Shown: piece after piece, positions 1-12,072 of the stretch
Layout of the letters: every line of letters starts with the position of its first letter
Numbering within the stretch: position 1 is the first letter of the stretch
DNA from: Planctomycetota bacterium
Lineage (GTDB): Bacteria > Planctomycetota > SZUA-567
Direction: 5' to 3'
NCBI GenBank assembly: GCA_031254915.1
Contig: JAIRTL010000009.1
Coordinates: 1-12,072, forward strand
Length of the DNA stretch: 12,072 nucleotides
The notes under the pieces: model-generated
What the model was told of the DNA's origin: nothing
The model's input: only the letters and a program-made list of their open reading frames with translations
The model's database searches: none
Program-made: the position numbers and the translations under genes

Positions 1-1
1 T

Positions 2-36
2 GGCCGCAGCCGTAACAGGTTGCGGCCTTACTCTTT
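2..36 (+). terminator. GC-rich hairpin (GGCCGCAGCC-gtaaca-GGTTGCGGCC, stem 2-11/18-27 with one G.U) followed by a T-rich tract TTACTCTTT. Candidate intrinsic terminator of an upstream plus-strand gene lying outside the window.
   Basis: Inverted repeat read directly from bases 2-27, with T-rich tail 28-36. No coding signal in 1-500. Confidence 0.25.
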
Positions 37-504
37 GGCAATCAAGAACTTGCCGAGGCCGTGGGGGCATACGCATACCCCGCCTTTCCCCATCCCGATC
101 ATTGGCGGGTCTTCGTTGAATCGTTGGAGAGAATCGCACGGCGGGGTGTTTGATTTTCTCCAAAAGTCCACATACCGGGCGCGGCCCGAAATTGTGGCGA
201 TGGGGGATGGGACTGCCCTGTTTCACATCTGCTTCCCTTGGCCGTTTCATGGCCGCGCACAGTTGGGGGGATCACGCCTTCGGACCGTGAACGGCATATT
301 TTCGGCGCGGTCGTTTCCCTCCGATCGACGCCGCGATCATTGGCGCGGCGCTTCGCCGCAATTACCCCTTGGCGGGCAGGCGGCGGCGAGGTATCATGGC
401 GAAGCAGGCGGCGTCGCAAAATCGCGGAACCATGAGCCTCCCCGGCTCGCCGCGCCCGGCCGTCGCCGCGTCATACACATTTTCCGTTCGCGAGGGACGA
501 CATT

Positions 505-2088
505 ATGCCAACCGACGAGGAACTCGATCTGTTGCAGTCCGGAAAACGCTTTCCCCCCAGGAATCCGAAAAAGGGCAAATGGGCCAGGAAGGCGATAAAG
601 ACGATGATTATGGGAACGGCACTGGCGTTCGTCGTCGCCCTCCTCGTCTTTGTCGGCCTGTTCATATGGTACGGCTGCCGGATCGAGCCGGAAGGCGACC
701 AGATCGCCATCCTGATCCGCAAAACAGGCGAGGACCTCAAGGCCAACGAAATCATCTCCACCCGCGACGGGCAGAAAGGGATCAAGCTCGAAACCCTCCC
801 CGCCGGTCGCCACTTCTACAACCCGTACGACTGGGACTGGCAGCTCGCGACCGTCACCAACATCCCGGCCGGCCGCCTCGGCGTGGTGACGCGCCTGTAC
901 GGGGACGAACTCCCCGAGGGCGAGATCATCGCGCCCCCCGGGTTCAAGGGGATCGTCGAGGATATTCTTCGCCCCGGCAAGTACAGGATCAACCCGTACG
1001 CCGAACGGGTCGAAGTGTTCGACGCGATCACAATCCGTCCCGGTCATGTCGGCGTCGTCGCCAACCTCGCCGGCAGGGATCCCCTGCACAGCGATCTTCC
1101 CCCGGAAATGAAAAACGTCTTTATCGTCGGCGAAGGCGTCAAGGGGGTGCAGGACAGGACGCTGGGCCCGGGGACGTATTATCTCAACCCCTATCTCCAT
1201 TCGGTCGTGGAGGTGAACCTCCAGAGCCAACGCTTCGCCCTTCAGGGCGAGGACGCCATCTCCTTCCTCACCCAGGACGGCTTCACCGTCGTGGTCGAGG
1301 GGACGCTTGAATTCGCGATCACCCGCGACAGGGCGCCGCAACTGACCAACCAGGTCGGCGACATGGACGACATTCTCAAGAAGATCGTCCTTCCGAAGGC
1401 GCGCGGCTTTTCGCGGATCGAGGGAAGCAAGCACCCGGCGATCGACTTCATCGTCGGCGAAACGCGGCAGGAATTCCAGAACCGGCTTGAGCAGAACCTG
1501 ATCGCCCAATGCGCGCGCTGGGGCATCGACATCCGCTCCATGCTGATCCGGAACATCACTCCGCCCGCCGAGGTGACGGCGATCATCCGCGAGCGCGAGG
1601 TCGCGCTCCAGAACCAGAAGAAGATCGAGCAGCAGATCGAACAGGCGCGGTCGCAGGCGGAACTGACCCGCCAGGAGATGCTTGCCGTCCAGAACCGGGA
1701 AAAGGTGGAGTCGGAGACGGCGGCGATCCGCGCCCGCATCCAGGCGGAACAGGAGCAATCGGTGAAGATCACCTCGAGCATGCGCGAACTCGAGGTCGCG
1801 AAGCTCGAGGCGGAGGCGGCGAAGCTCCAGGCCGACGCCATCATGATCCGGGCCGAAGCCGACCGCGACGTGGTGAAAATGCGGAACACCGCCGAGGCGG
1901 ACGTCGCCAAGGCGATGGTGGACGCGTTCGGCGGCGGCGTGGACCTTGCCCGCTACACGCTCTACAAGAAAACGGCGCCGCTGATCCAGGCGATCGTCTC
2001 CACCGATCGCGCGCCCGGGTTGGGCGGCATTTTCGGTTCGTTCGCGCCGAAGACGCCCGGCGCGGGCGGCGGCGGACAGGGACGCTGA
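505..2088 (+). CDS. Flotillin-like SPFH/band-7 family membrane protein (paralog A): N-terminal TM/hairpin segment, three tandem PG-x-Y-x-NP repeats, SPFH core, long EA-rich coiled coil, Gly-rich C-tail.
   Basis: The 527-aa ORF has a purine-rich SD (GAGGGA) 8 nt upstream of the ATG. A hydrophobic segment MIMGTALAFVVALLVFVGLFIWYG follows a K/R-rich N-terminus. The SPFH-core-like block is FLTQDGFTVVVEGTLEFAI ... IDFIVGETRQEFQNRLEQNL ... GIDIRSMLIRNITPPAEV. The C-terminal heptad-like EA repeats (LEVAKLEAEAAKLQADAIMIRAEADRDV) are typical of flotillin/FloT/YqiK. The antisense 454-aa ORF 394..1758 is a GC artefact. Confidence 0.85.
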   Translation: MPTDEELDLLQSGKRFPPRNPKKGKWARKAIKTMIMGTALAFVVALLVFVGLFIWYGCRIEPEGDQIAILIRKTGEDLKANEIISTRDGQKGIKLETLPAGRHFYNPYDWDWQLATVTNIPAGRLGVVTRLYGDELPEGEIIAPPGFKGIVEDILRPGKYRINPYAERVEVFDAITIRPGHVGVVANLAGRDPLHSDLPPEMKNVFIVGEGVKGVQDRTLGPGTYYLNPYLHSVVEVNLQSQRFALQGEDAISFLTQDGFTVVVEGTLEFAITRDRAPQLTNQVGDMDDILKKIVLPKARGFSRIEGSKHPAIDFIVGETRQEFQNRLEQNLIAQCARWGIDIRSMLIRNITPPAEVTAIIREREVALQNQKKIEQQIEQARSQAELTRQEMLAVQNREKVESETAAIRARIQAEQEQSVKITSSMRELEVAKLEAEAAKLQADAIMIRAEADRDVVKMRNTAEADVAKAMVDAFGGGVDLARYTLYKKTAPLIQAIVSTDRAPGLGGIFGSFAPKTPGAGGGGQGR

Positions 2089-2089
2089 A

Positions 2090-2809
2090 ATGCCGGAGGA
2101 AGCAGGCGCGCCCGGCGATCGCGCGGAAGCGGTCCCCCGCCACCTCCGGATCGACGGCTTCGACGCCTATGTGAAGGCGGACGGAACCGACTACTGGCGG
2201 ATTCTCCGCACATTTTTGCATGGCGGCGTCGAAGCGGAGAATCTGAAGCACAACCGCGGCAAGCGCAAGGTTCACGCGTTCGATTTCGGGGGCAGGCGCT
2301 ACGTCCTCAAGCGCGACCTGATGCGGAGTCTCGGCCTGCGCCACGTTTTTCCCGGCGGCGGCTGGACCTACCACACCAGGATCATGCGCAAGGTCAACCG
2401 GGCGGTCGATCTCGGCTGCCGCGCGACGCCGGACATCTATCTGGTCGCCGAGAGGTGGAAAGGGAGGTTCCGGCAGGAAGCGTTCGTTCTCATGGAATTC
2501 GTCGAGGGAACGATACTGAGGGACGCCGGCGACGCGGGGAATTACCGCGACGCGATCCGCGAGGCGATGCTGGAAATGCACCGGTTCGGCCTCACGCTGT
2601 CGGACGTCAACAGCCGGAATTTCCTGGTCGGTCCGGACGGGGTGAAAGTGATAGACATCGCCTGCCGCTTCCCGGATTTCCTCTCGATCATCAGGGACGG
2701 GCTCAAGGTCAAGGCGCGGTATAACGTGGAATTGCCGGTCACCGGGCTCATGAACCGGTTCTTTGGATTCGCCATAGCGGTTTTTTACACTCTACGCGGG
2801 AAAACATGA
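2090..2809 (+). CDS. Small protein-kinase-like fold protein of the Kdo/WaaP/InaA lipopolysaccharide-kinase (RIO-like) type, embedded between the two SPFH genes.
   Basis: The 239-aa ORF starts 1 nt after the stop of the upstream gene (TGAaATG) and has an AGGGA SD. It has a Gly-rich loop plus Lys (AFDFGGRRYVLKRD) and a hinge-like acidic/hydrophobic motif (FVLMEFVEGTIL). The catalytic-loop-like block GLTLSDVNSRNFLVGPDGVKVIDIA parallels KdkA ICHTDLNAHNILL...LLDFD (D and N conserved, His replaced by Leu). The C-terminal tail GLMNRFFGFAIAVFYTL is hydrophobic. Comparison to KdkA and PF06293 is from memory, not a search. Confidence 0.7.
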   Translation: MPEEAGAPGDRAEAVPRHLRIDGFDAYVKADGTDYWRILRTFLHGGVEAENLKHNRGKRKVHAFDFGGRRYVLKRDLMRSLGLRHVFPGGGWTYHTRIMRKVNRAVDLGCRATPDIYLVAERWKGRFRQEAFVLMEFVEGTILRDAGDAGNYRDAIREAMLEMHRFGLTLSDVNSRNFLVGPDGVKVIDIACRFPDFLSIIRDGLKVKARYNVELPVTGLMNRFFGFAIAVFYTLRGKT

Positions 2810-4674
2810 TGCGCACAAACAACACAAACGGACTGCATGGGGATACGCCGATGAAAGACGCCGACGTCACCGCCATCACCACGGAAAATACGCTGAAAAA
2901 GGGAGGGCCGGGCTTTCTCCGCCGCCGCTTCGGCCTGATCGGCGGCGCGATCGTCGTTCTCGCCGTCCTTTGGGCGATCTGGTCGTGGGGCTTTTGCCGC
3001 TTCTACGTCGGCCCCGGCCAGATGGCGATCATCACGGCGAAGCGCGGCGATCCGCTGGAATCGGGACAGATCCTCGCCAGGCCGGGACAGAAAGGCGTGC
3101 TCGAAGACGTGCTTGGCGAAGGCAGGCACATCTGGAACCCGGTCTTCTACGACTGGGAGATCGTCGACGCCCAATACATTCCGCCGGGGAAGGTCGGCAT
3201 CCTGACCTCGCTCGTCGGCGAAGACCTTCCCCCCGGCGAGTTCCTCGCCGAACCGGGGCAGAAAGGCATCCGCCGGAAAGTCCTCGGTCCGGGCATGTAC
3301 CGCCTGAATCCGCGCGGCTACAGCATCGAGGTCATCGACGCCATGAGCATCCCCATGGGGTTCGCCGGCGTCGTCACCTACCTCAGCAGCGGCGATCTGC
3401 CGGCGAGCGCCTTCGTGAACGACAACGCCGACGAAAAAACCCGCCGCGACATTCTCCAGCCCGGCATCTATTACATCAACCCCCGCGCCCACCGGGTCAA
3501 CGCCGTCGAGGTCGGCGTCAACCAGGTTTCACTTCAGGGGCAGGACGGAGGCATGATCCTCACCAAGAGCGTCACCTTGGACGAAAACAACCTCATGATG
3601 CAGCGGCTGAACCAGAACATCCTCGCCGAACAGCGTCGGCAGCGCGCCGTCTACCAGCAGGACAGGCTGGGCGAGCAAAGCGCCGACCATTCCATCATGG
3701 CGGAAATGATGAACGACCCCGGCGCGCCCGCCAGGGGAATGCTCCGGAAGTCGCTGCCGTCGGCGCAGGCCCCGGGATCGGTCGACGGCCGCGCCATTTC
3801 GCTGGAAAGGGACGTGGCGCCGGCGATCGTCCTCGACCAGTACGTCAACTTCCCCTCCCGGGACGGCTTCGACATCCGGCTCGACATGACGGTCGAGTTC
3901 GAGCTCCGGCCCGAACATCTCGCTTCGATCTACAAGGTGTACGGCGACCTTCCGAGCGTGGTCGACAAGACAATCATGCCGCAGATCCTTTCCATCTCCC
4001 GGAACAAGGGTTCCGCCTACCGCGCCGTCGACTTCATCGCCGGCGAAGGCAGGGAGAAATTCCAGAACGACCTGACCGACACGCTCAAGGAATCGCTCGG
4101 CAAGGAGGACATCACCATCCACAGCGCCCTCATCCGCAACGTCAACGTCCCGGACCAGATTCTCGAACCGCTCCAGGTCGCGTCCCTGTCGCGCGAGACG
4201 GAACTGACCAACCGGGAAAAGCAGAACACCGCCCGCAAACAGGCCGACCTCAACCGGGAAATGTCGCTCATCAAGCAGTTCGGCGAGCAGGTCATGCAGG
4301 AGACGACCAAGCTCAAGGCCGAGATCGACGCCGAGCGCGAAAAGACGGTGGCGATGATCCAGGCGGACACCCTCCGGCGCATGGCGGCGATCGACAGGGA
4401 AACGGCCGGCGTCAGGGCGCAAAAGGTTGTGGCCATCGGCGAGGCGGAAGCCGATGCGCTGCGTCTGATCGAAATGGAACGCGCCATGGGCTTCGGAATG
4501 AAAGTCGCCGCCTTCGGCGCCGAAAGCGAAAATTTCGCGCTCTACGAATTCGCCAACAGCCTCAACCCGGAAATGCGCATCAACCTGCTCCACGCCGGCG
4601 AGGGAACCCTGTGGACGGACCTGCAGCGCGCCGGCGTCGGCGACCTCGGCGGATCGACGCTGCTGCGCGAATGA
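2806..4674 (+). CDS. Flotillin-like SPFH/band-7 family membrane protein (paralog B): same architecture as paralog A plus an ~85-aa Q/R-rich insertion before the SPFH core.
   Basis: The 622-aa ORF start ATGATG overlaps the kinase stop (ATGA), indicating translational coupling. An alternative start is M16 (nt 2851). A TM-like segment GLIGGAIVVLAVLWAIWSWGF follows KKGG..RRR. Repeats PGQKGVLEDVLGEGRHIWNP.., PGQKGIRRKVLGPGMYRLNP.., LQPGIYYINP.. mirror paralog A. The SPFH core FPSRDGFDIRLDMTVEFEL...VDFIAGEGREKFQNDL...ITIHSALIRNVNVPDQI aligns to paralog A residue-for-residue. The C-terminal coiled coil is EA-rich. The alternate-frame R/P-rich 583-aa ORF 2970..4721 and the antisense 400-aa ORF are artefacts. 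Confidence 0.85.
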   Translation: MMRTNNTNGLHGDTPMKDADVTAITTENTLKKGGPGFLRRRFGLIGGAIVVLAVLWAIWSWGFCRFYVGPGQMAIITAKRGDPLESGQILARPGQKGVLEDVLGEGRHIWNPVFYDWEIVDAQYIPPGKVGILTSLVGEDLPPGEFLAEPGQKGIRRKVLGPGMYRLNPRGYSIEVIDAMSIPMGFAGVVTYLSSGDLPASAFVNDNADEKTRRDILQPGIYYINPRAHRVNAVEVGVNQVSLQGQDGGMILTKSVTLDENNLMMQRLNQNILAEQRRQRAVYQQDRLGEQSADHSIMAEMMNDPGAPARGMLRKSLPSAQAPGSVDGRAISLERDVAPAIVLDQYVNFPSRDGFDIRLDMTVEFELRPEHLASIYKVYGDLPSVVDKTIMPQILSISRNKGSAYRAVDFIAGEGREKFQNDLTDTLKESLGKEDITIHSALIRNVNVPDQILEPLQVASLSRETELTNREKQNTARKQADLNREMSLIKQFGEQVMQETTKLKAEIDAEREKTVAMIQADTLRRMAAIDRETAGVRAQKVVAIGEAEADALRLIEMERAMGFGMKVAAFGAESENFALYEFANSLNPEMRINLLHAGEGTLWTDLQRAGVGDLGGSTLLRE

Positions 4675-4717
4675 CGGCGCGTCCGCCCCCCGTTCCCGGA
4701 AAGGAAAATGACCGCCA

Positions 4718-5284
4718 ATGACGGACGTCATCCGCTGCGGCTGGTGCCTCGGCGCCGAAACGTATACCCGCTACCACGACGAGGAATGGGGCGTGCCGCT
4801 CCGGGACGACCGCGGCCAGTTCGAATTCCTTATTCTTGAAGGCGCGCAGGCCGGGCTTTCCTGGTCCACGATCCTCAACAAACGCGGGAACTACCGCCGC
4901 GCCTTCGCCGACTTCGATCCGGAAAAGGTGGCGCGTTTCACGGACAGTCGGATCGAAAAACTGCTCGCCGACCCCGGCATCGTCAGGAACCGGCTCAAGG
5001 TCAACGCCGCGGTCAACAACGCCAGGCGCTTTCTCGAAGTGCGGGACAAGCACGGGTCGTTCTCCGAGTGGATCTGGTCCTTCGTCGACGGCAAACCGAT
5101 CCGGAACGCATGGCGCAGGCTCGACCAGATTCCAGCCTCCTCCCCGAAATCCGACCGCCTGGCGAAGGAGCTCAAGCGCCTCGGCTTCAAATTCGTCGGC
5201 TCGACCATCATTTACGCGCACATGCAGGCGACAGGCATGATTAACGATCATCTCGTGACCTGCTTCCGCCACCGGGAAGTATGA
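4718..5284 (+). CDS. tag: DNA-3-methyladenine glycosylase I (Tag)
   Basis: The 188-aa ORF has a GGAAAGGAAA SD 9 nt upstream. It collinearly matches the Tag signature: RCGWC, YHDEEWGVP, FEFLILEGAQAGLSWSTILNKRGNYRRAF, GIVRNRLKVNAAVNNAR, FKFVGSTIIYAHMQATGMINDHL.TC. The four Zn ligands Cys/His/His/Cys are present. Confidence 0.93.
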   Translation: MTDVIRCGWCLGAETYTRYHDEEWGVPLRDDRGQFEFLILEGAQAGLSWSTILNKRGNYRRAFADFDPEKVARFTDSRIEKLLADPGIVRNRLKVNAAVNNARRFLEVRDKHGSFSEWIWSFVDGKPIRNAWRRLDQIPASSPKSDRLAKELKRLGFKFVGSTIIYAHMQATGMINDHLVTCFRHREV

Positions 5285-5287
5285 CCC

Positions 5288-6046
5288 ATGCCCGGCCGGC
5301 CGGAGCTGCCCCCAATCATCCCGGGCGTCTACCTCGTCGGTACGCCCATCGGCAACCTCGAGGACATCACCCTGCGCGCGCTCCGGGTGCTTGAATCCGC
5401 CAACGTCCTCGCGGCCGAGGACACCCGCGTCACCCGCAAACTTTTTCAAATCCACCAATTGCAACCACCGAAAACGATCTACGCCTGCAACGCCCACACG
5501 GAGGACAAGGTGGCGGAGCGCCTTGTCCGCCACGCGCAAGCGGGAAAAATCGTCGCCTACGCCTCGGACGCCGGCATGCCCGGCATTTCCGACCCCGGTT
5601 GCCGCATCGCCCGGGCGGCCGCGGCGGCGGGCGCGCATCTCGAGGTCATTCCCGGACCTAGCGCGGTTACGACTGCCATCGCCGCCTCCGGTATCAACGC
5701 CGCGTCCTTCACCTTCCTCGGCTTTCCCTCGCGCCGGAACGGACGCCTGCGGGAAGAACTGCGCCGCCACGGCGCGATGCTCCCGGCACTGGTTTTCTAT
5801 GAATCGCCGCATCGGTTGTCGCGACTGCTCGAAATCGCCAGGGAAATGCTCGGCGACGATCGCAATGCTGCAATATGTCTCGAATTGACCAAGAAATTCG
5901 AGCGTTTTTTCCGAGGAAAGTTGAGCGATGTGAGCGGAATTTTTCGCGATGCGGAAGTCCGTGGCGAAGCGGTGGTTGTGATTGCGGGCAAACGAAAATC
6001 GGCACGCGATTTTGCCGAAGGCGACGAAATACTGATTGACAATTAA
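5288..6046 (+). CDS. rsmI: 16S rRNA (cytidine1402-2'-O)-methyltransferase RsmI (tetrapyrrole-methylase fold)
   Basis: The 252-aa ORF starts 3 nt after the tag stop. The N-terminal motif GVYLVGTPIGNLEDITLRALRVLESANVLAAEDTRVT and the block ASDAGMPGISDPG...IPGPSAVTTAIAASG are characteristic of RsmI. Confidence 0.9.
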   Translation: MPGRPELPPIIPGVYLVGTPIGNLEDITLRALRVLESANVLAAEDTRVTRKLFQIHQLQPPKTIYACNAHTEDKVAERLVRHAQAGKIVAYASDAGMPGISDPGCRIARAAAAAGAHLEVIPGPSAVTTAIAASGINAASFTFLGFPSRRNGRLREELRRHGAMLPALVFYESPHRLSRLLEIAREMLGDDRNAAICLELTKKFERFFRGKLSDVSGIFRDAEVRGEAVVVIAGKRKSARDFAEGDEILIDN

Positions 6047-6063
6047 AACCGGATCCATACCAT
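6036..6063 (+). promoter_or_regulatory. Sigma70-like promoter candidate for the downstream small gene: -35 TTGACA (6036-6041, inside the last codons of rsmI), 16-bp spacer, -10-like TACCAT (6058-6063).
   Basis: Hexamers read directly from the sequence. The -10 lies inside the 26-bp palindrome. Promoter consensus for this unknown lineage is assumed to be E. coli-like. Confidence 0.3.
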
Positions 6064-6077
6064 ATATGGTATGGATC
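6052..6077. promoter_or_regulatory. 26-bp perfect palindrome GATCCATACCATATATGGTATGGATC. Candidate repressor operator with an NrdR-box-like AT core. Alternatively an RNA hairpin between rsmI and the downstream ORF.
   Basis: Perfect dyad symmetry verified base by base (6052-6064 pairs with 6065-6077). It sits 6 nt after the rsmI stop, overlaps the putative -10, and ends 20 nt before the start codon of the NrdD-like ORF. The central 16 bp ATACCATATATGGTAT matches about 12 of 16 positions of the NrdR-box consensus acaCwAtATaTwGtgt as I recall it. Confidence 0.4.
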
Positions 6078-6096
6078 GTTGTGAAAGGGACGAAAT

Positions 6097-6420
6097 ATGC
6101 AACTTATGGCGTTTTACGAACACGTGGAGAAGCACCCGGAACTGGAAGGCTTGGGGATCGAGTCCGGTTGTGTCGACAAGAGCGCGGGGGTGATTGTCAA
6201 AAATACCCAAAACAATCTCATGACCCGTCTGCCGGTCGCGGCGATCGAAGCGGCTGACTGGGATGTGATCGAGGATGTGCTCCTTGGCAAACGCGAACCG
6301 CAAGTGTTGCAGCACATGACCCGTGTCGTCGGTTACTTCAGCCGGGTCGAAAACTGGAACAAGTCCAAGGTCGGCGAACTCAGGGACCGCCACAAAGGCG
6401 ATTACTCCGTCGCCGGCTAG
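6097..6420 (+). CDS. Stand-alone glycyl-radical-domain protein homologous to the C-terminus of anaerobic (class III) ribonucleotide reductase NrdD. Possible spare-part or autonomous glycyl radical cofactor analogous to GrcA/YfiD.
   Basis: The 107-aa ORF has an SD AAAGGGA 7-13 nt upstream. The C-terminal motif TRVVGYFSRVENWNKSKVGELRDRHKG matches the NrdD glycyl-radical signature (T-R-V/I-C/V-G-Y ... N-x-G/S-K ... E ... D-R). The same RVxGY motif is shared with PFL and GrcA. There is no catalytic barrel or Zn-ribbon Cys cluster, so it is not a full NrdD. Confidence 0.65.
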   Translation: MQLMAFYEHVEKHPELEGLGIESGCVDKSAGVIVKNTQNNLMTRLPVAAIEAADWDVIEDVLLGKREPQVLQHMTRVVGYFSRVENWNKSKVGELRDRHKGDYSVAG

Positions 6421-6574
6421 TGGATAGCCGAGATCGAGAACGAGGTTCTGGGCGTTTTGCGAAGTTGAATGGACGTCCCATTGCGCATTTCGGCTTGTCC
6501 CATCGCATTCCAAAACGCCAGGTCTTTCGCAATAATCGGGCAACATACCCAAAACGCGGCATCCCCCCGACCTC

Positions 6575-6604
6575 GCGGTCGCCCCACTCCCCCGGGGCGA
6601 CCGC
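6575..6604. terminator. GC hairpin GCGGTCGCCCC-actccccc-GGGGCGACCGC (11-bp perfect stem) in the 315-bp gap between convergent genes. Candidate bidirectional, U-tract-less terminator or other structured RNA.
   Basis: Inverted repeat verified base by base. It lies 155 nt downstream of the plus-strand ORF ending at 6420 and about 130 nt downstream of the minus-strand regulator stop at 6736. No flanking U-run on either strand. Confidence 0.3.
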
Positions 6605-6735
6605 TCCATTTCGCCCCATATATGACTGCCGCAATGCGGGCAATCGCCCGATATGCCTGGCTGGCGGGGAGTCTTTTTTGAAAAAGGGCTTCCCTCCGGC
6701 GCGCTTTCGGAGATGTCCAGGGGGAAGCGGGGCGA

Positions 6736-8994
6736 TCAGCCGCCAATGAGGCGTTCGAGTTGGATTCTTGCGTTACGGAGCGCTTCGGCGGGCGTTTCTT
6801 TTCCCGAGACGGCGGCGTAGACCGCGCCGCCGAGGATGTTTTCGAACACCCGTTCCTCCACTTTTCCCCCGGTCGTGACTTTCGAGATGTTTCGTTCCCG
6901 GCTTTTGGCGAAGCTTTCCACCGATTTCGGCAGCCACGGATACAGGGCGCAGAGTTCGGAGTTGTGATAGACCTTGTTCGCGGGCGGCGCGCCGCCGAGT
7001 ATGGCGAGCGGGATCACGAGGTCTTGGTCGCAGGTCCAGCCGATGAAATCGAGCGCCGAATCGCGCGACCGGCTTTCGCGGTTGACCCCTAAGGTCCAGC
7101 CGCCAAGCATCGGCTTGCCGCCGGGGATGATGTCGTACCCGATGCGCCCGACCACCTTCGAGACGCGCCGGTCGGCGAGCGACGACACGTGCGCGAGGAA
7201 GAGGATCATCATCGCGGCCTGGCCGTCGCCGAAAAGCGCGGCCTGTTCATCCCACCAGAAGTCCTTCGAACCGGGCGGCGCGTAGCGGTAGCTTTCGGCG
7301 TAATTGGCGAGCGCGGCTTCCGCCTCGCGGCTGGCGAGGGAGTCGAGCATGTTTCCAGCCCCGAACGCGCCTTCGTGGAACGAGAGGAAGCGGGGCAGGA
7401 ATTCGCACACCGCGCCGTTCGGGTATTGTCCGCCCAGGGTGGTTCCGTATTCGGTCGGCGAATCGGGATTGAGCGATCTGGTGAAAAACGCCGCGATCTG
7501 ATTGAATTCGTGCCAGTTCCTGGGTGCGCGCAGTTCGTAACGGTAGCGCTTCCGGAAAGCGAACTTGAGGTGCGGGTCGTCGAACAGGTCCTTCCGGTAG
7601 AAAAGAATCTGCGCGCCGAAGAGGAACGGCACGGTATAGCATTTCCCCCCGTGCCGGCAATAGGCGTCGAGCACGCCGGGCAGCCAGGCCGAGGCGAGGC
7701 CGGGGCGGCTGTCGAGCCAGGCGTCAAGCTGGTGGAGAAGGCCGTCCTCGGCGGCTTCTCCGAGCCAGGGCTGGTCGACCTGGAAAATATCGTATTGGGA
7801 GCGCCGGGCCGGATCGCGCAGCAGTTCGCCGATCTCCACGACCGAGCGCTTGTCGATCTCCACCCTGACGCCGGAATTCTTCTGGAACGCGGGAAGCAGC
7901 GCCTCCACGGCCGAGCAGGCGCCGCCGGCGAGCATGAGCGCGCGCAGCACCCTGCCCCGTCCGCGCAGCCTTACCGATTTCCCGATCGTCGGGCCCTGGT
8001 CGGCGTCGAAGCGGGCGTTGTCGACGATCCGCCGCCTGTTCTTCGCGTCGTCGCTCCCGGAAAGCATGCCCAGAAGCAGCGCGGCCGCGCTTTCGCCAAG
8101 CTCCATGGCGTCGCGGCGCAACACCCTCGCCCCCACCGGCGACGCCGGCGCCCAGGATTCGATGCCTAGGCACACAAAGGCGGGCCCGTTGTCGAGTTCG
8201 AGCATCTTCACCGCCTGCCGCGCTCCGGCGAGGAGCTGGCTGGAGGTGGTGATGATTACGTCCGGCGGCGGCGCGACGCCGAGCCTGGAGACAAGTGCGC
8301 TAAAGGCGCTTTCCTTGTTGAAGTTCGTTTCGACCACCAGCCAGTCCCTCGGCGTCCCGCCAAAACGGTCGCCAAGGCCGTCGAGAAAACCGGCGGCATA
8401 GCCGGCTTCGCTCGAATTCTCGCGCGGTCCGGCGAGAAGCAGGGGATTGCGGCAGCCCTCAGCCAGCAATTGGCGCACAAGGTCGCGCATATGCTTTTCG
8501 CCGTCGAAGCCGACGAACGGGAAGACGCGGCGATGCGGCTCGCGCTCGACGAAAACAAACGGCGTGCCGTTGTCGTAGACGCTCTGGAACATCGAGGCGG
8601 AATCGGGCTGGCAGGTGACGATGACGATGCCTTCGGCGTTCTGCTTCACGAACTGCCCTATCGCGCGCTGCTCGCGCGCCTGAATCTCCGAAGTGGTGCA
8701 GAGCTGGACGACATAGCCGTTTTCGCTCAATACCTGGTTGACGCCGGCGTAAATGCCGGCGAACGTGGCGTCCTGAACCGACGGCAATACGACGCCGATG
8801 CACCTGGTCTTTCTCGCCTTGCCGCCGGAACGGGCGGGAAAATGCGCGCGGTAGCCGGTCTTGCGAATCGCCGCCTGAACGCGTTGGACCATGGACAAGC
8901 TGACCCGGCGATCGCCCTTGAGAACATTCGAGACCGTGCCGACAGATACGCCGGCCGCCTCCGCAACGTCCTTCATCGTCGCCTGAAGCGCCAT
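6736..8994 (-). CDS. Fusion transcriptional regulator: LacI-family HTH + LacI-type (PBP type I) sugar-binding domain + a complete family-1 extracellular solute-binding-protein (MalE-like, PBP type II) domain.
   Basis: The long minus-strand ORF is 770 aa from the first in-frame Met at 9048. The likely true start is MALQATMKDV (nt 8994) or MKDVAEAAG (nt 8976), giving about 750 aa. HTH: MKDVAEAAGVSVGTVSNVLKGDRRVSLSMVQRVQAAIRKTGYRAH, a canonical LacI/PurR motif. Residues about 80-340 have the LacI ligand-domain pattern (IGVVLPSVQDATFAGIYAGV...YVVQLCTT...IVIVTC). Residues about 370-770 show SBP_bac_1 features (FQKNSGVRVEID..., YDIFQVDQPWLGE, YTVPFLFGAQILFYRKDLF, WWDEQAALFGDGQAAMMI, GGWTLGVNRES). 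There is no signal peptide, so it is cytoplasmic. The overlapping plus-strand ORFs (e.g. 7189..8169, 8470..9435) are artefacts. Confidence 0.8.
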   Translation of the reverse strand: MALQATMKDVAEAAGVSVGTVSNVLKGDRRVSLSMVQRVQAAIRKTGYRAHFPARSGGKARKTRCIGVVLPSVQDATFAGIYAGVNQVLSENGYVVQLCTTSEIQAREQRAIGQFVKQNAEGIVIVTCQPDSASMFQSVYDNGTPFVFVEREPHRRVFPFVGFDGEKHMRDLVRQLLAEGCRNPLLLAGPRENSSEAGYAAGFLDGLGDRFGGTPRDWLVVETNFNKESAFSALVSRLGVAPPPDVIITTSSQLLAGARQAVKMLELDNGPAFVCLGIESWAPASPVGARVLRRDAMELGESAAALLLGMLSGSDDAKNRRRIVDNARFDADQGPTIGKSVRLRGRGRVLRALMLAGGACSAVEALLPAFQKNSGVRVEIDKRSVVEIGELLRDPARRSQYDIFQVDQPWLGEAAEDGLLHQLDAWLDSRPGLASAWLPGVLDAYCRHGGKCYTVPFLFGAQILFYRKDLFDDPHLKFAFRKRYRYELRAPRNWHEFNQIAAFFTRSLNPDSPTEYGTTLGGQYPNGAVCEFLPRFLSFHEGAFGAGNMLDSLASREAEAALANYAESYRYAPPGSKDFWWDEQAALFGDGQAAMMILFLAHVSSLADRRVSKVVGRIGYDIIPGGKPMLGGWTLGVNRESRSRDSALDFIGWTCDQDLVIPLAILGGAPPANKVYHNSELCALYPWLPKSVESFAKSRERNISKVTTGGKVEERVFENILGGAVYAAVSGKETPAEALRNARIQLERLIGG

Positions 8995-9254
8995 CACTCC
9001 GCCCCCGTCCAAAAATCCGGCCCCGACCCCGGCTCCATGCTTTCGCACCCGCCCTCACCCCGGATCGGCGTTTTCAGCCGGGAGGACGGATGGAGCGATA
9101 CCGCTTCCAGCCAATTAGTGCTTTTTTGCGTCCTTGCAGCTTCCCGCGTTCCACTTCGCGCCATTGTTTTCGAGGGCGTTGGACCAGTCGAGGGAACGGC
9201 AACTTTCGACCGGAAAAGGCATGCGCCCGTTTGTTGTCGCAATCCCCCGCGCTT

Positions 9255-9277
9255 CCCGGGCCGCTGCGCGGCCCGGG
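9255..9277. other. Very stable GC hairpin CCCGGGCCGC-tgc-GCGGCCCGGG (10-bp stem, 3-nt loop) inside the 440-bp spacer between the transporter operon and the regulator gene.
   Basis: Perfect inverted repeat 9255-9264 / 9268-9277, with no adjacent U-tract. A second, longer-range inverted repeat GAGAACGCGG (9334-9343) / CCGCGTTCTC (9396-9405) lies between it and the binding-protein gene stop. Confidence 0.3.
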
Positions 9278-9431
9278 GCGGTTGCGGAGGGGAAATCGCG
9301 TTGTTCGCTCGCTTCCAGCGCACAGTCAATTTGGAGAACGCGGATAACGCCCGCAGGGTACCGCGGGACAATGGGGAAATCGACTATGCCCAAAACCGCG
9401 TTCTCAATCCCGACTATCCACTGGAGCATTT

Positions 9432-10403
9432 TTAGAAGCGCGGCGGGTTCTTGTACATGGCGCTGGTATCCTTGTCCAGGATACGGACGCCGGTGTCGAT
9501 GCCGGCGACGGGTACGTGACCGAAGCCTTCGAACATCGAGGGGATTTCGGTGGGGTGGTGCGCGGCATAGGCGAGCATCATGGCCTGGTAGCCCATGAGG
9601 TAAGGGTTCTGGCCGACGGTGCCCTTGATTTCGCCCTTTTCGATGAGTTCGATGACGGGGAGGCCGAAGTCGAAGGCCATGATCTGGACCTTGCCCTGGA
9701 GGCCGAGGGAGCGGACGGCGGCGGCCGCGCCGGGGCCGGGGTTGCCGTGGGCGCCGAAGATGCCGTTGATTTCCTTGTTGGCCTGGAGCATGGCGGTGAG
9801 CTGCGTTTCCGCCTTGGCGACGTCGCCTTCGTCGTTCACGACCGCGACGATCTGGGCGCCGGGCGCGACTTCCTTGAGGCCGGCCTCAAAGCCGTCCTGG
9901 CGGTTCTTGAGGTGGTCCGGGCCGGGGAAGGTGCAGATGCCGATGCGGGCGTCGTTGCCGAGCCATTCACCCATCGCCTTGCCCGCTTCGTAGCCGGCCT
10001 GGTAGTTGTTGGTGCCGACGAAGCACAGGCGGTTGGAGGCGGGAGCGTCGGAGTCGAAGGTGATGACCGGGATCTTGGCGCGGATGGCGCGGTTGATCGC
10101 CGGGACCAGGGTGTTGGCTTCGCCGGCGGTGACGATGACGCCATCGATCTTCTTGGCGACGAGCTGTTCGATGGCGCGCGCTTCGAGGGTGGCGTCCCAT
10201 TCGGCCGGGCCGTGGAGTTCGGTCTTGACGTGGGGGCCGATCGCCGCGGCGGCGTCGATCATGCCGGCATACGCCCAGTTGAAGAATTCGGAGCCCTTGA
10301 GGAACACGACCATGCCGTAGGTCTCGGTCGGACGCTCTTCGGCGCATGCCGGGGCGGCGAACGCCGCGAGCACGACCAATGCCGCTACCAGAAGTTTCTT
10401 CAT
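9432..10403 (-). CDS. Sugar ABC transporter periplasmic substrate-binding protein (RbsB-like, ribose/xylose/arabinose PBP type I family) with N-terminal signal peptide.
   Basis: The real start is MKKLLVAALVVLAAFAAPACAEE (ATG at 10403), preceded by a perfect AGGAGG 7 nt upstream (plus-strand CCTCCT 10412-10417). The 5' extension of the track ORF to 10949 is Arg-rich junk. The mature domain MVVFLKGSEFFNWAYAGMIDAA...IDGVIVTAGEANTLVPAINRAIRAKIPVITFDSD...GTNNYQAGYEAGKAMGEWL is typical RbsB-type. The AAPAC sequence is not a canonical lipobox, so it is probably SPase I-cleaved. Confidence 0.9.
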   Translation of the reverse strand: MKKLLVAALVVLAAFAAPACAEERPTETYGMVVFLKGSEFFNWAYAGMIDAAAAIGPHVKTELHGPAEWDATLEARAIEQLVAKKIDGVIVTAGEANTLVPAINRAIRAKIPVITFDSDAPASNRLCFVGTNNYQAGYEAGKAMGEWLGNDARIGICTFPGPDHLKNRQDGFEAGLKEVAPGAQIVAVVNDEGDVAKAETQLTAMLQANKEINGIFGAHGNPGPGAAAAVRSLGLQGKVQIMAFDFGLPVIELIEKGEIKGTVGQNPYLMGYQAMMLAYAAHHPTEIPSMFEGFGHVPVAGIDTGVRILDKDTSAMYKNPPRF

Positions 10404-10474
10404 TGCATAATCCTCCTGCATCCATTCACAAGCCGCGCCACACGCGAGGCGAAAAGTATTTCTCCGGTCCGCCG

Positions 10475-11434
10475 TCATTTCCGCCGGCGGTTGAACACGA
10501 ACTCGCCCACGAGCACCGCCAGAAGAAGCATGCCGCCGTTGACGATGTCCTGCCAGTAAGTGGAGATGCCGGTCATGACGAAGGAGCCGTTCACGACGGC
10601 GAGGAAAAGCACGCCCAGAAGCGTCGACAGAATGGTGCCGCTGCCGCCGGAGAGGCTGGCGCCGCCGACGGCGACCGAGGTGATGACCTTCATCTCGGCG
10701 TTCTGCCCGAACGAATTGTTGGCGGCGCCGTATTGCGCGGCGACGATCACGCCGGCGACGCCGGCGAGAAGCGAGCACAGACCGTAGACGAAATAGCGCA
10801 TGCGTTCCACCCGGATGCCGCTCAGGCGGGCGGCGCGCTCGTTGCCGCCGATGAAGTAGACCTGGCGCACGTAGCGGTTGCAGCCGAGGAACACGGCGGC
10901 GAGGACGGCGAGGACGGCGAAGAAATACATGGGGATGGGGATTTCCCATAGGTACCCCTGCCCCATCTCCTGGAAGGGGTCGGGGAAGCCGAACAGGGTG
11001 CGGCCGTCGGTTATGGCCAGGTTGAAGCCTTTGAGGGTGAGCATCATCGCCATGGTGACGATGAACGGATGCACCCTGAGCAGGTTGATCAGTTTGGCGT
11101 TGACGAGCCCGATCGCGATCGAGGCGACGAGGGCGATCGCGACCGCGAGTCCCCAGTGGAGCCCGGCGTTCATGCCCATTGCCGCCGCTATCGCCGCCAT
11201 CGGCAGAACGGCGCTGATCGAAAGGTCGATGCCGCCCGTGATGATGACGAGCGTCATGCCCAGAGACATGATCGCTTCCGGGAGGAAGGACATGAGCGTC
11301 ACCTCGATATTGAACGGCGACAGGAATTCCCCGTAACGCGACGCCATGACGACGATGATGACGGCGTTGGCGAGGATGAGGCCGATGTACTGGAGAGGCA
11401 GACGCTGGAACAGCGATTTGTCAGTTGGCCGCAT
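10475..11434 (-). CDS. Sugar ABC transporter permease (RbsC/AraH-type, BPD_transp_2 family)
   Basis: The 319-aa polytopic membrane protein carries the motif MTLVIITGGIDLSISAV and the family-typical block GGNERAARLSGIRVERMRYFVYGLCSLLAGVAGVI. Its start ATG (11434) overlaps the upstream ATPase stop by 14 nt, indicating translational coupling. Confidence 0.9.
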   Translation of the reverse strand: MRPTDKSLFQRLPLQYIGLILANAVIIVVMASRYGEFLSPFNIEVTLMSFLPEAIMSLGMTLVIITGGIDLSISAVLPMAAIAAAMGMNAGLHWGLAVAIALVASIAIGLVNAKLINLLRVHPFIVTMAMMLTLKGFNLAITDGRTLFGFPDPFQEMGQGYLWEIPIPMYFFAVLAVLAAVFLGCNRYVRQVYFIGGNERAARLSGIRVERMRYFVYGLCSLLAGVAGVIVAAQYGAANNSFGQNAEMKVITSVAVGGASLSGGSGTILSTLLGVLFLAVVNGSFVMTGISTYWQDIVNGGMLLLAVLVGEFVFNRRRK

Positions 11435-12072
11435 AGCGCATCACCTTGGTCTGGGAAAGATTGTCGTTCTGCAAGTCCGCGGACACGCCGCCGTTCCGGA
11501 ACACGAGCACCCGGTCGGAGAGTCCCAACACCTCGGGGAGTTCAGACGAGATGACGATGACGCCGACGCCGCTTTCGGCGAGCTGTCTCAGGTACTGGTG
11601 GATTTTCACTTTCGCGCCGATGTCGACGCCGCGCGTCGGCTCGTCGGCGACGAGGATGGTCGGCTTCGCCGCCAGCCATTTGGCGAGCATCGCCTTTTGC
11701 TGGTTGCCGCCGGACAGGTTGATGATGTTGAGGGTGTCGTTTCGGGGACGAATGTCCAACAACTCGAGGAAATCCTCCGAAACCGCCCTGACCTTGTCGA
11801 AATCGAGGAACTGGAGCTTCGACGAATAGGCGGGCAGGGACGACGAGGCGATGTTCCGCCGCACCGACATGGTGAGGAACAGCCCGAACAGCTTTCTGTC
11901 CTCGGACAGGTAGCACACGCCCTGGCGGATCGCGTCCCCCGGACCGCGAATATCGACTTCGCGGCCCCGCAGGACGATTTTGCCCGAAGACGGCCGTTCG
12001 GCGCCGAAGACGGCGCGCGCCGTTTCCGTCCGGCCGGAGCCGACGAGGCCGGCGAAGCCGAGGATCTCGCCT
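11421..12072 (-). CDS. Sugar ABC transporter ATP-binding protein, RbsA/MglA-like with two NBDs. Only the C-terminal second NBD lies in the window (5' end beyond the window edge).
   Basis: Reading frame is open to the window edge. Second-NBD Walker A: GEILGFAGLVGSGRTE. Signature LSGGNQQK, Walker B ILVADEPTRGVD, then VIVISSELPEVLGLSDRVLVF and a C-terminal ...MRYAAN stop at 11421. The track ORF 11421..11918 is just the Met-initiated tail of this frame. Confidence 0.85.
   Translation of the reverse strand, partial: GEILGFAGLVGSGRTETARAVFGAERPSSGKIVLRGREVDIRGPGDAIRQGVCYLSEDRKLFGLFLTMSVRRNIASSSLPAYSSKLQFLDFDKVRAVSEDFLELLDIRPRNDTLNIINLSGGNQQKAMLAKWLAAKPTILVADEPTRGVDIGAKVKIHQYLRQLAESGVGVIVISSELPEVLGLSDRVLVFRNGGVSADLQNDNLSQTKVMRYAAN

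Follow-up and report, generated by a model that had tools for sequence, protein, structure and literature searches.

A WaaY-family kinase gene at the junction of a conserved pair of SPFH genes in Planctomycetota

The locus and its two SPFH proteins

The window, i.e. the whole stretch of 12,072 nucleotides analysed here (Planctomycetota bacterium, GCA_031254915.1 JAIRTL010000009.1:1-12072), carries three plus-strand genes in the order SPFH-A (505..2088, 527 aa), a small kinase of the WaaY family (2090..2809, 239 aa) and SPFH-B (2806..4674, 622 aa), a paralogue of SPFH-A. The cassette had been noticed in an initial annotation, and its three open reading frames, their domains and the junctions between them all proved to be real. 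SPFH-A and the kinase gene are separated by a single nucleotide (TGAaATG, 2086..2092, + strand), while the kinase gene possibly overlaps with SPFH-B in an ATGA motif (2806..2809, + strand). An alternative, conserved start of SPFH-B is the ATG at 2851, which corresponds to M16 ('MKDADV') and would afford a protein of 607 aa. Upstream of SPFH-A, a weak sigma-70-like promoter candidate (369..397, + strand, TTGGCG-17-TATCAT, 9/12 matches) is preceded by a terminator-like hairpin at 2-27. The two promoter-like sites of this region compare with a mean of 1.0 in shuffled sequence and are thus not above expectation, which leaves 369..397 as a candidate only, and promoter and terminator scans of the window likewise did not exceed the shuffled expectation. 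The kinase gene would be co-transcribed with both SPFH genes and is probably translationally coupled to SPFH-A. As the case illustrates, tight or overlapping junctions in one genome alone do not establish an obligate module. Neither the 12 kb of the window nor the related locus L001, whose downstream gene set is the same, contains LPS genes; the neighbours at both loci are housekeeping genes in conserved synteny (Tag, RsmI).

The paralogy and the domain calls for the two flanking proteins were borne out, with matches to Band_7 at 4.8e-28 for SPFH-A and 2.4e-18 for SPFH-B. SPFH-A consists of a transmembrane segment with predicted cytoplasmic N-terminus (aa 36-57, nt 610-675), three beta-repeats in which the repeat motif is found three times (aa 66-238, nt 700-1218), the SPFH core (aa 242-352, nt 1228-1560) and long coiled-coil helices (aa 355-499, nt 1567-2001). 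SPFH-B likewise harbors a transmembrane segment (aa ~42-64), beta-repeats and a coiled coil after the SPFH core. Its core, however, is interrupted by a poorly conserved insertion of ~90-120 aa (aa ~255-345, nt 3568-3840), which is gapped and divergent in the alignment with the related locus L010, and the Band_7 match is spread over aa 182-480 for a profile of 176 positions. Lysine and arginine residues before the transmembrane segment are distributed 6:0 in SPFH-A and 5:0 in SPFH-B. By the positive-inside rule, the sole basis of this topology, the bulk of both proteins is predicted to be periplasmic as in HflK/C, with cytoplasmic N-terminal tails of 35-42 residues.

The AlphaFold2 model of SPFH-A (pLDDT 76.9) finds structural matches among HflK/C, prohibitin, stomatin, erlin, flotillin, Major Vault Protein (MVP) and QmcA, including the PDB entries 7vhq, 7wi3 and 9cz2, in which HflK/C cage FtsH. 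The two proteins resemble HflK and HflC as adjacent paralogues with a single transmembrane segment, N-terminus inside, and a periplasmic SPFH domain, as far as the predicted topology goes. Yet they are about twice as long and contain three extra N-terminal beta-repeats, in addition to the large core insertion of SPFH-B, and SPFH-A remains below the cut-offs of the respective NCBIfam models (29.6 vs 159.4 for TIGR01933 and 18.7 vs 134.4 for TIGR01932), while SPFH-B has no NCBIfam match. The structural likeness to FtsH-caging SPFH proteins is generic, and ftsH is absent from every neighbourhood examined; neither ftsH nor hflX was seen near the locus. By analogy to every solved SPFH pair, SPFH-A and SPFH-B most likely assemble with each other, as a hetero-oligomeric ring or cage on the periplasmic side of the inner membrane.

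The original label of both proteins as flotillin-like had to be given up. They share with FloA/FloT and flotillin-1/2 the SPFH core, an EA-rich coiled coil and the organization as a hetero-pair of paralogues. However, the window protein has no significant match to the Pfam Flot domain (PF15975; E=5.7, and at best E=0.96 among 36 homologues), and flotillin ranks below prohibitin and HflC in the structural matches of SPFH-A. In addition, flotillin SPFH domains face the cytoplasm, whereas those of SPFH-A and SPFH-B are predicted to be periplasmic.

The N-terminal repeats of the SPFH proteins resemble the MVP repeats in structure, and the succession of repeat, shoulder, cap and helix is matched by structure as well. 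SPFH-A differs from MVP in having three repeats instead of nine, in its membrane anchor and in forming part of a hetero-pair, and the global TM-scores are low (0.2-0.3), which places the likeness at the level of domains. A link to Vault repeats at the sequence level was considered and rejected for lack of any profile signal: with the threshold relaxed to E=10, Pfam still gave no Vault-family match, and MVP was missing from the PDB sequence matches. Bacterial MVP homologues have been reported from Myxococcales, Cytophagales and Oscillatoriales, not from the PVC group (bioRxiv 10.1101/872010).

Family assignment of the kinase

The middle gene product matches the WaaY family (PF06176) with 50.8 bits, above the gathering threshold of 20.3, over profile positions 5-201 of 229. 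A profile comparison by hhalign with E. coli WaaY extends over the full length (227/232 residues; 99.8%, E=2.4e-29), while the match to WaaP is weak (63.9%, E=6.6e-5). Of the initial description as a Kdo/LPS-kinase-like enzyme, the LPS-kinase part thus holds, whereas a Kdo/WaaP type does not. The relatives encoded at L010 and L016 also match the WaaY/RfaY models. Like WaaY (RfaY) of E. coli and Salmonella, the protein has a minimal kinase fold of ~235 aa, the catalytic K/D/N/D set and a C-terminal helix that is basic/hydrophobic, but identity to E. coli WaaY is only ~25% over the core, and the score against the NCBIfam RfaY equivalog model NF007684 (84.2 bits) falls short of the cut-off of 248, so that any substrate carried over from RfaY is tentative. 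Judged by these profiles, the kinase is a member of the WaaY family and not an equivalog of enterobacterial RfaY. In further distinction from WaaY, its gene lies between two SPFH genes instead of in a waa-type glycosyltransferase operon, and its host is a Planctomycetota MAG.

The catalytic residues K74 (2309-2311), D172 (2603-2605), N177 (2618-2620) and D189 (2654-2656) are in place. Among 39 family members, K74, N177 and D189 do not vary, while D172 is conserved in at least 90%, and the set is kept in the L010 kinase as well; by these conserved residues, the enzyme is catalytically intact. Since a PDB sequence search returned insignificant matches only (E >= 0.28), the fold was assigned via the AlphaFold2 model (pLDDT 90.8), which is protein-kinase-like with PknB and Rio2 as neighbours, in agreement with the kinase-fold call of the initial annotation. 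In E. coli, the target of WaaY is heptose II of the LPS inner core, which it phosphorylates after the GT9 enzyme WaaQ has acted; its gene belongs to the waa glycosyltransferase operon (PMC4483631). By extension, the most likely substrate of the window kinase would be a core sugar, carried by lipid-A-core or a similar glycolipid, rather than a protein.

The arrangement had initially been read as a client kinase hard-wired into a flotillin cage, and such a kinase-in-a-cage, if true, would provide a rare instance of an SPFH scaffold whose client is defined genetically. In this scenario, the kinase would be a dedicated client or regulator of SPFH-A/SPFH-B whose C-terminal helix inserts into the membrane patch of the ring, which phosphorylates the scaffold or co-enclosed proteins and whose stoichiometry is set by translational coupling. 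Its top structural neighbours are indeed Ser/Thr kinases, the catalytic residues are intact, and the predicted cytoplasmic tails of the SPFH proteins would be within reach of a membrane-peripheral kinase. For comparison, in the FloA/FloT precedent named by the initial annotation for a scaffold with kinases, the clients of FloT are histidine kinases encoded elsewhere (e.g. KinC), not WaaY-type enzymes within the operon. Two properties of the protein itself argue against a caged client. First, neither a transmembrane segment nor a signal peptide was found in the kinase, which should therefore be cytoplasmic, whereas the bulk of the supposed cage is predicted to be periplasmic. The characterised WaaY relative phosphorylates the LPS inner core on the cytoplasmic side of the inner membrane. 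Second, the hydrophobic/basic C-terminal helix (aa 220-235, nt 2747-2794), once proposed as the docking element, is family-wide: it is common to E. coli WaaY and to stand-alone homologues and thus not specific to SPFH partners.

Distribution and evolution of the pair and of the kinase

Homologues of SPFH-A number 1,461 and show 57-82% identity; they come from Planctomycetota and Kiritimatiellia and, as A-like proteins, from Spartobacteria. The A/B genes are adjacent without a kinase gene in Kiritimatiellia and other Planctomycetota (L002, L005, L006/7, L013 and L014). Most pairs thus lack the kinase, including all five loci that were reached via SPFH-A matches at 70-80% identity, and tblastn (E up to 1e-2) revealed no kinase remnants in the gaps of kinase-less pairs. 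The conserved unit is the A/B pair alone and not the triad, and the pair, itself uncharacterised, represents a very strongly conserved SPFH subfamily that is found in Planctomycetota, Kiritimatiellia and Verrucomicrobia. It is best described as a PVC-wide conserved operon for two paralogous SPFH proteins with membrane anchors.

The SPFH-kinase-SPFH arrangement does recur in relatives, with the kinase found at five loci only, all in one Planctomycetota clade and interspersed with kinase-less relatives. Among 1.84 billion representatives, the kinase profile yielded only 161 clusters at 50% identity. A single-protein query gave no match against genome contigs, and an alignment of five kinase sequences recovered only the already known L001 from genomes and one new locus, L010, from metagenomes. 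Stand-alone family members (L011, L012) do not reside in LPS clusters. A literature search found no paper on SPFH proteins together with WaaY, in line with the earlier impression of an operon type not previously described. A formal parallel is provided by the SPFH-NfeD operons (QmcA-YbbJ, YqiK-YqiJ, PH1511-PH1510), in which an SPFH gene is translationally linked to a small partner (PMC2636767). There, however, the linkage defines whole SPFH subfamilies, while the partner kinase is confined to a minority of one clade.

The A-to-kinase junction is tight in all four triads, where, in place of the 1-nt spacer, L001 has an overlap of -17 nt, L008 an ATGA overlap and L010 a distance of 0 nt. Between kinase and SPFH-B, ATGA overlaps are possible in the window and L001, whereas spacers of 44 nt (L008) and about 100 nt (L010) break the coupling that a fixed client stoichiometry would call for. 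The embedded kinases are monophyletic (98% bootstrap), and the kinase-less L013 is sister to the window and L001 (97%). From this tree, the kinase gene was apparently acquired once, at the A-B junction in one Planctomycetota clade, and lost repeatedly. Its identity drops to 34-64% where that of SPFH-A is 71-82%, and the dN/dS values are 0.33 for the kinase, 0.15 for SPFH-A and 0.16 for SPFH-B. It evolves about twice as fast as the two SPFH proteins, with estimates ranging from two- to fourfold; the dN/dS ratios indicate purifying but relaxed selection on the kinase. On the other hand, its position is kept over this long divergence. On balance, with most A/B pairs lacking the kinase, we regard a dedicated client as very unlikely.

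The patchy occurrence of the kinase and its faster evolution could also be expected of an anti-phage or abortive-infection membrane module with SPFH proteins and kinase as sensor and effector, as had been suggested early on. The kinase displays a weak likeness to PD-T4-6 kinases in PADLOC (E=1.2e-4), and the region downstream of the L005 pair contains an integrase and BREX-like fragments. The PADLOC match, however, spans only the generic catalytic core (aa 125-190), the hits of SPFH-A (JetC, LmuB) are coiled-coil noise and SPFH-B has none, leaving no significant defence-system match in PADLOC-DB for any of the three proteins. Moreover, the window lies in conserved housekeeping synteny instead of a defence island, and a pair that is near-universal and conserved at 57-82% identity across phyla is unlike defence genes. 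A search for literature linking SPFH, kinase, operon and anti-phage found no paper. A role in defence is hence extremely improbable.

Contents of the A-B slot and origin of the cassette

The slot between the two SPFH genes may hold genes other than the kinase, which also speaks against hard-wiring. In L016, the order on one strand is A, GT9, GT9, WaaY-like kinase, B, and both GT9 genes match heptosyltransferase I/II models; in L014, a DUF2442 gene occupies the 241-nt gap. The L016 kinase thus follows GT9 heptosyltransferase-family genes just as WaaY acts after WaaQ (PMC4483631). This neighbourhood points to glycolipid chemistry instead of a protein client, so that the insert most plausibly represents a cassette for modification of the LPS inner core. 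It also hints at a phosphorylated, heptose-type LPS core in these bacteria. In the window lineage, the cassette would have been reduced to the kinase alone, and several sister lineages would have lost it entirely. Support for placing L016 at the base is weak (45-51%), however, so that the change may have run either way, by reduction of the cassette or by later gain of the GT9 genes.

The explanation we favour as probable is that the window kinase, a sugar kinase of LPS inner-core type, was captured at a permissive junction of the operon, as opposed to being a caged client. The location of the kinase gene would reflect a co-expressed junction of an envelope operon that tolerates insertion, not an obligate relation of scaffold and client. 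The evidence points to an ordinary event, in which an accessory kinase of LPS-core type rides along in an envelope operon that is itself conserved. Some observations stand against capture. Linkage to LPS-core genes is restricted to the two GT9 genes directly upstream in L016 and is absent in the window and L001 as well as around L011 and L012. Furthermore, the tight junction to SPFH-A in four triads and an exact position that is kept down to 34% kinase identity could reflect selection for co-expression with SPFH-A beyond mere hitch-hiking.

The embedded LPS cassette also hints that the pair itself may connect to envelope biogenesis. SPFH-A/SPFH-B could form an envelope or LPS-biogenesis scaffold, for example for an FtsH-like protease or for LPS assembly and export, that recruited the GT9s and the WaaY-like kinase as enzymes of the same process. 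Three LPS-core-type genes between A and B in L016, the retention of the kinase in five diverged loci and the HflK/C-like topology and pairing are consistent with such a coupling. A precedent for an SPFH-protease-LPS axis is provided by the HflK/C cage around FtsH and by FtsH/LapB, which control the turnover of LpxC and WaaA (PMC6358824). Nevertheless, the link is confined to one clade, while other pairs sit beside unrelated housekeeping genes (pyruvate kinase, Na/Ca exchanger, H+-PPase, arginase, EF-P), the L014 slot is filled by a non-LPS gene, and ftsH, lapB, lpt or lpx were seen beside none of the pairs looked at. We thus consider this coupling unlikely.

A bolder version, which appears quite unlikely, would view SPFH-A/SPFH-B as an unrecognised, membrane-anchored and MVP-like SPFH hetero-cage on the periplasmic side of the inner membrane that works in LPS or outer-membrane biogenesis, with the embedded enzymes as its trace. 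It would parallel the HflK/C-FtsH-LpxC axis with a distinct, vault-like architecture. Independently of this, the MVP-like repeats of both proteins bear on the relationship between vaults and SPFH cages. As a separate observation, the MAG harboring L001 carries a second WaaY-like paralogue, LBT97_01465.

The kinase and the flanking SPFH proteins

The window, which spans a complete 12,072-bp contig of a Planctomycetota MAG (locus tags LBJ46_00905 and LBJ46_00910), carries three plus-strand genes exactly where the initial annotation had placed them, and the Band_7, kinase and Band_7 domain calls were borne out by Pfam: SPFH-A (505-2088, 527 aa; Band_7, 4.8e-28), the kinase (2090-2809, 239 aa; WaaY PF06176, 2.2e-13, 50.8 bits against a gathering score of 20.3) and SPFH-B (2806-4674, 622 aa; Band_7, 2.4e-18). 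The kinase gene is co-oriented with both SPFH genes and tightly joined to that of SPFH-A (TGAaATG). The ATGA taken as the overlap of the kinase and SPFH-B genes can likewise be read in the sequence, but may not be the real start of SPFH-B, because the conserved start is the Met of 'MKDADV' at nt 2851. We somewhat favour the view that the locus represents a WaaY-family, LPS-core-type kinase captured between the genes of an HflK/C-like SPFH pair that occurs PVC-wide. As had been supposed, the arrangement appears to be undescribed: a literature search found no SPFH/WaaY combination, and no paper was found that joins SPFH, kinase, operon and anti-phage.

The earlier assignment of the middle gene to an LPS-type kinase proved correct. 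The profile built from its family matches E. coli K-12 WaaY from end to end (hhalign 99.8%, E=2.4e-29, 227 columns), C-terminal basic/hydrophobic helix included, while the match to WaaP is weak (hhalign 63.9%). Among NCBIfam models, RfaY/WaaY is nearest, yet its 84 bits lie far under the 248-bit equivalog cut-off; models for Bud32, lanthionine synthetases and Kdo kinases gave only faint kinase matches. Hence, the protein belongs to the WaaY family as a divergent new member, and not as an enterobacterial orthologue. The family is small: when 1.84 billion representatives were searched exhaustively with HMMER, 161 clusters were found at E <= 1e-3 and 23 at E <= 1e-30. Of the canonical kinase residues, the ATP-binding Lys (K74), the catalytic Asn (N177) and the metal-binding Asp (D189) do not vary among 39 aligned members, and the catalytic Asp (D172) is kept in at least 90% of them. 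The confident AF2 model (pLDDT 90.8, pTM 0.87) displays a minimal protein-kinase-like fold with 880 PDB matches at E <= 1e-3, the top ones being PknB, Rio2 and the kinase domains of lanthipeptide synthetases (TM-scores of about 0.45).

The paralogy proposed for SPFH-A and SPFH-B was confirmed, with 37% identity in the TM-plus-repeat region and 30% in the SPFH-plus-coiled-coil region. Their comparison also gives a register-shifted match, which confirms internal repeats: A has three copies of the motif G.KG[IV]....L.PG.[YH]..NP, and B has two clean ones plus a degenerate third that can be discerned by eye. The AF2 model of A (pLDDT 76.9) comprises a TM helix, three beta units, the SPFH core and long helices of about 145 residues. 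The SPFH core of B is interrupted by an insertion of some 90-120 aa (aa ~255-345; window 3568-3840) with poor conservation. The Band_7 match of B extends over 299 residues against a 176-position profile, and in comparison with locus L010 the inserted stretch shows gaps and divergence. Structural matches of A include HflK/C, prohibitin 1/2, erlin 1/2 and flotillin 1/2. The label 'flotillin-like', however, lacks specific support (Pfam Flot, E=5.7), and the pair also differs from HflK/C (29.6 bits against a 159-bit cut-off). Nor does it evidently match any of the NfeD-linked subfamilies in a published scheme of 12 SPFH subfamilies (PMC2636767). The pair is an uncharacterised SPFH subfamily.

Contents and history of the A-B junction

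As gene neighbourhoods show, the conserved unit is the A/B pair. Among the candidates scored, 1,461 SPFH-A homologues with 57-82% identity were significant; by name they belong to Planctomycetota, Kiritimatiellia and Spartobacteria. The triad does recur, with a kinase between A and B in five loci, but is absent from the pairs of L002, L005, L006/L007, L013 and L014. Besides the window, the kinase-bearing loci are L001/L009 (a single locus of Planctomycetota isolate Nc350_bin156; identity to the window 82% for A, 64% for the kinase and 79% for B), L008 (kinase ~39%), L010 (71%, 34% and 62% for A, kinase and B) and L016 (A 68%). More distant homologues (~32% identity) stand alone, both in L011, from a deltaproteobacterial genome, and on the metagenome contig L012, no SPFH genes having been found beside them. 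Where the kinase is missing, A and B overlap by ATGA (L005 and the Kiritimatiellia loci L006/L007) or are separated by 50 nt in L002, a member of the window's own clade (loci with 70-84% A identity), by 124 nt in L013 and by 241 nt in L014. In the kinase-less loci L002, L004-L007 and L013-L015, tblastn detected no kinase remnant. In the clade members L015 and L004, no B lies next to A; hence, the pair can evidently be split.

The A-B slot may also hold other genes. In L014 it contains a DUF2442 gene (~7569-7799; Pfam E=2.3e-20) whose ATG overlaps the stop codon of A (TGATG). The slot is therefore permissive, one into which small accessory genes seem to insert repeatedly. In L016, the order on one strand is IspE, SPFH-A, two Glyco_transf_9 (GT9) genes, the WaaY-like kinase, SPFH-B and GNAT. 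Both proteins of the GT9 tandem (5479-7890) match LPS heptosyltransferase I/II models at E=1e-14 to 1e-16, under the equivalog cut-offs, and together with the kinase they give this slot an LPS-inner-core-type cassette. In the E. coli inner core, WaaP phosphorylates HepI and WaaY HepII, in the strict order WaaP, WaaQ (a GT9 heptosyltransferase) and WaaY (PMC4483631); the kinase gene of L016 likewise lies behind heptosyltransferase-family genes. The GT9 pair implies that the LPS inner core in that Planctomycetota clade is of the heptose type and possibly phosphorylated.

Neighbour-joining groups the SPFH-embedded kinases in a single clade (98% bootstrap) apart from stand-alone members. The latter include P0127, which is encoded on a 37,360-bp contig of the MAG that also contains L001; this second paralogue shares ~34% identity with the kinase of the window and falls into one protein cluster with P0278 (NCBI LBT97_01465). 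In the SPFH-A tree, kinase-bearing and kinase-less loci are interspersed, with kinase-less L013 sister to the window plus L001 (97%). Both observations fit a single entry of the kinase into the A-B junction, probably in the ancestor of one Planctomycetota clade, followed by several losses. Between the window and L001, dN/dS amounts to 0.33 for the kinase, 0.15 for A, 0.16 for B, 0.12 for Tag and 0.13 for RsmI, ratios that are approximate because dS is near saturation; the kinase is under purifying selection, though about twice as relaxed as its neighbours. A reduction from GT9-GT9-kinase to the kinase alone is plausible but not established, since the first-branching position of L016 in the trees of A and of A+B has weak support (45-51%).

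Predicted topology and a possible link to LPS

A and B each possess one hydrophobic segment, preceded by 15 K/R-rich residues with a positive:negative ratio of 6:0 (A) and 5:0 (B). By the positive-inside rule, this predicts a cytoplasmic N-terminus and a periplasmic bulk, as in HflK/HflC. By analogy with their structural matches HflK/C, prohibitin 1/2, erlin 1/2 and flotillin 1/2, A and B probably co-assemble into a hetero-oligomeric ring or cage at the periplasmic face of the inner membrane. In the kinase, no signal peptide was found and no 19-residue window exceeds a Kyte-Doolittle value of 1.6 (maximum 1.35, at the C-terminal helix). Judging from its family, the substrate of the enzyme would be a core sugar of nascent lipid-A-core, phosphorylated on the cytoplasmic side of the inner membrane. 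With the kinase predicted to be cytoplasmic and peripheral to the membrane, and the SPFH assembly periplasmic, a simple 'kinase inside the cage' would not be possible. With pairs lacking the kinase, a permissive slot and opposite predicted compartments, the hard-wired kinase-in-a-flotillin-cage module envisaged in the initial annotation is unsupported; for the suggested abortive-infection role, PADLOC yielded no defence assignment.

Conceivably, the SPFH pair and LPS or envelope biogenesis are linked at the pathway level, as FtsH/LapB govern LpxC and WaaA (PMC6358824) and FtsH is itself caged by HflK/C. For the present pair, the sole basis for such a link is the L016 cassette and the retention of the kinase. 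The interest of the locus lies mostly in this hint and in the uncharacterised, MVP-like SPFH pair itself.

Flanking genes

Downstream of SPFH-B, Tag (3-methyladenine glycosylase) and an RsmI-like methyltransferase follow on the same strand (window 4718-6046; L001 7328-8613), with gaps of 43 nt (B-Tag) and 3 nt (Tag-RsmI-like) in both loci. Other clade members carry DUF2161, H+-PPase or a flagellar rod gene downstream, so the linkage is lineage-specific synteny. Also shared with L001 is a conserved 107-aa ORF (window 6097-6420, plus strand; L001 8819-9142), whose C-terminus resembles the last ~30 residues of the anaerobic ribonucleotide reductase NrdD (Pfam NRDD E=1.3e-5, slightly under the gathering score), the region with the glycyl-radical site. 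Like GrcA/YfiD, it might serve as a free-standing glycyl-radical 'spare part'. On the minus strand, a 770-aa protein (6736-9048) fuses a LacI HTH and a LacI-type periplasmic-binding-fold sensor to a full SBP_bac_1 extracellular solute-binding domain, an unusual regulator architecture, and adjoins a sugar ABC transporter (9432-11918, minus strand).

Among the relatives, the region 4488-8892 of L015 has A followed by a 304-aa ORF of no family, with an FHA-Ser/Thr kinase gene upstream on the opposite strand, and in the region 6393-10434 of L004, A lies amid toxin-antitoxin-like genes (PIN, HicA). Directly downstream of the L005 pair, an integrase of phage type and weak fragments of BrxB and BrxC/PglY (11906-15828) possibly mark an abutting mobile or defence island. 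By eye, the 124-nt spacer of L013 (7135-7258) seems to include a long imperfect inverted repeat (AACCACAGAGAGCACAAAGAACA...TGTTCTCTGGGGTT), which might represent a hairpin, an insertion scar or a REP-like element.

Follow-up and report, generated by a model that had tools for sequence, protein, structure and literature searches.

A 26-bp palindrome with a probable NrdR operator at its core over the predicted promoter of a small glycyl-radical gene in Planctomycetota

Between the stop codon of rsmI (6044 to 6046) and the ATG of a small gene (6097), a contig of a Planctomycetota bacterium carries a perfect 26-bp palindrome, GATCCATACCATATATGGTATGGATC, which raises the question of what such a symmetrical sequence does at this position. 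Throughout, the window is the whole stretch analyzed, 12,072 nucleotides long. An earlier note on this DNA had read the palindrome as an operator of the kind recognized by NrdR, the zinc ribbon/ATP-cone repressor of ribonucleotide reductase (RNR) genes, and had kept a terminator hairpin of rsmI as an alternative. Our analysis indicates that the first of these readings is probably right and that the 16 bp from 6057 to 6072 most likely act as an NrdR repressor site on the predicted promoter of the small gene. The arguments for this operator are the quality of the box, the box pairs in orthologous promoters, the specificity of such pairs, their occurrence in metagenomes, the presence of nrdR in the phylum and the conservation of the element in the clade. 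The features of the region are collected in Table 1.

Table 1. Coordinates of the features in and around the palindrome (positions in the window)
Feature	Positions	Strand	Remarks
rsmI (16S rRNA C1402 2'-O-methyltransferase)	5288..6046	+	Upstream gene; TIGR00096, E = 1e-55
Degenerate remnant of distal box, GAAATACTGATTGACA	6026..6041	.	15-bp linker; 3/6 positions, no C4, -2.0 bits
Predicted -35, TTGACA	6036..6041	+	Within rsmI, at its 3' end; unchanged in the four closest relatives
Perfect palindrome, GATCCATACCATATATGGTATGGATC	6052..6077	.	13-nt arms; absent from shuffles
NrdR box, promoter-proximal, ATACCATATATGGTAT	6057..6072	.	6/6 positions, 20.1 bits; aligns with orthologous boxes
Predicted -10, TACCAT	6058..6063	+	Within the left half of the NrdR box; TACTAT or TACAAT there in orthologs
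Ribosome-binding site, AAGGG	6085..6089	+	7 nt 5' of the ATG; GAAAGG invariant in the clade alignment
Half-box, GGACGAAATATGCAAC	6088..6103	.	15-bp linker, downstream; 5/6 positions, no G13, -2.05 bits
Possible partner box, ATGCAACTTATGGCGT	6097..6112	.	24-bp linker; C4 and G13 present, 5/6 positions, 6.05 bits
Stand-alone NrdD-type glycyl-radical-domain protein, 107 aa	6097..6420	+	Regulated gene

The palindrome and the predicted promoter

The two arms of the palindrome are 100% complementary and meet with no spacer, and the runner-up among unspaced perfect palindromes in the window has arms of 8 nt. In 300 dinucleotide-preserving shuffles of the window the maximum arm did not exceed 11 nt, and an arm of 13 nt was found in none, which bears out the earlier claims of perfect symmetry over 26 bp and of an origin by chance being very unlikely in GC-rich DNA (60 to 68% GC in the window, with a local dip to 53.5% near the palindrome). 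The 26-mer is present as a single copy in the window, even when up to three mismatches are tolerated, with no matches in 200 shuffles. The palindrome is thus real and lies well past chance expectation. Its form alone would also suit a REP-like repeat or a palindrome arisen by accident, and many copies of the 26-mer, as the earlier note pointed out, would have spoken for a repeat. However, besides the single copy and the shuffles, the flanks of the core are absent from at least 120 metagenomic copies of it and the core itself is homologous to the boxes of orthologous promoters (see below), leaving this explanation with a practically negligible probability.

A promoter scan found TTGACA and TACCAT separated by 16 nt at 6036 to 6063 (score of 10/12), the sole promoter-like call within 5800 to 6900. 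The predicted -10 element and start site thus lie under the palindrome, as had been proposed, with TACCAT falling inside 6052 to 6077 and transcription predicted to begin at about 6069 to 6071. The stop codon of rsmI lies 3' of the -35 element, and the 3' end of this gene overlaps both the -35 and a decayed distal box that is described below. Two open reading frames at 6420 to 6749 (+ strand) and 6417 to 6746 (- strand) were taken as noncoding because they had no match in Pfam or NCBIfam and no counterpart in related loci.

A palindrome of this length could also act at the RNA level, either as a terminator or 3'-end stabilizer of rsmI or as a hairpin in the leader of the small gene. In its transcript, 11 bp are predicted to pair around a loop of 4 nt, with a folding energy in context of -18.4 kcal/mol (z = -3.45), and such a function would account for the symmetry beyond 16 bp. 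Furthermore, the terminator-like hairpins that follow rsmI in L008, one of the closest relatives, are gone from the window, and the spacer between rsmI and the small gene is now 50 nt, versus 118 nt in L088 (another close relative) and about 210 nt in L008. On the other hand, L088 shares the rsmI-to-gene synteny and has neither the hairpin nor the extended palindrome, and the terminator scan called the element on the - strand only, where no gene ends. Rfam returned nothing in the whole window at gathering thresholds, in 5950 to 6800 at E values up to 1, or in the long leader of the Brocadia locus. The terminator of rsmI, which the earlier note had offered as the alternative, is disfavored because the + strand has no U-tract after the stem (GUUGUGAAAGGG). 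As for the leader, the predicted start (about 6070) falls inside the right arm, so the mRNA of the small gene would miss the stem. A terminator or leader role is thus possible but not favored, and we regard it as distinctly improbable.

The NrdR box and its counterparts in orthologous promoters

In recent work, NrdR is described as recognizing a pair of 16-bp boxes, each of them partly palindromic, with 15 to 16 bp in between. Each box has conserved C4, A6, A8, T9, T11 and G13, with the C and the G 8 bp apart, and an A+T content of at least 63% between C4 and G13 (PMC13584703). The core of the palindrome, ATACCATATATGGTAT (16 bp), has all six conserved positions and 75% A+T between C4 and G13. 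We scored it with a symmetrized matrix made from 52 boxes of related loci, with the window and its closest relative left out, and it reached 20.1 bits, and no other site in the 12-kb window exceeded 6.9 bits. The scan with an NrdR-box matrix that the earlier note had suggested, run here over the 12-kb window, thus gives the core of the palindrome as the best site by far. A cutoff of 10 bits for single boxes gave hundreds of matches in A/T-rich loci and was therefore abandoned in favor of tests based on pairs and on a rule taken from the literature.

For the comparison with orthologous promoters we used 80 loci encoding the small protein, obtained in a scan with one genome per species, plus additional loci retrieved by exact-protein look-ups. 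In one of them (L032), an open frame of 1,089 codons enclosing the small gene had no Pfam match and was taken as an artifact of high GC content. Most of the Planctomycetota orthologs have two boxes immediately 5' of the gene, the starts of which are exactly 31 bp from each other. The distal one ends in ATTGACA, so that its right end is the predicted -35 element, and the left half of the proximal one is TACAAT, TACTAT or TACCAT, corresponding to the -10. The anammox relatives (Brocadiales, Scalindua) possess equally canonical pairs, located farther upstream. These paired boxes, together with the six conserved positions and the matrix score, agree with the initial description of the core as NrdR-box-like.

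Box pairs appeared to be specific to this gene and to nrd operons. The related loci add up to 826 kb and contained 32 strong pairs (31 to 32 bp apart and agreeing with the consensus at 23 or more of their 32 combined positions), every one of which was found either at the small gene, 68 to 269 nt upstream, or heading nrdR-first or nrdG-first operons that contain nrdD. With the literature-derived rule (C4 and G13, five or more of the six conserved positions and an A+T content of 62.5% or higher), pairs with linkers of 14 to 17 bp were present in 29 of 79 upstream regions and in 7 of 1,809 background windows of 350 nt, whereas for out-of-phase linkers (18 to 23 bp) there was no enrichment upstream of the small gene (2/79 versus 11/1,809). 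A canonical pair was absent from the region upstream of a fused nrdR-nrdD of Planctomycetia (L076). The gene for the repressor itself lies directly 5' of nrdD in Phycisphaerae (L212 to L214) and Brocadia (L215 and L216), and NrdR has been reported to be conserved throughout the PVC superphylum (PMC4989314). The 12-kb contig, which is complete, encodes no nrd gene at all, nrdR included, and we thus infer the presence of the repressor in the source organism.

The exact 16-mer was also searched for in metagenomes, where it was found at no fewer than 120 loci; these are a sample, and the window contig was not among the matches listed. A strong partner at the canonical spacing accompanied 21 of the 120 matches listed, and among the open reading frames flanking these paired loci, 12 of 22 were NrdD and 1 was NrdR. 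The presence of paired copies beside nrdD indicates that genuine nrdD operons use this very 16-mer as one of their NrdR boxes. No RNR family was found in the 25 families listed for the 99 open reading frames that flank partnerless loci among these matches, and the solitary copies are mostly due to chance. There was no sign of a repeated element among the metagenomic matches listed. The association with nrd genes, which the earlier note had regarded as decisive for its interpretation, is therefore seen in the orthologous promoters, in nrdD operons and in the metagenomic pairs.

As a DNA element, then, this is an operator of an ordinary kind, an NrdR box, and its sequence, position and homology make it very likely that the ancestor of the core was an NrdR operator. 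What the NrdR model does not account for is that the symmetry reaches 26 bp rather than 16, since the contacts of NrdR are limited to the 16-bp box and the five extra symmetrical base pairs on each side are outside its reach. When compared with the aligned orthologous promoters, the symmetry past the box is exclusive to the window contig. A different symmetrical dimeric regulator reading all 26 bp, for example a LexA-like or a lineage-specific repressor, would suit a symmetry that exceeds the NrdR footprint, and among the metagenomic matches listed the 16-mer is found beside three LexA-like genes, in some cases within 30-bp palindromes. However, the flanks GATCC and GGATC of the window did not appear in any of the metagenomic 16-mer loci (at least 120), nor in the other loci fetched, and what the orthologs preserve is the NrdR pattern and the 31-bp pairing rather than the 26-bp symmetry. 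The nearest regulator gene on the contig encodes a LacI-type fusion, and the operators of the LacI family are unrelated to this sequence. We consider the involvement of such a regulator highly improbable.

A box with a decayed partner

According to published work, NrdR needs two boxes both in vitro and in vivo. The NrdR proteins of Escherichia coli and Streptomyces coelicolor do not bind a single box, and sites with one intact box were bound 530 to 1,000 times more weakly (PMC12051234, PMC13584703). The usual linker is 15 to 16 bp, and a second optimum at 24 to 27 bp is tolerated (PMC12051234). No canonical partner for the box at 6057 to 6072 was found in the window at linkers of 15 bp, the sites on both sides (6026 to 6041 and 6088 to 6103) scoring about -2 bits. 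The earlier note had remarked that a single box was present where NrdR boxes usually come in pairs, and both observations stood, given the degenerate distal site and the 31-bp pairs of the relatives. Positions 6026 to 6041 are the site of the ACACAAGATATTGACA-type distal boxes of the orthologs, of which here the -35 half alone has been kept.

The comparison with the closest relatives by identity of the small protein, L088 (89%), L008 (84%) and L090 (82%), seems to indicate how this came about. All three share with the window the synteny with rsmI, the TTGACA-N16-TACyAT promoter and the left flank CGrATCCATAC, and the promoter together with the proximal box is retained in the four closest relatives. 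A good distal box is also missing from L088, L008 and L090, and L088 has instead a second box 21 bp downstream. In the window, RsmI has a C-terminal extension of 17 amino acids that is unique to it and reads through former intergenic DNA. Judging from these alignments, the canonical partner appears to have decayed in the lineage of the window, following the shrinkage of the spacer to 50 nt.

There are two weak candidates that might replace it. The half-box GGACGAAATATGCAAC, 31 bp downstream of the box and over the ribosome-binding spacer and the ATG, is also present in L008 and L090. The other, ATGCAACTTATGGCGT, has the fourth-best box score in the window, with a chance probability of about 0.015 to 0.03 on the rule-based background, although it lies within codons 1 to 6 of the coding sequence and its 24-bp linker is at the edge of the 24-to-27-bp range.

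The decay of the partner leads to a further explanation, namely that the palindrome is a relic, a former NrdR box that has lost useful binding and has no current regulatory role, the gene being constitutive or controlled in some other way. The published requirement for two boxes, the degenerate distal box in L008 and L090 as well as in the window, and the solitary metagenomic 16-mers with no listed nrd link (among the matches listed) would all be consistent with it. Yet a relic would be expected to drift, and this box keeps six of six positions in a perfect palindrome and surpasses those of L008 and L090. Besides, strong isolated boxes are also found in a real nrdR-nrdD promoter region, that of Phycisphaerae, where they surround a weak central pair, and the weak partner candidates of the window lie at in-phase distances. 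We therefore think that a relic is unlikely.

For an acting NrdR operator, the mechanism can be carried over from what is known in E. coli and S. coelicolor. At a raised ratio of dATP to ATP, NrdR would settle on the box as a tetramer, kink the A/T-rich center of the box and block RNA polymerase at a promoter of the sigma-70 type, and in this way the small gene would be co-expressed with the other RNR genes. Binding of NrdR in the source organism, the start site and the repression itself are deduced by analogy with those systems. Given that the distal partner has decayed and that lone-box binding is 530 to 1,000 times weaker, repression at this site may be weak, may depend on a weak partner or may involve a mode of binding particular to the lineage; control by the lone box is probably weaker, or is exerted via 6097 to 6112 or 6088 to 6103. 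It may even be that a single symmetrical box of 26 bp is bound by NrdR with no canonical partner, against the two-box rule. With one excellent box and a decayed partner, the palindrome offers a natural test of that rule.

The small glycyl-radical protein and comparison with known systems

The earlier note had called the downstream gene NrdD-like. This holds for its NrdD-type radical tail but not for the protein as a whole, which with 107 amino acids is not a full NrdD and matches positions 532 to 561 of the 562 of the Pfam NRDD profile, with 24.6 bits, below the cutoff of 26.2. The matched part is the glycyl-radical motif TRVVGYFSRVENWNKSK, found in the last ~30 residues of NrdD models, and the C-terminal 33 residues of the small protein are 76% identical to the C terminus of a full-length Phycisphaerae NrdD, including RVVGYFSR. 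The protein belongs to a conserved family of about 105 to 130 amino acids, with 167 matches when the window sequence was the query and 287 with a Brocadiales query, mostly in metagenome-assembled genomes of Planctomycetota. The family alignment has 26 invariant columns and supports the start at 6097. At present, these proteins are annotated as hypothetical or mislabeled as anaerobic RNR. In the AlphaFold model, residues 1 to 62 form a confident N-terminal domain (pLDDT of about 90) and the C terminus has low confidence. A profile search against PDB sequences gave nothing meaningful, and Foldseek found no match for the model in the PDB below E = 0.1. A 107-aa open reading frame in a Phycisphaerae nrd operon (L212) was considered as a member and rejected, as its sequence is thioredoxin-like, with a CGAC motif.

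Two genomic contexts of this family suggest a function. Eight loci, which belong to Auribacterota, Elusimicrobia and unclassified bacteria, have the small gene right after an nrdD that ends past the zinc ribbon and covers Pfam NRDD positions 1 to 528 or 533 of 562, with the glycine motif absent. Where the contig reaches far enough, these split loci also include NrdR boxes, nrdR, a thioredoxin-like gene and nrdG. Judged by sequence, the arrangement in Auribacterota and Elusimicrobia represents a naturally split NrdD, with the small protein as its putative detached radical subunit. A different situation is found where NrdD is full length. The best 120 homologs of a Planctomycetia NrdD, with Phycisphaerae, Brocadia and Jettenia among those named, were all full length with their own glycyl-radical motif. 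The complete Brocadia genome CP091279.1 contains a full-length nrdR-nrdD-nrdG operon and, more than 1.1 Mb away, the small gene, which has three NrdR boxes of its own. In Jettenia, full-length NrdD and the small protein were each found on a contig of 3,970,402 bp, presumably one and the same given the identical length. In genomes with full-length NrdD, as shown for Brocadia and likely in the phylum of the window, the small protein is by analogy a candidate spare part.

The model for such a role is GrcA (YfiD), the spare part of pyruvate formate-lyase (PFL), which replaces the radical tail of the enzyme when this has been cleaved by oxygen. According to a 2026 review, formate lyases are the only enzymes known to have spare-part proteins, and the question is open for other glycyl-radical enzymes (PMC13450708). 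In the literature that we searched, neither a split NrdD nor a spare part of NrdD was found. It is conceivable, and we advance it tentatively, that this small family within the NrdR regulon includes the first spare part of a class III RNR where NrdD is full length and an obligate subunit of split NrdD in Auribacterota and Elusimicrobia. The NrdR box is regulatory evidence that places a widespread, unnamed protein of ~107 amino acids in deoxyribonucleotide synthesis, and the boxes, the split-gene relatives and the co-occurrence with full-length NrdD make the question of an NrdD spare part directly testable.

When compared with the box pairs of E. coli nrdDG and nrdHIEF and of S. coelicolor nrdRJ and nrdAB, the element described here has the same 16-bp box with its six positions and A/T-rich center, a similar overlap with an RNR-related promoter and, in the orthologous promoters, pairs with 15-bp linkers. 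It differs in having one good box, extended to a perfect palindrome of 26 bp, and in its target, a stand-alone glycyl-radical domain instead of a catalytic, radical-generating or activase gene of an RNR. The small protein resembles GrcA in its size, in a C terminus that copies the glycyl-radical motif of a large enzyme, in being encoded apart from the gene of that enzyme and in coexisting with a full-length parent in at least one genome. However, its parent would be a class III RNR rather than PFL, its control would be by NrdR, and its N-terminal 60 residues are predicted to be a folded domain, in contrast to the disordered tail of GrcA. Finally, as in nrdJab of Pseudomonas aeruginosa, the catalytic protein of Auribacterota and Elusimicrobia is divided between two adjacent genes under NrdR boxes, although here nothing but the glycyl-radical tail is split off, after the zinc ribbon, and in the phylum of the window there is no linkage between the two genes and the NrdD homologs that we examined have their full length.

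Split NrdD and the small protein

The small protein encoded 3′ of rsmI in the window is the glycyl-radical tail of NrdD, detached from the rest of the enzyme. In several related loci, from Auribacterota, Elusimicrobia and unclassified bacteria, nrdD ends after the Zn ribbon and the small gene lies directly 3′ of it, which together make up a split NrdD. Where the contig extends far enough, the same locus also contains NrdR boxes, nrdR, nrdG and a thioredoxin-like gene.

Coordinates of the features in the window and in the loci fetched for comparison
Feature	Sequence or locus	Position	Strand
SPFH/Band-7 and WaaY-like kinase genes	window	505-4674	+
Additional rsmI codons	window	5993-6046	
Terminator-like hairpin	window	5999-6018	-
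Exact 16-mer, core of the palindrome	window	6057-6072	
Small gene	window	6097-6420	+
Stretch 3′ of small gene	window	6421-6735	
Perfect inverted repeat, 11 bp	window	6575-6604	
770-aa ORF	window	6736-9048	-
16-mer in 40-bp perfect palindrome	L146	13-28	
16-mer in 30-bp perfect palindrome	L185	6492-6507	
16-mer in 30-bp perfect palindrome	L200	606-621	
Region upstream of nrdR-nrdD	L212	9005-9229	
Weak box pair	L212	9093 and 9124	
Strong isolated boxes	L212	9005 and 9214	
Three boxes	L015, L016	about -89, -58, -36	
Two boxes	L088	707-743	
Split NrdD	L055, L059, L064, L068, L069, L072, L075, L079		
Brocadia CP091279.1	L215 and L218	2,752,185-2,774,632 and 1,584,723-1,593,115	

The DNA around the small gene

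At its 3′ end, rsmI of the window has 17 codons more than in the close relatives L008 and L088, covering DNA that is intergenic in them, and this extension through former intergenic DNA places the -35 of the next gene inside rsmI. The terminator-like hairpin found there was called only on the minus strand. On the other side of the small gene, a stretch of 315 nt had no conserved ORF and no match in Pfam, NCBIfam or Rfam; it includes a perfect inverted repeat. Beyond it, the 770-aa ORF has an unusual architecture, in which a repressor with a LacI-type HTH and a periplasmic-binding fold is fused to SBP_bac_1, a domain of extracellular solute-binding proteins. Near the start of the window, genes for two long proteins of the SPFH/Band-7 type, with 527 and 622 aa, lie on either side of a WaaY-like kinase gene; the three seem to form a single operon.

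Palindromes and NrdR box spacing in other loci

The exact 16-mer, read as an NrdR box, lies in L146 within a 40-bp perfect palindrome with a partner box 31 bp away, indicating that palindromes extended around NrdR boxes recur occasionally; two further copies are found inside 30-bp ones. Among the metagenome matches listed, the ORFs flanking solitary copies of the 16-mer were LexA-like (S24 peptidase plus LexA DNA-binding domain) in 3/99 cases.

The number and spacing of boxes varied among promoters. In the Phycisphaerae locus L212, a weak pair spaced by 31 bp lies over the promoter, with strong isolated boxes (ca. 209 bp apart) on either side, an arrangement that hints at higher-order NrdR binding or looping. 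In seven Brocadiales loci (L074, L077, L078, L080, L083, L087 and L218), the boxes are located 200 to 290 nt upstream of the start codon, with a long leader after the promoter. L218 has a third box downstream of the promoter, and its leader had no match in Rfam. Spacings of 31 and 22 bp separate the three boxes of L015 and L016, and only 21 bp the two of L088; published linker series span 12 to 27 bp and do not include such a two-turn spacing.

Full-length NrdD and the small gene in Brocadia

The complete Brocadia genome CP091279.1 contains both a stand-alone small gene, with three NrdR boxes of its own, and, at a distance of over 1.1 Mb, a full-length nrdR-nrdD-nrdG operon. Having this gene and a full-length NrdD in one genome is a situation like that of spare parts, the GrcA-like small proteins that replace the oxygen-cleaved radical tail of a full-length enzyme.

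Follow-up and report, generated by a model that had tools for sequence, protein, structure and literature searches.

The small open reading frame and its control region

The window (the whole stretch of DNA that was analysed, 12,072 nt of a Planctomycetota bacterium, obtained as a 12-kb metagenomic contig) carries a stand-alone open reading frame for a protein of 107 amino acids at positions 6097 to 6420, where the ATG start and the sequence quoted in an earlier sequence-only reading were both found. The gene and the features predicted around it are listed below.

5288-6046, upstream gene: TP_methylase-family protein of 252 aa, which fits rsmI
6036-6063, + strand: sigma-70-like promoter, TTGACA (6036-6041), 16 nt, TACCAT (6058-6063), 10 of 12 consensus positions
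6052-6077, no strand assigned: perfect 26-bp palindrome, GATCCATACCATA followed by TATGGTATGGATC (13+13 nt, 100% complementary), candidate operator
6083-6090, + strand: Shine-Dalgarno-like GAAAGGGA, 6 nt 5' of the ATG, read from the sequence
6097-6420, + strand: coding sequence of the 107-aa stand-alone NrdD-type glycyl-radical protein, ATG start, stop codon included
6097-6291, + strand: N-terminal domain, aa 1-65, presumed docking domain with the motif F..(V/I)E.H..LE
6292-6405, + strand: glycyl-radical domain, aa 66-103, REPQVLQHMTRVVGYFSRVENWNKSKVGELRDRHKGDY, matched by Pfam NRDD and near-invariant in the family
6331-6333, + strand: codon GGT for Gly79, predicted radical glycine in RVVG79Y, an invariant column

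The sequence-only reading had named the upstream gene rsmI; its product does belong to the TP_methylase family, a match that stands at the level of the family and fits rsmI. The other genes of the window encode two Band_7 proteins, a WaaY-like kinase, a methyladenine glycosylase, a LacI/solute-binding fusion protein and sugar ABC transporter components. The two SPFH/Band_7 paralogues (527 and 622 aa) lie on either side of the WaaY-like kinase (505-4674, + strand), and a Band_7 gene pair is also located 4-6 kb from the small gene in Brocadia loci (13717-15680 in locus L086), possibly by coincidence. The fusion protein (770 aa, 6736-9048, - strand) combines a LacI HTH, a LacI-type periplasmic-binding fold and SBP_bac_1, and its gene adjoins the sugar ABC transporter genes at 9432-11918 (- strand). 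By tblastn, no similarity to NrdD, NrdG or NrdR was found elsewhere in the window, in agreement with the earlier statements that the catalytic domain is absent from it and that no NrdD-like remnant lies upstream. An Rfam search of the window and two further loci gave no match, and so no riboswitch or leader.

The radical glycines of the class III RNR NrdD are Gly681 in E. coli and Gly580 in phage T4. In the 107-aa protein, the Pfam model PF13597 (NRDD) covers aa 68-100 alone, which correspond to profile positions 532-561 of 562 (E = 1.3e-5; 24.6 bits, just below the gathering score of 26.2), and the NCBIfam NrdD model TIGR02487 covers aa 71-100 (positions 551-580 of 581; 21.1 bits against a cut-off of 326). 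PF01228 (Gly_radical) gave no match in the same protein even at E <= 10. Because NRDD matches and PF01228 does not at this threshold, the Gly loop is of the RNR type and not of the PFL type. Over 31 aa, the loop is 84% identical to that of a full-length Planctomycetia NrdD (locus L073), which together with the NRDD and TIGR02487 matches argues that the similarity is not due to chance. The NrdD-type C-terminal motif claimed from the letters alone is therefore borne out by the profile searches that had been proposed along with it, and the glycyl-radical match is real. The glycyl-radical motif RxxGY is present as TRVVG79YFSR and is invariant across the family; in the alignment, Gly79 pairs with the glycine of TRIVGY in 120 full-length NrdDs, and all residues conserved in NrdD loops are also conserved in the small-protein loop. 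The protein has neither the barrel nor the finger-loop cysteine, only NRDD positions 532-561 being matched, and it has no four-cysteine Zn ribbon, its single cysteine (C25) being non-conserved.

An alignment of 36 homologues contains 25 invariant columns, Gly79 among them, and dN/dS was 0.12-0.20 in comparison with seven relatives for which dS was unsaturated. The open reading frame at 6097-6420 is a real gene under purifying selection.

TTGACA-16-TACCAT is the only promoter-like site between positions 5900 and 6800 (mean of 0.3 in shuffled sequences), and its -35 hexamer is contained in the 3'-terminal part of the methylase gene that precedes it. The core of the palindrome (6057-6072, ATACCATATATGGTAT) looks like an NrdR box, in a position that overlaps the -10 hexamer. 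With 12 of 16 positions, it is the only match of at least 12/16 to the NrdR-box consensus ACACWATATATWGTGT in the 12-kb window. The palindrome was also considered as a terminator. It scores as such on the minus strand only, where no gene reads into it, and on the plus strand there is no U-tract and the predicted start site lies inside the palindrome. Since the terminator reading fails on both strands, the palindrome is read as an operator.

The NrdR consensus, reportedly set out by Rodionov and Gelfand in 2005, consists of tandem 16-bp palindromic boxes about 31-32 bp apart. Homologous boxes were detected upstream of the small gene in 25 of 46 related loci. Over the 46 loci, the 200 bp in front of the gene contain 3.5 boxes per kb, against 0.053 per kb in the remainder of these loci, about a 65-fold difference, and tandem boxes 30-32 bp apart, about 126-fold enriched, are present in 21 of them. 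In the relatives, box 1 typically holds TTGACA and box 2 covers the -10 hexamer. The window and its closest relative (L005) keep box 2 only, the upstream box of the window having decayed to at most 9/16 with TTGACA retained. Tandem boxes are also found upstream of nrdR in four operons with a split nrdD, described below (L052, L061, L066 and L072). From these boxes we infer that NrdR may control the small gene; it is a candidate regulator only, as no clear tandem boxes of the same consensus were found in the Planctomycetota nrdR-nrdD operons examined (L085, L088, L090-L093 and L073). The solitary Planctomycetota small gene carries tandem boxes, yet clear ones are lacking from these nrdR-nrdD operons of the same phylum; the nrd operons of L085 and L073 have one common single box, GCCCAAGATGT(T/A)GTG.

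Family extent and the N-terminal domain

A search of 5.8 billion proteins returned 167 homologues of the window protein. The best 120 of the 167 are 91-127 aa long, 55-100% identical and mostly from Planctomycetota MAGs. The closest relative (JAISXA01) has 84% identity, and window-clade homologues are also encoded on the complete chromosomes OZ223208.1, OY780932.1, OY781533.1, OY763323.1 and OY782760.1. Homologues are named "anaerobic ribonucleoside-triphosphate reductase" or "hypothetical protein" at NCBI, and the current annotation of the family's proteins of about 100 aa is misleading. Searching 1.84 billion cluster representatives with a profile yielded 817 matches at E <= 1e-3 and 490 at E <= 1e-10; nearly all of the best 150 representatives are 74-225 aa long and were matched over their full length. 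Furthermore, a scan of one genome per GTDB species revealed 351 relatives. Among their 80 best loci, 79 encode a family protein that has no NrdD catalytic domain, the sole exception being the genuine full-length NrdD of L073, and the open frame is at most 183 aa in 76. The small protein belongs to an uncurated family of proteins of about 100-130 aa that is distributed over several anaerobic phyla. No model for it exists in Pfam or NCBIfam, no family match was found in phage genomes, and the literature that could be searched describes neither a spare part for NrdD nor a class III RNR in split form, in keeping with the earlier reading, which knew of no characterised family.

Several longer frames were inspected as possible fusions. 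The 1089-aa frame that runs into the small gene in L029 (321-3590) has no Pfam domain and is an artefact of GC-rich DNA, and the longer frames in L045 and L047 contain no added domain. An 802-aa protein (P0226) combines a family member with a C-terminal 3'-5' exonuclease and DNA_pol_A domain; it reflects either genuine gene fusion or read-through in gene calling, with a mobile element or a phage as a possible source. The versions in Ca. Scalindua are longer, at about 148-153 aa (9749-10195 in L078 and 9734-10195 in L081), with an extra N-terminal segment and a tail of about 20 aa past the Gly loop.

The N-domain of the window protein is predicted by AF2 to have the topology alpha-beta-beta-beta-alpha-alpha, with pLDDT of about 90 over aa 1-60, and the confidence of the Gly loop is low. 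The same N-domain topology was predicted for a Brocadia homologue. Foldseek searches of both AF2 models against the PDB gave nothing at E <= 0.001, and no relative was found among PDB sequences, whether the single protein or the family profile was the query. When the loop was removed, the N-domains of the window clade and of the split-operon proteins were matched by hhalign at 94.3% (E = 1e-7), and those of the split-operon and stress-operon proteins at 98.2% (E = 3.5e-14). The Brocadiales N-domain alone has no similarity to the window clade that hhalign could detect. The full-length profiles of the two groups match at 99.8% over 106 columns and have the motif F..(V/I)E.H..LE in common, and the Brocadiales small proteins are about 40% identical to the window protein. 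The N-domain is presumed to be a docking domain.

Genomic contexts and coexistence with full-length NrdD

The small gene is found in three contexts, namely split operons, operons of oxidative or nitrosative stress, and solitary positions. The eight split operons (L052, L056, L061, L065, L066, L069, L072 and L076) belong to Elusimicrobiota, Ca. Auribacterota, UBP3 and other MAGs. Their order is nrdR (Zn_ribbon_NrdR plus ATP-cone), nrdD, small gene and nrdG2, with an NrdD of about 780-806 aa, a small protein of 98-108 aa and a radical SAM protein whose 163.8 bits exceed the NrdG2 equivalog cut-off of 131. In every case nrdD and the small gene are adjacent, about 20-70 bp apart. The NrdD of these operons covers PF13597 only to position 528-534 of 562 and either ends 6-10 residues past the Zn ribbon (e.g. 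...CSYCGSANVPGVMRVE directly before the stop) or has an unrelated tail, while the full-length control NrdD of L073 runs on as ...CGHCESDNVYGMTRIVGYFSRVNNWNKSKLGELKDRHKGNYSVAG. The missing positions 532-561 are supplied by the small protein, and the Zn ribbon is retained on the truncated NrdD. The arrangement is not a frameshift artefact, because the small gene lies in another frame and contains a domain of about 60 aa that is absent from NrdD; it recurs in eight MAGs. Judged from their sequences, the split operons argue that the Gly loop of the family can serve NrdD in trans.

In three loci (L053, L055 and L058), the small gene stands between rrf2 and a gene for a desulfoferrodoxin-type superoxide reductase with a rubredoxin-like domain, with gaps of 12-31 bp or an overlap. 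In two other loci (L067 and L068), the small gene shares 4 bp with the gene of a hybrid-cluster protein (Prismane, 548-576 bits). Additionally, ferredoxin-domain proteins and NifS are encoded near it in L062, L063 and L083, and a Usp gene belongs to its context in Brocadia. In the window clade (n = 46) and in Brocadiales the small gene is solitary, with unrelated neighbours. No nrd gene was found within 7-10 kb of it in the 46 window-clade loci or in the Brocadiales loci, and an adjacent pair of loop-less NrdD and nrdG is absent from the window and from these 46 loci.

Two Planctomycetota operons (L085, 12582-14055, and L090, 8617-10041) have the order nrdR, nrdD, cupin, a gene for a CxxC redoxin of 93-97 aa (NrdH/glutaredoxin-like) and nrdG2. 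The 97-aa gene between nrdD and nrdG in L085 had been considered as a family member, but it encodes the CxxC redoxin instead. This redoxin is a candidate reductant for that type of NrdD.

The loop TRIVGY is intact in all of the best 120 relatives of Planctomycetia NrdD (120/120), which include proteins from Phycisphaerae and from the anammox genera Brocadia and Jettenia. A search that started from a Brocadiia small protein yielded 398 homologues. In the complete Ca. Brocadia genome CP091279.1 (4,046,273 bp), the small gene (P0461) is located near 1.59 Mb, and an operon of nrdR, nrdD (P0342, 815 aa, intact TRIVGY loop) and nrdG2 near 2.76 Mb, about 1.2 Mb away. In this genome, the unlinked small gene together with a full-length NrdD is the arrangement of GrcA and PFL. 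In Ca. Jettenia (3,970,402 bp), the small protein (P0427) is apparently also present alongside a full-length NrdD (P0364). A divergent truncated NrdD paralogue may exist in Brocadia.

A candidate spare part for class III RNR

Autonomous glycyl radical cofactors are represented by GrcA/YfiD of E. coli and Y06I of phage T4 (IPR011140, PF01228). Like GrcA/YfiD, the family described here consists of small stand-alone proteins in which the C-terminal half reproduces the radical domain of a large glycyl-radical enzyme, and in Brocadia the gene is encoded away from the looped full-length enzyme. By analogy, the small protein may also be activated by the activase of its parent enzyme and then replace an O2-cleaved loop. 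However, its loop is of the NrdD type and not of the PFL type, so that its partner would be an RNR; its N-terminal half is predicted to be a folded alpha/beta domain, whereas that of GrcA is disordered (PMC8683613); and the family also appears as a true subunit in split operons, a role that is not known for GrcA.

The small protein resembles the C-terminus of NrdD itself in the pattern TR(I/V)VGY(F/Y)SR..NWNKSK.GEL.DR..G.Y, which is 84-90% identical to Planctomycetota NrdDs, but it is without the ATP-cone, the catalytic barrel and the Zn ribbon and has 107 aa, compared with about 800. A second parallel is the split class II RNR NrdJa/NrdJb of Pseudomonas aeruginosa, in which the C-terminal module is a separate polypeptide encoded by an adjacent gene (PMC9669993). 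The split operons of Elusimicrobiota and Auribacterota follow this pattern. The two systems differ in RNR class, and the NrdJ module is an IscU-like domain with a Zn finger that serves re-reduction and does not carry the radical site; in contrast to NrdJa/NrdJb, the small gene of the window is unlinked.

Spare parts have been validated for PFL only, and the question is open for other glycyl-radical enzymes (Andorfer et al., 2021, and a 2026 review; PMC8683613, PMC13450708). Glycyl-radical enzymes are cut by O2 at the glycine that bears the radical, and in class III RNR the radical is quenched irreversibly by NO (PMC8683613, PMC13450708, bioRxiv 10.1101/2025.02.23.639758). The inactivation by NO fits the contexts with hybrid-cluster protein and Rrf2 and the presence of the family in anammox bacteria, which produce NO as an intermediate.

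Taken with the analogy to GrcA, these observations lead us to regard the window protein as a glycyl-radical module that serves class III RNR in trans, with a GrcA-like spare part as the likeliest form, at a probability of roughly 0.55. Transcription of the small gene would start at its own promoter and be controlled through an NrdR-type operator, and the NrdG2 activase would place the radical on Gly79. The loop would then enter the barrel of an NrdD catalytic subunit that has no working loop, with the N-domain giving the binding energy that is normally provided by the covalent link. In this manner, an NrdD whose loop has been destroyed by O2 (through cleavage of the backbone at that glycine) or by NO could be restored. 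A trans-acting module is favoured by the split operons, where a separate protein supplies the loop, by the homology of the N-domains across the window clade, the split operons and the stress operons, by a loop that is NrdD-like and similar to that of Planctomycetota NrdDs, and by the NrdR-like boxes upstream in the relatives and the window. A spare part in particular is favoured by the solitary position of the gene, given that the NrdDs of Planctomycetota have full length and that split genes are always closely linked, by the Brocadia copy that coexists with a full-length NrdD, and by the stress-operon contexts elsewhere in the family (rrf2 with superoxide reductase, hybrid-cluster protein and Usp). 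The earlier proposal of either an RNR spare part or the radical domain of a split NrdD thus finds support at the family level, in the Brocadia coexistence and in the split operons.

Several points speak against the spare part. The coexistence evidence comes from Brocadiales, whose N-domain, taken alone, is not detectably similar in sequence to that of the window clade. NrdR-type control would predict co-expression with RNR and not induction by stress, and would fit an obligate subunit equally well. Besides, the modelled N-domain appears folded whereas the N-terminus of GrcA is disordered, and the Gly loop was modelled by AF2 with low confidence.

The window protein could also be the obligate radical subunit of a split class III RNR whose loop-less NrdD is encoded elsewhere in the organism, which we consider possible although rather unlikely. 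Exactly this split, with a truncated catalytic gene, is seen in the eight related loci. Window-clade and split-operon proteins also have homologous N-domains, and boxes of the NrdR type point to regulation in common with RNR genes. However, the split genes always stand about 20-70 bp apart, whereas nrdD was never found within 7-10 kb in the 46 window-clade loci, all 120 Planctomycetota-type NrdDs inspected have a loop of their own, and Brocadia, apparently like Jettenia, has both a full-length NrdD and the small gene.

It is improbable that the protein acts as a regulator or decoy, that is, as a substrate that titrates NrdG, as a radical store or as a module for another partner such as AmmeMemoRadiSam, in spite of the fact that solitary small genes yield no direct information on a partner. 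A neighbour of this kind does exist, as the small gene of Brocadia is convergent with a TIGR04337 radical SAM gene (343 bits) that is related to the activases of glycyl-radical enzymes. The AmmeMemoRadiSam neighbourhood was noted at 8983-9993 (- strand) in L086 and L087, at 5260-6621 in L021 and in six Brocadiales loci. The distance to AmmeMemoSam_B is about 1 kb or less (median 898 bp) in these six loci and 4.6 kb in L021. The link is nevertheless limited to one order and one distant case and may be inherited synteny; the small-protein loop is almost identical to the NrdD loop, and the split operons argue for a function with NrdD and NrdG2. The sub-threshold Pfam score and the mere 30 matched residues might point to a dead 3' fragment of a broken nrdD or to a frame that arose by chance in GC-rich DNA, but this reading is refuted by hundreds of full-length homologues of constant size with low dN/dS, by a conserved and confidently folded N-domain that is absent from NrdD, and by the gene's own predicted promoter, candidate operator and ribosome-binding site with no NrdD-like sequence upstream.

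For the family as a whole, there is about an even chance that it represents the first spare-part system outside PFL, repairing class III RNR after damage by O2 or NO in many anaerobic phyla including the anammox bacteria, and serving as a permanent subunit of a split RNR in some lineages. The family is a concrete and widespread spare-part candidate for an enzyme on which anaerobic DNA synthesis depends. If this is true, the small protein would be a minimal substrate for studying activation by NrdG and a natural system for the docking of a radical domain into the RNR barrel, and it may explain how strict anaerobes and anammox bacteria synthesise dNTPs after transient exposure to O2 or NO.

Follow-up and report, generated by a model that had tools for sequence, protein, structure and literature searches.

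Layout of the locus and of the fusion gene

In the window, i.e., the whole stretch of 12,072 nucleotides of planctomycetotal DNA that was analysed, we identified a complete gene for a LacI–PBP1–SBP fusion regulator (6736–8994) and, ahead of it, part of the operon of a CUT2 ABC transporter, all on the minus strand. The fusion gene is one unbroken ORF of 752 aa, as determined by ORF calling and translation, which starts with ATG at 8994, has GGAG ahead of the start codon, and stops at 6736–6738; the coordinates of the original prediction were exact, and the coding strand is the minus strand. A deposited protein from a planctomycetotal MAG contig matches the product with 100% identity. From the N terminus, the product consists of a LacI HTH (aa 6–49, 8848–8979; PF00356, 50.9 bits vs. 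a gathering score of 27), an atypical hinge, FPARSGGKARK, without a Leu lever (aa 50–62, 8809–8847; seen by low pLDDT and position comparison), a LacI-family type-I PBP core with a non-canonical cleft (aa 63–325, 8020–8808; PF00532 and Foldseek), a polar interdomain linker (aa 326–348, 7951–8019; low identity and low pLDDT), and a cytoplasmic family-1 SBP domain of the CUT1 group and type-II fold (aa 349–752, 6739–7950; PF01547 and PF13416). The core was matched by Peripla_BP_1 (PF00532) at aa 65–263 with 57.2 bits (gathering score 22.2), a match carried on to aa 322 by Peripla_BP_3, and the C-terminal domain by SBP_bac_1 (PF01547; aa 362–653, 77.9 bits vs. 26) and SBP_bac_8 (PF13416; aa 368–680, 72.3 bits vs. 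27). The LacI, Peripla_BP_1, SBP_bac_1, and SBP_bac_8 matches all exceeded their gathering scores.

Both halves of the AF2 monomer model folded as expected (pLDDT 89.1, pTM 0.78), with pLDDT below 50 at hinge aa 51–60 and linker aa 335–340. By Foldseek, the N-terminal half superposed on CcpA, RbsR, and PurR and also matched CelR, and the C-terminal half superposed on solved CUT1 SBPs (TM 0.86 to 5IAI). The two-lobe type-II fold and the family-1 signature of the SBP domain are present by Pfam, profile comparison, and model. Pfam, model, and ORF together bear out the predicted architecture, in which a single polypeptide carries a LacI HTH, then a type-I PBP core, and finally an entire family-1 SBP.

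No signal peptide or membrane segment was found in the fusion protein, in agreement with the original prediction on the former. The most hydrophobic 19-mer (aa 349–367, Kyte-Doolittle 1.64) forms, in the model, the first strand and the first helix of the SBP fold. The linker comprises 18–30 residues in 41 of 42 family members and is devoid of a hydrophobic stretch. Because the SBP domain starts at aa 349 behind an HTH and a polar linker, with no export signal and no transmembrane segment, it is cytoplasmic.

The transporter genes encode a secreted type-I SBP (9432–10397; Peripla_BP_4, PF13407, 210.7 bits) that opens with a typical signal peptide, MKKLLVAALVVLAAFAAPACA, and is a putative target of the regulator, a permease (10475–11434; BPD_transp_2, PF02653, 127.5 bits), and the 3' part of an ATPase that is cut at the window end (11421–12072; LSGGNQQK and the second ABC domain in the frame-1 translation). 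In the NCBIfam search for its substrate, the transporter SBP had only sub-threshold matches to rhizopine, rhamnose, and ribose SBPs, far below their cut-offs; the permease was ribose-permease-like, under the curated cut-off. The promoter of the transporter operon falls outside the window.

Spread of the fusion family and relation to LacI/GalR repressors

The same architecture was found as one ORF in 113 full-length homologue clusters, down to 26% identity. At the genome level, with loci drawn from one-genome-per-species contigs, a single tblastn alignment covered query residues ~5–750 in all of the best 80 of 396 genome hits, and 81 loci with a single fusion ORF made up the set for neighbourhood analysis. 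Members derive from Bacillota, Spirochaetota, Planctomycetota, Alphaproteobacteria, Calditrichales, and Actinomycetota. Among the loci examined, none of the orthologues had its lacI-type and SBP parts on separate genes. Since more than 110 independent clusters and 80/80 best loci, which represent different phyla and assemblers, all show this one ORF, the fusion of two separate genes, one lacI-type and one for an SBP, by frameshift or sequencing error is excluded, and an artefact of any kind, chimeric assembly included, has practically zero probability. The nearest non-fused relative, P0114 (28% identity), also speaks against an artefact, as it is an ordinary secreted SBP with signal peptide. 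An apparent homologue without HTH, P0012 (681 aa), was discarded as a mis-called start; its ORF runs on upstream and includes an HTH. The fusion protein is thus genuine, evolutionarily conserved, and, by its sequence, cytoplasmic, and most likely acts as a one-component transcription regulator.

The fusion had been predicted to be at least uncommon, which is correct when it is measured against all LacI-family proteins; it is not a one-off but a conserved multi-phylum family. Our literature search yielded no description of a natural LacI–SBP_bac_1 fusion and no published study of what appears to be a widespread class of one-component regulators. Public records label these proteins 'extracellular solute-binding protein', 'PurR', or 'hypothetical', a systematic mis-annotation that is corrected here. 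Mean pairwise identity is highest in the HTH (0.58), followed by the SBP domain (0.37), the LacI core (0.27), and the linker (0.10).

Like the LacI/GalR repressors (E. coli LacI, PurR, and RbsR; Bacillus CcpA), fusion proteins have an N-terminal LacI HTH followed by a type-I PBP core, and most members share with them a palindromic operator with central CG, a hinge Leu, and neighbouring genes for sugar transport and catabolism. They differ by approximately 400 additional C-terminal residues that form a second, type-II binding-protein domain, and by the absence of the canonical Arg197 and Asp274. All matches of the fusion protein to named NCBIfam LacI equivalogs were far below cut-off.

Putative ligand sensing by the core and the SBP domain

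The residue equivalent to Arg197 of LacI is Tyr199 in the window protein. None of 42 aligned members has Arg at this position, and Arg is not among the seven residues listed as the most frequent there, which cover 177 of 182 sequences, as opposed to 10/10 ordinary LacI proteins from the same loci that served as control set. The Asp274 equivalent is Asp in 33/182 family members vs. 8/10 controls, and the Asp247 equivalent is lost in the fusion family core. With these canonical effector-contact residues gone, a classical second sugar site in the LacI core is doubtful, which undermines the original view of the protein as carrying two sugar-binding modules. The loops that line the core cleft hold conserved, family-specific motifs (T127-C128-Q129-P130, E196, E228). 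The cleft is thus not simply degenerate, and the core might accommodate another ligand or touch the SBP domain. The motifs favour a core cleft that has kept a function, albeit a non-canonical one. In line with the main idea of the original prediction, the repressor could integrate two signals, with different molecules, e.g., a pathway intermediate and a transported substrate, bound in the LacI and SBP clefts and read in combination. Both two-lobe domains are intact in a high-confidence model, as such an integrator would require. We nevertheless consider it unlikely in view of the losses at the Arg197 and Asp274 equivalents and of the core being the least conserved folded part of the protein; the conserved core motifs could just as well be where the core meets the SBP domain.

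The SBP domain matched 5IAI at E = 1e-47 in profile searches, and also 1EU8 and 4RYA. Its closest solved relatives are binders of polyols and alpha-glycosides, namely 5IAI (Agrobacterium Arad_9887), 1EU8 (trehalose/maltose), 4RYA (sorbitol), and SmoF. These secreted CUT1 SBPs share the fold, clear homology, and the YRKDLF motif with the fused domain, and an FFTR-containing insertion of the fusion family recurs in the secreted relative P0114. The fused domain differs from them in lacking a signal peptide or lipobox and in its cytoplasmic position behind a transcription factor. D407, W410, Q462, E531, R535, and the YRKDLF motif are near-invariant, and the model is closer to closed, liganded SBP forms than to apo forms. 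Ligand residues of MalE were also mapped onto the domain, a transfer too uncertain at ~20% identity to be used as evidence. From the conservation and the liganded relatives we infer that a specific solute is bound in the inter-lobe cleft of the SBP domain.

Operator, gene neighbourhood and proposed mechanism

A 16-bp palindrome, ATTGAAACGTTTCAAT, adjoins the fusion gene in 48/81 loci and is the predicted operator of the family. Its core, TGNNACGTNNCA, has 53 intergenic copies in the 81 loci vs. 1.63 ± 1.15 in shuffles, and its density between genes is 25 times that within genes. Most sites lie in the 500 bp ahead of the fusion gene or directly behind it, before the next operon. In LacI, the hinge-helix lever Leu56 enters the operator at its central CpG. 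At the equivalent position, 168/182 family members carry Leu, the window protein carries Gly58 as part of a Pro/Gly-rich hinge, and the clade of the window carries Gly or Asn.

Operator searches in the window and its clade gave a different picture. Allowing at most one mismatch, TGNNACGTNNCA had only two matches in the window, both genic, and the cre-like TGNNANCGNTNNCA a single one (9096–9109), fewer than the 3.8 expected by chance. In the 437-bp region upstream of the fusion gene, the only inverted repeat was a GC-rich hairpin, CCCGGGCCGC-GCA-GCGGCCCGGG (9255–9277, minus strand), located between the genes for the transporter SBP and the regulator; analogous hairpins occupy the same place in loci L001, L088, and L089, some of them followed by T-runs. 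A PWM derived from the 53 family sites scored at best 9.2 over eight clade loci, compared with at least 11 for true sites, and alignment of the Fe-alcohol dehydrogenase upstream regions of the clade revealed no convincing shared palindrome. A 12-mer comparison of clade intergenic regions yielded the recurrent ATGGCGCGC, which was rejected as an operator candidate as it is part of terminator-like hairpins after the PBP gene. The LacI-type palindromic operator that had been anticipated exists for the family and was found neither in the window nor in seven clade loci. Lacking the hinge Leu, and with no operator found for it, the planctomycete clade of the window is set apart from the rest of the family.

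The gene order of the window is shared by loci L001, L086, L088, L089, and L091. A clade operon consisting of genes for Fe-alcohol dehydrogenase, RbsD/FucU, permease, ATPase, permease, PBP4, and the fusion protein is complete in four loci, and two more loci share its transporter part. Across the 81 loci, the neighbours of the fusion gene include CUT2 ATPase (n = 43), Peripla_BP_4 SBP (n = 31), FGGY kinase (n = 17), xylose-isomerase-like TIM (n = 13), Zn-alcohol dehydrogenase (n = 12), GFO/IDH/MocA (n = 9), and SDR (n = 7). Members of the fusion family are most likely regulators of genes for sugar/polyol uptake and catabolism.

The adjacency to an rbs-like (CUT2) ABC transporter was correctly predicted; an interaction with it, also proposed, finds no support in the nature of the two partners. 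In the window and its clade, the gene does follow immediately on an ABC transporter operon, as would be expected if the SBP domain docked on the adjacent transporter or if the protein spanned the membrane and sensed an outside solute. Either arrangement is highly improbable. There is no signal peptide or transmembrane segment, and a cytoplasmic domain cannot reach the periplasmic docking face; moreover, the adjacent system is of CUT2 type with its own secreted type-I SBP, and the fused domain is of CUT1 type. Even where a CUT1 transporter adjoins the fusion gene (13–15 of 81 loci), it has its own separate SBP with only 22–23% identity to the fused domain. No cognate CUT1 permeases (BPD_transp_1) neighbour the SBP domain in the window, and, being unexported and fused to a transcription factor, the domain cannot be a transporter receptor.

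On balance, we favour a one-component repressor whose targets are the adjacent genes for sugar/polyol uptake and catabolism and whose main ligand sensor is the cytoplasmic SBP domain. The LacI HTH would bind DNA, in most clades at the palindrome ATTGAAACGTTTCAAT, which as predicted operator is placed at the promoter or 5'UTR of the regulator gene itself, at the promoter of the adjacent operon, or at both. The LacI-type core would mainly act as a dimeric allosteric scaffold, its canonical effector contacts having been lost. The C-terminal domain would descend from secreted polyol- or glycoside-binding transporter proteins, having shed the export signal, and would be the main small-molecule sensor; its closure on an intracellular sugar, sugar alcohol, or glycoside would be relayed through the core, and DNA binding would be released or altered. 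Adjacent uptake and catabolism genes would then be de-repressed, i.e., in the window those of the CUT2 ABC transporter and, in orthologous loci, also those of an Fe-alcohol dehydrogenase and an RbsD/FucU mutarotase. In this scheme, we infer the binding and identity of the SBP ligand, the direction of regulation, and the transmission of the signal.

The SBP domain is attached to the core at its C-subdomain end, a long way from the DNA, and in the LacI/PurR paradigm this end is not the moving part, which counts against the SBP domain as sensor. The C-terminal end of the core is also where E. coli LacI carries its tetramerisation helix. By analogy, the SBP could be a non-sensing structural or oligomerisation module that, e.g., joins dimers for DNA looping, with the effector acting elsewhere; a few loci (L042, L048, and L057) indeed have two operator copies near the gene. 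We regard this as improbable, given that strong conservation across many phyla extends over the whole two-lobe fold, down to segments which in MalE-type proteins line the cleft, and exceeds the needs of an oligomerisation surface, and that the closest relatives are all ligand-binding proteins. For the window protein itself, the Pro-rich hinge without Leu lever and the absence of an operator from the clade loci searched count against the sensor-repressor mechanism.

Comparable designs are known. SgrR/DsvR combine an HTH with a cytoplasmic SBP_bac_5 domain that senses sugar-related metabolites (PMC13060122) and follow the same principle as the fusion family, a DNA-binding domain plus a transporter-type SBP, with no homology implied. 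The fusion proteins differ in having LacI instead of SgrR_N, an SBP of family 1 instead of 5, and an intervening LacI-type core; neither SgrR_N nor SBP_bac_5 was found in the fusion protein by Pfam. Juarez et al. 2018 (PMC6079105) engineered ligand-responsive regulators from a periplasmic binding protein and a bacterial DNA-binding domain. Those constructs are synthetic; the fusion described here is a natural one, both ancient and widespread, in which the LacI core has stayed in place between HTH and SBP.

More tentatively, in a scenario that we entertain without quite endorsing it, the LacI scaffold may have dispensed with its canonical effector site and passed the sensing role to a captured, now cytoplasmic, maybe polyol-specific SBP, and the window clade may have abandoned Leu-lever/CpG recognition as well. 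With its predicted operator and conserved neighbourhoods, the family is directly testable in cultured organisms, among them Sporomusa acidovorans, Neorhizobium alkalisoli, Christensenella, Hungatella effluvii, and Paenibacillus medicaginis. If the proposed mechanism is true, type-II transporter SBPs can be recruited into the cytoplasm as sensors of LacI-type repressors, and the family would represent a second natural route, beside SgrR-type proteins, from SBP to transcription-factor ligand domain. It would also be the natural counterpart of engineered PBP–DBD biosensors and a natural template for biosensor design, in which an SBP specificity module is mounted on a LacI DNA-binding chassis.

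Architecture and distribution of the fusion protein

The regulator gene occupies exactly the window positions given originally, 6736–8994, but on the minus strand. Its ATG at 8994 is preceded by GGAG, and the frame is unbroken to the stop codon at 6736–6738 (752 aa). A Pfam domain search bore out that a LacI repressor and a family-1 solute-binding protein (SBP) share this polypeptide: a LacI HTH (aa 6–49, 50.9 bits), a type-I core (Peripla_BP_1, aa 65–263, 57.2 bits, with Peripla_BP_3 carrying the match on to aa 322), and an SBP domain (SBP_bac_1, aa 362–653, 77.9 bits; SBP_bac_8, aa 368–680, 72.3 bits) all scored above gathering scores. The N-terminal half was placed among the LacI-family regulators Cra, MalI, RbsR, and PurR by NCBIfam, with scores too far under the equivalog cut-offs for the protein to be a known orthologue. 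The AF2 model, computed from an alignment of 42 homologues, was confident (pLDDT 89.1, pTM 0.78) and disordered only in the hinge (aa 51–60) and mid-linker (aa 335–340). In Foldseek comparisons, the C-terminal half matched solved binding proteins of CUT1 ABC transporters (5IAI with a TM of 0.86, then 1EU8, MalE3, 4RYA, and SmoF) and the N-terminal half matched CcpA, RbsR, PurR, and CelR. Neither a signal peptide, as had been noted before, nor a membrane segment is present, which places the protein in the cytoplasm; the linker between the domains is polar, and the most hydrophobic 19-mer is strand 1 plus helix 1 of the SBP fold. In contrast, the transporter SBP encoded directly upstream begins with the typical signal peptide MKKLLVAALVVLAAFAAPACA.

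A search of 5.8 billion proteins recovered 113 full-length proteins of 680–790 aa with the same domain set and identities down to 26% from Planctomycetota, Bacillota, and Candidatus Moduliflexus. A scan restricted to a single genome for each species, with a profile that covered only the SBP domain, yielded 396 relatives. Among the best loci of these, a single tblastn alignment covered query residues about 5–750 in 80/80, so the LacI part is always attached, and the fusion is a single ORF in 81 loci. The suspicion that a frameshift had joined two separate genes is refuted by this uninterrupted ORF throughout the 80 best loci, and we give an artefactual fusion practically no credence. Carriers include many Clostridia (Christensenellaceae, Lachnospiraceae, Oscillospiraceae) as well as Sporomusa, Paenibacillus, Paucilactobacillus, Spirochaetota, Calditrichales, Acetobacteraceae, Neorhizobium, and one Actinomycetota MAG. 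Closest among the relatives without the fusion is P0114 (28% identity), a normal secreted SBP that has a signal peptide. One homologue that seemed to lack the HTH, P0012 (681 aa), was rejected as an exception: its deposited start is too late and cuts off the HTH (locus L090, about 9790–10001), and the ORF extends upstream with MADQVTMKAVAATAGVSVGTVSNVLKG. In the Candidatus Moduliflexus locus L003, two further elaborate binding-protein-based regulators adjoin the family member. The first (2795–5518) has 907 aa and fuses LacI to two Peripla_BP_1 domains and a SpoIIE phosphatase; the second (16927–19878) has 983 aa and combines Peripla_BP, PAS, and histidine kinase.

Core cleft and SBP domain

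Mean pairwise identity is highest in the HTH (0.58), followed by the SBP domain (0.37), the LacI core (0.27), and the linker (0.10), which is near-constant in length (18–30 residues in 41/42 members). The family was aligned to an E. coli LacI sequence that had been checked at its marker residues. The equivalent of Arg197 is C, F, A, L, Y, or S and is Arg in 0/42 aligned members, nor is Arg among the seven commonest residues listed, which cover 177 of 182 unique proteins. At the position equivalent to Asp274, just 33/182 have Asp, and the Asp of the 'ND' motif is gone. In a control set of ten ordinary LacI genes taken from these loci, Arg is present in 10/10, and the two Asp positions have Asp in 8/10. 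Judged by this alignment, the canonical effector contacts are absent from the fusion-family core. Its cleft is not simply decayed: the lining loops carry a family-specific conserved T-C-Q-P (aa 127–130), E196, and E228. This conserved non-canonical cleft keeps alive the reading of a true dual sensor, with ligands in both modules, to which we assign a minor share of the probability.

Many SBP-domain residues are invariant or nearly so, including D402, D407, W410, Q462, E531, R535, and the YRKDLF motif, and the conserved family motifs include FFTR..NP.SP..YG, WWDEQ, and LGGW. Several of these map, with uncertainty, to cleft-lining segments of MalE-type proteins. A non-sensing role of this domain, structural or in oligomerisation, appears improbable. 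The best-supported reading, which we hold to be probable, is a one-component repressor in which the HTH would bind a palindrome, the LacI core would serve as a dimeric allosteric scaffold, and the cytoplasmic SBP domain would be the principal sensor. Closure of this domain on an intracellular solute would be transmitted to the core and relieve repression of neighbouring transport and catabolism genes.

The fusion protein would work like a LacI/GalR repressor, with whose HTH and core fold the window protein agrees; it differs in lacking the Leu lever and canonical effector residues and in carrying an extra domain. That domain has the family-1 SBP fold without an export signal or cognate permease. 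The closest design analogue, unrelated in sequence, is SgrR/DsvR, an HTH joined to a cytoplasmic SBP_bac_5 domain (PMC13060122), and synthetic PBP-DBD chimeras mimic the fusion principle (PMC6079105).

Predicted operator and its absence from the Planctomycete clade

A search of the intergenic DNA in the 81 loci for palindromes centred on CG brought out one motif. The LacI-type palindromic operator suggested originally was found family-wide as TGNNACGTNNCA but is absent from the window and its Planctomycete relatives (0/8 clade loci). The motif occurs 53 times in intergenic versus 12 times in genic DNA, a 25-fold difference in density, against 1.63 ± 1.15 expected in shuffled intergenic DNA; the extended consensus is ATTGAAACGTTTCAAT, and 48 loci carry such a site. 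About 30 sites lie upstream of the fusion gene at distances of ≤500 bp; several are 22–27 nt 5' of its start codon or occupy the intergenic region that it has in common with a divergent transporter operon. About 12 lie directly 3' of the fusion gene, ahead of the next operon (AP_endonuc_2, GDPD, SBP, or OYE genes). The CcpA cre consensus is one base off in register, the palindrome is also present in Alphaproteobacteria and Spirochaetes, and an ordinary LacI gene is nearby in only 10/81 loci; the best assignment for this predicted operator is therefore to the fusion protein itself. Two MAGs contain two paralogues each (L038/L041 and L010/L045). The half-sites differ slightly between L010 (TGAAACGTTTCA) and L045 (TGACACGTGTCA), which would be consistent with divergence avoiding cross-talk; L038 carries TGACACGTACCA and L041 has no site.

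In the window protein and its relatives, the hinge (window aa 50–62, nt 8809–8847; likewise in homologues P0005, P0009, and P0011) is rich in Pro and Gly (e.g., FPARSGGK or PPRANNK) and lacks the Leu lever, Leu56 of E. coli LacI, which 168/182 members keep. Other palindrome and k-mer searches returned only terminator-like hairpins 3' of the PBP gene; the promoter of the transporter operon lies outside the window, past its end. Given the Leu-less hinge and the missing operator, the window protein may recognise DNA in a way that departs from the LacI paradigm, and its clade may have switched recognition mode. From synteny only, we infer the target that this protein regulates.

Gene neighbourhood and ligand class

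Neighbours in the 81 loci are consistently carbohydrate or polyol genes: CUT2 ABC ATPase (43), Peripla_BP_4 SBP (PBP4; 31), CUT2 permease (26), FGGY kinase (17), CUT1 permeases or SBPs (13–15), xylose-isomerase-like TIM barrel (13), Zn-ADH (12), URO-D-like (11), OYE (10), GFO/IDH/MocA (9), GDPD (9), and SDR (7). Docking of the SBP domain to the transporter is very improbable, being at odds with both the cytoplasmic location and the CUT1/CUT2 mismatch.

Identity in the window's clade is 58–68%. Four of its loci (L001, L086, L088, L089) have the whole order Fe-ADH, RbsD/FucU, permease, ATPase, permease, PBP4, fusion gene. In L091 and L090, the transporter part (RbsD/FucU to PBP4) is shared; no Fe-ADH gene is recognisable in L091, and the L090 transporter genes lie upstream of the fusion gene and run away from it, with an AT-rich 520-bp region containing repeated TATAATCGAA in between. 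The window contains the 3' part of the operon, from the ATPase 3' end through the permease to PBP4; next come a GC hairpin (9255–9277) and then the regulator gene. Hairpins, some with T-runs, separate the transporter SBP and regulator genes throughout the clade (L001, about 9925–9960; L088, about 8940–8975; L089, about 6295–6335), which suggests that the regulator is transcribed via terminator read-through or its own weak promoter.

Elsewhere in the window (505–4674, plus strand), a WaaY-like kinase gene (239 aa) lies between two SPFH/Band_7 genes (527 and 622 aa), followed by genes for a Tag methyladenine glycosylase and a tetrapyrrole methylase; none of these seems connected with the regulator. 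A perfect 26-bp palindrome, GATCCATACCATATATGGTATGGATC (6052–6077), lies between the TP_methylase gene end and a 107-aa ORF (6097–6420, plus strand), the C-terminus of which has a weak match to the NrdD glycyl-radical tail (PF13597) at 24.6 bits, slightly below the gathering score; GC drops to about 0.55 across this stretch.

The transporter substrate could not be named from the best matches (rhizopine, rhamnose, or ribose SBPs and a lactaldehyde-reductase-like ADH), all of them sub-threshold. The closest solved SBPs include polyol binders (4RYA, 'Sorbitol' by its depositor's name; 5IAI, reportedly solved with ribitol), and two weak non-fused matches, P0117 and P0118, bear the annotation sorbitol/mannitol SBP. 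If these relatives are taken together with the neighbouring dehydrogenases and kinases, the ligand class may reasonably be guessed, but no more than guessed, to be a sugar alcohol or related glycoside.

Public records name family members 'extracellular solute-binding protein', 'PurR', or 'hypothetical protein', and the literature searches turned up neither a description of the LacI-SBP architecture nor a study of the family. The fusion family is a real, conserved, and widespread regulator family that is mis-annotated in databases, and its predicted operator and gene neighbourhoods make it testable.
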